Below are positions 1 through 64,000 of a DNA stretch of 64,000 nucleotides, piece by piece (the stretch's first letter is position 1; each line of letters opens with the position of its first letter). The notes beneath the pieces were generated by a model, which did no database searches, had not been told where the DNA came from, and was given only the letters and a program-made list of their open reading frames with translations. Origin of the DNA: an uncultured Pseudomonadota bacterium (GTDB lineage: Bacteria; Pseudomonadota; Gammaproteobacteria; Steroidobacterales; Steroidobacteraceae). A program made the position numbers and the translations under genes. The stretch lies in assembly GCA_963736955.1 (NCBI GenBank), contig CAVTQT010000002.1, positions 248,302 to 312,301 of the forward strand, read 5' to 3'.

Positions 1-690
1 GCGCTCAACGTCTCGCCCATGGATGTCGACGGCGATGGCAGGCAGGATCTGGTCAGTCTCATCGCCCAGGAACACGAGTCGGTGGTCGCGTTCCTGAATT
101 CGGGCGGTGGCGAGTTTCGCAAGGTCGTGCTCGCGAGTGCGCCGCATCCCATGTACGGCTCCACCAGCATGAGCGTGGTGGATCTCGACCAGGACCACGA
201 CGACGACATCCTGTTCACCAATGGCGACGCCTTCGACGCCCAGACCGACCCGAAGCCCTATCACGGCGTGCAATGGCTGCGGAATGAAGGCGCGGGCAAG
301 TTCAGCTTCCATGACATCGGGCGCTTCTACGGCGCCGCCGATGCGGTCGCGGGCGACCTCGATGGCGATGGCGACCTCGACGTCGTGGCGAGTAGTTGGG
401 TCAACTACTGGAACGAGCCCCGCCGCTCTTCACTGCTCTGGTACGAGAACACCGGTAAGGAAAATTTTGTCCCTCACCCCATCAGCAATCGACCCGCTGG
501 CCTCGTGACACTCGAACTGATCGACATGACCGGCGATGGCGTACTCGACATCGTGGCCGGGGCGTTCAGGATGGACTTGCTGATTGCGAAGATGGGTCAG
601 GCTTATCAGGCGGCGCCACTGTTCCCGAGTGAAGAGACCGCGGCGACGCTGCGATCACGCGTCGTTCTCTTCGAGAACAAGTCGAAGTAA
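1..690 (+). CDS. FG-GAP/VCBS repeat protein, C-terminal part (5' end lies outside the window)
   Basis: The frame is open from nt 1. It carries repeated FG-GAP Ca-binding motifs (DVDGDGRQDLV, DLDGDGDLDVV, DMTGDGVLDIV). Stop TAA is at 688-690. Confidence 0.7.
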   Translation, partial: ALNVSPMDVDGDGRQDLVSLIAQEHESVVAFLNSGGGEFRKVVLASAPHPMYGSTSMSVVDLDQDHDDDILFTNGDAFDAQTDPKPYHGVQWLRNEGAGKFSFHDIGRFYGAADAVAGDLDGDGDLDVVASSWVNYWNEPRRSSLLWYENTGKENFVPHPISNRPAGLVTLELIDMTGDGVLDIVAGAFRMDLLIAKMGQAYQAAPLFPSEETAATLRSRVVLFENKSK

Positions 691-715
691 GGGTTCGGAG
701 GGGTACTATGCAGGG

Positions 716-3128
716 ATGCAAAAACAGGCTACTGACGTTGGCCTGGAGTTTCTCGCGGGCGGGGGCTCGATGGGCGAGCGCATTCGCGCATTTCCCTGGG
801 CACGCACCTCGCTTGGGGACCCTCAATTCTGGCCACAGGCCTTAAGGACGACCGTCCGCATCCTGCTGACCACGGGCCATCCCACGATGATCATGTGGGG
901 TCGCGACCTCACCTGCCTGTACAACGACACGTTTTCTCTCTCGCTCGGTCCGGAAAAACACCCGGCCATCCTCGGCGCGCCGGGTCGTCGTGCCTGGGAG
1001 GAAGTCTGGCCGGTTGTCGGGGCGCAAATCGAGTATGTGCTGCGTGGCGACGGCGCGGTGTGGGCTGAAAATCAATGCGTGCCCATCATTCGCTTCGGCG
1101 AACTGCAGGAGGTGTATTGGACTTACAGCTATAGCCCCATCGACGAACCCGCTTCTCCTCACGGAGTGGGCGGCGTGCTGGTCACCTGCGCGGAGACAAC
1201 GGAGCAAGTGCTGTCCGAGCGGAAGCTGGCCTCCGAGCGTGAGAGGTTCGTTCAGCTCTTCGATCAGGCGCCGACTTTTCTTGCCCTGCTGCGAGGGCCG
1301 GATCACGTCGTCGAGCTGGCAAACCCCGGATTTCTGGCGATCGTGGGTCACAGGCCCGTCGTCGGTCGCACCATGGCCGACGCGCTTCCGGAAACGATCG
1401 AACAAGGCTATGTCGCGCTCCTCGATGAGGTTTATCGAACCGGCAAACCTTACTCGGCGTCTGGCTCCAGGTACGTCTATCAAGCCTCACCAGATGGCCC
1501 GCCCGCTGAACGGTACGTCGATTTTGTATTTCAGCCCATCATCGACCGGGATGGCGCTGTGATCGGCATTCTGGTGCAAGGAGCGGATGTCACCGCACGT
1601 GCCGTAACGGACCGCGCGCTTGCATTGAACCGGGCGCGGCTGGACTACGCCACTCGCCTCTCCGGTGTTGGTTTCTGGTACTCCGACCTGCCTTTCGATG
1701 AACTCGAGTGGGACGAGCGCGTCAAGGAACACTTCTTCTTTGCGCCGACCGAGCGGATCACGATCGATGACTTCTACGCACGGATTCACGAAGAGGACCG
1801 CGCCCCCACTCGAGACGCGATCGGGGCATCGATCCGCAACAACACCCCGTATGACATCGTCTACCGCACCGTGCATCCGACCACCGGAGAGGTCAAATGG
1901 ATACGCGCGCTCGGCGGCGCCGACTACGCGGCTGACGGCACACCAACGCATTTCGACGGAGTGACCGTCGACGTTTCCGAACAGAAGCTTGATCAGCAAC
2001 GACTGGCGCAGCTCAACAAGCAGCTACGCGAGCATGATCGACGCAAGGATGAATTCATCGCGACGCTGTCTCACGAACTGCGCAATCCGCTCGCGCCGAT
2101 ACGCGCCGCTGCCAAAGTCATTGCCTCACCGCAGGCGGCGCCAACGCAGGTGAGGCTGGCACAACTGATCGTCGAACGACAGGTGACGCACATGGCGTTG
2201 CTGCTCGATGACCTGCTCGACATCGCACGGATCACCCAAGGCAAACTACAGCTCAAGAAGGAGACTCTGTCGCTGATCCCCGTGATCGATGCCGCCATTG
2301 AAGCGGTGCGCCCGACGTTGGAAGGCAAAAATCAGCAACTCGAGGTGAGTCTGCCTGCCGAAACCATCCTGCTGGATGCCGACCATCTGCGACTTTCGCA
2401 GGTCATCTCGAACCTGTTGATGAACGCCGCCAAATACAGTGACCCGGGCGGTCACATCAAACTCAAGTGCAACGTGCTGTGCGACACGTTAGAGCTGTCG
2501 ATCAAAGACGATGGGATCGGCATTGCTCCCGAGTGGATGCCAGAGATTTTCGAAATGTTCTCGCAGGTCAGTAGCGTCGCGGGAAGGTCCGAAGGTGGGC
2601 TCGGAATCGGATTGGCATTGGTCAAGGGGATTGCCGAGATGCACGGAGGCAGCGTCGAGGCGCGCAGCGCGTGGCCTTGGATTTGGCAGCGAATTCATCG
2701 TGCGCTTGCCGCTTGCGGCACGACCGCAAGTTGCGTCGCGCTTCGGCGCTGATCCCGAACAGGCGCCGCCCGCTCGCCGGCGGATACTCGTCGCCGATGA
2801 CAATCGGGACGCGGCGGAAAGCCTTGCGATGCTGCTCGAGATGGCGGGGCACGAAGTTCGTGTCGCCCATCTTGGACGAGCCGCTCTCGCCCTCGCGCAA
2901 GTGTTTCGCCCCGATACTGCGTTGTTAGACATCGGCATGCCGGACTTGAGCGGCTATGAGGTCGCACAGTCACTGCGGGCAGAGCCGTGGGCAGCGAATA
3001 TCCGGTTGATTGCTCTCACCGGATGGGGGCAGGACAGTGACCGGCGCCGCGCACTGGAGGCGGGATTCGATCACCACTTGATCAAGCCCGTCGATCCAGA
3101 TCAGTTGGCGGGGTTGATCGCGAGCTAA
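716..3128 (+). pseudogene. PAS-domain hybrid sensor histidine kinase/response regulator, one frame disruption near 2665-2680
   Basis: ATG is at 716. PAS regions are followed by HisKA (DEFIATLSHELRNPLAPI) and HATPase (DDGIGI, GGLGIGLALV). The frame breaks inside the G2 box: the ORF to 2752 ends ...EARSAWPW, and the 2511 frame continues GLGFGSEFIVRLP. A receiver domain follows (ILVADDNRDAAESL...DIGMPDLSGYE...TGWGQ...KPVDP). Confidence 0.8.
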
Positions 3129-3134
3129 CAACGA

Positions 3135-4103
3135 TCAGATCGGTTCAACCACTTTGTATCCGCGGGCGCGCAAGCCGGCCAGATAGCCATCCGGCGCGAA
3201 GAGCTCCGCCATCGACACGACGGCCATCGTGCTCTTGTTCTCGCGCAATGCCCGCTCTGCGGTGCTGAGCCACGCCTCGGTTCGCCGCGCAACGAACTCA
3301 TTGGCCCGCTGTTCGCCGCCGTACAACGCAACGGTACATTTGCTCTCCTGGTGAGTGGGTTGCAACGCGTACATAGGCACCAGCTGCCGCAACGCGGCGA
3401 TGTCTCCGACAGACCAGGCGTTCGCGAGGCGCCGCAGTCCGTTACCACCGTCCTCGACGATCTGCACCATCATTTCCAGACAGGGCACCGTCGAGCCTTG
3501 CTGGATGTTCTTCAAATGCTCCTCGTGCGTCTGCCCCGGAGTGTCGATGTACGTGATTCTGACATCGGCCCTGCGCGCGAGATTCCTCACCGTGAAGCTC
3601 GCGCTGAATCTCTTTTCCATATCCAACTTTCGAAGCGCGCTCATCAGGATGCGTCTTCCCGCGTAGAAGGGGCGCAGCACTTCGATCTGTTCGGCGGTAC
3701 CGTAGAGTCTCCGGGCGGCATCGGTACGCGCAAACAACTCGGGTGAAACGATATCTTTCAGCGTCTGCCCGCCGGGAAGCTTGCGTATCCGAATTTCCGC
3801 GTCTTCCTGCAAACTGTCTGGCCACATGACGCCCGAGAAATCGAGCAACACTTCCTGTGACTTTTCGAGCAAGGCCTCGAACCTCTTCGACCGCCATTTC
3901 ACCTGGTCAGGCTGCGGCGCGACCTCGCCCAAAATCCACAGGTCGTGATCGGAGGACGACACCTTCCAAAGTCCCGGACCCGGTTGCTCTCCCGTGACCA
4001 GCACCACCTGCAAGTCCTCCGGAGGAGTCTCGGCCACGCCTTGGGCCACCACGGCGTCAGCAAGGAGCAGCGCGACGATGGCGGAAATGCCGGGCCTGAA
4101 CAT
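3135..4103 (-). CDS. TraB/GumN family protein, secreted
   Basis: 322-aa ORF with an N-terminal signal-like segment (AIVALLLADAVVAQG). It has the LWKVSSSDHDLWILGEV motif typical of the TraB/GumN family. Confidence 0.6.
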   Translation of the reverse strand: MFRPGISAIVALLLADAVVAQGVAETPPEDLQVVLVTGEQPGPGLWKVSSSDHDLWILGEVAPQPDQVKWRSKRFEALLEKSQEVLLDFSGVMWPDSLQEDAEIRIRKLPGGQTLKDIVSPELFARTDAARRLYGTAEQIEVLRPFYAGRRILMSALRKLDMEKRFSASFTVRNLARRADVRITYIDTPGQTHEEHLKNIQQGSTVPCLEMMVQIVEDGGNGLRRLANAWSVGDIAALRQLVPMYALQPTHQESKCTVALYGGEQRANEFVARRTEAWLSTAERALRENKSTMAVVSMAELFAPDGYLAGLRARGYKVVEPI

Positions 4104-4161
4104 GAATCAAACTCCGCATGCGGGGCGACATCTGCATTGTCGCCGGGCGATCGCGAGGCGG

Positions 4162-5217
4162 CTACTGAAGCGTGTTGTCTCTCGCCTGCGCCGAGGCAAG
4201 CTGCACGCGGTTGTGCGCCTTCTGAATGGCTTCGCCAAGCTCGAGCACGGCGGACGCATAGAACGTCGAACGGTTGTAGCGCGTGACCACTTCGAAGTTG
4301 GTGAAGCCCGCCACGAACTTCGAGGGCTTGCCCGGCGTCGGTAACTCGAAGATCGAAACGAGGCCGGCTGGCGGATCCCGGCCCGAGAACACCACGCCCT
4401 TGCCCTGCACTTCCGACACGTCGTGGACCCGATCCAGTCCGCTGACGAGATCCGCTTCGGTGCCCGGCGCCAGTCGCACCGGCGCGGTCGGCTGTTCGTT
4501 CGGCACCCACCCGAACGCTTTCATGTAGCTCGCGATGCTGCCGATTGCATCGGTCGCACTGCCCAAGAGGTCGATGGTGCCGTCGTCGTCGTAGTCCACC
4601 GCGTAGCGGCGATAGCTAGAGGGCATGAACTGCGGCAAACCCACCGCTCCGGCATACGAGCCCTTGATGGCGAGCGGATCGATCTTGGAGTCGCGCGCCA
4701 GCAGCAGGAGTTCTTTCAATTCGCCACGGAAGTAATCCTGGCGGCGCTCGCCGTCGAAGGCGATCGACGCCAAGGCATCAATGACGCGGAAGGAACCCGT
4801 GTTGCGGCCGAAAAAGGTCTCGACGCCGAGAATGCCTATGATCACTTCGGAGGGAACGCCGTATTCGGCTTCGGCACGCGCCAGGTCTGCGGCATGTAGC
4901 GACCAGAAGCGCGAGCCGGCGGAGATCAACTCCGGCGTCAGGAACTTCGCGCGATAACGAGCGTATGAACGCGCAGGTGACGGAGCGGAGCTCGGCACGG
5001 GGCCGATCAGACGAACAGCCGCCGGCGTGTAGCGAACATCGCCGAGGATCCGCTCGAGGTCGGCGCTCTCGATGCCGTGTTCTTCGGTCATCGAATCGAT
5101 GAATGCACGCACGTCCGGACGCGAGAGGTAATCCGAGGCCGCTAACACAGGCTGCACCGCGAGCAGGCACGCAGCGACCAAGAACGACGACAACATCTTG
5201 GCTGCTAAGGGTTTCAC
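4162..5217 (-). CDS. mltB: lytic murein transglycosylase B
   Basis: 351-aa ORF with a signal peptide. Conserved MltB segments are present: ILGVETFFG, GSYAGAVGLPQFMPSSYRRYAVDYDDDG. Confidence 0.85.
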   Translation of the reverse strand: MKPLAAKMLSSFLVAACLLAVQPVLAASDYLSRPDVRAFIDSMTEEHGIESADLERILGDVRYTPAAVRLIGPVPSSAPSPARSYARYRAKFLTPELISAGSRFWSLHAADLARAEAEYGVPSEVIIGILGVETFFGRNTGSFRVIDALASIAFDGERRQDYFRGELKELLLLARDSKIDPLAIKGSYAGAVGLPQFMPSSYRRYAVDYDDDGTIDLLGSATDAIGSIASYMKAFGWVPNEQPTAPVRLAPGTEADLVSGLDRVHDVSEVQGKGVVFSGRDPPAGLVSIFELPTPGKPSKFVAGFTNFEVVTRYNRSTFYASAVLELGEAIQKAHNRVQLASAQARDNTLQ

Positions 5218-5395
5218 TTGGCGCGCTCGTGGGAAAATCGGAGTGACTTAAAGTTAAACCGATACGCGCCCGCGGTCGGTGACCGCTTTCACTCTTTCAG
5301 CCTGCGTTCATCGCTCTTTAGACATAGTTGCATCCGAACCATCGGGCGATGTTTGGCAACTCACCTGGAGAGCCACCACTCATCTGGAGAGCCAT

Positions 5396-5596
5396 ATGAA
5401 ACGCAAGGAATACACGGCACCACCGCTGCACGATTACCGCCACGCGCTGCAGGGTGCAATGTCGTGGCTTGGCGACAAGCATCTGCTCGCGGAGCCAGTT
5501 CCGCGCCTGAAAGAAGACCGCGCATCGTACTTTGCTGAGCAACGTCGCTGGCACCCTGCGGTGGTGGCGGGCGCGATCGCCAAAGCCTCGCGCTGA
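5396..5596 (+). CDS. small hypothetical protein (66 aa)
   Basis: The ATG is preceded by GGAGAG at good SD spacing. The ORF is followed by a hairpin terminator. I recognise no family. Confidence 0.3.
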   Translation: MKRKEYTAPPLHDYRHALQGAMSWLGDKHLLAEPVPRLKEDRASYFAEQRRWHPAVVAGAIAKASR

Positions 5597-5603
5597 GATC
5601 CCG

Positions 5604-5633
5604 ACGGCGCGGCCCTGCGGACCGCGCCGTTTC
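5604..5633 (+). terminator. GC-rich hairpin between convergent genes
   Basis: ACGGCGCGG (5604-5612) pairs with CCGCGCCGT (5622-5630) and is followed by TTT. It lies between the 5596 (+) and 5654 (-) gene ends. Confidence 0.45.
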
Positions 5634-5653
5634 AATTGCGGGTTCTCGACGGC

Positions 5654-6508
5654 TCAGTGGAGATACGGCGTCACGAAATCCAGCGTGACTTCGATGTCGG
5701 TGCGCTGTTGATAGTCCACGCCATTACACAGCTTGGTGATGCTGTATGAATTCACCGCCATCACGACGTTCGTCTCGAGGCCTGTCGCCGGATTCACCCA
5801 GAACGCCGGCCCACCCGAATCACCCGAACAGGTGCCGCCGACCCCGTTGCCCTTTCCGGGATTGTTCGTGAACTGGAAATTCTGCGCGCCGAGCACGCTG
5901 CCATTTTCCAGATTCGCGACGCTCGATTCGCCCTGGTAACGCACCCAGTCGTCCTGCGCGAAAGCCGGGATCTTGCCTTGCAGGCCATAGCCGACGACCA
6001 CCGCGCGGCGGTTCGCCATGCTCCCGCGCGACTTTCGCAGGTATTCGAATTGTCGCAGCGTGGGAAGCTGTCCGTATTGCGCCACGTAGATAGGCGTCGC
6101 GAGCACCACTACTCCGACATCGAAGGTGTCCGGGAACTGGGCGTAGTCGTTGTACTGCGGATGCGGAATCGCCTGGCCCTTCGACCAGGTGGCATCGAGC
6201 CACGCACGAGTGGAAGCGTAACCCGGACGCTCAACCGCGTAAGCCGCACCGATGTCCGCGTCGTTGCGGACCCAGGTGTTGATGTTCACCGCGCCCGCTC
6301 CCTCGGTGCAGTGACCCGCGGTGAGCACCACCGTGGGCGACAGCAAGGTGCCGGTGCAGGAGTACAGGCCGTCCGGTCGTTCGAAAAGCAGGTTCACGAC
6401 ATCAGGATGAGCATTCAGATCGGGGTGCCCCCACGTAATCGCGAAAGCGGGCGCAGACATCGCTGCAAATGCCGCGACTATCGCGGCCATGCGAATTGAA
6501 GCCTTCAT
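5654..6508 (-). CDS. secreted trypsin-like serine protease (S1 family)
   Basis: Signal peptide present. The catalytic His motif is LTAGHC and the catalytic Ser motif is CSGDSGGP. Confidence 0.85.
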   Translation of the reverse strand: MKASIRMAAIVAAFAAMSAPAFAITWGHPDLNAHPDVVNLLFERPDGLYSCTGTLLSPTVVLTAGHCTEGAGAVNINTWVRNDADIGAAYAVERPGYASTRAWLDATWSKGQAIPHPQYNDYAQFPDTFDVGVVVLATPIYVAQYGQLPTLRQFEYLRKSRGSMANRRAVVVGYGLQGKIPAFAQDDWVRYQGESSVANLENGSVLGAQNFQFTNNPGKGNGVGGTCSGDSGGPAFWVNPATGLETNVVMAVNSYSITKLCNGVDYQQRTDIEVTLDFVTPYLH

Positions 6509-6688
6509 CGTTCTCTCCAGGTTATTTGTTGGCCGGTCGGAAGCGCCGGTAGTGCTCCTTTTCTATGTCAGCTTGCGCCAAGACGGCGATGCAGCGGCGT
6601 GAGACGTCGGCCGTGGTTGTGCGTCGACGCTGACTGACAGGCGATTCCCGACGGCCTATACCGTCGCCTCATAAATAAGGAGGCTCGT

Positions 6689-8341
6689 ATGTCCGCCGTC
6701 CAACACCGGTTCCTGTTGCTGACGTTATCGTGCGGCCTCCTCGGCATCTCGTCCGCCCGAGCGGCGACATTACCCGCGGGCTTCTCCGAGACACCCGTCG
6801 CGAGCGGGCTCTCGAGCCCTACCGCCATGACCATCGCGCCCGACGGGCGAGTTTTCGTGGCAGAAAAAGGCGGCGCGCTGCGCGTGGTGAAGAACAACGC
6901 GCTGCTGTCACAGCCGTTCCTCACCGTGAGCGTGGACACCGCGAGTGAGCGCGGCCTGCTCGGAGTGGCTTTCGATCCCGACTTTCAGAGCAATCGCTTC
7001 GTGTACGTGTACTACACCACCGCGGCCGCACCCATACACAACCGCGTGAGCCGCTTCACCGCGAGCTCCACCAACCCGGACGTGGTACAGGCCGGCAGCG
7101 AACTGCCGATCCTGAACCTGCCCGCGCTGGGCGCGGGAAATCACAACGGTGGCGCCATTCATTTCGGAAACGACGGCAAGTTGTACGTGGCCGTCGGCGA
7201 GAATGCCGTGCCCTCCAACGCGCAGTCACTGAACACACCTCTGGGCAAACTACTGCGTATCAACACCAATGGCTCGGTTCCCACGGATAATCCCTTCTAC
7301 TCGCAGACCACCGGCATCAACCGCGCCATATGGGCTTTGGGTCTGCGCAATCCCTTTACCTTCGCGGTGGATTCCACTAACGGTCGAATGCACGTCAACG
7401 ACGTGGGCCAGGATTCCTGGGAGGAAGTAAATCGCGGCGTGCGCGGAGCGAACTATGGATGGCCGCAAACGGAAGGGAATCAGCCGGGCGGCGTCAGCGG
7501 CGTGCGCTATCCCATCCACACGTATCAGAACGCCGGTTCCAATTGCGCCATCGTGGGCGCCGCGTTCTACAGGCCGCAGATCTTCAGGTTCCCCACCGCG
7601 TACGACGGCCGCTATTTCTTCGGCGACTTCTGCGGCGGATTCATCCGCACGCTGAGCCCGCCGAACTACACGAGCTCGACAGCGTTCGCCACCAACATCA
7701 GTTCACTCGTGGACATTCAGACCCACCAGGATGGTTCGCTGTACTACCTTGCGAGTGGCAGCGGACAACTCTTCCGCGTGCAATCCACCACCAGCACCAT
7801 CGTGTTCCAGGACAACTTCGAGAGCGCGCGCGGCTGGACGCTCACCGGCGGCGCGAACTCGGCCGTCCGAGGCCTCTGGCAGCGCGGCAACCCGGAACCC
7901 ACCACCAACGCGGGTATGCCCTTGCAGCTCGGCAACTGCCAGGGGTCCACGAACTGCCTCATCACCGGGCTGACAGCGGGCGCGTCGAATGGAGCGAACG
8001 ATGTGGACGGTGGCCAGACGTCGATTGAGTCCCCGGCCATCGCCTTGCCGACCGGCCGCCCGCTGACGCTGTCGTTCGGGCTGTATTTCGCACATAACGC
8101 CGACGCCAATTCGGCGGACCTTTTCCGCGTGCGCGTCAGAGGTGAGAACGGTGTCGTGCAGACCGTGTGGGCAAGAGGCGGCACCGCGAGCAATGTGGCC
8201 GGTGTGTGGGCTACGCGCACCGCAAGTCTCGACGCGTGGGCCGGACAAACTATTCAGCTTCGCATCGATGCAGTGGATGCCACCGACGTTGGCGCGCTCG
8301 TTGAGGCTGGGGTGGACAACGTCGCGATCACGGCGCGTTGA
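6689..8341 (+). CDS. PQQ-dependent sugar (glucose/sorbosone) dehydrogenase with an extra C-terminal jelly-roll-like domain
   Basis: Signal peptide present. Family motifs include GLLGVAFDPDF, NHNGGAIHFGNDGKLYVAVGE, GLRNPF and YGWP. The roughly 180-aa C-terminal extension is not typical of the family. Confidence 0.8.
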   Translation: MSAVQHRFLLLTLSCGLLGISSARAATLPAGFSETPVASGLSSPTAMTIAPDGRVFVAEKGGALRVVKNNALLSQPFLTVSVDTASERGLLGVAFDPDFQSNRFVYVYYTTAAAPIHNRVSRFTASSTNPDVVQAGSELPILNLPALGAGNHNGGAIHFGNDGKLYVAVGENAVPSNAQSLNTPLGKLLRINTNGSVPTDNPFYSQTTGINRAIWALGLRNPFTFAVDSTNGRMHVNDVGQDSWEEVNRGVRGANYGWPQTEGNQPGGVSGVRYPIHTYQNAGSNCAIVGAAFYRPQIFRFPTAYDGRYFFGDFCGGFIRTLSPPNYTSSTAFATNISSLVDIQTHQDGSLYYLASGSGQLFRVQSTTSTIVFQDNFESARGWTLTGGANSAVRGLWQRGNPEPTTNAGMPLQLGNCQGSTNCLITGLTAGASNGANDVDGGQTSIESPAIALPTGRPLTLSFGLYFAHNADANSADLFRVRVRGENGVVQTVWARGGTASNVAGVWATRTASLDAWAGQTIQLRIDAVDATDVGALVEAGVDNVAITAR

Positions 8342-8358
8342 GGCCCAGTCTGGCGCCA

Positions 8359-9231
8359 CTAGTTAGACTTTCCCTCGACGACGGTCGCGCCAAGTATCCG
8401 GCGGGCGTTGCCAGTCAGGATGGCCGTTTTTTCCTCGTTGGTCAGATCGAGCTTTTCCAGTGCCTCGACCATGCGCGCGAGCGAGATCTGCGGATAGTCC
8501 GAGCCCAACATCACATGGTCGACGCCCACATTGCGCAGCGTCCACACGAATTCCTTCTCGATGGGTGAGTCGGCCGCGAGCAGTACCGTGCCGGAGATAT
8601 CGAAGTTCACGTTGTCCAGCGCGAAGCCATCCGCCGTGCGCGCGAGCACCAGGATGTTCCAGAAGCGGAAATTGGCGCCACCCATGTGAGCGAAGATAAA
8701 GCGCGTCTTCGGTGCCTTGGCCGCCAGGTTGAACAGGTCCTCGCAATCTCCCGGCACGATGCCTGCATTGTCCATGAGCACCGCCATGCCGAGCTCACCG
8801 GCCTTCTTCACCAGCGCGAGCACGCGCGGATCGGCGATGTCGAACTTCTGCGTATGCGGGTGGATCTTCAGCGTCTTTACACCGCGCGCGGCTATTCGCG
8901 CCAGTTCATCCAGCGCCGCCTGCCCGTCGTAGGGATGGACGGTGCCAATGGGCACCACTTCCGGATGCTTCGCGGCCAGCGCGATCAAGCCATCGTTGCC
9001 CGCGCGAATCTTCGCGGGATCTCCGGCCAGTGCCTGGTGCGGACCACCAAACCACATTGCCCCGACGCCCGCGAGTTCGATTCCGGACGTGCGCACCTCT
9101 GCCTCGAACTTCTGCAGAGAGGTTTCGCCTTCGCGCAGATGCACGTGCGAGTCGAACACCGGCTCGCCAGACCGGGCCAGGCCCGTCAGCAAGAGGGCAA
9201 GAGAGAGCGCAAGAAGGCGGTGGTGTTTCAT
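8359..9231 (-). CDS. amidohydrolase family (TIM-barrel metal-dependent hydrolase), secreted
   Basis: Signal peptide present. Metal-ligand motifs are FDSHVHL at the N-terminus and GSDYP near the C-terminus. Confidence 0.7.
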   Translation of the reverse strand: MKHHRLLALSLALLLTGLARSGEPVFDSHVHLREGETSLQKFEAEVRTSGIELAGVGAMWFGGPHQALAGDPAKIRAGNDGLIALAAKHPEVVPIGTVHPYDGQAALDELARIAARGVKTLKIHPHTQKFDIADPRVLALVKKAGELGMAVLMDNAGIVPGDCEDLFNLAAKAPKTRFIFAHMGGANFRFWNILVLARTADGFALDNVNFDISGTVLLAADSPIEKEFVWTLRNVGVDHVMLGSDYPQISLARMVEALEKLDLTNEEKTAILTGNARRILGATVVEGKSN

Positions 9232-9318
9232 CGCGGTATCGTAGCCAACTACTTGCGCAGCGTGTAGACGGCAGCGCGAGACGTTCCAGCGGGAACGTAG
9301 CGATCATCTCGCCTGCAG

Positions 9319-10026
9319 TCAGTCGAGGCTCGCGGCAAGCGTGCGCAACACACCTCTCGGATCGCTATCGATCGTGTCTCCGTGCGACACGATGATCCGC
9401 CGCAGATCTTCGCGCTCGGCCCACCGCCTGAACCGTTGCGCGACCTCACTCTTGTGCTTGCCCAGCAAGAGCTTCACCGGCCCGGGAACATGCGGATCAT
9501 CGCCCGCGAATCCCATGACCTTGAGCAGCCACCCGCCGACACCGCTTTCACCGTGGATGTCGCCGATCAGATCGTTGACGATGATGGTCAGGCCGTCGTC
9601 GGCATCGACTTCCAGCGCGGAGTCGGCCGCAACTTCGAAGTAGCGAACCGTTGGATCGCCAAAGTCAGGCGTGGTGGTTCCGACGCGAACGACTTCGGCA
9701 ATCTTCTCCGCACCGGCGCGAGGAGCCACGACAGTCATATTGGGATAGCGTTGCGCGTAGCCGGGCGCGTCCAGCCGATGTCGCACGCTGGGCACTATCA
9801 AAAACGCGGGCCGCCCGAGAGCTTCGAGCTCGGCCATGTCCGGCTCTCGAAGCGCGATGGCGCTGAAGATGGCGAGATCGCCGGATTTCAATCGAATCGC
9901 TGTCATGCGCCGGGGCAGCTCGAGCAGCGGCATCTTCAACTCGCCAACGACGGTGACGATGCGTTCGTTCACGCGCGTGAGTTTGCCGTGCGGGAGCACG
10001 GTCCATTCCTTGAATGGTGCGGTCAT
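9319..10026 (-). CDS. DUF4336-like (MBL-fold-related) protein
   Basis: 235-aa ORF. The overall pattern (WTVLPHGKL..., IIVSHGD near the C-terminus) matches my memory of the DUF4336 family. No tool confirmation was possible. Confidence 0.5.
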   Translation of the reverse strand: MTAPFKEWTVLPHGKLTRVNERIVTVVGELKMPLLELPRRMTAIRLKSGDLAIFSAIALREPDMAELEALGRPAFLIVPSVRHRLDAPGYAQRYPNMTVVAPRAGAEKIAEVVRVGTTTPDFGDPTVRYFEVAADSALEVDADDGLTIIVNDLIGDIHGESGVGGWLLKVMGFAGDDPHVPGPVKLLLGKHKSEVAQRFRRWAEREDLRRIIVSHGDTIDSDPRGVLRTLAASLD

Positions 10027-10041
10027 GCGTCGATATTCCGC

Positions 10042-12282
10042 TCAGGGCTGATACGCCACGTATGACTCGACATCCGCCGCTGTCTTCCACATCAGCAGGG
10101 CATTGCGTCCGCTGCCGCTGCTGAGCGCGGAGTCTGTGGTCTCGATCCTGAGGTCGCCATTCACGTACGCCCGGATGTGCGTGCCGATGATCTCCAGTCG
10201 CAGATCGTGCCAGGCACCCAAGGTGAGCGCCTGCGGCACCGTCCCCAGTACCTGGATCTGTCCGTTCACCAGCCGCCGCAGCGAGAGCTGTTGTGAACGC
10301 CGGAGCGTCAGATAGTAGTAGTTGTTGTCATCGACGACGCGCGCCGCGAGTCCGATCCACGGATCGCTGCCGGTGCCATGACTCAGCGGCCGTACTCGCG
10401 TGCTGATCGACTGATAGCCGGCGGCGATCTTCGATACCCAGCGGGCATCGGCCTGGTTGTCTGACTGCCGCAGGTAGGTAGTCCCGCCGTCGGACGTGAC
10501 CGCCCAGGTGCCAGACGCGCTATGAAAACCCTCCGACCATTCGCGCAGGTCGCTGTCGAGACGCATCAGCACCCTCGTGCCGCCAGTCACGATGACGTTG
10601 TCCACGTCGAACCGCGTGCGGTAGCCCGTCACGCCGGGATGGCCCTGTGGCAGAGCGCTGTCCTTGACGAAAAGCTGCGGAATGCCGTTGATGAATACCG
10701 CGTGCTGGTTGCCGACGGATTCGAGGCGCATCCGGTAGTTGCGGCCCGTCTGGAAATTCGCCCGCACAGTCTTCGCCGCGAGTTCGGAGGAGACGCCGTC
10801 ACGCATGCGGCGCAGCGAGATCACATTGGGACAGCGGAACCTCACGTAGTAGTAGTTCTGTGCGTCAGTACGACGAGTGACCAGCCCGAACCACCGCCCG
10901 GCACCGGCGAACTCGAGGGGCCGCATGTCAGCTTCGATGGATTGGTCCGTCCAGTCGATCGCCGTGAGATGCGCCCCCGCAGCTCCCGCCAGGCTCGATT
11001 GGCGCATTACTCGCGTGACACCGGATTGCACCACCGCGAATGTTCCCGCTGTGGGCGTCCAGCGCGCGAAGTTGCCGGAGCTGAACGTGTCCTGCGTCCT
11101 GGCCGGAAAGCTGGCGGTATCAGGGACTTCGAAGACATACAGACGGCGCGGGAGCGCGGCGAGCAAATCGTTGGTGTCTGCCCCGTATGCCGCGACTTGC
11201 CGGCCGTCCTCGCTCACGGCCCAGTCCCACACGTCGAAGTCGGCGTTCAGGCGCGCGTGGTAAATGAACGCACCCGATGTGGACTGCCGATAGGCTCGCA
11301 GCACCCTCCACTCCAGAAACGTTTCCGCGTCTGGGCTTGGCAGCTCGTAGTCGCGTTCGTAGCCGTGCAAGAAGAGGTTGTTGCCGCGTAGTTTGCCTTC
11401 GCCAGAATTCGGCCTGAGCTCGATCTCGGGCTCGACCAACCGACCCGCCGGCACCCAGGCGCCCCCGGAGTATCGATAAAAATATCCGCGGTCGATGAAT
11501 GCCGTGTCACCCCGAACCGTGCCAAATGGCCCAAACCAGTTGAGAGAGGTTGGACTCGGCGGGGGAGCCGGAATGCTCCCGATGGGCGTCCAGGTGGATC
11601 CACTCGAGGGAGCGAAAGTCTCGGCGGGAGTTTGGGTGAGGCTGTCGAGCGGCGAGTGTACGACGATGGCGCGACCATCGTTGATGTCCGCCTGGTTATA
11701 ATCGCAACGCTGCCCGCCGATGGTGGCGACCTGCGTCCAGACGCCACCCAATTTGCGAAACTGCTGATACGGCGGCACACAAGTACGATTGCTGAAGGGG
11801 CTTTCCTGTCGCACGTAGATAGACCCGTCGTCGATACGGAAGACGTAGCCGTACTGAACCGCGATGGTGCCTGTCAACGCCCAGCCAGCCGCGCCGCGTT
11901 CGAAAACCCTGATGCCGTCCGCGGTCCATACCGTGGCCACCGTGCCATTCAGCGCCACGGCGACTGGCCATTGTTCGGCTGGCAATTGTTCGGTAAGAAC
12001 TCCAGCGTAGATCCACCTGCCCGCGGCGTTGCGCTCGAAGATGTAAACTCCGTTGACGCGATCGTACTGTGCGTTGATGGCGCGTTGTGCGCTCGCCAGC
12101 AGCGTCCCGCCGTCGATGGCCACGCCGGAATAGATATGCGGGAACTGTCCTTCGGGAACCCCGGGCAATGGCAGATCGAGATTCTGCGGCGGCACCAACA
12201 GGGGCCCCGCCCCGGCCGCGCACGTGAAGAGAACCAAGGCCGCCATTGGCAGCCTTCGGAACCAATCGAGACCAGTTTTCAT
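10042..12282 (-). CDS. large secreted protein with two C-terminal ConA/LamG (DUF1080-like) lectin domains
   Basis: 746-aa intact ORF with a signal peptide. It has two repeats of the pattern W...L..R..D..NYYY(V/L)...R...G....L, ending in H.(V/A)(F/Y)(I/V)NG, as in LamG/3-keto-disaccharide hydrolase-like folds. Confidence 0.55.
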   Translation of the reverse strand: MKTGLDWFRRLPMAALVLFTCAAGAGPLLVPPQNLDLPLPGVPEGQFPHIYSGVAIDGGTLLASAQRAINAQYDRVNGVYIFERNAAGRWIYAGVLTEQLPAEQWPVAVALNGTVATVWTADGIRVFERGAAGWALTGTIAVQYGYVFRIDDGSIYVRQESPFSNRTCVPPYQQFRKLGGVWTQVATIGGQRCDYNQADINDGRAIVVHSPLDSLTQTPAETFAPSSGSTWTPIGSIPAPPPSPTSLNWFGPFGTVRGDTAFIDRGYFYRYSGGAWVPAGRLVEPEIELRPNSGEGKLRGNNLFLHGYERDYELPSPDAETFLEWRVLRAYRQSTSGAFIYHARLNADFDVWDWAVSEDGRQVAAYGADTNDLLAALPRRLYVFEVPDTASFPARTQDTFSSGNFARWTPTAGTFAVVQSGVTRVMRQSSLAGAAGAHLTAIDWTDQSIEADMRPLEFAGAGRWFGLVTRRTDAQNYYYVRFRCPNVISLRRMRDGVSSELAAKTVRANFQTGRNYRMRLESVGNQHAVFINGIPQLFVKDSALPQGHPGVTGYRTRFDVDNVIVTGGTRVLMRLDSDLREWSEGFHSASGTWAVTSDGGTTYLRQSDNQADARWVSKIAAGYQSISTRVRPLSHGTGSDPWIGLAARVVDDNNYYYLTLRRSQQLSLRRLVNGQIQVLGTVPQALTLGAWHDLRLEIIGTHIRAYVNGDLRIETTDSALSSGSGRNALLMWKTAADVESYVAYQP

Positions 12283-12487
12283 GGCGAACCTGCTGGCAGG
12301 CCGCGAAAGTTAGCGGCTCAGGCACGATGAAGGTGCAACTTCCAGGCCATCCCACCCGGCCGCGGGATTCGGTGATTCGCGTTCGCGGTAGTCCCAACCG
12401 CGTAAGTTTTACCGATGCGGTGGAACAAATTGCCGAAGAATCTTTTTCATCGGCCCGCGGGAACGTCAGGAATCGTTAGATAGGCAG

Positions 12488-13576
12488 TTAGCCAGCCAAG
12501 CCGAGAAACGTTTCGATGCGCGCCAGTTCGGCATCACGTTCTCGCCGGAACGTCGGATCCTTCGGCGCGCGGCCGTTGGCGTAGCCGAAAGAAGCCACCA
12601 GCTGCCCGTCAACTACGGACAGATTCCCCCACCCCACGACCGCATCGCGCCACAGCAGCGGCAGCGCGTAGTAGCCGCGCACGCGTTTGGGGGCCGGTGT
12701 GTAGGCTTCGAAGCGGTATGCCCAGCGCCAGAAGAGTTCGAAGCGCCGCCGGTCCCACACCACGGGGTCGAACGGAGCCAGCAAGCGCACCTGGTCATTC
12801 ACGACGTGGCGGCGCGAGCGCGGGTTCTCGCCTTCCGGCCAGTACCAGGTGTGGCCATCGACCGTCGCGTGCGCCAGGCGCTCCTTCGCGCGCGCCAGCG
12901 CGGACTTCCGCGCGTCGACCCAGTGCGGCACTGCGAACTTCAGGAGCACCACCAATTGCGACAGCGACGCCGCCGTCAGCGGCGCGTATTTGTTCACGAT
13001 GATGTCCACGAGCGTGTCCATCGTCGCGTTCGGATCCGCTGGCGCCACGCTCACTTCGCGCGGCGCATACATCCGTATGCCGCCCTCGCGGCGCGCGATT
13101 CGCAGCAGCCCGCGGTAATGCATGCCGTCCAGCAACTGCGTCGATGCGTTGCTCGAGCCACCGAACCAGTTCGTCGCCTTTCCGTGTGCGAAGTGCGAGT
13201 CGACCTCGCGCGGATGGACCACCCCGCGCTCGCGAATGAAATCCAACACCTCATTCGCCTGGCGGTAGCGCGCCTTCGTCCACACTTGCCGCGCCGTGCG
13301 CGGATGCATCAGCGCATGCACTTCGCGCGGCACGAAGCCATAGTTGACGAAGAAGTCCTCCTCGATCGGCAAGCTCGAATAGCGACGCTCGAGGTCACCG
13401 GCACGGTAGTTGGCGACGCGGTGGCGAAGCGTCAGGTCTTGCGCTCGCGCGGGGGCGCGGATGGGATCGGCTTGAACAAAGCCGAGCTTCGCAATTGCCC
13501 TGCGAAGCGTCGTCGGCTTGAAGAGCGAGCGGGAGATGGCGTAGCGGCGGAGGTCGGAGAGAGTTGGAGGAGTCAT
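12488..13576 (-). CDS. YcaQ/AlkZ-family winged-helix DNA glycosylase-like protein
   Basis: Family-typical segments are present: LGFVQADPI, YFEAYTPAPKRVRGYYALPLLW. I chose the internal ATG at 13576, preceded by GAGG, over ORF start 13615, which would overlap the upstream MFS gene. Confidence 0.65.
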   Translation of the reverse strand: MTPPTLSDLRRYAISRSLFKPTTLRRAIAKLGFVQADPIRAPARAQDLTLRHRVANYRAGDLERRYSSLPIEEDFFVNYGFVPREVHALMHPRTARQVWTKARYRQANEVLDFIRERGVVHPREVDSHFAHGKATNWFGGSSNASTQLLDGMHYRGLLRIARREGGIRMYAPREVSVAPADPNATMDTLVDIIVNKYAPLTAASLSQLVVLLKFAVPHWVDARKSALARAKERLAHATVDGHTWYWPEGENPRSRRHVVNDQVRLLAPFDPVVWDRRRFELFWRWAYRFEAYTPAPKRVRGYYALPLLWRDAVVGWGNLSVVDGQLVASFGYANGRAPKDPTFRRERDAELARIETFLGLAG

Positions 13577-13581
13577 GAGCC

Positions 13582-14724
13582 TCACTCGCGACGCGGCGCC
13601 ACGACGCCCGCGCACAGAGGCACCGATATCAACAACGCCGGGATCATCCAGAATGCCAGGGTCAGTCCGATGTGATCGGCCACGAAGCCGATGACAGCAG
13701 GCCCGAGAAGAATGCCGGCATAACCTGTCGTCGTGATTACCGCGATCGCGAGGCCCGGGGGCATCACCTTCTGACTACCCGCGCGACGGAACAACACGGG
13801 CACGACGTTCGCCGCGCCAAGGCCGATCAGGATGAAAGCCGCCATCGCGACGGACACGACCGGCGCGATCAGCAGCACGATGAAACCAGCGATGGCCACC
13901 AGGCTTCCCCCGATCATGATGGCGCGATCTCCGATCCTCGCGGTGAGTGCGTCGCCGGTGAAGCGCATCGCTGTCATTGCGATCGAGAACAACATGTAGC
14001 CCATGCCACCCTGCTCCACGTCCACCAGGCCATTGCCAGTGATGAGCAATGCACTCCAGTCGAGCAGCGCACCTTCGGCCAGGAAGGTGATCGCGGCAAG
14101 CGCAGCGATGACCAGTACGACGCCGCGCGGCAACGCGAAGTGTGGTTCCCCTTCTGCGGTCCTGGTCCGCAGCAGGCCCGGCCAGGTCGCGAACATCGCC
14201 ATGACCATCAGCCCCGCGCCGATCACCACGCACAATAGAGGCCCGAGACCCAATGACAGCAGCAGCGTGATGAATGCCGCACCCGCGAATCCACCGAGGC
14301 TGTAGAGCGCGTGAAAGCCGGACAGCAGCGGCTGGCCGACTGCGTGCTCCACCTCGACGCCATGGATGTTCATCGCCACGTCGAGTGAACCGAGAGTGGC
14401 GCCGAAGAGGAGTAGCGTCACCCCGAGCGTGAACGGCGTCGACGCGATGGCCAGCCAGGGCAGCACTGCTGCCAGGGCGAATCCGCTGACCAGAATGACC
14501 GGGCGCGTACCAAACCTCGAGCTCAACGTGCCGGCGAAGAACATCGCCAACAGCGAGCCGACGCCGAGGCACAGCAGCAAGATGCCGAGCACCCGCTCGT
14601 CGATCCCGAGACGGTCCTTCGCATAAGGCACGAGCGGCGCCCAGCAGGAGACCCCGAATCCGGCGACGAGGAATGCGAGGCGCGTCGAGATGCGCGCCGG
14701 AAGATTGTCAGCGGATGAGTTCAA
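13582..14724 (-). CDS. MFS transporter
   Basis: 380-aa ORF with about 12 hydrophobic segments and Gly/Ala/Leu-rich composition. Confidence 0.8.
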   Translation of the reverse strand: MNSSADNLPARISTRLAFLVAGFGVSCWAPLVPYAKDRLGIDERVLGILLLCLGVGSLLAMFFAGTLSSRFGTRPVILVSGFALAAVLPWLAIASTPFTLGVTLLLFGATLGSLDVAMNIHGVEVEHAVGQPLLSGFHALYSLGGFAGAAFITLLLSLGLGPLLCVVIGAGLMVMAMFATWPGLLRTRTAEGEPHFALPRGVVLVIAALAAITFLAEGALLDWSALLITGNGLVDVEQGGMGYMLFSIAMTAMRFTGDALTARIGDRAIMIGGSLVAIAGFIVLLIAPVVSVAMAAFILIGLGAANVVPVLFRRAGSQKVMPPGLAIAVITTTGYAGILLGPAVIGFVADHIGLTLAFWMIPALLISVPLCAGVVAPRRE

Positions 14725-14795
14725 CTGAAGGCCGATAGTGCCAGAACTCAGTAGAGGTATGCTCTACGCCACGGCAACTGCATGAGCACGGAACC

Positions 14796-16037
14796 ATGAC
14801 CACCCGAAACTTCACGCCCCGTCCGATGAAACTCAGCGTGTTGACCGCTGCGTTCCAGGAGCTGACACCACGCGATCGGCGCGACCCTGATCCGGACCTC
14901 GCCATCGAAGAATGGCTGGACTTCGCTCGCGACATCGGTTCACCCAACATCCAGCTTTCTTCCGCGCTGCATCCGACGTTGAGCGATGTCCCGCCCGAAG
15001 CGATGCTCGACCCGGTGGCCAATACGCTCGACCTGCGTGCGCCTTTTGACAAGAACCGCGCATCCCGTGTGCAGAAGGCGATGCGCGCCACGGGCGTCGG
15101 TCTCTCGGATCTCGGCTACTTCGACAACATGCTCACGGACGATCCAGCCGCACGCAAACACAAGCACGACTTCATGTTGCGGGTGTTCGATGCCGCTGCG
15201 CTGTTAGGCACAAACGCCGTGTGCGGCTTCGTCGGCCGCAACATCCGGCTCGAGATGGATGAGAACCTCGTCATGTTCGAGGAGCAGTTCATACCCTTGC
15301 TCAAGGAGGCCAAGGCACGCGGCCTCACCTACCGCGTCGAGCAATGCCCGATGCCGGGATGGAACACGCTCGACCGATGGCACAACAACATCGCGTACGC
15401 GCCGGGTCCCTGGATCGCCCTGCATAGAATCTGCGAGAAGCATGGTGTCGGTGATCAGTTCCGCATTCATTACGACCCATCGCACGCCATCCTGATGGGA
15501 CAGGACACGCGCTCGATATTCCAGTACCTGAAAGATGAGGGCTATGGGTTCCTGATCGGTGGCTTTCACGTCAAGGGACAGGTCGTCGACTCCCGTGGCG
15601 TATCCGCGTGGGGGTATGGCGGCCAGACCATGCAGCGCGGCGATTGGAAAGACGGCAAACCCTCGCCCAACCCTGCGGACGCCGCCAATGCGTGGAAGAA
15701 GCAGGTGGTGCTCGCCGAGCACGAGCTGCCCGGCACGGCACGTCACGATCCCCTCGCCTATCTGCAGAATCGCACCGTCGATTGGCTCGACCACCAGCTC
15801 GCCGCCCGGGAGCTCTTGTCGATCGATCCCGCGGACACCTATCTAGTCGTCGAACACGAGTACCCGCCGGCCCGCATTCAGGACAAGGCGCGGCTCGCAC
15901 CGATATTGAAAGGGTCGCTCGCGTTCGCGAAGGCAATCGACGAGGCCGCCGCGGCGATGTTTGCGCTTCAACACGAAGTGATGGCGGCGCAGGGAATCCC
16001 GATCCAGGGCAAAGGCCGGGAAGCGTATCGATCGTGA
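14796..16037 (+). CDS. sugar phosphate isomerase/epimerase (xylose-isomerase-like TIM barrel) family protein
   Basis: 413-aa ORF. The family assignment comes from the overall sequence pattern (…[10 protein letters not shown]…, …HYDPSH…). Its stop overlaps the start of the next gene. Confidence 0.6.
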
Positions 16038-17266
16038 TTGGGGCTCGGCTGAGCGTGATGATGTTCCTGCAGTTCTTCATCTGGGGCTGCTGGTTCGTCA
16101 CGCTGGGAACGTTTCTGGCGGCCAACTTCCAGGCGAGCGGCGCGCAGACAGGGCTCGCGTTCTCCACGCAGTCCTGGGGCGCGATCATCGCGCCGTTCAT
16201 CATCGGGCTGATTGCCGATCGTTACTTCAACGCCGAGCGCATCCTCGCGGTACTGCACTTCGCCGGCGCGGTGTTGATGTACCACATGTATCAAGCGCAG
16301 GACTTCGCGCAGTTCTACCCCTATGTCCTCGCGTACATGATCGCGTACATGCCGACGCTGGCCCTGGTCAACTCGATCTCGTTCCGCCAGCTCACGGATC
16401 CATCGCGACAGTTCTCGCTGGTGCGCGTGTGGGGCACGGTGGGCTGGATCGTCGCCGGACTCGTGATCAGTTTCGTGTTCCACTGGGATTCGCAGGAGGC
16501 AGTAGCTGACGGTGCGCTGCGCAACACCTTTCTGCTGGGCACGGTGATGTCGCTGCTGCTGGCCATTTTCAGTTTGACCCTGCCCGCCACGCCGCCCACG
16601 GTAATCAAGAGCGGGTTCTCGCTGCGCGCCGCTCTCGGACTCGATGCGTTGAAGTTGCTTCGTGACCGGAACTTCGCAGTGTTCTTCATCTCGTCCGTGC
16701 TGATCTGCATTCCCCTGGCCTTCTACTACCAGAATGCCAGCCCGTTCCTGACGGAGATCGGCACCACGAATGCCACCGGCAAACTGACCATCGGTCAGAT
16801 GTCGGAAGTCGTGTTCATGCTGCTGTTACCCATCTTCCTGCTGCGTTTCGGCATCAAGAAGACGCTGTTGTTAGGAATGCTCGCCTGGGTGGTTCGCTAC
16901 GTACTGTTCGCCTATGGCGGCCAGGACAACATTTCGGCGCTATTGATCGTCGGCATCGCACTGCATGGCATCTGCTACGACTTCTTCTTCGTCTCGGGCC
17001 AGATCTACACCGATTCGAAAGCCGGTGAGCACTATCGCAGCGCCGCTCAAGGCATGATCACGCTAGCGACGTATGGCGTTGGAATGTTGGTTGGATTCTC
17101 GATTGCCGGAAAGATCGCCGATCGATTCAACGTCAACGGTGAGCACGACTGGTTTCAGATCTGGGTATATCCGGCTGCGATTGCCGCCGTAATCATGGTT
17201 CTGTTCGCGGTGCTGTATCGGAACGAAGCCATCACGTACCAGAGTCGTCAGTCGCGCGAGCGCTGA
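16034..17266 (+). CDS. nucleoside:H+ symporter family MFS permease (NupG/XapB-like)
   Basis: GTG 16034 overlaps the upstream TGA (GTGA). The N-terminus, [22 protein letters not shown], closely resembles the NupG N-terminus. About 12 TM segments. Confidence 0.75.
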
Positions 17267-18774
17267 ACGGAATAGGATTTCTCAGGGCCGGAAAGCTTGC
17301 GTATCGTGTCCCCGAGCTGGAAGAAATAGAGAAGAGTCCCCAAGCCGATCGACGCGTTGCGCTTCTGGTACGCAGAGCTGACAGCGGATCGCAGCACGTG
17401 TGTCGTCAAACGAGCCATTCGGTCCACGCGGGTCTGCCGCGTGACCAGACCGTACCAGCCGGCGCGGACACTGAACTTCATGCCATCGAGCAACGCGCCT
17501 CCGCGCCGCTTCACCGAATACGGTATCGCGGCAAGTCGCGGATGCGCTGCTCTGATCGTGTCGCTATGAAACGTCCTGTCCAGCAGCACCTCCGGCGGAA
17601 GCGATGCAAGAAAGTCGAACAGCCGATGATCGAGATACGGGCAGAAGCAGGTCTTGACGCCGGAAAAGACAGCAAACGGCGACAGCGCTATTACTCGCCT
17701 CGTGCGGTTCCAGAAGTAGAACATCGTCGTCGGGTTGGCTGCATTTGCGTAGCGCTCAAGTTCGTGGGCGATCTGCTCACGCGCCACGTCGTCGCTGTGT
17801 GCAACCCGAAATGCCGGATCGAGCACGTGCTGAATCACCTCAGTGCTGGGCTTCATCAGCAATTCGGCAAGTTCGCGAAAGCGCCCCGCACAGTGCAGAT
17901 CGAGCCTGGGGCGGCTCGCGAACGACGACGCCGAGAGAACGCCGCCAGCGATTCCATCGTAGATCGTATCCACGGACGTGCCCAAGTACTGCCCGGCCGA
18001 TACGAGCCATGCATGCTCGTCGGTGCAAAAGCTGGTGGTGATGTTCTTGCGTCGTTCTGCCTCGAACCGCGGAAGCTGGCCAACGACGATGTGCTTCAAC
18101 CCGAAGGATTGGGTGAGCAACCGCGCGATCTCGACATCGTTATTGCCTGCGCCGTACTTGTTCGCGGTGATGCAATACCGCGGGCGACAACCCGCCGCGC
18201 ACAACTCCAACAGGATGTGTCGAGAATCTCGCCCTCCGCTGAGCGGAAGCGCGAAGTCGCCGCTTCGGGGCAGTCGCCTCGCGATGGCGGCGCGGAACAT
18301 CTGCGCATACGTTTCGATCGCCTCGCTGCGAGTGATCTTCAGTTGCGAGCCGATATGACGAACTTCCTCCACATGCAACGTCCCGTCCCAGGTGAACGAA
18401 CGGTTCGGCGGGACGACCTTGATGTGACGGAACGGAGTCTGGTTGCCAATGAAAAAGCCCAGGTGAAGGAAGACTGCGATGGCCTCGCGGTCGATTTCCA
18501 GCGGAGCGCCTTCTTGCAACAGCCGAACCAGGTTGGGCGAAATGCCGAACTCATCGCCGCGGCTGAAATAGAACAGCGGACCAAATCCGTACCGGTCGAC
18601 TTCGACCGTCAGCCTCTGCCCTTGCCACTTCCAGCCTGCAAAAACGCCGTCGTCGGGCCCACCGGTCTCGGCCGGCACGCGATGGCCAAATTCATGCGAA
18701 AGATCACCGCGAACCGCGAATCCATCGGCCACCTTCTTCGCGCCGAAGAAAGGGACCGGCACAGGATTGAACAT
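17248..18774 (-). CDS. asparagine synthetase-like PP-loop ATP-pyrophosphatase (no N-terminal catalytic Cys)
   Basis: The PP-loop motif is LPLSGGRDSRHIL. There is AsnB-like N- and C-domain similarity. The predicted N-terminus MFNPVP... lacks the Cys2 nucleophile. Confidence 0.7.
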   Translation of the reverse strand: MFNPVPVPFFGAKKVADGFAVRGDLSHEFGHRVPAETGGPDDGVFAGWKWQGQRLTVEVDRYGFGPLFYFSRGDEFGISPNLVRLLQEGAPLEIDREAIAVFLHLGFFIGNQTPFRHIKVVPPNRSFTWDGTLHVEEVRHIGSQLKITRSEAIETYAQMFRAAIARRLPRSGDFALPLSGGRDSRHILLELCAAGCRPRYCITANKYGAGNNDVEIARLLTQSFGLKHIVVGQLPRFEAERRKNITTSFCTDEHAWLVSAGQYLGTSVDTIYDGIAGGVLSASSFASRPRLDLHCAGRFRELAELLMKPSTEVIQHVLDPAFRVAHSDDVAREQIAHELERYANAANPTTMFYFWNRTRRVIALSPFAVFSGVKTCFCPYLDHRLFDFLASLPPEVLLDRTFHSDTIRAAHPRLAAIPYSVKRRGGALLDGMKFSVRAGWYGLVTRQTRVDRMARLTTHVLRSAVSSAYQKRNASIGLGTLLYFFQLGDTIRKLSGPEKSYSVQRSRD

Positions 18775-19438
18775 CGTCGAAACCTCCGCACGCATTGCTC
18801 GACTCCGCTAACAAGTGCCATTCAGGGCTTTTAGAGTGCCACAGTTTTTGTCGGTCGGTCGAGAATAGGAAACAGCACGCGCGCGCGGCGCGTGGCCGGG
18901 GGTGCGATTCACGCGCAAGTGGTTAGGCTTCGCGCACCTGCTCAAAGACATTCGTTTTGATGCGCATCACATCGTGCACCAGCATCACGAGAATCATCAG
19001 CTTGCGAATGTGATGAGGCGGAAAGCGCGACTACGTTTTTGGGCACCCTCAAACTATCGAAAGCGATCAGACTACCCGCTCGCGCATGTGCATTCCGAAC
19101 CGCAAGCAGTTTTGAAAGCAAATCGATGCCGCAATGACACCAACTAAAAGTATTGCCGCCGGATTACCAGGCTTTGACGAGACAGCATTCGCGCTGGCGC
19201 CAGCTTTAAATCCTCGGATAAGCCGTTAAGGTCCTGCATGCCTTCGTGGCAGTCGGCCTTTTGAATGGACACCGCTAGTCCAACTGATTGAAAACCCGAG
19301 AATTTTCGCGTCCGAGCCAAACTCCGCACTCTCTCAAGCAATCCTCTCCGTTTTTCACTACCATTCGCCGCTCTAAAAATGCCTTAGAGGCCCGGATTCG
19401 GGCCCTCAACTCTCTGAATTTATAACGGAATTTCGCAA

Positions 19439-21601
19439 ATGGCCCGTACTACGCCCCTGGCTGATATTCGAAACATCGGAATCATCGCGCACGTCGATGC
19501 CGGTAAGACCACCACCACCGAACGCATCCTCTACTACACGGGTCGCAAGCACACGATCGTCGACATCCATGACACCAAGGATTTGAAGACCTCGACGACG
19601 ACGGATTACATGGAGCAGGAACAGAAGCGCGGCATCACGATTCAGTCGGCGGCCGTCTCGACGTTCTGGCGCAAGAAGAAGATCAACGTCATCGACACCC
19701 CCGGGCACGTGGACTTCACGATCGAAGTGAACCGTTCGCTGCGCGTGCTCGACGGCGCGGTCGTGGTGTTCGACGGCGTGGCGGGCGTGGAGCCGCAGTC
19801 GGAGACGAACTGGCGCCTGGCTAACAACTACAACGTGCCGCGTATCTGCTACGTGAACAAGATGGACCGCAGCGGCGCGAACTTCGTGCGTTGCATGGAC
19901 ATGATCAAGACGCGCCTCGGCGCGCGTCCGCTCGCCGTGCAGATCCCGATCGGCTCGGAAGACAACTTCAAGGGCATGATCGATCTCGTCGAAGAGAACG
20001 CGCTCGTCTGGGACTCGGACGACAAGGACGCGAAGTGGCAGATCATTCCGGTAGGCGATGGCAAGGGCCTGGCTGACAAGCTCGGCATCACGGTGCCGTC
20101 GGATCGCAAGATCCTCGACAACTACAGCAAGTACCGCCACGAGCTGGTGGACACCGCTCTCGAGATGGACGACGAGGCGATGGAAAAGTACCTGACGGAC
20201 AACGTACCGCCGACGGCCGACGTGCTGCGTTCGTGCATCCGCAAGGGTGTCATCGCGAGCAAGTTCAACCCGGTGCTGTGCGGCTCCTCATATAAGAACA
20301 AGGGCGTGCAGCAGGTGCTGGACGCGGTGGTCGACTACATGCCGGCCCCGACCGACGTCGACGCCATCAAGACGGTGGACGCCGATGGCAACCCGATCGG
20401 TGAACGCAAGACCGCTGACGACGAACCGTTCTCCGGCCTGGCGTTCAAGGTCATCAACGACATCTACGGCGCGCTGACCTTCGTGCGCGTGTACTCGGGC
20501 GTGCTCACCAAGGGCATGTCGGTCACGAACACCACGCGCGGCAAGCGCGAGAAGATCGGCCGCATGGTCGAGATGTTCGCCGAGAAGCAGAACCCGATCG
20601 AAGAAGCACGCGCCGGCGACATCATCGCCCTCGTCTCGCTCGCCGAGACGGACACTGGCGACACGCTGTGCGACACGGATCACCAGGTGGTGCTGGAGCG
20701 CATGCGCTTCCCCGACCCCGTGATCAGCGTTTCCGTGAAGGCCAAGCTCAAGACCGAAGCCGAGAAGTTCGGCGCGGCGCTCGGCAAGATGGTTCGTGCC
20801 GATCCGTCGCTGCATCTCGAAACGGATCGCGAGACGAACGAAACCATTCTGCGCGGCATGGGCGAGCTTCACCTTGAAGTGACGCTCGATCGCATGCGTA
20901 CGGAGTTTGGCGTGGAAGGCGTCATGGGCGAGCCGCAGGTGGCTTACCGTGAGAGCTTCACCAAGAGCGTCGACGAACACTACGTCCACAAGAAGCAGAC
21001 CGGCGGTTCGGGCCAGTTCGCCGAAGTGTGGATCAAGTTCGAGCCGCTGCCCCGCGGCACCGGCTTCGAGTTCGTGGACGAAACGACCGGCGGCTCCGTG
21101 CCGCGCGAGTTCGTGCCGGCCGTGGAAAAGGGCCTCAAGATCCAGAAGGAAGACGGCGTGTTGGCGCACTTCCCCACCGTGGACTTCCGCGCTTCGCTGC
21201 ACGACGGCAGCTACCACGACGTCGACTCGAACGCGCTGACGTTCGAAATCGCCGCCAAGGCCTGCTTCCGCGAAGGTATCCGCAAGGCCGGCCCGCAGTT
21301 GTTAGAGCCGGTGATGAAGGTCGAGACCGTGACCCCGGGAGACTACCTGGGCGACGTGATCGGCGACATGAACCGCCGCCGCGGCACGATCCTCGATCAG
21401 ATCGAGCGTGGTGCGAACATCGCGGTAGTTGCGACCGTGCCGCTCTCCGAAATGTTCGGCTACATCGGCCAGCTGCGTTCCATGAGCTCGGGCCGTGCGT
21501 CGTTCACCATGGAGTTCTCGCACTATGATCCGGTGCCGAAGAACGTGGCGGACGAAGTCATCGCCGACGTGGCCAAGCGCAAGGCTGCGCTGAACGCGTA
21601 A
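19439..21601 (+). CDS. fusA: elongation factor G, divergent stand-alone paralog
   Basis: G1 is AHVDAGKTT and G3 is DTPGHVDF. Domain IV/V signatures are [12 protein letters not shown] and [12 protein letters not shown]. Switch I is atypical ([30 protein letters not shown]). No rpsL, rpsG or tuf gene is adjacent. Confidence 0.9.
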
Positions 21602-21628
21602 CCTCGTTTCAGCTCTGCTGAAAATCAA

Positions 21629-21657
21629 GGGCGGGTGAGCAATCACCTGCCCTTTTT
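21629..21657 (+). terminator. rho-independent terminator of the EF-G gene
   Basis: GGGCGGGTGA (21629-38), loop GCAA, TCACCTGCCC (21643-52), then TTTTT. Confidence 0.7.
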
Positions 21658-21663
21658 CATGAA

Positions 21664-22281
21664 GTGAGTAGATTGATGCCCGAATTCAGAAACCACTCCT
21701 ACGCCGCATTCCTGTTCGATATGGACGGCACGCTGCTGGACTCATCTGCCGCCGTTGATCGAGTCTGGGGATCATGGGCAAAACGACACGGCGTCGATGT
21801 CCCGACGTTGCTGGCAACTGTCCATGGTGTGCGATCGGAGGACACGATCCGGCGGTTCGCAGGCGCGGGCGTGGACGTTGCCAGGGAAACCCAGTGGATA
21901 CTCGAAGCCGAGGTAGCCGATGTAGAAGGCGTCGTCGCGCTGCCGGGAATTCATGCGTTCATCGACGCGCTTGATCCCGGTACGTGGGCCATCGTCACCT
22001 CCGCGCCGCGCACCTTGGCCGAAGTCCGACTGCGCGCCGTGAATCTGCCTATCCCTGAAGTGATGATCACCGGCGAAGACGTGCGGCGCGGCAAACCAGA
22101 CCCGCAAGGATTCTTGCTTGCCGCGCAGCGGCTTGGTGTGGGCATCGGCAAATGCCTGGTGTTCGAAGATTCGCCCGCAGGGGTTGCTGCGGCAAAGGCC
22201 GCCGGCGCTCACGTGGCGATCGTTGGCGGAATGGTTCCGGGAACCGAAGGAAATTTCGTTCTCGCTAACTACGGCGCGTAA
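21664..22281 (+). CDS. HAD-IA family phosphatase/hydrolase
   Basis: Motif I is FLFDMDGTLLDS. The later motifs are GKPDP and FEDSPAG. The start is GTG 21664 or ATG 21676. Confidence 0.8.
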   Translation: MSRLMPEFRNHSYAAFLFDMDGTLLDSSAAVDRVWGSWAKRHGVDVPTLLATVHGVRSEDTIRRFAGAGVDVARETQWILEAEVADVEGVVALPGIHAFIDALDPGTWAIVTSAPRTLAEVRLRAVNLPIPEVMITGEDVRRGKPDPQGFLLAAQRLGVGIGKCLVFEDSPAGVAAAKAAGAHVAIVGGMVPGTEGNFVLANYGA

Positions 22282-22639
22282 CCGCCTCTTCAGCCGCGCC
22301 CCAGGCGTGAGCGGTCTCGAGTGCGACGGAGTGGTACAGCGTGTCGAACACATGCTGCTTCAATTCAATTGAAAGTTGACAGGCGCGTCGATGGATCGCT
22401 GCGTCCTCGCGCGTCGGCAGCTCGAGCGCGTGCAACATCTCGACATCTTGCACCGCCGAATCAGGACTAAGGCGCGACAGAACGGCACTGACTTCAGCGA
22501 GCCAATGGACCGGCTGAACGATCTCTTCTTCGCCGGAAAGGACTTCGACGCATGAGCTCTGATGCGATCAGTGTCTCGTCCTCGGCTCGGGGTCTTCGAG
22601 GAGCCACTTCAAGATCACGCTCGCGTCGACAACGAGCAC
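22265..22639 (-). pseudogene. vapC: PIN-domain toxin (VapC-like), interrupted
   Basis: GTG overlaps the antitoxin stop (TAGTG). The N-terminus, (M)LVVDASVILKWLLEDPE, is classic PIN, followed by an in-frame TGA near 22568. The rest of the PIN domain continues in another frame (…VHWLAEVSAVLSRL…QHVFDTLYHSVALE…). Confidence 0.55.
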
Positions 22640-22872
22640 TACGAGCGTCCGGAGGTCCGCGCTGCTGCAACCTTGGCTTTCGACGCCGCAGGCCGCTTAG
22701 CCCGACGCGCAGTCAGTTTCCGATAGAGATCCGCCCGTCGCTCATGCCGCGCGTGTTCTTCGACAGCGCGGGTCATCAACTGGGCAATGACAGCGCTCTT
22801 GTTTCGCCCGGCGAAGGCCGCGTCGAACGCCTCCTTCACTTCATCAGGCACGCTGAAATTGACGGTGGCCAT
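22639..22872 (-). CDS. ribbon-helix-helix antitoxin (VapB/CopG-like)
   Basis: 77 aa. The N-terminal RHH pattern is MATVNFSVPDEVKEAFDAAF. It lies directly upstream of and overlaps the PIN gene. Confidence 0.6.
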   Translation of the reverse strand: MATVNFSVPDEVKEAFDAAFAGRNKSAVIAQLMTRAVEEHARHERRADLYRKLTARRAKRPAASKAKVAAARTSGRS

Positions 22873-23065
22873 GAGTGCCTCGACCTATGTTGTTGAAATC
22901 TTCAACATCCGGGAGTCTACTCGAATCGCACGCATTTGAGGCGGCGCGTAAAACCAAAGTCGCAACCGCGCTCGACTCTCGTTTGTCCGCGTTCGTCCGA
23001 TGTTCGTCGCCGGCCCGCCAGCGCCCTCCTAACCTCGCGCCTCCATTCACGCATCGGAGGCCGCC

Positions 23066-23881
23066 ATGTACAAGTCCCTACTGCTGTTCTTCTCTCTGGG
23101 GTTCATGACCCTGACCGCATTTGCCGCGACTCCGCCCGACAGCGAAGTGCTCGACCAGGCGCGTCGGCTACAGATGGAATTCAGACAAGGCAATCTCGAG
23201 GTCGCGAAGCCGCTGGTGAAGATGCTTGAAGAAGCGGTCACCCGATCGCCCGACAACGCTCAACTGTGGGAAATGCTGGGGCACGCATTGATGTCCCTGC
23301 AGGGCTCGATGTATGCCGGGCCGCCAGACATGGCCAAGCTGCTGGAAGTCGGCGAACGCGCGCGGGACGCCTACGCGCGCTCGCTGGCTATCAGACCGAA
23401 CGACCGGCTCACGCGCTCAAGTCACGGTATGGCGACCATGATCGCCTCGCTACTCAAGGGCGACGGGCCAGGCATGGTGGCGGGAGTCGACGAAATGAAC
23501 GCGGTGGTTCGCGAATCCCCGAATTACAAGGGCGCCCGGTTGACGCGAGCCTTCACCATCATTCACCTTCCGCCTGGCATGCGCGACAACAACGCCGTCA
23601 TCGAAGATCTTCGCTTCCTGCTCGACATCGCTCCGGGCGGCCGTCCGGAAGACGTGATCCATGTGTTGCTCGGCGACGTGCTCGCGGAGACGGGCGATCT
23701 GAAAGGAGCGCGCAACGAGTACAGCCAGGTCTCCGGCGCCTCGGCCTTCGCCGGCGAGCAGGTGAAGCTGCGGCTCGCCGACCTCGAGAAGGGCGCGATC
23801 CCTCCCGACGCATTCGCCAAGGTGCGAGCCGTCACGGGCTCGGGTTGCGTCATGTGTCACGCGCCGGGCTCTGACAACTGA
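23066..23881 (+). CDS. periplasmic TPR-like protein with a C-terminal CxxCH (heme c) motif
   Basis: GGAGG RBS is present. The signal peptide is MYKSLLLFFSLGFMTLTAFA. The body is helical and TPR-like. The C-terminus reads ...TGSGCVMCHAPGSDN. The stop overlaps the kinase start (TGATG). Confidence 0.6.
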   Translation: MYKSLLLFFSLGFMTLTAFAATPPDSEVLDQARRLQMEFRQGNLEVAKPLVKMLEEAVTRSPDNAQLWEMLGHALMSLQGSMYAGPPDMAKLLEVGERARDAYARSLAIRPNDRLTRSSHGMATMIASLLKGDGPGMVAGVDEMNAVVRESPNYKGARLTRAFTIIHLPPGMRDNNAVIEDLRFLLDIAPGGRPEDVIHVLLGDVLAETGDLKGARNEYSQVSGASAFAGEQVKLRLADLEKGAIPPDAFAKVRAVTGSGCVMCHAPGSDN

Positions 23882-25674
23882 TGGAGCGGGACCTCACCTA
23901 CGTCGCGCTGGATGCGATCGCGTTCATCACGGGCGCGACACTCAGCGCGATGTTGGGGCACATGCAGTATCGCGTCGATCGCGCCACGGGCCGCATGAGC
24001 GGGTACCTGCTGCTGTGGCTGCTGGGATTCATCTGGACCTTCGGCAATTTCATGCGATGCACGCTGGAGCTGGCCGGCGCGACTCCGGACTCCACCGCCG
24101 CGCGATTCGCGGAGACCTTTGCCTGGAGTTGCACGCTGCTCGGCCCGCTCACCGTCGGCCGACTGGTGCAAGGTGGCATTGGTTCGACGAGCCGGACGTC
24201 GAAGCGATTGTTCGCGTTCACGGTGGCCGTGTCGTTGCTCAATCTCGTGCTGATGGTTCGAGCCAACTATCTGTCCGACTTTCAGCTCGAGAGCAGCGGC
24301 TATCCAACGGTTTCGTTCTACATCGCGCTGGCGACCGGCATCACCGCGTTTGTCATCTATCTACGAGAACGGAAGGCGCAGCCTCGGCGCAGGACGATGC
24401 CGCGCTGGTTTGCGCCGGCCGCCCTGCTGTTCGCGGCCACCCACACCGCGGCCATCCTGCTCAGCACGCTCGCCCCCGACATGCCGGAGACCGCGATGAC
24501 TGCGGTCAGTCTCATCGCGCGGCACTGGACCATTCCCTGGTCGATCCTGATTGCGGTGTCTCTCGCCCAGGCGCACTACGCGGATATCGTGGCCAAGCGC
24601 AGCCTGTGGCTGCTCGCCAGCATCACCATCGCCACGATCATCAGCATGACGGTGATCGACGTGCCTCCGGGGTTGCCACTGCTCGCGACCGCGCTGGTCA
24701 CGTGGGCGCTGATGCTGGTGGCTCCGCAGTTCATTCGCGCGATCGAAGCGTTGGTCGACCAGGTGATCCTCGACCGGCCCGATTACGCGGTGGCCGCAAG
24801 AACGCTGGACGACGCGTTTCGCCGCGCCACCACTCCGGACGAGGTCATCGAGACCGCGCTGGCCTCCGTGCGCACGACCCTGCACGTGGACGCGAGCTAC
24901 TCCGACGGGCCGGCCGAAAAACTGACCATCACCACCACGCACGAAGCCCGCACGCTCATGCAGCCCGAGCGCGCCTTCCTCGAATCCGTCCGCACACAAC
25001 TCGAACATCGCCTCGACGCGATGCGCTTCGAAGCCGAGCAACGCGCGCTGCTGCTGCGCGAAGAGCGCCTGCGCCGGCTGCTCACCGAGGCGGAGCTCAA
25101 GGCCCTGCGAACGCAGGTCGACCCGCATTTCCTCTTCAACACGCTGAACACCATCGCGGATCTCATCAGCGCGAATCCGCAGCAGGCAGAACGCATGACG
25201 GAACGGCTCGCGGAATGTTTTCGGTACGCGCTGGCGACGCATTCGCGCGAATATTCCACGCTCGACGAAGAACTGAACTTCGCCCGCCAGTACCTCGACA
25301 TCGAACAGGTTCGCTTCGGCGAGCGGTTGCGCGTGCAGCTCTCGCGTGGCGACGCCACGGGCAACGAAGCCATTCCCTCGCTGCTGCTGCAGCCCTTGCT
25401 CGAGAACGCGATCCGTCACGGCCTCGCGCCGGTTCGCGAAGGCGGCAACGTGACCGTGAGCGCTCACCGCGAAGGCGAGCGGCTGCGGTTGGTCGTCGAG
25501 GATGACGGCGTGGGTCTGAGTTCGGGCTTCGCCAATCGGGACGGGATAGGGCTGCGCAACGTGCAGGACCGTCTGCACACGTTGTATGGACAAGCGGCGG
25601 AGTTCATCATCGGCGGGCGTGCCGGCGGACGAGGCACCTCGGTCACCCTGGTGATACCACTGCATGCCCATTAG
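23881..25674 (+). CDS. LytS/YehU-type sensor histidine kinase with an approximately 8-TM N-terminal domain
   Basis: The His_kinase (PF06580-type) H box is DPHFLFNTLNTIADLI. HATPase motifs are LLLQPLLENAIRHG and DDGVGL...GIGLRNV. The first ~290 aa are hydrophobic. Confidence 0.85.
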   Translation: MERDLTYVALDAIAFITGATLSAMLGHMQYRVDRATGRMSGYLLLWLLGFIWTFGNFMRCTLELAGATPDSTAARFAETFAWSCTLLGPLTVGRLVQGGIGSTSRTSKRLFAFTVAVSLLNLVLMVRANYLSDFQLESSGYPTVSFYIALATGITAFVIYLRERKAQPRRRTMPRWFAPAALLFAATHTAAILLSTLAPDMPETAMTAVSLIARHWTIPWSILIAVSLAQAHYADIVAKRSLWLLASITIATIISMTVIDVPPGLPLLATALVTWALMLVAPQFIRAIEALVDQVILDRPDYAVAARTLDDAFRRATTPDEVIETALASVRTTLHVDASYSDGPAEKLTITTTHEARTLMQPERAFLESVRTQLEHRLDAMRFEAEQRALLLREERLRRLLTEAELKALRTQVDPHFLFNTLNTIADLISANPQQAERMTERLAECFRYALATHSREYSTLDEELNFARQYLDIEQVRFGERLRVQLSRGDATGNEAIPSLLLQPLLENAIRHGLAPVREGGNVTVSAHREGERLRLVVEDDGVGLSSGFANRDGIGLRNVQDRLHTLYGQAAEFIIGGRAGGRGTSVTLVIPLHAH

Positions 25675-26425
25675 CGCCTTGATAGCCGACGACGAAGCGT
25701 CGGCCCGCTCGCGGCTGCGGAAAATTCTTGCGCCCTATCCATTCGAGCTCCTCGAGCAGGACGCGCGCGATGGTCTCGAGGCGCTCGAGGCCATCCGGAA
25801 GCATCGCCCGCAGGTGGTATTCCTCGACGTCGAGATGCCGGGCCTCGGCGGATTCGAAGTGGTCGAATCGCTCGACGCCGCGGAGATGCCACTCATCGTA
25901 TTCGTCACGGCCTACGACCACTATGCGCTGGCGGCGTTCGAAGCCAATGCCGTCGCTTACCTGCTGAAACCGGTGGGCGAGGAACGGTTACAGGCGATGG
26001 TGTCGCGCGTCGAGCAGTTGCTGGGTTCGCCCGACGAAGCGGCGCAGGCCGCGTCCCGCGTGAACATGGTCACCCGCGCGAGACCGCAGACGCTGCATCA
26101 CGTGCTGGCGATTCAGAAAGATGGTTACGCGTTGATCCCGTTGAGCGATGTCTGCTCCTTCCAGGTGGAAGACGGCGTCACGCACGTCAGGACGGCCACG
26201 GCCAGCTTTCGGACTAACTATGCGATCAACGATCTCGAAAAGCGCTTGCCGGTGCCGCCGTTCTTCCGCGCGCACCGCGCAACCATCGCCAACCTCGACA
26301 AGGTTGCGACGATCAGCCCGCTGTTCAAAGGCGCGCTGCTGCTCAAGATGAAGGACGCACAGGGCAGCGAGATCCAGGTGAGCGAGCGGCAGGCAAAGCA
26401 CGTGCGCGAATTGCTTCAGCTCTGA
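25664..26425 (+). CDS. LytR/AlgR family response regulator (REC + LytTR)
   Basis: REC motifs are LIADDE and VFLDVEMPG. The LytTR part reads …FFRAHRATIANLDKV… It overlaps the kinase gene by 11 nt. Confidence 0.9.
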   Translation: MPISALIADDEASARSRLRKILAPYPFELLEQDARDGLEALEAIRKHRPQVVFLDVEMPGLGGFEVVESLDAAEMPLIVFVTAYDHYALAAFEANAVAYLLKPVGEERLQAMVSRVEQLLGSPDEAAQAASRVNMVTRARPQTLHHVLAIQKDGYALIPLSDVCSFQVEDGVTHVRTATASFRTNYAINDLEKRLPVPPFFRAHRATIANLDKVATISPLFKGALLLKMKDAQGSEIQVSERQAKHVRELLQL

Positions 26426-26438
26426 CGGAGCTGTTTTT
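26417..26438 (+). terminator. putative intrinsic terminator of the TPR-kinase-LytTR operon
   Basis: CAGCTC (26417-22), loop TGACG, GAGCTG (26428-33), then TTTTT (26434-38). Confidence 0.5.
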
Positions 26439-26531
26439 ATATACAGCCCTGGATGAGGTGATTAAGCGCCCTAATCACCTCATTTGTTGAGTTGATTAAG
26501 GCGGCCATTCACCTCACAATACGAGGCGAAT

Positions 26532-27663
26532 ATGGCATCCAAACGCCTCAAGCAATGGATCTGGGAAAACCCGAAATGGCCCCAGTTCACGTGGGATGCC
26601 GGGGTCTTGAGCACTCCTCTCGCCGCCGCGCGTCGAGCCCAGGGCGAAGTTGCGGGCATGGCAAGACTCCTCGATGCCAACGCCGATCTTCAGGCACAAC
26701 TCGAAGTCCTGACGAAGGAAGGCATCGCCACGAGCGCCATCGAAGGCGAGAAGTTCGATCCCAATTCGCTGCGAAGTTCGCTCGCGCGTCGCCTCGGACT
26801 TCCCACTGCTGGTTTGCCACCGGCAACCCGATCGGTCGAAGGACTCGTCGAAGTACTGCTCGATGCCACGCGCGACTTCAACGAACCCCTTCAACTGAAG
26901 AGACTGAATTCCTGGCAAGCCGCGTTGTTCCCGACGGGCAGATCCGGCTTGCACGAAATCCGCGTTGGCAAACTTCGCGGCGAAGATCCCATGCAAATCG
27001 TGTCCGGCCCCATCGGCCGCGAACGGGTGCACTTCGAAGCACCGCCACGAGATCGACTCGATGAGGAAATGAAGACTCTTCCTCGCGTGGTTCAACAACG
27101 CTCCGAAAGGTTCAGACGGCCTGCTACGCGCGGGGCTGGCTCATGCGTGGTTTGAAGTCGTGCACCCTTACGAGGACGGCAACGGCCGCGTTGGCCGCGC
27201 ATTGCTGGATCGCGCGCTGGCCCAGGACGAAAACCGATCGACGCGTCTGTACAGCATGTCCGCGCGATTCGAATCCGGAGCGCGACGAGTACTACGACGC
27301 GCTTGGAGCGTTCTCAACAGGAACGATGGATGTCACTCCTGGCTGCAATGGTTTCTGATCCAAGTAGAAGCGGCGGCCAAGTCCAGCGAGCACACGGTGA
27401 ATCGTGTGGTTGCCAAAGCGCAGTATTGGGCGCGCCATGCGGACGTGACCCTCAATGAACGACAGAAGAAGGCGCTCAATGTCTTGCTCGATGCCGGACC
27501 GCAAGGTTTCGTCGGCGGAATGACGAATAAAAAGTATGCGAGTCTGACCAAGACCAGCGCGCCTACGGCGCAGCGCGACCTGGCCGACCTCGTGGAAAAA
27601 GGATGTCTGGTACTGACCGGCGCCGGCAGAAGTGTTCGCTACGAATTGCCCGGCAGCGCGCTA
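26532..27663 (+). pseudogene. Fic family protein (DUF4172 N-terminal + Fic domain), 3-4 frame disruptions
   Basis: The Fic motif HPYEDGNGRVGRALL is present. The conserved sequence runs through three frames: …EEMKT | LFLAWFNNAPKG…YSMSARFES | ERDEYYDALGAFSTGTMDVTP | WLQWFL… The breaks are near 27072, 27272 and 27338. The probable true stop is TAA near 27661 after a further shift. Confidence 0.8.
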
Positions 27664-27673
27664 AGCTCGCGCC

Positions 27674-28432
27674 ATGGCCAAACCAAAAGCCGGCAAGATC
27701 TTCGTAGGCATCGGCGGCTGGAACTTCGCGCCCTGGCGCGGCAGCTTCTATCCGAAGGGCCTGATGCAGACGCAAGAGCTGCACTACGCGAGCCGCGAGC
27801 TCACCTCGATCGAGATCAACTCGACGTTCTACGGTTTGCAGAAGCCCGCGACGTTCAAGAAGTGGCATGACGAGACGCCGGACGGATTCGTGTTCAGCGT
27901 CAAGGCGCCGAGGTTCGTGACACTACGCAAGAACCTCGCGGAGAGTGCGTCGAGCATCGAGCGCTTCCTCGGGAGCGGTGTTCTGCAACTTGGGCAAAAG
28001 CTCGGCGCGATCAACTGGCAGCTCGCTCCGGGCAAGCGTTTCGATGCGAAGGAGCTGGATGCATTCCTTGCGCTGCTGCCGCGCAAGATCGAGGGCCGCG
28101 CGTTGCGTCACGCGCTCGAAGTGCGCCATGCGAGCTTCGACTGCGAGGAGTTCGTCGCATTGGCGCGCGAACGCCAGGTCGCCGTCGTCGAAGCCGGCGA
28201 TTCGGAATACCCACGCATCCAGGCGCGCAGCGCCCCTTTCAGCTACTTGCGCGTGATGGGCACGAAGGCCAGCGCGCCGAAGGGCTATGCGCCCGCCGCC
28301 CTCGCGCGCTGGCGGGAACATGCGCAGACCCTGGCCCGCGACGGCGATGTGTTCTTCTACTTCATCAGCGGCGCGAAGGAACGCAATCCGCAGGCGGCGC
28401 GCGCGCTGCTCGGAGCTCTCGAGCGGAGTTGA
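27674..28432 (+). CDS. DUF72 domain-containing protein
   Basis: N-terminal IFVGIGGWNFAPWRGSFYPKGL and the overall 250-aa length are typical of DUF72. Confidence 0.8.
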   Translation: MAKPKAGKIFVGIGGWNFAPWRGSFYPKGLMQTQELHYASRELTSIEINSTFYGLQKPATFKKWHDETPDGFVFSVKAPRFVTLRKNLAESASSIERFLGSGVLQLGQKLGAINWQLAPGKRFDAKELDAFLALLPRKIEGRALRHALEVRHASFDCEEFVALARERQVAVVEAGDSEYPRIQARSAPFSYLRVMGTKASAPKGYAPAALARWREHAQTLARDGDVFFYFISGAKERNPQAARALLGALERS

Positions 28433-28433
28433 G

Positions 28434-29580
28434 CTACCAAATCGCGCGCAACGCCCTCAGCAATCGATCGACACCATCCGTCGATCGTCACGTTGCCTGG
28501 CGACACGCGCAGTGTCGTTCCGCGGCAATCCGCGAACACATCTTGTTTGCGCAGCCCGGCGACGACCGCGGCCGGATCGCTGCACTCGCTGGCAAACGAA
28601 ACATCACACTGCCGCCGCGTTCTTCCGCTGACTCTGGGCTCGCCAACTCGAGACCAAGCCCGACGCAGCCCTCGCAGAACCGCCTCGACCAGTGATCGAT
28701 TGTGAGCTAGCAGCTCTGCGGCATTTTGTTGAGCGTGCCAATCCAGCGCAGGCAGGCACGCGGCGCAGGCAAGTATCGACGGCGTGCCGTGATCGAACCG
28801 CCGCGCGTCGGGCGCGTACTCAAATGAGTCGAGTGCCCAGGCGAAAGGATTCTCCTGGCTGAACCAGCCGCGCAATTCGGGCCGGCACTCCTTTAATAGG
28901 CGCTCACGGACCTGCAGCACCCCGGCGCCCGCCACTCCGCACAGCCACTTGAGCGTCGAGCCGACCACGAAGTCCGCATCCGCAGCGCGCACGTCGAACG
29001 GAATGATGCCGACGCCTTGCGTGATATCCACGCCCACCACAGAACCCATCGCGCGACCGTGTTCGACCAGCGCGCGAAGATCGCAGCGATGTGAGGCGGT
29101 GGAGGTCACCCACGTCAGCAGCGCGACACCGACATCCGCGTCCCAGCGCGCGATGAAGTCTTCGTCTCGCACCCAGCATTCGCCGGGTCGCATCGGCACG
29201 GTGTCTATTTCAAATCCCCGCCGCTCGGCCATGCCCGCCAACAGAAAATGCAGGCTCGGGAAGCAATCCGCGGCAATGAGCAGCTTGCGGCCATGCAACC
29301 ATCGATCCGGCAGCGACCCGATGATCGAGTACAGCGCGGTGGTGACATTCTCGGCCGTCGTCAGAGTGCCGGTCGGTGCGCCGATGAGATCACTCCATCG
29401 CGCGATGAATTTCTGCCGGATCTCGAGCGACTGCGGCCACTGAGCGTCATTCGGCGTTCCCCAGAGTGTTGCGACGCGTGCCAGCGCTTCGGCAATGCGC
29501 TCGTCTTTCCCGGGAAACATGCCGATGGAGTGGTACAGGAAGTAGCCGGATCCATCGCTGGTGACCGTCGCCATTTGCAC
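28434..29580 (-). pseudogene. kynureninase-like / class V aminotransferase-fold PLP enzyme, about 3 frame disruptions
   Basis: The N-terminal pattern is YFLYHSIGMFP… The PLP-Lys region is VVGSTLKWLCG. A compensating pair of shifts lies at about 28585/28662: GLGLELASPESAEERGGSVMFRLPAS is readable only in another frame. Another shift near 28480 leads to TAG 28434-36. Confidence 0.65.
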
Positions 29581-29609
29581 AGCATGTCACGATTCGGCAG
29601 GCTGCCACT

Positions 29610-30887
29610 ATGAGCAACCTTTCGGACGCCTTCGACCGATGGATCCGCGGCTCCTTCATGGAGATCAACACGGAGCTCGAGAATCTCTACTTCGCGCAGG
29701 ACCGGACCGGGCGGACGTTTCGCGATGCGGCGAAAACCTGAAGTCGCAACTGCGCGATGAAGGTCACCAGCACGTGGTGGCGCTGCTGGCGGAGGGCGAT
29801 ACCGGCGATGGATTCGAGACTGCGTTCGGTGTGCTCGGAAATGTCGGCATGTACCTGGCTGCGCTGCGGCGTCACGAGCTGACGAACCCGGCGCGCGAGG
29901 AACGCTCACCTTTTCCCGAGGCTTCGTCGCTGGCAATGCATGTCGGCGCGGCGCTCGGCATGGCGCCGCGCTTCTCCACCGCTCACATCGCGCACCTCAA
30001 CTTCGCCAATGCGGGCGTGCGCAAGAGTTTCACGTCGCTGCCCGATGAGATCCTGTTCATCGACGAGAACACGCGCGGCATCCTGCTGCTGCAGCTGGCG
30101 GCCGACGCTCTTGCGAAAGTGGTGCCGCTCGGAATCTCGAGCCCGATCGTCGACGTGCCGTTCGCCGCTGCCAAACACGCGCTCGAAGCGGTGATCGAAT
30201 CCAACCAACGGTTGTTCGACCAACTCGATGTCGACCGATTCTTCTTCTCCGTGCGGCCTTACTACAAGCCTTACAAGGTGGGGCGGCAGGAATATCGCGG
30301 CGCCAACGCCGGCGACTTCTCGGGGATCAACGAGATCGATCTGCTGTTGGGCCTGTGCCGCGCCAACGATCCGTACTACGCGCAGCTGCTCGTGGACAAG
30401 ATGCAGTTCATGCCGCCACAGGACCAGGCGCGCCTGCGCGAGTGCATGCGGCACGAAAGTTTTCTCGATGAGTTGCTGGCGCTTGGCGCCGAGCACGCTC
30501 GCGAGGACTGGTTTCGGCAGCAACGCGCGGGGCTATCTCGAACTTTGCGAGCTGTTTGGGCGATATGCCAGCCAGCACCACGACCATCTCGTGAAGCGCT
30601 TCATCGAAGCGCCTGCGGCGCGGCTCGGCGAAGCGCATCTCGAGAGCATTACCGCCAGCGGGCCTCCGTTGCCCGTGCTGCTGCGGTCCCTCGAAGTGCT
30701 GCGTGACATGCGGCTGGCGGTGAATCGCTCCGACATCGCCACGCGTCACGCGGATCTCGAGCGCCTCCGCAGCTGGGGCCTGGAATCGCGCCTGAACTTG
30801 CGCAGCGCAATACGGCCCATCACTTCTCCCGCGCCTACAAAACTTTCGCCGCCGGATGACATCGCGCCGCGGGTTGCACCGGCATGA
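29610..30887 (+). pseudogene. PrnB/DUF1864-like protein (TDO/IDO heme-dioxygenase superfamily), 2 frame disruptions
   Basis: The core FFFSVRPYYKPYKVGRQEYRGANAGDFSGINEIDLLLG aligns with PrnB …[34 protein letters not shown]. The N-terminus from ATG 29610 hits TGA near 29739, with a frame change near 29728. A second change lies near 30515. Confidence 0.55.
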
Positions 30888-30985
30888 TCTCGTACGGCGC
30901 GGCCGCTGTTCTTCGCGGTCGCGCTGCCGTTCAATGATCGCGCTTCTCTTTCGCCTACAAGCTATCCGCCAACGGATGACATCGC

Positions 30986-31774
30986 ATGCGTAGTAGTAAG
31001 GCCATCATCGGAACCGCGCGACGGCTGATTCTCGCTGTGGTGTTTGCGTTCAGTGTTCCGGCGGTATTCGCGCAGGCGCCGCCCGCGGGCAGTCGTGACG
31101 ATCTGGACGTCACGATGCGAACAATCGGGAATCCGGATGCGAATAGACCCAGACGAGATCGTGCGCAAGATTCCGCCGCCCAAGGCAAAAAAGCGGGCCA
31201 AGGGAACAGACGATCGTGCCGACGACCTCGCCAGCCCAGGCGAGAACGGCGATGGCGACCAAGGGGGCTCAGCGGTCGATCCCGAAAGTCCCGTCGTCCC
31301 AATTGTCCCAGTCGTACCCGACGTACCCGACGCGCCCGCCGCGCCCGACGATACCGGCACACCCGTTCATCCAAATCCAAGCCCAGGCCCAGGTCCGAGT
31401 CCAAGTCCAAGTCCAGGTCCCGGTTCGGATCCGGGAGTACCTGATCATGGCGGTCCAGGAAATGGTCCGGGCAATGGTCCGGGCAACGGGGACGATCACT
31501 CGCCTGGTGGTCCCAAGTCAAAACCGCCCAACCCAAAACATCCCGACCCAAAGCCGCCCGGTCCAAAGGACCCCGGTCCAAAGGATCCCCGGTCCAAAGG
31601 ACACCCAGGACTCCAAAGGATCACGGTCCAAAGGATCACGGTCCAAAGGATCACGGTCCAAAGGACCCCGGTCCAAAGGATCACGGCCCGAAGGACCCTG
31701 GTCCAAAGGATCACGGACCAAAGGACCATGGTCCAAAAGACCACGGTCCAAAGCATGGCCCCGGGCCGGGCTGA
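30986..31774 (+). pseudogene. secreted low-complexity Pro/Gly/Asp/His-rich protein ending in (GPKD[HP])n repeats; reading requires three +1 frame changes
   Basis: The signal peptide is MRSSKAIIGTARRLILAVVFAFSVPAVFA|QAPP (frame of 30986). Then DPDEIVRKIPPPKAKK…PSPGPGPSPSPSPGPG…GPGNGPGNGPGNG…PKHPDPKPPGPKDPGPKDP reads in the frame of 31044. GPKDHGPKDHGPKDHGPKDPGPKDH…GPKHGPGPG* returns to the first frame. TGA is at 31772-74. Confidence 0.5.
31560..31759. repeat. tandem 15-nt repeat array, about 13 units of GGTCCAAAGGA(T/C)C(A/C)C
   Basis: Directly visible. Units start at 31560, 31575, 31591, 31608 (variant), 31625, 31640, 31655, 31670, 31685, 31700, 31715, 31730 and 31745. Unit 2 is 16 nt, and units 3+4 total 34 nt. 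Confidence 0.9.
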
Positions 31775-33035
31775 TGAAGCGTCGCGCTTTGCGGCGATCA
31801 TCGCTTTCCTCGGATTCGCGCTGTTAGGGGGACCGCCCGTCTGGGCCTCGAGCGAAGAGGCCCTGGCGCATTTCACCGAGGGTCAGGCGGCGTTCGCAGC
31901 TGAAGACTTTTCCAAAGCGCGCGCGCACTTCGAGCAGGCGCTGGCGGCCGGGATGGAAGGTCCCGCTATCCAATACAACATTGGAGCCGCAGCCTACCTC
32001 GGAGGAGACCTGCCGCGCGCCGAACGCGCGTTCCTCGAAGTCGCGCGCACGCCGGCAATGGCCGCGCTGGCTCACTACAACCTCGGCCTCGTGGCTCTGC
32101 AACGCCGCGACGAGCGCGAAGCCCGCGACTGGTTCGAGCAAACTACCCAGGATGTTCCGGATGAGCGCCTGGCCGCTCTCGCGTTGGAGCGTCTCGCTGA
32201 GTTACCGGAGGCGCGCGCCCCGGGATACTTCTCGTACTACACGCGAGCCGGTGCCGGTTACGACGACAATATCTCGCTGCGATCGGGTTCGATCGAGAGC
32301 TCGGCAACTGGCGATGAAGATTCGTACGGCGAGCTCATCTTCGGGGGCAGCTATTCATTTGGCGACTGGCGAGTCGATACGGCCGCGGCAATGCTCCGGT
32401 ACACGCACGTCGATGAATTCAACCAGACCGCATTTTCTCTGGGCGGTGCACGCGGCTTCAGGCTGGAAAATTGGTACTTCGAGCTCGGTGCGTACGGCTC
32501 GCAATTTTCACTCGGCGGAGAGGTCTTCGAGCAAAACGTGGCGGTCGGAGCGCAGGCGTCGCGCGCGTTTTACAACGGAAGCCGGCTGAGCGCGCAACTT
32601 CGCGCCACCTCGGTTGACGGCAAGGGCGACTTCCTGGGTCTGACCGGCGATCGCACCGAAGCCGGCGTGTACTACGACTTGACGTGGCGGTCGTGGAACT
32701 TCGGCGCGCATACACGTGCAGAATTCAACGACAGCGAAGATCCGATTTTCGCAACGCGATGGCTGCAACTCGGAGCAGAGGCGCGTTACGCGTGGTCGCC
32801 GACCTGGGGATTCATGGCGATTACCTCACTGCGGCGTACCACACACCCCGCGCAATCCGAGACATTGAGCGGGTGGGACGACAACCGGGCGACGATCCAG
32901 GTGGGCGCCACGCGATCACTCTGGAAGCAGGCGCAGCTGTTCGTGCGTTTCGAGCACGAGCGCAACGATTCACCGGTCGCGGGTTATGACTACGTCCGCA
33001 ACTGGGTCGCGGCTTCCGTCGAGTACTGGCGCTAG
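31755..33035 (+). CDS. TPR + outer-membrane beta-barrel protein (Slam/DUF560-like architecture)
   Basis: An internal signal-peptide-like segment is FAAIIAFLGFALLGGPPVWA|SSEE. About 3 TPR-like helical repeats follow, then an alternating-hydrophobic barrel region starting …YTRAGAGYDDNISL and ending …ASVEYWR. The start is ATG 31755 (in frame) or ATG 31774 (MKRR…, overlapping the upstream TGA as TGATG), which needs a 1-nt indel. Confidence 0.65.
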   Translation: MAPGRADEASRFAAIIAFLGFALLGGPPVWASSEEALAHFTEGQAAFAAEDFSKARAHFEQALAAGMEGPAIQYNIGAAAYLGGDLPRAERAFLEVARTPAMAALAHYNLGLVALQRRDEREARDWFEQTTQDVPDERLAALALERLAELPEARAPGYFSYYTRAGAGYDDNISLRSGSIESSATGDEDSYGELIFGGSYSFGDWRVDTAAAMLRYTHVDEFNQTAFSLGGARGFRLENWYFELGAYGSQFSLGGEVFEQNVAVGAQASRAFYNGSRLSAQLRATSVDGKGDFLGLTGDRTEAGVYYDLTWRSWNFGAHTRAEFNDSEDPIFATRWLQLGAEARYAWSPTWGFMAITSLRRTTHPAQSETLSGWDDNRATIQVGATRSLWKQAQLFVRFEHERNDSPVAGYDYVRNWVAASVEYWR

Positions 33036-33421
33036 CGCGCGACCGCTTCGATGTTGTTGCCGTCCGGATCGAGCACGAATGCACCGTAGTAGGGATTGCT
33101 CGCGCCCTCACGTGGACCCGGTTTGCCGTTGTCACGTCCGCCGGCCGCCATCGCGGCGCGATAGAACTCATCGACCATCGCCTTGTCCTTCGCCGCAAAC
33201 GCCACGTGCATCTGGTTGATGCCGGCGCGCGAGCCTTCGACCCAGTACGACGGGCGAAGCGTCCCAATCCACAGATAGGGAATCTGCCCGGGGCCTCGGC
33301 CTAACAAGAAGAAATCCTTGTGAGGCGTGACGATGCCGAGACCCAGCGCATTGGCGACCGCATCGTAGAACTTGCGGGCCTTGGGGAGATCGGACACGAC
33401 GATGCCGGTGTGATCGAGCAT
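33032..33421 (-). CDS. VOC (glyoxalase/bleomycin-resistance/dioxygenase) family protein
   Basis: 129 aa. The N-terminus is MLDHTGIVVSDLPKARKFY and the C-terminus is …DPDGNNIEAV. Confidence 0.8.
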   Translation of the reverse strand: MLDHTGIVVSDLPKARKFYDAVANALGLGIVTPHKDFFLLGRGPGQIPYLWIGTLRPSYWVEGSRAGINQMHVAFAAKDKAMVDEFYRAAMAAGGRDNGKPGPREGASNPYYGAFVLDPDGNNIEAVAR

Positions 33422-33526
33422 GGGCGGCTCCTTGATTTCAAGTGAGCCCCAAGCGTACGCATCGCGCGAATGGCCATCCTTCGGCCGCGGGTGCCAGCAC
33501 GCGTCGGAACGTGCTGACGGGTGTCC

Positions 33527-34409
33527 CTATTTCGTGCCCACCGCTCCGGCGCTCACGACACTCGGCACACCCTGCGCCTCCATCCACTTGCGAATGCGCC
33601 TCGCATCCGCAGTGCGCGTCAAACTACCGAACGAGTTCAGGAACACCATGTCGACGACACGATCATCGATCATGGTTTGCATGACGAGACACTGGCCCGC
33701 GTCGTTGGTGAAGCCCGTCTTCTGCACGAGGATCTTCCAGTCAGACTTGCCGATCAGCAGATTGGTATTGCGATAAACAAACGGTCGCTTGCCCAGGCGA
33801 ACTTCATGGCTGGGCAGCGTCGAGTATTCGCGGATGACGGAATTGCGCGTTGTCGCGTTGACGAGTTTCACCAGGTCTCGCGCACTCGACACATTGAGAC
33901 TCGACAATCCGGACGGGTCGTCGAAGTGCGTCTGCGTCATGCCGAGCGCCTTGGCCTTCAGGTTCATCGTGCGGACGAACGCGGACATCCCGCCGGGGTA
34001 GTTGCGCGCGAGGGTGCGCGCGGCGAGGTTCTCGGAGGCCATCAACGCAAGCCGCAGCAGATCACCGCGCGTCAGTTTTGTCGCCATTGGGGAGATGTGA
34101 GAAGGCGCCTTTGCCTTTCCAGCGATCCTCCGCCTTGATGGTGATGACTTCGTCGAGCGACTGCAGGCCGTCGAGCACGACGAGCGCGGTCATGAGCTTG
34201 GTGATCGACGCGATGGGCGTGACCAGCTTCGGCTGGCGCTCGAAGATCAATTCGCCGGTGTTGCCGTCGACCACCAGTACGGACGCGGATCGTACTTCTG
34301 GCGTAGCGCCGGGCTTGGGCGATGCGGCATTCGCGCTGGGTCCGAAACCGAGCAGGCACGCAATCAGCGCGCCCGCGAAAATCGCGCCACCGTAGAGACC
34401 TCGCTGCAT
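33527..34409 (-). pseudogene. D-alanyl-D-alanine endopeptidase/carboxypeptidase (S11, PbpG-like), one frame disruption near 34085
   Basis: SxxK (SITKLMT) lies in the 34062-34499 ORF. SxN (ASEN) and KTG (QKTGFT) lie in the 33527-34087 ORF. The signal peptide starts at MQRGLYGG…. Confidence 0.8.
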
Positions 34410-34465
34410 CTTCCCCTGCTCCCACCGCCGAATCATTCCAGGAAGCGATGGTAAGCCGAAGTGCA

Positions 34466-35396
34466 TCACTCTGCACGCGCGCCGAATCGCTCGAACCACG
34501 CAACGGTGGCTGCGTCACGCTCCGCGCCGCGTCCGCCGATGACGTGCTGCTGCCCTTCGAAAACCCTGAACTCGTGCAGCTTGTCGAGTCGCGAGAGCTC
34601 GGCATCCATGCGTTGCGACTGCGATAGGGGAATGTCCTCATCCGCTCCACCATGCATGATGAGCAACGGCAGGTTGATCTTGTCCGCCCACCGCAGCGCA
34701 GAGCGCGTTCGATAGAGTTCCTCGCGATTGTTCTCGTACTGGGGCCAGATCGAGGTGGCGGCCCCGGCCTGAGGACCCGCGGCCAGCAAGGGCTGGAGAT
34801 CTGTGAAAGCTCCCCACACGGCTGCTGCCCGCGCCGGAAATCCGTCGCGCAGTGCCATATAAACCATGGCGCCCCCGCGCGATTCTCCCGCCAGGAAGAG
34901 CCGCGAGGGGTCGGCACCCTGGATGCGCGCGATTTCGCGCGGCAGATTCAGGAGGTCGTGCAGGTCCGCACCACCGAGCTCATCGCGCCCTGCCCAGCCA
35001 TTGCTGCCGCGATACTGGGGCGCGACGACGATGAAGCCAGCTTCGGCGAAGCGATGCGCCATCACCAGCATCTCGCCGGCGAAACCCTTCGGGCCGCACG
35101 TAGCTGCCGCGATTGAAGATGACGACGGGCATTCGCTCACGGTGCGGCTCCCGTGCACGGTAGAGATAGGCGCCAACGGTCAGGCCATCGCTCACATAGG
35201 TGAATTGCTGAAAGAGGAAACGACCGTCCGCGCGTGCCGCTTCGTACGCTTCGCGGCTGGAAGCCCAGCCGATGCCGCGATCGCTCTCGTAGTCCGGTAT
35301 CTCAACCGTTTTCAGGTTGGGCAATTCCTCGGCCTGGCGAGGGTTACCGGCGCATGCAGCCAGTACCAGGATGCAAACAGCAATCAGCATCTTCAT
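34466..35396 (-). pseudogene. alpha/beta hydrolase (S9 peptidase/dienelactone hydrolase-like) lipoprotein, one frame disruption near 35085
   Basis: The lipobox is LVLAAC. The N-terminal fragment ends …PVVIFNRGSYVRPEGF. The second ORF carries …APQYRGSNGW…, the nucleophile elbow GESRGG and …LLIMHGGADEDIP. Confidence 0.7.
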
Positions 35397-35503
35397 GTGG
35401 GTTCTCCCGATCGAATACCCACATCACGAAATCCCCGCGTCCCGGGTTGCGGCACGGACCTCGGCCGGCCGCATCGGGCAATCGCTTCGGCGCCGGTCGT
35501 CGG

Positions 35504-36427
35504 TTACGTCTTGGCGTACTGACTGATCTCGGCGTATTCGCGGCCGTTGGCATAGTCGCCCGCCGCGCGGCGTGCCCGAAACTCGCGCCACTTGATCGGG
35601 TGATAACGCGGCGGGCGCCGCGCGTTCACGGTGGAGGGCAGCGGCGCGTACTCGGCGCTGTACTCCGGATTGAAAAAGAACGGGACGCTGAAGCGCTCCT
35701 GGCTGGAGTCGACTATCGCGCGGTGCAGCGGCGCGATGTATCTGTCGTTGGACAACACCTGCGCGATGTCGCCGAGGTTCACGACCAGCAAGTCCGGATG
35801 CGGCTCGACGGGCCACCACACGTCCCTGTAAAAAATCTGGAGCCCTGGCTGCTCGTCCTGCAACAACAGGGTGATCGCGCCGGCGTCGGTGTGCGGATTC
35901 ACGCCGAGATGTCCGGCGAGATTCATCGCGCAGCGCGGGTAGTGGTTCAGGCGCACGAAGCTCGTATGCTGGGGGCGAAAGTGCACATCGAGAAAGTCCG
36001 GCGGCATTCCGAGATTGCGCGCCATGATCCGCAACAAGCGGATCGCGAGCGCATCACAGGCTTCGTAGTACGCCTGGATCACCGGCTTGAACGCGGGCAG
36101 CCCCGAAGGCCATTGCGGCGCGATCGCTTCGCCATCCGCGGGACCGTAGTCGTAGACCTCTTTCCAGTCGCGCATATAGCGAGTGAGTTCGCGGTCGTAA
36201 TAACCCCAGGGATTCTCGGCGGTCCGCGAGATCGCCAGCTTCACCGCGTTGGGTTGCGCAAACAGCGCGCGCATCTGTCGGCGCAATGCGGCGATGAGGC
36301 GCGTATCGATGCCGTGCCCGGCGATCTGGAATACGCCCGAGTCGCGGCAGGCGGCGTCGATCTCACGATGCGTCTGCGCCCGCTCGGAGTGGGAAATGTC
36401 GATGATCGGGGGAAAGTGACTGCTCAT
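35504..36427 (-). CDS. 2OG-Fe(II) oxygenase (isopenicillin N synthase family)
   Basis: The N-terminus is …FPPIIDIS… The HxD region is NPHTDAGAITLLLQD. Downstream are …VVNLGD…SNDRY…HR. Confidence 0.8.
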   Translation of the reverse strand: MSSHFPPIIDISHSERAQTHREIDAACRDSGVFQIAGHGIDTRLIAALRRQMRALFAQPNAVKLAISRTAENPWGYYDRELTRYMRDWKEVYDYGPADGEAIAPQWPSGLPAFKPVIQAYYEACDALAIRLLRIMARNLGMPPDFLDVHFRPQHTSFVRLNHYPRCAMNLAGHLGVNPHTDAGAITLLLQDEQPGLQIFYRDVWWPVEPHPDLLVVNLGDIAQVLSNDRYIAPLHRAIVDSSQERFSVPFFFNPEYSAEYAPLPSTVNARRPPRYHPIKWREFRARRAAGDYANGREYAEISQYAKT

Positions 36428-36438
36428 CGCGTGCTCCG

Positions 36439-36900
36439 CTAGGCCTGCTTGCGCGGCTGCAACCACTTCGGCAGCAGCGTGTACGGGTCGAGCTTGCTCA
36501 CGCGGTCGTAACTCACGCCGCTCTTGTCCAGCCGTGCCTGAAACGAGCCATTGCGCCAGGCATCAAAAGTATCGGTGGCTCCGCCGATGTGCTCGCCACC
36601 CACGAAAATCTGCGGCAGCGTTTTCGCGCCGGTGCGATCGGCGAGCACGCCGCGGATCCTGCCGCCCAGATCTTCCTTCTGGAACTCGACCGAGTCGACG
36701 TCGACGCTGCGATACGCAATGCCAAGCTGCTTGAACAGCTTGCGCACCGACCAGCAGAATTCGCACCACTCCAGCGCGAACATCACGACGGGCTCTTTCT
36801 CGAGCACTTCGCTGACGAAGCGCGCCGCGGCGGGATCGACCGCCACTTTCTCCGCAGCCACAGGAGCTGGCGCAGTGCGCTGGCGCAGGAGCCGGCGCAT
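36439..36900 (-). CDS. glutaredoxin-like protein with N- and C-terminal extensions
   Basis: The redox site is a CxxC-type site (WCEFCW). The family tail is TLPQIFVGGEHIGGATD. Confidence 0.6.
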   Translation of the reverse strand: MRRLLRQRTAPAPVAAEKVAVDPAAARFVSEVLEKEPVVMFALEWCEFCWSVRKLFKQLGIAYRSVDVDSVEFQKEDLGGRIRGVLADRTGAKTLPQIFVGGEHIGGATDTFDAWRNGSFQARLDKSGVSYDRVSKLDPYTLLPKWLQPRKQA

Positions 36901-37939
36901 CGAATCTGCACAGCGGCGTCGAGCGCGATACTTCCCACTCCTCGGCCGTCATTTCCTCGCCGATGTTTTCGAACAGCGGCGTCGAGAGATATCGCTCGCC
37001 CGTGTCGGGCAGCATGCACACGATGGTCGAGCCAGGCGCAGCGCGCCGCGCGACGTCGAGCGCGGCGGCGAGCGTCGCGCCGCTCGAGGTGCCGACGAAA
37101 ATGCCCTCCTTCTGCGCGAGCTCGCGCGAGAGACGCAGCGCGTCGGCGCCGGCCACCGGCACGATCTCGTCGATCAGGCCGGCTTCGACCGCCTGTTCGG
37201 TCAGTGTCGAAATGAAATCCGGCGCCCAGCCCTGCATGAGGTGCGGGCGGAATCGCGGATGGCTTCCCGCCGGGCCACCGGAGGTATCGCGCGCCTGCGG
37301 GATGCCGCTGCCTAACACCTGCGAGTTGTCAGGCTCCGCGGCGACGATGCGCGTGCCCGGCCGCGAGCGCTTCAGTTCGCTGGCCACGCCTTTCAGCGTT
37401 CCGCCCGTGCCGAAGCCGGTGACGAAATAGTCGAGTCGCTGATCGGCAAAGTCGTTGATGATCTCGCGCGCGGTGGTGCGCGAGTGGACCTCAGCGTTGG
37501 CGGGATTCTCGAACTGCCGGCACAGGAACCAGCCATGAGTCATCGAGAGCTCGACGGCCTTCGCGAGCATGCCACTTCCCTTCTCGGCCGCGGGCGTCAA
37601 CACCACCTTCGCGCCGAGGAAACGCAGCAGCTTGCGGCGCTCGACGCTGAAGCTCTCGGCCATGGTGACGACGAGTGGATAGCCCTTCTGCGCGCACACC
37701 ATCGCGAGCCCGATGCCGGTATTGCCGCTCGTGGCTTCGATGACGGTCTGTCCTGGTTTCAACGCGCCGCTGCGTTCGGCGTCTTCGATGACGGCGCGCG
37801 CCATGCGATCCTTCACCGATCCCATCGGGTTGAATGCCTCCACCTTGACGTACACATTGACGCCAGGTGGGGCGAGTTTGTTGAGCCTGACAACCGGCGT
37901 ATTGCCGATGGTTTCGAGGATGTTCTGGTAGCGGGCCAT
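36563..37939 (-). CDS. PLP-dependent cysteine synthase family protein; the literal ORF has no stop before 36563 and runs about 340 nt into the glutaredoxin gene
   Basis: The start is MARYQNILETIGNTPVVRL… The PLP-Lys motif is NPMGSVKDR. Other motifs are SGNTG and GTGGT, with …DTGERYLSTPLF near 36965. Beyond that the frame reads Arg-rich shadow sequence. Confidence 0.8.
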   Translation of the reverse strand: MARYQNILETIGNTPVVRLNKLAPPGVNVYVKVEAFNPMGSVKDRMARAVIEDAERSGALKPGQTVIEATSGNTGIGLAMVCAQKGYPLVVTMAESFSVERRKLLRFLGAKVVLTPAAEKGSGMLAKAVELSMTHGWFLCRQFENPANAEVHSRTTAREIINDFADQRLDYFVTGFGTGGTLKGVASELKRSRPGTRIVAAEPDNSQVLGSGIPQARDTSGGPAGSHPRFRPHLMQGWAPDFISTLTEQAVEAGLIDEIVPVAGADALRLSRELAQKEGIFVGTSSGATLAAALDVARRAAPGSTIVCMLPDTGERYLSTPLFENIGEEMTAEEWEVSRSTPLCRFDAPAPAPAHCASSCGCGESGGRSRRGALRQRSARERARRDVRAGVVRILLVGAQAVQAAWHCVSQRRRRLGRVPEGRSGRQDPRRARRSHRRENAAADFRGWRAHRRSHRYF

Positions 37940-37998
37940 GGGGATCTCCTGAGCTTTCAGGAAGCCTAAAGTACGCCCGTGGGAACCAGCGTGGGAAT

Positions 37999-38040
37999 TG
38001 GGGTCAGGCCCCGATTTCCAGGAATCGGGGCCTGACCCCA
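37999..38040. repeat. REP-like perfect palindrome (18-bp arms)
   Basis: TGGGGTCAGGCCCCGATT tccagg AATCGGGGCCTGACCCCA lies between the cysteine synthase start and the stop of the MBL-fold gene. Confidence 0.8.
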
Positions 38041-38041
38041 T

Positions 38042-38788
38042 TTACGCCGCGAGTTGGTGCCGCGTCTTCGCCAGCGATACGCCGAGCTCGCGCAGCAGCT
38101 TCGCCCCATCGCCGCGCCAAGCACTGCCATGCATGCAAGCCAGCGTCGCCGGCTGTTCGCGTGCGAGCCGTTCGAGAATGGCCGTGGTCGTCGGCGCGTG
38201 CGCGTAATAGTCCATGGGCGTGCGGAACGCTTCGCTGGGTCCCAGGATGTCGCTCTCGCTGATCGCCACCTCTCCGCTGCCACCCTGCGTAAACAGATCG
38301 CCGCAGAAGAAGGTGCGCGTGGTCATGTCCATCAGCAATCCGCACTCCCAGGAATGCGGCATGTGAGGCGTATCGAACCACTTCAGCGTGTGCCGGCCGA
38401 GCGCCAGCTCTGCACCATCGGCGAGTGCGTGCGGCGCGCGGTCGGCGAAGTCGCCAATCGCCACCATCGCCGCCACCTGACTGCACACCGGCACGGCCTG
38501 CGGCGCGGCCGCAAGAAACAGGTTCAGCGCGCCGCATTCATCGGCTTCGAAGTGCGACAGCCCGAGATACTTGAGCTTCTCGAGCGGCATCACGGCGCGA
38601 ACGGCCTCCGAGACGACCGGAAACAACTGCCGCTGGCCGGTGTGAAACAGCATCGGCGCGTCATCGACGATCAGGTACTGGTTGAAACTGAACTGCCCGG
38701 CGCCCGGGATGCTCACGGGCGTGTTGATTCTGAAGATGCCGTCCGCCACTTCCTGGATGTTGGTGCCGGACTGAGTGTTGGTGATCAT
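38042..38788 (-). CDS. MBL-fold metallo-hydrolase-like protein (ODP/di-iron-like)
   Basis: 248 aa with …YLIVDDAPMLFHTG… and the LSHFEADECG metal-ligand-type motif. Confidence 0.65.
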   Translation of the reverse strand: MITNTQSGTNIQEVADGIFRINTPVSIPGAGQFSFNQYLIVDDAPMLFHTGQRQLFPVVSEAVRAVMPLEKLKYLGLSHFEADECGALNLFLAAAPQAVPVCSQVAAMVAIGDFADRAPHALADGAELALGRHTLKWFDTPHMPHSWECGLLMDMTTRTFFCGDLFTQGGSGEVAISESDILGPSEAFRTPMDYYAHAPTTTAILERLAREQPATLACMHGSAWRGDGAKLLRELGVSLAKTRHQLAA

Positions 38789-38815
38789 GGTGACTCCGTT
38801 GCTGAGTCACAGGGA

Positions 38816-38842
38816 GTGTAACGACGGGCGCCGTCGTTACAC
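38816..38842. promoter_or_regulatory. perfect 12-3-12 palindrome in a divergent promoter region
   Basis: GTGTAACGACGG gcg CCGTCGTTACAC lies between the MBL-fold gene (start 38788, minus) and the ECF sigma gene (38852, plus). Confidence 0.3.
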
Positions 38843-38851
38843 TTCCCCTGC

Positions 38852-39463
38852 ATGGACCTAGGCCTTTCGATCGAGACCCGCGGCTTTTATGCTCCGCGGG
38901 TGCAGGAGATACCACCCGACATCGACGCCGAGCTGGCGCGCCGGATCGCAGCCGGCGATCCCGAAGCCGAGGCGCCGTTCTGCCGGCGTTTCGCGCCGCG
39001 CATTCGCCTGTTCGGGCTGAAACGTCTGCGCAATGACGCCGCGGCAGCCGATCTCGTGCAGGACGTGCTGATTGTGGCGCTGCAGAAGCTGCGTGCCGGC
39101 GCCGTGCGCGAGCCCGAGCGCATTGCCTCATTCATGTTAGGCATGGCACGCCAGATGATGCTCGACTCCAAGCGCAACAGCGGACGGCGCGAGCGCATTC
39201 TCAATGAATTCCCGATCGATCTGATTCCGGTCGAAGAACCCGCGGCGGAGGAACCGGATGAAGCCCGACTGCAACATTGTTTGCAGGCGCTGCCGGAGCG
39301 CGAGCGTAGCGTGCTCGTCATGACGTTCTACGACGACTGTCCGGCCGACGCGCTGGGTACGCAACTCGGGCTGTCGACGGGCAATGTGCGGGTGATTCGC
39401 CATCGCGGGCTGCAACACCTGCGTGACTGCCTGGAAAATGCGGAGGTGCGCGATGACTCCTGA
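38852..39463 (+). CDS. ECF-type sigma-70 family RNA polymerase sigma factor
   Basis: Region 2 is …DLVQDVLIVALQKL… Region 4 is …LPERERSVLVMTFYDDCPADALGTQLGLSTGNVRVIRHRGLQHLR. ATG 38852 lacks an RBS, so GTG 38900 is an alternative start. Confidence 0.8.
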   Translation: MDLGLSIETRGFYAPRVQEIPPDIDAELARRIAAGDPEAEAPFCRRFAPRIRLFGLKRLRNDAAAADLVQDVLIVALQKLRAGAVREPERIASFMLGMARQMMLDSKRNSGRRERILNEFPIDLIPVEEPAAEEPDEARLQHCLQALPERERSVLVMTFYDDCPADALGTQLGLSTGNVRVIRHRGLQHLRDCLENAEVRDDS

Positions 39464-40028
39464 CAATCACGCGGACCACTCGACTTCGGATCTGCTGGCG
39501 TACTGGCTCGGCGAACTCGATGAAGCCAGCGCGGATTCCGTCGAGGAACATCTGTTCCGCTGCGACGCCTGCGGCGCACGCCTGCGTGAGCTCATTCTGT
39601 TGGGCGGTGCGGTGCGCAACGCCCTGCTGAAGGGCGAATTCGGGACGGTGGTGACGCCCTCCTTCACTCGCCGGTTGAGCGCCGCGGGCGTCCGGATCCG
39701 CGAGTACCACCTGGAGCCGGGCGGCAGCGTCAACTGCACGGTGGCGCCCGAGGACGATCTGGTGATCTCGCATCTGCGCGCGGAGGTCGGTGATGTGCGC
39801 CAGATCGACCTGGTCGTCGATGACGGGGATGGCGGCTCGACGCATCGTTCCCGGCACATTGCCTTCAATGCGGGTACGGGCGAAGTCACGTTCATTCCGC
39901 CGGTTGCACTGCTTCGGACGCTGGGAAAAGACCGCCAGCGCATGCGCCTGATGGCGGTCGATAAATCGTCCGAGCGCCTGCTGGGCGAGTACACGTTCAA
40001 TCATTCGTCCTACGACCCGCGCGGCTGA
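39453..40028 (+). CDS. zf-HC2 anti-sigma factor, apparently soluble (no TM segment)
   Basis: The ATG overlaps the sigma gene end by 11 nt. The motif is H-x3-C-x2-C (EEHLFRCDACGARL). Confidence 0.6.
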   Translation: MTPDNHADHSTSDLLAYWLGELDEASADSVEEHLFRCDACGARLRELILLGGAVRNALLKGEFGTVVTPSFTRRLSAAGVRIREYHLEPGGSVNCTVAPEDDLVISHLRAEVGDVRQIDLVVDDGDGGSTHRSRHIAFNAGTGEVTFIPPVALLRTLGKDRQRMRLMAVDKSSERLLGEYTFNHSSYDPRG

Positions 40029-40088
40029 TGTCGAATCGGGGCTGGCCCGTTCGGCTACCTCCTGAACCCTCACATCAGGAGTCAGGAC

Positions 40089-40730
40089 ATGCGTCGTTCA
40101 GCCACTTTTGCCGCGCTTGCGCTGGCAGCCACATCCCCGTTCGCGGTGGCGCTGGATAGCGGCGGCGCGCCGCCGGTGCCGGCGGGCGCATACACGCTCG
40201 ACAAGACCCACACCAGCCTCATCTTTCGCGTGAGCCACATGGGCTTTTCCACGTACACCGGCCGATTCACGAAGGTCGATGCGAAGCTCGACTTCGACCC
40301 CACTCGAGTCGCCAATTCGCGTGTCAACGTGACGATCGACCCGCGCTCGATCAACGCCGACAACGCGCCGTCGGGCTTTCTCGAAATGCTGAGCGGCAAG
40401 GACTGGCTGGACGCCGCGAAATTTCCCGAGATGGCGTTTCGCTCGAAGACCGTCGAGGTCACGGGCGCTAACACCTTCCGTGTCCGCGGCGAGCTCACGC
40501 TGCACGGCGCCACCAAGCCAGTCGTGCTCAACGCGAGTTACAACGGCGGCTACGCCGGCCATCCCATGGACCCGAATGCGCGCATTGGCTTCTCGGCGCG
40601 AGGCAAGTTCAAGCGTTCAGACTTCGGTGTGTCGATCGGCATCCCAGAGCCCGGCACGAACATGGGCGTAGGTGATGAGGTCGAGGTGGTTCTGGAATCG
40701 GAGTTCAACGGGCCGCCGCTCGCGAAGTAG
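40089..40730 (+). CDS. YceI family periplasmic polyisoprenoid-binding protein
   Basis: Signal peptide present. Family motifs are YTLDKTHTSLIFRVSHMGFS…G.F and …GELTLHGATKPV…. Confidence 0.85.
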   Translation: MRRSATFAALALAATSPFAVALDSGGAPPVPAGAYTLDKTHTSLIFRVSHMGFSTYTGRFTKVDAKLDFDPTRVANSRVNVTIDPRSINADNAPSGFLEMLSGKDWLDAAKFPEMAFRSKTVEVTGANTFRVRGELTLHGATKPVVLNASYNGGYAGHPMDPNARIGFSARGKFKRSDFGVSIGIPEPGTNMGVGDEVEVVLESEFNGPPLAK

Positions 40731-40782
40731 ATGGGGTGGGGCCCACCCAACGCACTGCGTCGAGGCGCCGGACTCCAATCTA

Positions 40783-40808
40783 GAAAACGGGGCCTGACCC
40801 CATTTCCC
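40783..40808. repeat. REP-family half element
   Basis: GAAAACGGGGCCTGACCCCATTTCCC has the same core as the 37999 and 54886 palindromes. Confidence 0.5.
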
Positions 40809-40859
40809 GGTTGCCACAATTTGGAGGGATGACCGGGATCGTATGCCTACAATCCCGGC

Positions 40860-41912
40860 ATGAAAGGCAGCACGAATCGAGCACTGTTTGGCCTGTGGGC
40901 GTTGTTCTGGCTGCTCATGATCGTGATCGCCCTGCAGGATGACCTCGGCGACGCGAGCGTACAGTGGTGGGAGCCCATTCTCTGGGAAGGCAGCTCCTGC
41001 CTGGTCGCCACGTTCTGGCTGGTGCTCGAGCGGCGCGGCGCGAACCACTGGAACCAATACCTCGCGGATCCCTGGCGTTGGTTCGGCAAACACCTGGCGT
41101 GGATGCCGCTGATCGCCGTCACCTTCATTGTCGCGATATACGGCATCCGCCACGGCGTCTACGCGCTGACTACCGAAACATACGAGCACGAATCCTGGCC
41201 GTACATCTTCTTCTATGAGTCGGTCAAACTAGTCCTGTTCGCCGGGCTGTGGCTCGGCATCATCTTCGGGCTCGAGAGCTTTGCGCGCTGGCGCAAGGAG
41301 CGCGAGCAGCTCCTCACGCTGCAAAAGCACCTGGCCGAATCGCAGCTCGCGCAGCTCAAGGCGCAGCTCCAGCCGCATTTCCTGTTCAATGCGCTCAACA
41401 CCATTTCGTCGCTCATGCAGGTGGACGTGGCGCGCGCTGATCGATTGCTGACGCGCCTGGCCGATCTGTTGCGCGCGAGCCTGCAGGCGAGCGCGCGCGA
41501 CATGACCTCGCTGCGCGAGGAACTCAAGCTGCTGGAGCTCTACGCGCAGATCATGCAGGAGCGTTTCGCGGGGCGTGTCACGCTCACCTGGAACGTTGCG
41601 GACGATGCGCTCGAGGCGCAGGTTCCCGCCCTGCTGCTGCAGCCGCTGCTCGAAAATGCCTTCAAACATGGCGTGGAGCGAAGTCGGGACCTGGTGAAAA
41701 TCCAGGTCACGGCCGAAAAGCTGCGCGATGAACTGCAGGTGACTATCTCCAACAGCGAGTCGACATTGTCGACGGCGCCTTCGTCCGGCATCGGCCTTCG
41801 CAACTGTCGCGAGCGCCTGCAACTCATCTACGGCGCGCGCGCCAGTCTCGAGCTCACGGAGCAAGGCGGCGGCGTCACTGCGCGACTCACGCTGCCTTAC
41901 ACGAGGCCATGA
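40860..41912 (+). CDS. LytS/YehU-type sensor histidine kinase (second copy)
   Basis: The N-terminus has 4-5 TM segments. The H box is QPHFLFNALNTISSLM. HATPase motifs are LLLQPLLENAFKHG and GIGLRNCRERL. Confidence 0.85.
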   Translation: MKGSTNRALFGLWALFWLLMIVIALQDDLGDASVQWWEPILWEGSSCLVATFWLVLERRGANHWNQYLADPWRWFGKHLAWMPLIAVTFIVAIYGIRHGVYALTTETYEHESWPYIFFYESVKLVLFAGLWLGIIFGLESFARWRKEREQLLTLQKHLAESQLAQLKAQLQPHFLFNALNTISSLMQVDVARADRLLTRLADLLRASLQASARDMTSLREELKLLELYAQIMQERFAGRVTLTWNVADDALEAQVPALLLQPLLENAFKHGVERSRDLVKIQVTAEKLRDELQVTISNSESTLSTAPSSGIGLRNCRERLQLIYGARASLELTEQGGGVTARLTLPYTRP

Positions 41913-42650
41913 TGCGTGTCCTCATCGTTGACGACGAAGCACCCGCGCGCGACAAGCTGCGACGCTGGCTCGCCGAGCAACCCGATATCGCACTGGTCGG
42001 GGAATGCAGCGACGGCCTGGAAGCCGCGGCTTCGATCGCACGTCTGCAACCCGACGCAGCGTTCCTCGATATCCAGATGCCCGGCATGAGCGGGCTGGAA
42101 GTCGCGGCGCAGCTCGAGCCGGCGCTGGCGCCAATGCTGGTGTTCGTCACCGCCTACGACGAGCACGCGATCAAGGCGTTCGACCTGAATGCCATCGACT
42201 ACCTACTCAAGCCCTATGACAAGGATCGCCTGCACAAGACGCTGGAAAGGTTGCGCGGGCGGCGCGGCGACGCGCCGGCGTCCAGCGTCATCGGCCATCC
42301 GCACGGCGCGCGCGCAGACCGGCTCGTCCGAGCGCCTGCTGGTGCCGCAGGGCGAGCAGTTGCAGCTCATCGACGCGAGCTCCATTCACTGGATCGAGGC
42401 CGACGACAACTACGTGCATGTACACACCGCGCAGGCACGCTACATGCTGCGGCGCACGTTGTCAGATCTGCTGATGCAGCTCGGCGAGCGATTCACGCGC
42501 ATCCACAAGTCCGCGGCGGTGAACATCGCAGAGGTGAAGTCCCTGTCACCCCTGTTCAAGGGCGATCATGAAGTGCACATGCGCAGCGGCGCGGTGCTGC
42601 GGCTGAGCCGGCGATTCAAAGACGAGCTGTTCGGGAAAATGGGTGGGTAG
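41909..42650 (+). pseudogene. LytR/AlgR family response regulator, one frame disruption near 42290-42330
   Basis: REC (VLIVDDE, FLDIQMPG) is in the 41909 frame. LytTR (…IHWIEADDNYVHVHT…FTRIHKSAAVNI…) is in the 42189 frame. ATGA overlaps the kinase stop. Confidence 0.8.
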
Positions 42651-42665
42651 CCAATTCGTTCCAGG

Positions 42666-43667
42666 CTACGCGCCAAGTTCGGCAATCAATTCCCGATAAG
42701 TCTCGAAGGCGGGTTTCGGGCTGTAGTCATCGCGCAGGATCCCGAACTGATGAAAAAGATCCGGATTGGCACTGTTCCCGTCACGCAAGGCGAACAATTC
42801 ATAGTGCGTGACGTTGAAAGCGGTGCGTTGCGCGTAGACGGCGCGGACGATCGCCTCTATCACTGTCGCCTGTTTCTCCGGCGTGCGCGCCTCGCCAGTC
42901 GGCCAGCCGTTCTCCGTAATGTGGATCGGCACCGAGTCCGGTATGTTTGCCGCCGCGAAATTGATCCGGCGCAAGTTCGTCAGCAGGAAGGTGATGGCGT
43001 CGCGCATTTTTTCCAGGTAATTGCCCGGAGAGAAGGGGCGGAACACGTCCGGGTAACAGTCCAGTCCGACGTAGTCCAGGGCGTCGAGGAAAGGTTGCTG
43101 CCCCAACGCCGCGATGCCCGGCCAGAAATCGTCAGCGGGATTAAATGTAGGGACCACATTGAATCCCACCTGAACATCGAGGCCCAAGCGGCGGGATTCT
43201 TCTTTCGCCGCGACCACACCACGCACCAACGCCTTCCTGACGTGGGGGAACCCGCCGTCCGCGGAGCCCGGCGCCGTGGAGAGGTTAGGTTCTTCTGTGA
43301 TCTGAATCTTGGCCAACTGCCTGCCGTATCTCCTGATGTGATCCCTGATGAAGCTGAGCCATTCCGTCAGGTCTTCGCCGGAGTCGCGAAAACACAGGAC
43401 CAGATCGAGTTGCCTGCCGCCGCTCAGGTACTGCGTCACGTCCACCGGATGGTCGCTGTCAGCAGCGCCCGCAGACGAGCGGCTGAAGTGTTTATAGACG
43501 CGCACCAGCAATGGCCGCCCCTCGGCTTGCAGTCGATCCAGTGCTAGTTTGATCTGTGACGGGACATCGGGCGGCCCTTCAGTCAAACCTGTTTGTGTGC
43601 CGGCTACCCCGCCCGGGTAGATGCCAAAGGTCAGTTGAGACCTGTCGCTCGACATCGCGGCGGACAA
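42666..43667 (-). CDS. clan GH-A TIM-barrel glycoside hydrolase (GH17-like)
   Basis: The two candidate catalytic Glu contexts are ITEEPN and HITENGWPTG. I see no signal peptide. Confidence 0.5.
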   Translation of the reverse strand: MSAAMSSDRSQLTFGIYPGGVAGTQTGLTEGPPDVPSQIKLALDRLQAEGRPLLVRVYKHFSRSSAGAADSDHPVDVTQYLSGGRQLDLVLCFRDSGEDLTEWLSFIRDHIRRYGRQLAKIQITEEPNLSTAPGSADGGFPHVRKALVRGVVAAKEESRRLGLDVQVGFNVVPTFNPADDFWPGIAALGQQPFLDALDYVGLDCYPDVFRPFSPGNYLEKMRDAITFLLTNLRRINFAAANIPDSVPIHITENGWPTGEARTPEKQATVIEAIVRAVYAQRTAFNVTHYELFALRDGNSANPDLFHQFGILRDDYSPKPAFETYRELIAELGA

Positions 43668-44054
43668 CTAGGGAAGCGGGCTAGTGAGTACGACGGTGTA
43701 TCCGTCGAGGTCCCGCAGCCAAAATTCCCAGTTCCCGTTTTCACTTAGCTGGCGCTCCTTGATCGTCGTCACCTTCATGTCCGCCGCGCGCCGCACGGCA
43801 TCGTCGAAATCGCCAAGTTCGAACCACAACAAGACGCCGTTGCCGTACGGACGAAGTTCTGGATCTCCGAGCGGACCATGGTCGTGCCCCACATCCCATC
43901 CATGCAGCTGCAGGATGAGCTGACTGCCAGCCATAAGCCGCTCATATTCATCACCCCCATGTCCACTGGTGCAGCCAAGCAGCTGCCGATACCAGGCGCT
44001 ACTGGCCGGGACATCGTGAACGCAGATGAGGGGCGCCAGTTGCAATTCAAGCCG
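43668..44054 (-). CDS. VOC/glyoxalase family protein
   Basis: Only the last 128 aa (from MRLELQLAPLICVHDV…) of the 339-aa ORF look real. The upstream part is a shadow of the opposite-strand acyltransferase gene. The stop abuts the GH gene start. Confidence 0.65.
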   Translation of the reverse strand, partial: RLELQLAPLICVHDVPASSAWYRQLLGCTSGHGGDEYERLMAGSQLILQLHGWDVGHDHGPLGDPELRPYGNGVLLWFELGDFDDAVRRAADMKVTTIKERQLSENGNWEFWLRDLDGYTVVLTSPLP

Positions 44055-44252
44055 CATAGATGCGGTGATGAAACAGGTCAAATGCGAGGAATGACATTCC
44101 GCAGCTCCGTGCCTGTGTCTGTGTCTGTTTCTGTTTTTACTACACCACGGGGCCGGCCTCATCGTCAAAGGCAATGCAAGTGAAGCGACCCCAATTGTCC
44201 CGCTTGCCACATTTTCAGCGCGGGATGAACGCGGTCGCGTGACGATCGCGCC

Positions 44253-45362
44253 ATGAACCAAACCACACCGACCCCGCGCTACGAATTCCTCGACTGGCTG
44301 CGAGTCCTGGCGATCCTCCTGCTGCTGTTCTTCCACACCGGCATGTTGTTCGTCGGCTGGGGCTGGCACATCACGAACGCCGAGACCATTCCCGCGCTGG
44401 AATTTCCCATGGATCTCGCGCATCGGTTGCGCATGCCACTGCTGTTCGTCATCGCCGGCGCCGGCATGTGGTTCGCGCTGAAGCGCCGCACCGGCAAGGC
44501 TTTCATCACCGAGCGCACCGGCCGTCTGCTGGTGCCGGCCATCATCGGCATGTTCCTCATCGTGCCGCCGCAGGTGTTCCTGGAGCGAGTGGCCCACGGG
44601 CAGTGGTCCGGCGGCTATCTCGATTTCATGTGGCAGCGTGTGTTCCAGTTCGAGCCCTACCCCGCCGGCGATTTCAGCTGGCATCACCTGTGGTTCATCA
44701 TCTATCTATATGTATACGTGCTGCTGCTCGTGCCGCTGCTGCTGTGGTGGCGCCGGGCGCGGCCCGAGCTGCGGCCTGGCGTCTGGATGTACGCGCTCGC
44801 GCTGCCGCTCGGGATCAACGAAGCGCTGCTCAAGCCGCTGTTCCCCGAGTCGCACAACCTCATCCACGACTGGTACATCTTCATCCACTATCTGCTGCTC
44901 ACGATCTACGGCTTCGTGCTCGCGTCGATGCCAGGCGCGTGGGATTGGTTTGCGAAGCACCGGCGCTGGTCGCTCGCCCTGGGTATCACCGTGTTGTCAG
45001 GCGGTCTCGCGCTCATCGAGGCCGGCGTGATCCATCGCGACACCGCGGCGGATTCGGTGTTCGCCAACATCTTCACCTGGACGTGGTTGCTGGTATTTCT
45101 CGGCTACGGTCGCCAGCACCTGAGCTTCAGCAATCGCCTGCTCACGTGGGCGCGCGATGCCGGCTATCCGGTCTACATCCTGCACCAGACCGTGATCATC
45201 ATGATCGCGTTCAAGGTGATTCAGCAGCCGTGGGGCGCGTGGACGAAGTACTGGGTGGTGTTGGGCGCAACGCTGCTCACCTGCGTGCTGCTCTATGAAT
45301 ATCGTGCTGCGACGCTTCGCGGTGACGCGCGTGGCGTTCGGAATCAAGACGCACGCAAATGA
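44253..45362 (+). CDS. acyltransferase 3 family membrane protein
   Basis: The N-terminal motif is YEFLDWLRVLAILLLLFFH. About 10 TM segments. Confidence 0.8.
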   Translation: MNQTTPTPRYEFLDWLRVLAILLLLFFHTGMLFVGWGWHITNAETIPALEFPMDLAHRLRMPLLFVIAGAGMWFALKRRTGKAFITERTGRLLVPAIIGMFLIVPPQVFLERVAHGQWSGGYLDFMWQRVFQFEPYPAGDFSWHHLWFIIYLYVYVLLLVPLLLWWRRARPELRPGVWMYALALPLGINEALLKPLFPESHNLIHDWYIFIHYLLLTIYGFVLASMPGAWDWFAKHRRWSLALGITVLSGGLALIEAGVIHRDTAADSVFANIFTWTWLLVFLGYGRQHLSFSNRLLTWARDAGYPVYILHQTVIIMIAFKVIQQPWGAWTKYWVVLGATLLTCVLLYEYRAATLRGDARGVRNQDARK

Positions 45363-45367
45363 GGTCC

Positions 45368-45418
45368 GGCCCCATTTACAGGAAATGGGGAGTGTCCCCA
45401 TTTGCGAATGTGGGAATC
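45368..45418. repeat. REP-family variant (overlapping CCCCATTT / AAATGGGG palindromes)
   Basis: GGCCCCATTTACAGGAAATGGGGAGTGTCCCCATTTGCGAATGTGGGAATCG. Confidence 0.5.
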
Positions 45419-45490
45419 GTCCGCCACGCGCGCAGTAGTCCTCCGACCTTTTCGCCCGCCGACAACTGCCATGCTGGCCGTACGGAGGCC

Positions 45491-46672
45491 ATGTGGTGTG
45501 GCGATGTTCACGAATCAAACATTGTTTGTGGGTTGCTGCTGCCGATGACTGCATTGGCACAGGAGCCCGTGAGCCCGCCTGCGCCCGCGACACCTGAAAC
45601 CGAACACAAGGTCAATGAGCCCGGGACGGCCGATACCACTCCGCCCGATCCCACGATGCTTGCGCCCAATCGCCTCGATCCTTTGAGCGACGATCCCGGG
45701 CAGCAGAACTACGACCCCACCAAGCCCAAGGAGCGGCCGGACTTCGCATACGAAATCCCCGATCCTGTTTCCGTGCCGTTCATCGACCGCGCGCACGTGG
45801 TGGTGTGGAACACAGTCTGGCGTTCGTCCATGCGCACGGATCAATGGTTCGGCAGCACGGCCGACGAGTCCCTCTATCAGCAAGCCAGCGGCTCGATCGC
45901 GCCCGCCCTGCTCTGGGACAGGTTTGACGGGCTGACGCCGCGCCTGCGTTTCGATGCGGACATGCCGCTACCTCATCTGAATGCGCGGCTACACGCCTTC
46001 ATCGGCCGCGTGAATCGCGACGAATACGTGACCGAGCGGTCGCCGCAGTCCGGCGCTTTCGCGAAACAATACGGCCCGCTCGAGGACGACGAGACCTTGT
46101 TTGGCATCCGCTATCGCGAACCCAAGCAGGGTGGCCATTTCACGGCGGACGCGGGCATTCGCTTACGCTCGCCGCCAGATCCCTTCGTGAAGGGCAGCTA
46201 TCGCTTCTATCGCGGCTCCTCCGAGCGCACGCTCTACAGCTTTCGTGAGACCGCCTTCTGGCAGGGCAGCGAGAAGTTTGGTTTCACCAGCCGCCTGGAC
46301 ATCGAGCGGATCATCAAAGACACGTGGATGCTGCGCTGGACCGGATCGGGCACCATTTCCCAGGAAACCGAAGGCGTCAGAGGCTACACCGCCCTCACAA
46401 TGATTCGCGGCCTGCCGCTCCGCCGTGCGATCGCGGCCGAAGTGTTCACCACCGGCGAGTTCGAAGCCCCCGTGCCCACCGAAAACTACGGCGTGAAAGT
46501 CGCCTACCGGCGCAGCGTCGCGCGCGACTGGCTGGTGATGGAAACCCGCGTGAGCTGCACCTTCCCGCGCGAAGAGCTCACGCAGAAGCGCATCACGAAC
46601 TGGGGCGTCGGCATCGGCTTCGAGATGTTCTTTGGCACCAGCGATTTCCTGGCGAGGCCGGTCACCTTCTAG
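45491..46672 (+). CDS. hypothetical outer-membrane beta-barrel-like protein
   Basis: Alternating amphipathic strands with a C-terminal …ARPVTF (terminal Phe). The start is uncertain. A good signal peptide (MFTNQTLFVG-LLLPMTALA|QEP) appears only if a 1-nt indel is assumed near 45530. Confidence 0.4.
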   Translation: MWCGDVHESNIVCGLLLPMTALAQEPVSPPAPATPETEHKVNEPGTADTTPPDPTMLAPNRLDPLSDDPGQQNYDPTKPKERPDFAYEIPDPVSVPFIDRAHVVVWNTVWRSSMRTDQWFGSTADESLYQQASGSIAPALLWDRFDGLTPRLRFDADMPLPHLNARLHAFIGRVNRDEYVTERSPQSGAFAKQYGPLEDDETLFGIRYREPKQGGHFTADAGIRLRSPPDPFVKGSYRFYRGSSERTLYSFRETAFWQGSEKFGFTSRLDIERIIKDTWMLRWTGSGTISQETEGVRGYTALTMIRGLPLRRAIAAEVFTTGEFEAPVPTENYGVKVAYRRSVARDWLVMETRVSCTFPREELTQKRITNWGVGIGFEMFFGTSDFLARPVTF

Positions 46673-46764
46673 CCCCGTCAATCCAGGCCTGCGGATACTA
46701 GCGAGTGCCATCGATCGCGATCTGCGAAACAATGCGGCATCGCAAATTGGAATCCGGAGGCCGT

Positions 46765-47178
46765 ATGAAAGCTCTCGCGCTTGCCGCCGTCTCGATGATG
46801 CTCGGCGCAGCCACGGCTGACGAAATCGCGCCACCGCCCAAGGCGACGACGCTCATGACCCGCGATCTCGAAGGCATCGCCGGCAAGGAGATGCTGGTGC
46901 TGGTCGTCGAATATCCGCCCGGCGGCGTGTCGCCCCCGCATCGGCACGACGCATCCGTCTTTGTCTACGTGCTCGAAGGCGCCGTGACCATGCAGGTTTC
47001 TGGCGCCGCACCGGTCACACTGCATGCGGGTGAAACATTCTATGAGGCGCCCGGCGACGTCCACGTGACGTCGGCAAATGCCAGCAGCAGCGTGCCTGCA
47101 AAGTTCCTCGTGTACATGGTCAAGGGCAAGGGCGTGCCACCATCGATTCCCGTCGCGGGTATCACGCCTGGAGGCTAG
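46765..47178 (+). CDS. secreted cupin domain protein
   Basis: The signal peptide is MKALALAAVSMMLGAATA. The cupin motifs are PPGGVSPPHRHD and …GETFYEAPGDVH. Confidence 0.7.
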   Translation: MKALALAAVSMMLGAATADEIAPPPKATTLMTRDLEGIAGKEMLVLVVEYPPGGVSPPHRHDASVFVYVLEGAVTMQVSGAAPVTLHAGETFYEAPGDVHVTSANASSSVPAKFLVYMVKGKGVPPSIPVAGITPGG

Positions 47179-47182
47179 CGAC

Positions 47183-47742
47183 CTGGCCGAACTACTGCAT
47201 CAATACGGCTATCTGCTGGTCTTTCTCGGCACCCTGGTCGAGGGGGAGTCGTTGTTGATGCTCGCCGGATACTTCGCGCACAGCGGCTATCTGGATCTGG
47301 GCGCCGTGATCGCCACCGCATTCGTGGGCGCGGTGTGTGGCGACCAGTTCTTCTTTCACGTCGGCCGCAACCATGCCACGCGATTGTTCGAGCGATTTCC
47401 GAGGCTGCACGACAAGGTCCTGATCGCCGTGCATCGCGCCGAGCGTCACCAGAATCTCGTGGTGTTGAGCATGCGGTTCCTGTGGGGCCTGCGCATTGCA
47501 CTGCCGCTGGCGATGGGCATGACCCGCATGAACGGCAAGAAGTTTTTCTGGCTGAACCTGGCGTCCGCTGCCGTCTGGGCTGCGTTGTTCGGATCGCTCG
47601 GCTACGGCACGCGCAAACTCGTCACGAGATGGTCGACAACCTGCATCGCTACGAGTGGTGGATCGCCGGCGGCTTGGGTCTGGGCGCCGCCCTCATCTTC
47701 GGAATTCGATGGTTGGGCGCTCGCCGGCCGGCCAGGATGTAG
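47183..47742 (+). pseudogene. DedA family membrane protein, one frame disruption near 47625; start unresolved
   Basis: DedA motifs are LLHQYGYLLVFLGTLVEGES and …GDQFFFHVGR… The C-terminal TM (…YEWWIAGGLGLGAALIFGI…) is in another frame. There is no canonical start codon just upstream of the conserved N-terminus. Confidence 0.65.
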
Positions 47743-47830
47743 TTCGATTCCTACACGCGTCGGGCATTCCTCCGGGGTGGGACCGGGGTAACCCGGGCTA
47801 GACTTGGCGTCCTTTTACGCCGTTGAAGTA

Positions 47831-49962
47831 ATGCCCAGATCGATGAGTACTACCGAGCCGATCATCCAGGACCTCGCCGACTCGAAGCGATCCGAAGAAA
47901 TGCTGAGCCACCTCGCGGCAGTTATCGAGTATTCGGACGACGCGATCATCACGAAAACGCTGAACGGCGATCATTTCTTCGTGGAATCCCGGGGCGCAAC
48001 GTCTGTTCGGCTATACGGCGGCAGAGGCGATCGGGAAGCCGGTCACGATGCTGATCCCGGACAATCATCTCGACGAGGAGCCGGGCATTCTCGACCGCCT
48101 GCGGCGCGGCGAACGCATCGATCACTACGAGACCATTCGCCGCCGCAAGGATGGCGAGCTCATCAACGTTTCACTCACGGTCTCGCCAATCAAGGACGGC
48201 ACCGGCCGCATCATCGGCGCTTCGAAGATCGCGCGCGACATCACGCGCCAGAAGCGCGCCGAGGAACTCATCCGCGAGCAGGCGCACGTACTCGCGCTGC
48301 TCGACACCACCGGCAGGACGATCGCCTCGCAACTCGACCTGCAGAACGTCCTGCAGACCGTGACGGACACCGCGACGCAACTGACCGGCGCGAAGTTCGG
48401 CGCATTCTTCTACAACGTCATCAGCGACCAGGGCGAGGCATTCCTGCTCTACACCTTGTCGGGCGCGCCGCGCGAGGCGTTCGAGAAATTCGGGCTGCCG
48501 CGCAATACGGCGATTTTCAATCCCACCTTCACCGGCAAGGGCGTGGTGCGCTCGCCAGACATCACCAAAGATCCCCGCTACGGCAAGATGGCGCCGCATC
48601 ACGGCATGCCCAAGGGACACCTGCCGGTGCGCAGCTATCTGGCGGTGCCGGTGATCTCGCGCTCCGGCGACGTCATGGGCGGACTGTTCTTCGGCCATCC
48701 CGAACCCGACCGGTTCACCGAACGCGCAGAACAGCTGGTGGTCGGCGTCGCGGCACAGGCGACCGTGGCGATGGACAACGCGCGCCTCTACGAGGCGGCG
48801 CAGCGCGAAATCGCCAGCCGCGAGCGTGCCGAAGCCGCGCTGCGCGAGACGGATCAACGCAAGGACGAGTTCCTGGCCACGCTGGCACATGAGCTGCGCA
48901 ATCCGCTCGCTCCGATCCGGCAAGCCACCATGATCTCGATGTCTCGCGGGCGCCAGTGACGAGCAAAAACAATGGAGCCACGAGGTCATCACGCGACAGG
49001 TCCGGCACATGTCTTTGCTGCTCGACGACCTGCTCGATATTTCGCGCATCACCCGCGGCACGCTCGAGCTGCGCACCGAGATGGCCGATCTCGCGGAGGT
49101 AGTGGACGCGGCGATAGAAACTTCGCGGCCCGTCATCGACTCGAAACATCACTCGCTGCAGCTGGATCTGCCGGCTGAGCCGACGCACTTTGCCGCGGAC
49201 CCGTTGCGCCTTGCGCAAGTGCTTTCCAATCTGCTCACGAACGCCGCGAAATACACCGACCCTCGTGGGACGATTCAGGTTCGCGCCACTGCGGACGACC
49301 AGCAACGTCGAAATATCCGTCACCGACAGCGGCGTCGGCCTCACACAAGACGCGCTGTCCGCGGTGTTCACCATGTTCTCGCAGGTGAGATCGACGCAGG
49401 ATCGTTCCGAAGGTGGGCTGGGCATCGGCCTTGCGCTCTCGAAAGGAGTCGTCGAGCTTCATGGCGGAACCATCGAAGCACACAGCGCCGGCCCGGGCAA
49501 GGGAAGTGAGTTCATCGTGCGCATTCCGCGCCGAACCGTCGCTGGATCGTTGCAAGCGACGACGACGGCCACGGCGCCGCGCACAGACGCACAAGCGGCG
49601 CGTGCTCATCGCCGACGACAATCGGGACGCCGCGGACAGCCTTTCGATGCTTCTGCAGATGGCGCGGTCACGAGGTCACCGTCGCATACGACGGACAGCA
49701 GGCGCTGGAAAGCATCGAGACCTCGCGGCCGGAGGTTGCGCTGCTCGACATCGGAATGCCGGGGCTCGACGGTTACGAAGTGGCGCGGCGCGTGCGTCTC
49801 GATATCCGCATCAGGAATACGTTGTTGATTGCCGTCACCGGCTGGGGACAGGCGAGCGACAAGGCGCGTGCCCTGGCGGCCGGGTTTGACCTGCACTTCA
49901 CCAAGCCCGTCGAGCCAGCAACACTGATCGATCTGCTGGGCAAAAAGCTGTCGACCCGTTAG
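47831..49962 (+). pseudogene. PAS-GAF hybrid sensor histidine kinase/response regulator, about 5 frame disruptions
   Basis: The conserved sequence jumps frames near 47972, 48950, 49305, 49530-49590 and 49665. The order is PAS (…SWNPGAQRLFGYTAAEAIGKPV…), GAF (…YLAVPVISRSGDVMGGLFFGH…), HisKA (DEFLATLAHELRNPLAPI), HATPase (DSGVGL, GGLGIGLALSKG, GKGSEFIVRIP) and REC (VLIADDNRDAADSL…DIGMPGLDGYE…TGWGQ). Confidence 0.8.
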
Positions 49963-49976
49963 AGCTACAATGCCGC

Positions 49977-51384
49977 GTGGCATTGAGCGTCTTCGACCTG
50001 TTCAAGATTGGCATCGGGCCTTCGAGCTCGCATACCGTAGGACCCATGCGCGCCGCGCGCCAATTCGCCGTGCGCCTGCGCGACGCACAATTGTTAGACA
50101 AGGTGGCGCGCATCAGCGTCACGCTGTACGGCTCGCTCGGCGCCACCGGCAAGGGACATGGCAGCGACAAAGCCATCCTGCTGGGGCTCTCCGGCCACGA
50201 GCCCGATACCGTCGATGTCGACGCCATCGCCGGCATCGTTGACCGCATCCGGGGCACGCACACCCTGAGCGTGCTTGGCACGCACACGCTGCCATTCGAA
50301 GAACGTCGCGACCTCACCTTCAATCACAAGGACACGCTGCCGCTGCATTCGAACGGCATGCTCTTCGCGGCCTATGCCGCCGATGGCGCGCGGGCTCACT
50401 ACGGGCACTTTCTACTCGGTGGGCGGCGGATTCGTGGTGGCGGATGAACCCCAGGACAAGAACAGTCCCGGCGGCGGCACAGAAAAGCGAATCGTGCCGG
50501 ACGCCACCGTGCTGCCGTTTCCGTTCCGCACCGGCGACGAGTTGTTGGCGCTCTGCGAAAAGGAAAAGACTTCGATCGCGGCGAATCATGCGTCGCAACG
50601 AACGCGCCTGGCGCAGCGATGCGCAAATCGATGAAGGGCTGCTGCGCATCTGGCATGTGATGCAGGCTTGCGTGAAGCGCGGCTGCGAAACGACCGGCGT
50701 GCTGCCGGGCGGATACAAGGTGAAGCGTCGCGCGCCCGGGCTTGCACGCGCAGCTCACTGCGCCGCAGGTGGCGGGCCCTGCCGATCCTTTGATCGCGCT
50801 CGACTGGGTGAATCTTTGGGCGCTCGCCGTGAACGAAGAGAACGCCGCGGGTGGTCGCGTCGTCACCGCGCCCACCAACGGCGCCGCCGGCATCGTGCCC
50901 GCACTCATGCACTACTACGCGCGCTTCGTGCACGGAGCCAATGACGCCGGCATCGTCGACTTCCTGCTCACCGCCGCGGCGATTGGCTTCTTATATAAGG
51001 AGAACGCCTCGATCTCCGGCGCCGAGGTCGGCTGCCAGGGCGAGGTGGGCGTGGCCTGCTCGATGGCCGCCGCGGCACTCACCGCTGTGTTGGGCGGGTC
51101 TGTGCGGCAGGTCGAAAATGCGGCAGAAATAGCGATGGAGCATCACCTCGGGCTCACCTGCGATCCGGTGGGTGGCCTCGTGCAGATTCCGTGCATCGAA
51201 CGCAATGCCATCGGCGCGGCCAAGGCCATCAATGTGGCGCGCATGGCGTTGCGCGGCGACGGCACGCACTATGTGTCGCTCGACAAGGTCATCAAGACCA
51301 TGCGCGAGACCGGGCGCGGACATGAAGACGAAGTACAAGGAAACATCGCGCGGTGGATTGGCCGTCAATATCGTCGAATGTTAG
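49977..51384 (+). pseudogene. sdaA: L-serine ammonia-lyase (Fe-S, single-chain), about 4 frame disruptions
   Basis: The start is MALSVFDLFKIGIGPSSSHTVGPM… Later segments are …[10 protein letters not shown]…, …[24 protein letters not shown]…, …[14 protein letters not shown]… and …[18 protein letters not shown]… The end …[17 protein letters not shown] is in a further frame. The breaks are near 50395, 50585, 50745 and 51322. Confidence 0.85.
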
Positions 51385-51392
51385 GAACAACC

Positions 51393-51914
51393 ATGAAAAA
51401 GGGACAGATCGTTTTTGCGCTCGCCACGTTGGCTTTCACAGGCCTCGCGCTGGCGGAAAAGCCCAAGGTCAAGCCTTACGCGGCCGCGGCGCCGTACGGT
51501 GGAGTTCCGCTCTGGAATCCCGGCGACAAGATTCATCGGCGTGTCGGGCGGAACCTGCAGCGGCACCTGCCCCGTCTACGAGCTCTACCTGTTCGACGAT
51601 GGACGCTGGTGTTCAACGGCCGCAAGGACACGAGCAAGGTCGGCGTCTGGAAGAAGCAGGTTGAGCCCGAGATCTATACCGAACTGCTGACCACGATCGT
51701 GAAGACCCAGGTGTTGGACAAGGAGATCAAACGCAAGACCTGCCTCAAGGGCCGTTCCATGCTCATCGTCATGCGCTCCGCATCGGAGGCCGGAGATGCT
51801 CGCACGGTGTCGCTGAATTCCGGCTGCGAAGGTCATACCGATCTCGTCAAGCGGATCGAGGGGCAGTTCATCGACTCGACCGGTGTCGCGAAGTGGCTGG
51901 TCCCGCCGAAATAG
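51393..51914 (+). pseudogene. DUF6438-like secreted protein, compensating pair of frame disruptions (about 51533/51603)
   Basis: Signal peptide present. The family hallmark [22 protein letters not shown] is readable only in the 51415 frame. The flanking sequence is in the 51393 frame. Confidence 0.5.
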
Positions 51915-51973
51915 AACTGGGCGGCGGCTCGCGCCGCCGCCCGCTCCAACACTGCCCACTAACTAACAACACC

Positions 51974-52573
51974 TCAGTGCGGGTACAGCGTCTCAGGGAT
52001 CTCCGCGATCGACTCGAACGGCGCACCGCTCGCCTTCGCCGCGCTTTCCACCGCCGAGAAACTCGGGGCTTCGTACACCCAGAACGAGTCACTCTTGTTC
52101 GCAGTGGCATAGGAAGTAAGCAGAGTGACTCCGTACTTCCGGTCGCTGTTGGCCGCGACATCCGGCGCACCCGAACGCTTCACCAGGTAGCGGTGATTGC
52201 CGTTGGCGATCTGCTGCACGGCGCCGCGCGGTTCGGCCTTGATGTCCGCAGGAATCTCGGTGACGTTGTCGACCGGCATGCCGGAGAGCTTCGCCGCTTC
52301 GCGCACCGCAGCTTCACTCGGACCGTCATAGACGCAATACGTCTTGGTCTTGTCCGCGTTCGCATACGACTTTTCCCAGGTCACGTCCAACGTGGCGTTG
52401 TTCTCGTTGACCTTCTTTTTCGCGGCTGCGTCCACACCATCGAGCGCGCCCGCCGGGAAGGTGCGTTCGATCAAATAGCGGTGAGTAACCTGCGAGGGCT
52501 CTGCGGTTCCCGCAATGGCGGAAGCTGCGATCGTCATCGCCGTCACGGCGCAAAAGACTTTCATCATCGTCAT
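51974..52573 (-). CDS. secreted protein with two tandem DUF4242 domains
   Basis: Signal peptide present. There are two repeats of the pattern HRYL(I/V)(E/K)R…(Y/W)…Y….K…(C/W)VY(D/E)(G/A)PS..AV(R/E).AAK.SG.P….(E)IP. Confidence 0.6.
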   Translation of the reverse strand: MTMMKVFCAVTAMTIAASAIAGTAEPSQVTHRYLIERTFPAGALDGVDAAAKKKVNENNATLDVTWEKSYANADKTKTYCVYDGPSEAAVREAAKLSGMPVDNVTEIPADIKAEPRGAVQQIANGNHRYLVKRSGAPDVAANSDRKYGVTLLTSYATANKSDSFWVYEAPSFSAVESAAKASGAPFESIAEIPETLYPH

Positions 52574-52692
52574 CTCCGATGCTTGTACTTAAGTTGATTA
52601 CTGTCTAACACGCTGACACAGTAGCCGCGCCGGAATAGATTTCGAATGATCGCGCGTCCGGCGTTGATGCCTGATCGTCCTTGGAGAACTGT

Positions 52693-53694
52693 ATGGATAC
52701 CTTGTCGGATGTTTTGCGTGCCGTGCGTTTGACCGGCGCATTTTTTTTCGATGTTCATGCCAGAGCACCGTGGTGCGCGGAAACACCTTTCGGACACACC
52801 GTGGTGGACGCGATGTTCCCGGGCTCCGATCACCTCATCTGTTATCACCTGCTGATGGAAGGATCGTGCTGGGCAACCATCGAAGGCGAAGAGCCCATCA
52901 AACTATCTGCCGGAGACATCATCCTGTTGCCGCACGGCGATACTCACGTACTCGCGACAGCGCCCGGCATGCGCAAGACGCCCGAGATGTCGATGTACCG
53001 CATGCCGGAAGACCGCGAGTTGCCGACGAGAATTTCGGTTGGCGCCGAAGGCGGCGAGCTGACTCACTTTGTTTGCGGATTCCTGGGCTGCGACTCGCGC
53101 CCCTATAACCCGCTGCTGACGGCACTGCCGCGCGTCATCGTCATCAACGATCACACCAGCGGCGCGCTCGGCGCCTACTTTCGGGCGGCGCTGGCGGAGT
53201 GCAAGGACGGGCGCATGGGCGGCGCAGACCTGCTCGGCCGCATCAGTGAGCTCATGTTCGTCGACGCGGTGCGTCGTCACCTCGAGGCGCTGCCCGCAGA
53301 TCGCGTCAACTGGCTCGCGGGATTGCGCGATCAATATGTCGGCCGCGCGTTGATGGCGCTGCATTCCAATCCGTCACGCGACTGGACGCTCGAAGCGCTC
53401 GCGCAGGCGGCGGCGCTGTCCCGCTCGGCGTTCGCCGAGCGTTTCACGCAATACGTGGGACACCCGCCCATGCAATACCTCACCAATTGGCGCATGCAGC
53501 TTGCGACCAACTACCTGCGCCGTGGAACCGAGACCGTGGCCTCGATCGCCAACCGCGTGGGTTATGACTCCGAGGCCGCCTTCAGCAGGGCATTCAAAAA
53601 AGTGGTGGGTGCGCCGCCCAGTGAGTGGCGAGAGATGCGTGTACCGCGAGCCACGCAGTCGGTTCCCACCATCGTTCCCAACATCGTTCAGTAA
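52693..53694 (+). CDS. AraC family transcriptional regulator (cupin-like N-terminal sensor domain)
   Basis: The N-terminus is MDTLSDVLRAVRLTGAFFFDV. The C-terminal HTH segments are …LAQAAALSRSAFAERF… and …IANRVGYDSEAAFSRAFKK. Confidence 0.85.
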   Translation: MDTLSDVLRAVRLTGAFFFDVHARAPWCAETPFGHTVVDAMFPGSDHLICYHLLMEGSCWATIEGEEPIKLSAGDIILLPHGDTHVLATAPGMRKTPEMSMYRMPEDRELPTRISVGAEGGELTHFVCGFLGCDSRPYNPLLTALPRVIVINDHTSGALGAYFRAALAECKDGRMGGADLLGRISELMFVDAVRRHLEALPADRVNWLAGLRDQYVGRALMALHSNPSRDWTLEALAQAAALSRSAFAERFTQYVGHPPMQYLTNWRMQLATNYLRRGTETVASIANRVGYDSEAAFSRAFKKVVGAPPSEWREMRVPRATQSVPTIVPNIVQ

Positions 53695-53778
53695 AACTAA
53701 ACACTCGGTCAGAACTTAAGAACACGCCGGTTTCTGGTTGTCGCAGCATGTGCTCCACCTATTCACAAGGAGAGCACA

Positions 53779-54108
53779 ATGAAGTCGATCAAGTCCCTGT
53801 TATCCGTCGCTGCACTGGCCATCAGCGGCATCGCCGCTGCCGGTTCGCCGGATAGCCATAGCGTCGTCGTCCGTTACGGCGACCTCAATCTGAATTCGCA
53901 AGCCGGCGTCAAGAGCCTGCACAAGCGCATCCGCAACGCGGCCGAATCGGTCTGCAGCGAACTGAACAGCAGCGTTCTGAGCCTGCGCGGCACCTACGAA
54001 CAATGCGTCGACCAGGCGGTGGCGGATGGGGTCAGCCGCGGTGGCCAATCCGAATCTCTCGAACTTCCATCGGAGCAAAGGAAAGTCCGCGGTACTCGCG
54101 TCAAACTA
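53779..54108 (+). pseudogene. UrcA family protein, one frame disruption near 54040
   Basis: Signal peptide present, followed by VVVRYGDLNLNSQAGVKSLHKRIRNAAESVC…CVDQAVADGVS. The expected tail …NPNLSNFHRSKGKSAVLASN* is in another frame, ending at TAG 54106-08. Confidence 0.55.
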
Positions 54109-54219
54109 GTCGGAAATGGGGACATTCCTCATTTCCGTGTCACATTCGGAGATGCGAGCGCCAGCCTCCTCACTAGTGGGGAATGTGACACGGAAATGAG
54201 GAATGTCCCCGTTTCCGAC
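54109..54219. repeat. MITE-like element: 39-bp inverted repeats (1 mismatch) around a 33-bp spacer
   Basis: The left arm is GTCGGAAATGGGGACATTCCTCATTTCCGTGTCACATTC (54109-47). The right arm (54181-219) is its reverse complement, apart from the one mismatch. Each arm contains the GGAAATG…CATTTCC sub-palindrome of the REP family. Confidence 0.7.
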
Positions 54220-54378
54220 GCCTGTATCGCCGCGCGAGCCGGATTAATTCGAGCGCTCGCGCGGGATCAGCTGATGCAGCCATGCAGGCAGGCGCTGACA
54301 TCGATCGATTGAATCGGCCGCGTCACGTCTTGATGATGTGAGTGGGATGCTCCGGCGACAACACACCGGAGGTATCTC

Positions 54379-54884
54379 ATGACCGAAGCCGAATACACAC
54401 TGGAATCGAAGCTGTGGAAGGCGATCAAGGACGATCGCACGGTGATGCTCGCGCTTGCGGGGGTCGAGGAAGGCCACAGCCAGCCAATGACCGCGCAGAT
54501 CCTCCACGACGAGGATGAGCGCGGCCCGATCTGGTTCTTCACGTCGAAGGACAATGACCTGGTGAAAGCACTCGACGCAATCACATCGCGCGGTCGTGCA
54601 TTTTTCGTCGAAGGGTCACGAGCTGTTTGCGTCGCTGCACGGCGAGCTCACGCTCGACAACAACCGCTCAGATCATCGATGAGCTCTGGAACGGTTTCAT
54701 CGCTGCCTGGTACGAAGGCGGCAAGAACGATCCCAAGCTGCAGCTCATCCGACTCGACCCGGAGCACGCGCAGGTCTGGCTGAATGAGCACAGCCTGTGG
54801 GCCGGCATGAAGCTGCTGCTGGGCCGCGACCCCAAGCAGGATTACAAGGACAAGGTGGCCGACCTGGAACTCGGCCGCCACTGA
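54379..54884 (+). pseudogene. pyridoxamine 5'-phosphate oxidase-fold general stress protein 26-like, 2 frame disruptions (about 54580/54668)
   Basis: GGAGG RBS is present. The start is …LWKAIKDDRTVMLALAG…PMTAQ…GPIWFFTSKDN… The middle segment …SKGHELFASLHGELTLDNNR is in a second frame. The tail …IIDELWNGFIAAWYEGGKNDP… is in a third. Confidence 0.7.
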
Positions 54885-54885
54885 A

Positions 54886-54932
54886 AATGGGGTCAGGCCC
54901 CGTTTCCTAGGAAACGGGGCCTGACCCATTTC
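54886..54932. repeat. REP-like palindrome between convergent genes (22-23-bp arms)
   Basis: AAATGGGGTCAGGCCCCGTTTCC ta GGAAACGGGGCCTGACCCATTT, with one G missing in the right arm. Confidence 0.8.
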
Positions 54933-54944
54933 CTGACCCGAGAT

Positions 54945-56422
54945 CTACTGAGCCTGCGGACCGACCTGGCAATTGGTACGGCTCAGGACCACGCGACGAT
55001 TTTTCTGTCGCCCTTCATCCGTGGTGTTGTCCGCGATCGGCTGAGCTTCTCCGTATCCCGCCACCGCGAGTTGCGTAACCGTAATTCCGCGCGACGCCAG
55101 ATAGTCACGGACAGCCAACGCCCGGCGTCGTGACAAGTCGACATTGAACTGCTTCCGGGCCCTGGCTATCGCTGTGGCCTCCAAGTTCGCCGCTGATGGT
55201 CGGCAACTTGCGCACCTGGTCCGCGAGACTGTCGAGCGTGATCGCGTCCGCGCCAGTGATCTCGGTGGAATTGCTCCTGAAGTGCACTTGCACGGTGAAA
55301 TCGCAGGAGCAGCCGTTCACATCCGCGCGTTGACCGCTCGGCGTCGCGGGACACAGGTCCGACAAATCGGGCACACCGTCGCCATCGGCATCCGCCGGAG
55401 GTGGCGGCGGGGGTGGCGGCTCGACGCGTGCCACGGGAGGAGGAGCCACGGGTATCGGCGGCGGAGGTGGCTCGCCGCCGAAGCGTGCCACGAAGGAAAG
55501 CAAGTACAGATCACCGCGGAGACGATTGTCGGCGTAATTCTCATAGATCCATTTGGCGACCACGCTCACGTTCTTGTTGCCGAACATGATCACCGGGCCA
55601 TAGCCAGTGCTATCGCCTTGATAACCGAGCTCGAGCGGTCGGGGAATCGGACCCTTGTCATCGGTGAGCTGGTGGTACCAGTAGCCCGCGACCCCCAGCG
55701 CGAAGTTCTCGCCGATATGTTTGCCAATCAGCGCGTCGATGTGCGCCTCGTCCCCGGATTCGTAGTTAGGGCCCGGCAGGCTGTTCTCGAGATTGATCAT
55801 GAAACCCACGGTCGTCGACACATCCCAGCCGCTCTCGCTCAGATAAGTGTGCGAGAAGGACGGATCGAACGACCAGTAGTGACGTCCGGCGGACACCACC
55901 GTGCTGTCATCGTGCGTGCCCCAGGGCGCCACGATACCAACCGAAAACTTGCCGTAGTGCGGCCCGGATCCCCAGGCGATCTGCGGCTTGATATGGGGTC
56001 CGCGAAAGCGTGATCGCGTGGCGACGCGAATGAGTCGAACGGCGGCCCGCCCGGATTCTGCGCGACCGTCAGGTCGAACACGTACGGGATCTGCAGTTCG
56101 ATGCCGAACTTTACGCCAGAGGATCCACTGCCCGATGAATCCGCCCAGAGTCAGCCGATCCATCCACAGGTCCTGTTCGAAGCCGGGATCGAGTCCGCCG
56201 TTGATCGGGCGAGGCCCGATGCCCGCTTCGTAGAAGCTGACGTCGTTGCGCAGATAACTTTGCGGAGCCATTGCGGCCCCGAAATCGCCGTAGGTTCCCG
56301 GCAGTGTAGTTACTGCTGCCGCCCTCGGCGGCCGCCGATACACGAGGCACCAGCGCGCCAAGAACCAGCGTCGCGGCGAGTGCCGCGCCCTGCCCGCAAT
56401 TCCATTTGAGATGCATGGTCAT
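54945..56422 (-). pseudogene. chimeric OmpA-family outer-membrane protein (MetA-pathway-transporter-like barrel + poly-Pro linker + TSP3-type Ca motif + OmpA_C), about 4 frame disruptions
   Basis: The signal peptide is MTMHLKWNCGQGAALAATLVLGALVPRVSAAA. The barrel segments are spread over 3 frames, with breaks near 56295, 56118 and 55995. The linker is PPPPPIPVAPPPVARVEPPPPPPPP, followed by DADGDGVPD. OmpA_C reads GHSDSQG | RKQFNVDLSRRRALAVRDYL…NRRV, with a break near 55163. Confidence 0.7.
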
Positions 56423-56686
56423 GCGCGGACCTTGGCATGCGATTTCCGGACAGCCAATAAGACCAAGGTCCTGTCGTTTTGCCGCTACGTCCAATAGCTA
56501 GTCCGCGCCTAACTACTCGCCCCTAGTCACAAAACGCGGTAACGCCCGCGCAACGCTGCTATCCGGGGCCCTGATCGCGTGTAAGTGGTAAAAACTTCAA
56601 ACAGTAGGATCCGTCCTACTTTTTCCCATCCACCTGTCCGGTGCTGCATTCTGTACGCCCCGCGTGTAGGCGATTGGGAGACTTCG

Positions 56687-58585
<1,899 letters not shown>

Positions 58586-58614
58586 AAGCCGGCGCGCGTG
58601 ACATAGCGCGCCGC

Positions 58615-59274
58615 ATGGAATCGCCCGAAGAAGTCGTTTTCCTGTTCGACTGCGATAACACGCTGCTCGACAACGACGGGGTGCAGGCAGACCTCAGAGC
58701 GCATCTGGAAAGCGAATTCGGCCTCCCCGAGAGCCAGCGCTACTGGGGGCTCTATGAAGCCCTGCGCAGCGAAGTCGGCTACGCCGATTACCTGGGCGCG
58801 ATGCAACGCTTCCGCCTCGGCATGGAGAGCGATTCGCGCGTACTGCGCCTCGCCTCATTCCTGCTGGACTATCCATTTGCGAGCCGTCTCTATCCCGGCG
58901 CGCTCGAGGCCGTCGCGCACTGCCGGCGCTGGGGGCCGACCGTCATGCTGTCTGATGGAGATATCGTCCTGCAACCGCGCAAATTCCAGCGTGCCGGACT
59001 GTGGGATGCCGTCGAGGGTCGCGTGCTCATCTACATTCACAAGGAACGCATGCTCGACGACATGACCCGCCGTTTTCCCGCACGTCACTACGTGATGGTT
59101 GACGACAAACTCCGTGTGCTCACGGCAATGAAGGAAGTTCTCGGAGGCAAGCTGTCCACCGTCTTCCCGCGCCAGGGGCACTACGCGCTGGACGCGGCGG
59201 CCATCGCTAACTACCCTCCCGCCGATATCACGGTCGAACGCATCGGCGATTTGCTTCGCGAGGACTTCTCATGA
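58615..59274 (+). CDS. HAD family hydrolase
   Basis: Motif I is VFLFDCDNTLLDNDG. A later motif is …MVDDK…. Confidence 0.65.
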   Translation: MESPEEVVFLFDCDNTLLDNDGVQADLRAHLESEFGLPESQRYWGLYEALRSEVGYADYLGAMQRFRLGMESDSRVLRLASFLLDYPFASRLYPGALEAVAHCRRWGPTVMLSDGDIVLQPRKFQRAGLWDAVEGRVLIYIHKERMLDDMTRRFPARHYVMVDDKLRVLTAMKEVLGGKLSTVFPRQGHYALDAAAIANYPPADITVERIGDLLREDFS

Positions 59275-60365
59275 AACCGACCCAACAACTGCACGATCTC
59301 GGCCAGAGCCTGTGGCTGGACAACATCACGCGCGGCCTGCTCGACGGAGGCACGCTCGCCGGATACATCCGCGATCTCTCGGTGACCGGCCTCACCTCCA
59401 ATCCCACGATCTTCGAAAAAGCGATCGGGGACTCCAGCTTCTACGACTCTGCCATCGCAGACGCCGCTGCGCAGGGACAATACGGCGAAGCGCTGTTCTA
59501 CGATCTGGCACTCGAAGATCTGCAGCGCGCGGCGGACCTGTTTCGCGGCGTCTACGATCAGACTCGTGGCACGGACGGCTTCGTATCACTCGAAGTATCT
59601 CCATTGCTGGCTGACGATACCGACGGAACCATCCAGGCGGCCGTGGAGCTGCACGCCCGCGCGAACCGCCCCAACCTCTTCATCAAGATTCCTGGCACTT
59701 CGGCGGGCGTGCCGGCGATCGAAGAGTCGATCTTCGCGGGAATTCCGGTCAACGTGACGATGCTGTTCTCTCGCGAACACTACGTGGCGGCGGCGGAAGC
59801 CTTCCTGCGCGGCATCGAGCGACGCATCGCCGCGGGACGGGATCCGCATGTTGCTTCGGTGGCATCACTGTTCGTGAGTCGATGGGATGTCGCGGTCCAC
59901 GACAAGGTCCCCGAGCGCCTGCGTAACAGACTTGGCATCGCAGTTGGGAAGCGTGTCTACAAATCGTATTGCGACTTGCTGATATCGCCGCGCTGGCAAA
60001 CGCTTGCCGCAGCCGGCGCGCAACCGCAACGCCTGCTGTGGGCGAGCACGGGAACCAAGGACCCTGCGGCACCCGACACGATGTATGTCGAAGCGCTGGC
60101 CGCGCCGGATACCATCAACACGCTGCCCGAGAAAACATTGCACGCGTTCGCCGATCATGGCCGCGTTACTGGCGTATTGCCGCGCGATGGTGGCGATGCG
60201 GAGCAGACCCTGAACGAGATCGCGCGGGCCGGCATCGACCAGGTGCAATTGGCCGCGCAGCTCCAGCAAGAAGGCACGCAGGCATTCTCGAAAAGCTGGC
60301 AGGATCTGCTGAAAGGTCTGGCTGCCAAGGGCGCAGCCACCAAACAAGCAGGAGCCGCTCGATGA
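59271..60365 (+). CDS. tal: transaldolase (long form)
   Basis: …LGQSLWLDNITRGLL…VTGLTSNPTIFEKAI… and …LFIKIPGT… are present. ATGA overlaps the upstream HAD gene. Confidence 0.9.
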   Translation: MKPTQQLHDLGQSLWLDNITRGLLDGGTLAGYIRDLSVTGLTSNPTIFEKAIGDSSFYDSAIADAAAQGQYGEALFYDLALEDLQRAADLFRGVYDQTRGTDGFVSLEVSPLLADDTDGTIQAAVELHARANRPNLFIKIPGTSAGVPAIEESIFAGIPVNVTMLFSREHYVAAAEAFLRGIERRIAAGRDPHVASVASLFVSRWDVAVHDKVPERLRNRLGIAVGKRVYKSYCDLLISPRWQTLAAAGAQPQRLLWASTGTKDPAAPDTMYVEALAAPDTINTLPEKTLHAFADHGRVTGVLPRDGGDAEQTLNEIARAGIDQVQLAAQLQQEGTQAFSKSWQDLLKGLAAKGAATKQAGAAR

Positions 60366-62015
60366 CATCAACCCCGCAAACCCACCCGCTCGCGGGCAAG
60401 CTCGCACCCGCGAGCTTGCTGGTGGATCTGCCCAAGCTCATCACGGCGTATTACAGCGAGCGCCCCGATCCGGCAGTCGCCGCGCAGCGCGTGGCGTTTG
60501 GCACGTCGGGCCATCGCGGCGTTTCTTTCCAGTCGAGCTTCAACGAATGGCACGTGCTCGCCATGACGCAGGCGATCTGCAGCTATCGCAGGCAACAAGG
60601 CATCACCGGCCCCTTGTTTCTGGGCTTCGACACGCACGCGCTGTCCGCGCCGGCGTTCGCGAGCTCGCTCGAAGTGCTGGCGGCCAACGACGTCGAGGTC
60701 ATGATCGCGAACGGCGATGAATACACGCCGACGCCTGCGCTTGTCGCACGCGATCCTGACCTACAACCGCGGACGCACCAGCGCGCTTGCCGACGGCATC
60801 GTGATCACACCCTCGCACAATCCGCCGGACAGCGGCGGCTTCAAGTACAACCCGCCGAACGGCGGACCGGCGGACACGCAGATCACCGGCTGGGTTCAGG
60901 ACGAGGCGAATCGGCTGCTGGCGGCCCATCTCGACGGCGTGCGGCGGATCACGTTGAACAGGGCGCGCAGCGCGCCCACCACGCACTCGCATGACTTTCT
61001 GAACACGTACGTGAATGACCTGGCCAACGTCATCGACATGGATACGATTCGCGGCGCGAACATTCGCATGGGCGTCGATCCACTCGGCGGCGCGGGCGTT
61101 CACTACTGGTCGGCGATCGCCGATCGCTACAAGCTGAATCTCACCGTCGTGAACGACGCGGTGGACGCCACATTCCGGTTCATGACAGTGGACTGGGACG
61201 GGAAGATCCGCATGGATCCGTCGTCTCCGCACGCCATGAACGGTCTCATCGGCCTCAAGGATCGCTTCGACATTTCCTTCGCCTGCGATACGGATCATGA
61301 CCGGCACGGCATCGTCACGCGCAGCGCCGGCCTCTTGCCGCCCAACCACTACCTGGCGGTGTCCATCGATTATCTGTTCCGCAATCGGCCGGGCTGGCGC
61401 GCAGATGCAGGCATCGGCAAGACGGTGGTGAGCAGCCAGATCATCGATCACGTCGCGACGCGGCTCGGGCGCAGACTCTACGAAGTGCCGGTTGGCTTCA
61501 AATGGTTCGTGGACGGGCTGTTCGACGGATCACTCGGATTCGTCGGCGAAGAAAGCGCCGGCGCAGCGTTCCTGCGCAAGGATGGCGGCGTGTGGACCAC
61601 CGACAAGGATGGCATCGCCCCGGCATTGCTGTCGGCGGAAATGACGGCGCGCACCGGGCGCGATCCTGGCGAAGCCTATCGCGAGCTTACGCGCGCCTTT
61701 GGCGAGCCCTTGTTCGAGCGCATCGATGCGGCCGCGACGCCAGCACAGAAGAAATTGCTTGCGAATCTGAAACCCGAACAGGTCACTTCGAAAGATCTGG
61801 CTGGCGGACAAATTCAGTCCATCCTCACGAAAGCGCCGGGCAATGGCGCATCCATTGGCGGACTCAAGGTGGTTGCGGACGGCGGCTGGTTTGCTGCGCG
61901 GCCGTCGGGCACCGAAGATGTTTACAAGATCTACGCGGAGAGCTATCGCAGCGCCGATCATCTGCGGCAGATTCAGAGCGACGCGCAGAAGCTCGTGACG
62001 GCCGCGCTGGGATAG
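60362..62015 (+). pseudogene. pgm: phosphoglucomutase (alpha-D-glucose phosphate-specific), one frame disruption near 60738
   Basis: …VAFGTSGHRG… is in the first frame. The active-site loop [16 protein letters not shown], the metal loop DTDHDRHG and GEESAG are in the second frame. ATGA overlaps the tal stop. Confidence 0.9.
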
Positions 62016-62033
62016 CTGCTTACCCTGCACTCC

Positions 62034-62375
62034 ATGACGAATCAAGTTGAACATCGAAGGGGAAAACGAATGGCGGCCGCCATGTGGGTCCGCCTCAGCC
62101 GCACCGGTGCCGAGCTTGCCATGGCCAAACTCGTCAACGTGAGCATCAGTGGCGCGTTCCTCGAGACATCGCTCCAACTACCTGCCAATGCAGAAATCAC
62201 GCTCGAACCCGTTTCCACGGCCGGCGTCGCCCTCGAAGGCTTGAAGATTGCCGCGCGCGTGGCTCGGGTTGACCAACGCGGCTTGGGAATAGAGTGGCGC
62301 GTCATGGCCACGCCGGAAACCCTCGCTCTCCTCGGGGTGGACGTTCAGCCGCCGGTATCGCACTGGGGATCGTGA
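62034..62375 (+). CDS. PilZ domain protein
   Basis: The RxxxR-type motif is HRRGKR and the (D/N)xSxxG motif is NVSISGAF. Confidence 0.65.
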   Translation: MTNQVEHRRGKRMAAAMWVRLSRTGAELAMAKLVNVSISGAFLETSLQLPANAEITLEPVSTAGVALEGLKIAARVARVDQRGLGIEWRVMATPETLALLGVDVQPPVSHWGS

Positions 62376-62380
62376 GTGCA

Positions 62381-63722
62381 CTATCTACCGACGACGCGCC
62401 AGATGACGTTGCCGACGTCATCCGCCACGAGCAACGCCCCTTTGCCGTCGATGGCGACGCCGACGGGACGTCCCATGGCCTGACCGACATCGTTCACGAA
62501 TCCTGTCAGGACCTCGATCGGCGGGCCCGACGGACGCCCATTGGCGAATGGCACGAACACCACTTTGTAGCCGGACGGCGGATCGCGATTCCAGGAGCCG
62601 TGTTCGCCGATGAACATTCCGTTGGTCAGACTGCTCGGCAGCGCATGTGCCGACTCGCCCGCGTACACAAGCCCGAGCGCGGCGACATGCGCGCCCAGTG
62701 CGTAGTCCGGTGCGACGGCCCGCGCGACCAGGTCCGGCCGCGGCGGATCGACGCGCACGTCGACATGTTGTCCGTAGTAGCTATACGGCCAGCCGTAAAA
62801 GACGCCTTGCTTCACCGACGTGAGGTAGTCAGGCACGAGGTCATTGCCGAGCTCGTCGCGCTCATTGGCGACGGTCCACAGCGCACCGCTCGACGGTTCC
62901 CAGGCCATGCCGTTGGGATTGCGCAAGCCCGTCGCGTAGACACGCTTGGTGCCCGTTTTGAGATCGACTTCCCAGATGGCGGCGCGGCCCTCTTCTTCAG
63001 TCATGCCGTGCTCGGCCACGTTGCTGTTGGATCCCACGGTGGCGTACAGCCGTGTTCCGTCGCGGTGGGCGATGATGTTCTTGGTCCAATGGTGGTTGCG
63101 TTCGCCACCCGGCAGATCGGTGACCGGCACCGGCGCCGCCGCAATGCGCGTGTCTCCGGTGCGATAGGGAAACTTCACGATGCCGTCGGAGTTCGCCACG
63201 TAGAAGTCGGAGCCGACCAGCGCCATGCCGAAGGGGGAGTAAAGATTCTCGACCAGGACGCTGCGCGTCTCGGCAATGCCATCGCCGTCAGCATCGCGCA
63301 GCAGCGTGATGCGATTGGCTGAAGGGTCGCCGGCGCCGGCCTTGCCCCTGCATCTTCTTCATGACTTTCGCTTTGACGCCCTCTTCATCTTTGGGGCGCT
63401 TCGGCGCGTTGGTCTCCGCGACCAGCACGTCCCCATTGGGCAGGACGTACAACCAACGTGGGTGCGCGAGGCCGCTGGCGAACGCGCTGACGGCGAGGCC
63501 ATCGGCGCCTATCGGCGTTCGACCCGATGGCCAACCTATGGCCTCCGCCACCCGCACGGTGGGAATCAGTTTCTCGCCTTCGGGCTGAGGCAGCGTGGGA
63601 TTCGGCCCGACTGTCGAGACAGGAGAAATCTCGGGGCCGCGTTTCGCGCTGGTGTCGACACAACCGCAATTGGCGAACACAGCTACGCCGGCCAGTATCC
63701 CTATGGCACCGCGAATGTTCAT
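62381..63722 (-). pseudogene. PQQ-dependent sugar dehydrogenase lipoprotein (second copy), one frame disruption near 63345
   Basis: The lipobox-like N-terminus is MNIRGAIGILAGVAVFANCGC. …[12 protein letters not shown]… is readable upstream of the 62381-63226 ORF in its frame. Family motifs are [10 protein letters not shown] and FYGWPY. Confidence 0.8.
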
Positions 63723-63849
63723 AAATGCCACTCCTTGCGGCAGCAGACTAAGGGACGGCATGGCACGCGCGTCAGGAGCGAACCGAACAGATACACGTAG
63801 GAAAACGCCGCCGCGGGTACTATCCACACCAAACACCGAGGCCAAACGC

Positions 63850-64000
63850 ATGGTCCGAACCATTCTTATATATGGCGCTTTGCTAGCCGCCGGCGCCTTC
63901 GGCCTGCAGTGGCTGGAGTTTCAGTTCGTCGTGCGCACGCACACGACCGAAACCTACCTCGTGCTCATCGCCATCGCCTTCATGGGGTTGGGGGTCTGGG
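63850..64000 (+). CDS. N-terminus of a membrane protein (3' end outside the window)
   Basis: ATG 63850 opens MVRTILIYGALLAAGAFGLQWLEFQFVVRTHTTETYLVLIAIAFMGLGVW, which has two hydrophobic segments. This pattern resembles the membrane-anchored N-termini of some LuxR-type regulators, but that is only a recollection. Confidence 0.3.
   Translation, partial: MVRTILIYGALLAAGAFGLQWLEFQFVVRTHTTETYLVLIAIAFMGLGVW

Follow-up and report, generated by a model that had tools for sequence, protein, structure and literature searches.

This locus raises the question of whether a small, secreted, Pro-rich protein and the outer-membrane protein (OMP) encoded directly downstream of it form a dedicated pair, and what such a pair might do in the cell envelope. 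The window, i.e. the whole stretch of DNA that was analysed, comprises 64 kb from an uncultured member of the Steroidobacteraceae. A preliminary description proposed a cargo-translocon pair that resembles Slam and the type XI secretion system (T11SS). In T11SS, the outer-membrane protein is the only required component of the system, and cargo genes are usually adjacent. Known and predicted T11SS cargo is unified by a C-terminal 8-strand beta-barrel of the TbpBBD/lipoprotein C type. Environmental DUF560 clusters are uncharacterised.

The small secreted protein

The small gene encodes the following parts:

30986..31072, + strand: Sec signal peptide of 29 aa, MRSSKAIIGTARRLILAVVFAFSVPAVFA|QAPP, with cleavage at VFA|Q; frame mod 3 = 2 (translation)
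31091..31193, + strand: conserved N-terminal linear motif (SRDDLDVTMRTIGNPDANRPDEIVRKIPPPKAKK), which spans frameshift 1 (family alignments)
31194..31588, + strand: acidic/Pro-rich low-complexity region with (PS/PG)n, (GPGN)3, PKxP and the first GPKDP units; frame mod 3 = 0
31613..31774, + strand: GPKD[HP] pentad array and C-terminus ...GPKHGPGPG; frame mod 3 = 2, stop TGA at 31772-31774 (TRF, translation)

The clean Sec signal peptide that had been described is present, as are the acidic/Pro block, (PS/PG)n, (GPGN)3 and PKxP, though these are split over frames. The roughly 13 GPKD(H/P) units comprise about 11 clear and two degenerate ones; they are encoded by a 15-nt tandem array at 31557-31753 (TRF: 12.8 copies, 82% matches, score 223). 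The A-x-A|Q cleavage site is kept across the small-protein family in alignments. The N-terminal motif is ∼30 aa in length; T, A/P, I and LP are invariant in three family alignments, and the motif is unstructured on its own in AF2 predictions. Further downstream, the low-complexity region of the window is homologous to the tails at the related loci L031, L001 and L003, and the C-terminal end is identical in the window, L001 and L031.

No Pfam or NCBIfam domain was found in the small protein. There are at least 611 homologues, and none has a Pfam domain. The repeat region gives no match to Pfam at E ≤ 1, including the pentapeptide (A(D/N)LXX-type) profiles. An identity with the Pfam Pentapeptide family, a right-handed quadrilateral beta-helix, was considered and rejected, as the GPKD[HP] units are Pro/Gly-rich and incompatible with a beta-helix, and there is no profile match. 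The term 'pentapeptide repeat' is valid for the window protein only in its literal sense. The AF2 model of a family member displays a single helix and no beta structure, and the rest, including the Pro-rich C-terminus, is disordered. This helix, the only one predicted for the family, is lost in the window species and is dispensable there. The small protein is Sec-exported, non-lipidated and intrinsically disordered, with a conserved N-terminal motif followed by a hypervariable, polyampholytic, Pro-rich tail. Profile searches, AF2 and a literature search bear out the earlier view of a secreted, disordered product that belongs to no described family; literature searches for the repeat, and for a module consisting of ECF sigma factor, TPR-barrel and Pro-rich protein, found nothing relevant.

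The tail repeat unit differs by lineage (GPKDH, PRDPPRDHQPPGQQ, GHDPGHGP, RE/RD), and copy number differs between strains that are 92-98% identical. GC content at third codon positions (GC3) is relaxed in the tail. Such a pattern is typical of exposed or spacer sequence. Between the family at large and the lineage of the window, the tail expanded from about 25 to about 190 residues. His/Asp-rich tails are found in several clade-1 lineages (clade 1 includes the window pair), and the window tail has one His per pentad, but His is absent from most tails of the family. By comparison of the sequences, the GPKDH pentads are one lineage's version of a hypervariable tail and not a family trait, and because of this a His/metal role cannot be the core function. 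The metal-binding role suggested earlier for the pentads is thereby overstated. A role of the His/Asp/Lys tail in metal binding or hydration may still apply where such tails occur.

In composition, the tail resembles the (EP)n(KP)n spacers of TonB and the GHHPH pentads of histidine-rich glycoprotein, with which it shares alternating acidic and basic residues with Pro; by this analogy an extended, polyproline-II-type conformation is likely. The likeness is compositional only, and the small protein differs from both in having no membrane anchor beyond the cleavable signal peptide and no C-terminal globular domain.

A repeated element is present upstream of the small gene:

30823..30865, + strand: 43-nt direct repeat, upstream copy, with the core CGCCTACA-N15-GGATGACA(T/G)CGC (repeat search)
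30943..30985, + strand: 43-nt direct repeat, second copy, which runs up to the start codon; 77% identity with the first copy, at a distance of 120 nt

The second copy has GGATGA at the Shine-Dalgarno position. The core is kept upstream of all clade-1 small genes, and CCTACA and GGA..ACA.C are invariant in an alignment of eight loci. It is a candidate promoter or operator. An Rfam search of 30500-33300 yielded nothing meaningful; a promoter scan found no sigma-70-like site, and terminator matches were no more frequent than expected by chance. An upstream 'leader ORF' starting from the conserved GGATGAC element was rejected, since neither frame nor peptide is kept between the window, L001 and L003.

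The outer-membrane protein and its neighbour

The second gene is in frame mod 3 = 0 and encodes three parts:

31755..31847, + strand: OMP start ATG at 31755 and signal peptide MAPGRADEASRFAAIIAFLGFALLGGPPVWA|SSEE, with a 20-nt overlap with the small gene (ATG shared by the window, L001 and L030; homologue N-termini)
31854..32201, + strand: periplasmic TPR domain of about 3.5 repeats; seven helices, residues 34-149 (AF2)
32226..33035, + strand: 14-strand outer-membrane beta-barrel, ending in ...ASVEYWR and the stop codon (AF2, Foldseek)

The TPR-like repeats and the C-terminal beta region ending in VEYWR were correctly recognised from the letters. The TPR domain matches Pfam TPR_16, TPR_2 and TPR_1 with E = 1e-10 to 1e-7. 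The AF2 model, built with a 54-sequence alignment, has exactly 14 strands over residues 158-425 (pLDDT mostly >90; mean 87.9), which together with the TPRs is the Slam-like layout. The best Foldseek fits of the barrel are to the 14-strand OmpG (TM 0.68-0.72) and to CymA, and the pore geometry is OmpG-like. Against the PDB, Foldseek otherwise returns generic 14-18-strand barrels and BcsC, with no Slam structure among those compared, and a sequence search of the PDB with the OMP profile finds only TPR proteins and no match for the barrel. The barrel family consists of 322 representative clusters at 50% identity, almost all with the same architecture.

The pair is conserved. Every related genome locus with enough upstream DNA, 20 of 20 from Steroidobacteraceae and Woeseiaceae, encodes the small gene directly upstream of the OMP gene on the same strand, and the pair is kept down to 26-30% OMP identity in Woeseiaceae. 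In clade 1 the intergenic distance varies from -32 to +4 nt. It is -20 nt in the window, where the OMP gene begins ahead of the small-gene stop at 31772-31774. Thus, the earlier reading of an adjacent and usually overlapping gene pair is borne out across relatives, and the two genes are probably co-translated because gene 2 overlaps gene 1. The coupling first proposed, in which the TGATG at the stop opens an MKRR... product, fails: the ATG at 31774 uses the third frame and not that of the barrel gene, and it opens only 17 codons before a stop, in three related contigs as in the window. The remote barrel relative at locus L033 has no such small gene upstream, and the partnership is therefore demonstrated only for the Steroidobacteraceae/Woeseiaceae part of the barrel family. 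Within that part, the pair is a real, conserved, widespread and unstudied module. Proteins of this clade are annotated only as 'hypothetical' or 'TPR protein'.

The window OMP is similar to Slam/T11SS outer-membrane proteins in having N-terminal periplasmic TPRs and a 14-strand barrel, and the partner gene is likewise adjacent and co-oriented. However, the window OMP has no match to SlipAM/DUF560 (PF04575; gathering score 22 bits) at E ≤ 1, and the 25 families listed for 54 close OMP homologues at E ≤ 10 do not include SlipAM. TPR_Slam scores 12.5 bits against the window OMP (E = 0.2), where the cut-off is 35.2 bits. Remote members of the barrel family do match SlipAM/DUF560 (35 of 89, best 2.2e-9) and TPR_Slam (35 of 89), but the SlipAM matches seen are borderline and mostly confined to the last strands, e.g. 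P0393 with 22.3 bits against the 22-bit cut-off. The small protein also differs from T11SS cargo: it is not a lipoprotein, it lacks a C-terminal 8-strand beta-barrel, and its conserved element is an N-terminal linear motif. Finally, Slam/T11SS genes are found in TonB/heme/metal uptake loci, whereas the ancestral context here is an ECF sigma operon. The idea of a Slam/T11SS-like pair is thereby upheld for the TPRs, the 14 strands and the adjacency, and not for the DUF560 relationship or for the kind of partner.

The best sequence-level similarity of the extended barrel family is to BBP2_2 barrels, including EpsL and TIGR03016, and remote relatives match these at least as well as SlipAM. BBP2_2 (PF10082) is matched by 53 of 89 remote relatives (best 9.5e-11) and weakly by 15 of 54 close ones (best 1.6e-4); a few remote relatives exceed 23.7 bits, e.g. 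P0335 with 29.3, only over the last strands. The PEP-CTERM-associated OMP family TIGR03016 is matched by 60 of 89 (best 6e-9) and EpsL (TIGR03014) by 23 of 89, with these NCBIfam matches far below trusted cut-offs. The window OMP itself has no PF10082 match and reaches only 16.2 bits for TIGR03016 (cut-off 90.85). Unlike the OMP described here, BBP2_2-type proteins do not combine a TPR fusion with a small secreted partner, and the matches cover mostly C-terminal strands only. The barrel does not fall cleanly into either a porin or a polysaccharide-export family.

Export, signalling or a channel

A paralogous (clade-2) pair is found in a tight operon with the order lipoprotein (DUF4382), ECF sigma, anti-sigma, small protein and OMP, an arrangement that holds in both Steroidobacteraceae and Woeseiaceae. 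The anti-sigma protein has a zf-HC2 match (E about 4e-4). A canonical ECF promoter, GGGAACC-N12-CGTTCGTGTC, is present upstream of the operon in 10 loci, and the operon is predicted to be autoregulated. The preliminary description did not include this operon, which keeps a signalling role in play.

The best reading of the window genes, with a rough probability of 0.45, is tentatively that of a dedicated OMP-partner pair with export or threading of the tail. The product of gene 1 would be exported by Sec, its N-terminal motif would dock on the TPR domain or the barrel of the cognate OMP, and the extended tail would be passed or threaded through the 14-strand pore and then displayed on, or released from, the cell surface. 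Physical interaction, translocation and surface exposure of the small protein are what this reading predicts. The mechanism would be like that of a type XI secretion pair, except that recognition would depend on another element, and the OMP barrel would be distantly related to both the BBP2_2/EpsL and the DUF560 (Slam, T11SS) barrels. On this view, the ancestral pair resided within the autoregulated ECF sigma/anti-sigma operon, and the window copy is a paralogue that left the operon, gained its own conserved upstream element, lost the central helix of the family and expanded its tail. The export reading is weakened by the missing DUF560 match of the window OMP and by a partner that has no T11SS cargo barrel. 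In addition, the tight start/stop overlap suggests that the two proteins are made 1:1, as would suit a structural or regulatory complex better than cargo secreted in bulk.

RcsF in OmpA/C/F and LptE in LptD are proteins threaded through or plugged into barrels, and both are lipoproteins with folded domains. They resemble the pair described here, in that a specific barrel has as its companion a small envelope protein, part of which is disordered, charged or rich in Pro, and the envelope-stress link of RcsF (Rcs) is analogous to the ECF sigma link. There is no detectable homology between these proteins and the small protein, and threading is in the present case a proposal only.

A close rival, somewhat unlikely in itself, is that the small protein is a periplasmic signalling or regulatory partner that never crosses the outer membrane. 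It would bind the TPR domain of the OMP and, where the ancestral operon is concerned, the anti-sigma protein at its periplasmic domain, and would serve as sensor, adaptor or spacer of an ECF envelope pathway in the manner of CnrX, RseB or an RcsF-like OMP monitor; the window copy would then have arisen by duplication and diverged. The operon of the paralogue, with ECF sigma and anti-sigma genes in both families and its promoter in 10 loci, fits signalling equally well as export. TPR domains typically bind extended peptides, and the N-terminal motif is unstructured on its own; overlapping genes likewise suggest stoichiometric complexes. On the other hand, the 64 kb of the window have no paralogous operon, no sigma or anti-sigma gene with the pair and no GGGAACC-N12-CGTTCGTGTC site; the promoter was also sought directly upstream of the window pair and is absent. 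The growth of the tail by a lineage-specific unit would be unusual for a periplasmic adaptor, and the loss of the only predicted helix of the family in the window species also argues against such a role.

ECF cell-surface signalling systems such as FecIRA, HasISR/HasA and SigX-CfrX-CmpX-OprF (ECF102) offer a parallel, since the paralogue likewise has sigma, anti-sigma, secreted protein and OMP in one autoregulated operon. The SigX/OprF operon is a precedent for an OMP inside an ECF operon. The OMP described here differs in not being a TonB-dependent transducer, and the window copy has neither sigma nor anti-sigma gene nor ECF promoter.

Export and signalling could also be combined, in a form that is quite unlikely as a whole. 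The pair would belong to an unrecognised Steroidobacterales/Woeseiales module in which a TPR-barrel, a deep sister of Slam/T11SS and BBP2_2, recognises the N-terminal motif and threads a disordered Pro-rich polymer to the surface; in the ancestral form, occupancy or failure of the translocon would be reported via the anti-sigma to the ECF sigma factor, and the window copy would be a free-standing derivative that supplies a hypervariable, zwitterionic, His-bearing coat. If this is true, an ECF-reported translocon would be a secretion-coupled surface-sensing circuit.

Apart from this combined form, the pair would extend Slam/T11SS-type architecture to a large environmental clade, with 322 clusters of barrels at 50% identity and partners that number at least 611. 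The partner breaks the sole rule that now defines T11SS cargo, the C-terminal beta-barrel. It would provide a tractable system in which to ask how a fully disordered substrate is recognised and handled by a barrel of 14 strands. In the operon of the paralogue, the ECF sigma and anti-sigma genes offer a built-in genetic read-out for function.

It is improbable that the OMP is a BBP2_2/EpsL-type solute or polymer channel, porin-like or polysaccharide-associated, with the small protein as a co-expressed periplasmic polyampholyte (metal buffer or TonB-like spacer) that has no specific interaction with it. The nearest sequence families do include BBP2_2, TIGR03016 and EpsL, the nearest structures are the channels OmpG and CymA, together with BcsC, and His/Asp-rich tails recur in clade 1. 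However, no exopolysaccharide, glycosyltransferase, Wza/Wzc or PEP-CTERM genes are found in the window neighbourhood or at loci L001-L003 and L027-L031, the family matches are far below trusted cut-offs, and a His-rich tail is not a general feature of the family. A specific partnership is favoured by the conserved N-terminal motif and by an adjacency that holds strictly over deep divergence.

Reading frames of the small gene

On translation of the window, the signal peptide, Pro block and GPKD[HP] pentads of the small protein are split over two frames. The signal-peptide frame (codon starts at position mod 3 = 2) terminates at 31444. The mod 3 = 0 frame encodes the acidic/Pro/PSPG/GPGN/PKxP block, and for the GPKDH units the reading returns to mod 3 = 2. 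Joining the pieces needs two single-base frame changes:

31148..31150, + strand: frameshift 1, a surplus C in CCC (in a DNA alignment, L001 stays in a single frame across this site)
31589..31612, + strand: frameshift 2; contig L030, 98% identical, lacks a stretch of 20 nt here, a length not divisible by 3

A reconstruction without the extra C of frameshift 1 restores the conserved N-terminal motif. At frameshift 2, one base is missing at about 31600-31612 relative to a continuous reading. The JGI short-read contig L031, with an OMP 92% identical to that of the window, has the small gene as a single uninterrupted ORF: it begins with the signal peptide known from the window, continues into GPKDH units and likewise ends in ...HGPGPG*. 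The upstream protein is therefore not one ORF in the window, as had been supposed, but the stitched reading is biologically right. Two neighbouring housekeeping-type genes of the window are also split by single extra bases (34080 and 35090), which are absent from a 98.2%-identical Illumina contig where both genes are intact. A PrnB-like gene is split in the window as well, and its L031 orthologue is one intact gene. The frameshifts of the small gene are read as assembly (sequencing) errors because the 92%-related short-read contig has the gene intact and because single extra bases also disrupt two other genes of the window.

Another reading takes the frameshifts in the repeats as real. The small gene of the window would then be either a true pseudogene or a phase-variable contingency locus, and only the OMP, or a 663-aa read-through ORF at 31044-33035, would be made. 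This is very improbable. In its favour, both frame changes fall within or close to simple repeats, no stop interrupts the mod 3 = 0 frame between 31044 and 33035, and L001 also has frame breaks at other positions. Against it, the neighbouring genes and the PrnB-like gene are split likewise and are intact in relatives, as is the small gene in L031, frameshift 1 is outside the repeats and within the conserved motif, and the read-through ORF has no N-terminal signal peptide and contains 'RITVQ' repeats that are a wrong-frame reading, also present in many database gene calls.

Many database gene models of the OMP carry spurious wrong-frame N-terminal extensions. Natural partner-OMP fusions were sought among the long database gene calls, and all candidates proved to be wrong-frame extensions through repeat DNA. 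Short-read assemblies break in the repeat.

Reading frames of the small gene

The preliminary description proposed a secreted repeat protein joined, at a TGATG junction, to an outer-membrane protein (OMP) with TPRs and a beta-barrel. According to the ORF listing and three-frame translation, the upstream 'protein' is split over two reading frames in the window (frames are named by the remainder of the codon's first position divided by 3). The ATG at 30986, in the remainder-2 frame, opens MRSSKAIIGTARRLILAVVFAFSVPAVFA|QAPPAGSRDDLDVTMRTIGNPDAN, which is followed by Arg-rich nonsense and a stop at 31444. Remainder-0 is the frame of the acidic/Pro block, (PS/PG)n, (GPGN)3, PKxP and two initial GPKDP units; the rest of the GPKD[HP] array and its TGA stop (31772-31774) return to remainder-2. 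No stop codon occurs in the repeat DNA, which leaves the remainder-0 frame open from 31044 to 33035 (663 aa). Tandem Repeats Finder reports a 15-nt array of 12.8 copies at 31557-31753 (score 223, far beyond chance), with shorter 6-, 9- and 12-nt arrays. GAC-CAT-GGT (DHG) codons within the repeats produce ATGs in the OMP frame (31728). The proposed junction, with an OMP starting MKRR, does not hold, as the ATG at 31774 is in the third frame, which ends after 17 codons. The OMP is read in the remainder-0 frame with its nearest start at ATG 31755 (MAPGRADEASRFAAIIAFLGFALLGGPPVWA|SSEE), a 20-nt overlap with the upstream stop.

The frame breaks in the small gene are assembly errors. In L031, a JGI short-read contig with a 92% identical OMP, the small gene is a single unbroken ORF that links the same signal peptide, via ...GPKDHGPRDHGPKDHGPKDHGPKDH..., to the repeats and the same HGPGPG* end. 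Locus L001 (OMP 93% identical) is unbroken across the first break (...NPDAIEPDEIVRKIPPPKAKK), which shows that the CCC of the window at 31148-31150 contains one C too many. An Illumina contig of 98.2% identity, L030, lacks a 20-nt repeat segment of the window (31589-31608), whose length is not a multiple of 3, and has one 15-nt unit that is missing from the window at 31729. Beyond the repeats, the window carries extra single bases at 34080 and 35090 that L030 does not have. Neighbouring genes are broken as follows.

Genes read as two overlapping ORFs in the window
29561-30887, plus strand, PrnB-like gene; orthologue unbroken in L031 (395 aa)
33527-34499, peptidase S11 / D-Ala-D-Ala endopeptidase-like gene; extra base 34080; intact in L030
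34466-35396, DLH/S9 hydrolase gene; extra base 35090; intact in L030

The window is an indel-prone assembly, and ORF-level readings of it need checking. The restored ORF and the intact genes of relatives show that the stitched small protein is real; the single secreted repeat protein first described therefore stands after frame repair, though not as one frame of the window. Removal of one C and addition of one base restores 262 aa, the mature part of which is 25% Pro, 17% Gly, 14% Asp, 9.5% Lys and 5.6% His. GC3, the GC content of third codon positions, of the tail in its true frame (31330-31774) is ∼0.4-0.5 and that of the OMP gene is 0.7-0.87; the tail value is the lower in every related locus. 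The GPKDH unit GGTCCAAAGGATCAC has a GC3 of 2/5, its out-of-frame VQRIT reading 4/5.

Many public gene calls for this OMP (P0001, P0003, P0005, P0006, P0013, P0020, P0029, P0036, P0060, P0074, P0087, P0090 and others) are 480-620 aa long, since ORF calling ran on upstream, in the wrong frame, into stop-free repeat DNA. The calls display pseudo-repeats such as 'RITVQ' and 'TGVTNAM'. Short-read contigs, e.g. L030, break inside the tail repeat.

A conserved pair with a hypervariable tail

The small protein and OMP form a conserved, co-expressed pair that is real and widespread. A word-indexed protein search yields 257 OMP matches, most of them 415-421 aa long and with no name beyond 'TPR repeat protein', and a scan of genome contigs yields 23 loci in MAGs of Steroidobacteraceae and Woeseiaceae. 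All 20 loci with enough upstream sequence have a co-oriented small ORF directly before the OMP gene, even at OMP identities of 26-30%; the adjacency first seen in the window extends to these relatives. In clade 1, the window-type pair, the small-gene stop is -32 to +4 nt from the OMP start, i.e. overlapping or in near contact; the gap in Woeseiaceae is ∼100-170 nt.

At least 611 proteins of ∼130-145 aa match a profile built on the N-terminal part of the small protein; each is annotated as 'hypothetical' and none has a Pfam domain. The family layout is, in order, a signal peptide (conserved A-x-A|Q), an N-motif DDLDVTMRVIVDPDAKVPDEIVRRIPLPKP with T, P and I.LP invariant, a charged linker, a helix GREFGQQVSEEARQRSEEARRNK and a Pro-rich tail. 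The AF2 model of a typical 139-aa member (100 homologues) has a signal-peptide helix and a single long helix (residues 80-115, pLDDT up to 93), with N-motif and tail unstructured. The family helix is deleted in the window species, including independent contigs of that species. The partner is a disordered protein exported by Sec, in which the N-terminal linear motif is conserved and the Pro-rich tail evolves fast; the repeats do not define the family. The tail is hypervariable across loci, and unit number varies between strains 92-98% identical.

Tail types
Short PPxPPGxPPGG: most members
PRDPPRDHQPPGQQ: L003, L005
GHDPGHGP: L004, L019
PRGPPNDxPRRPPDD: L007, L009
RE/RD polyampholyte: L002
GPKD[HP]: window's lineage only

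In L002 (5775-6491) a ∼70-aa alternating RE/RD polyampholyte (EREREEAREARERERER...) takes the place of the Pro-rich tail. Alternating sequences of this type form single alpha-helix rods. The replacement suggests that selection acts on the extended, charged character of the tail and not on proline or histidine themselves. Because His is missing from most tails of the family, a His/metal function, put forward earlier as a possible role, can be no more than a lineage-specific extra.

The outer-membrane protein

The AF2 model of the OMP (pLDDT 87.9) has a signal-peptide helix, seven TPR helices (34-149) and exactly 14 strands (158-425), in agreement with the Slam-like layout first suggested. A Slam/T11SS-like identity was raised as a possibility; the window OMP itself does not qualify as a DUF560 member: a Pfam and NCBIfam scan finds TPRs only and no PF04575 match, TPR_Slam gives E=0.2, and TIGR03016 gives 16 bits against a cut-off of 91. 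Foldseek against a PDB copy without a Slam structure finds 14-strand OmpG (TM 0.68-0.72), CymA and the TPR-barrel BcsC; a PDB sequence search returns TPR proteins only, with no match to the barrel.

When 1.84 billion representative proteins were searched with a profile of the barrel alone, 322 clusters scored E<=1e-3; almost all are 415-440 aa long and carry the barrel at an equivalent position. Among 89 more remote barrel members (20-38% identity), 53 match BBP2_2 (best 9.5e-11), 35 SlipAM/DUF560 (best 2.2e-9), 35 TPR_Slam, 60 TIGR03016 and 23 EpsL; the individual matches inspected are borderline and mostly over the last strands. On these matches the barrel belongs to the broad BBP2_2/EpsL/DUF560 neighbourhood. 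The OMP is a TPR and 14-strand barrel protein, remote kin of Slam and BBP2_2 barrels.

Operon context and possible function

Many genomes have two paralogous pairs (L004 and L012 on one contig; two in L003; L016 and L020 on one contig). The clade-2 pair and the single pair of Woeseiaceae lie in a tight operon: DUF4382 lipoprotein, ECF sigma, anti-sigma (zf-HC2, E ∼4e-4 in Woeseiaceae loci), small protein, OMP. In L028 and L029 the DUF4382 gene is upstream on the opposite strand, not in line. A canonical ECF promoter, GGGAACC-N12-CGTTCGTGTC, precedes the clade-2 operon in 10 Steroidobacteraceae loci, which indicates an autoregulated unit.

ECF-type promoters GGGAACC-N12-CGTTCGTGTC
L027 7283-7311
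L011 3411-3439
L013 3065-3093
L014 3385-3413
L015 3202-3230
L018 3395-3423
L003 10539-10567
L021 4217-4245

The ancestral pair was part of an autoregulated ECF operon. The window holds the clade-1 pair only, and this promoter is not found anywhere in its 64 kb. An element CGCCTACA-N15-GGATGACA(T/G)CGC is present upstream of the small gene in 8/8 clade-1 loci compared, absent upstream of the ECF-operon paralogue, and duplicated in the window.

Upstream element in the window
30823-30865 and 30943-30985, 43-nt direct repeat with the CGCCTACA-N15-GGATGACA(T/G)CGC core, 77% identity, 120 nt apart

The element has no Rfam match and does not fit a sigma-70 consensus; it may be an operator, or a promoter served by another sigma factor.

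Known type XI secretion (T11SS) cargo, including that with disordered N-termini, is unified by a C-terminal eight-strand barrel, whereas the partner here has none; environmental DUF560 clusters have no characterised member. The pair is best described as a TPR-barrel of Slam/BBP2_2-like type whose disordered partner is non-canonical; it may or may not belong to T11SS. No mention of the GPKD[HP] repeat or of the small protein-OMP module was found in the literature searched.

The two proteins probably bind each other. In the most economical mechanism, the N-motif would be bound by the TPR or barrel, the extended tail would run through the OMP pore or lodge in it, and the polymer would be displayed on the surface or released. 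Such a pair would resemble one of type XI secretion, except that recognition would rely on another element. The hypervariability of the tail and the expansion of its repeats favour surface exposure. A periplasmic signalling or adaptor role of the small protein is nearly as likely: the missing cargo barrel and weak DUF560 matches weaken the export reading, the close overlap of the two genes points to a stoichiometric complex, and the paralogue's ECF operon suits signalling.

A glyoxalase-family gene (33032-33421, minus strand) converges on the OMP gene, overlapping its stop codon by 4 nt, and has counterparts in L001 and L030. Glyoxalase domains are reported among the top co-occurring domains of marine cluster-3 T11SS OMPs; the parallel may be coincidence. 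Directly upstream of the small protein-OMP pair is a divergent gene pair, a kynureninase-like / aminotransferase class V gene (28357-29580, minus strand) and the PrnB-family (PF08933) gene (29561-30887, plus strand), an arrangement also found in L001 and L031. It seems to be a module for a tryptophan-derived metabolite, with no relation to the small protein and OMP.
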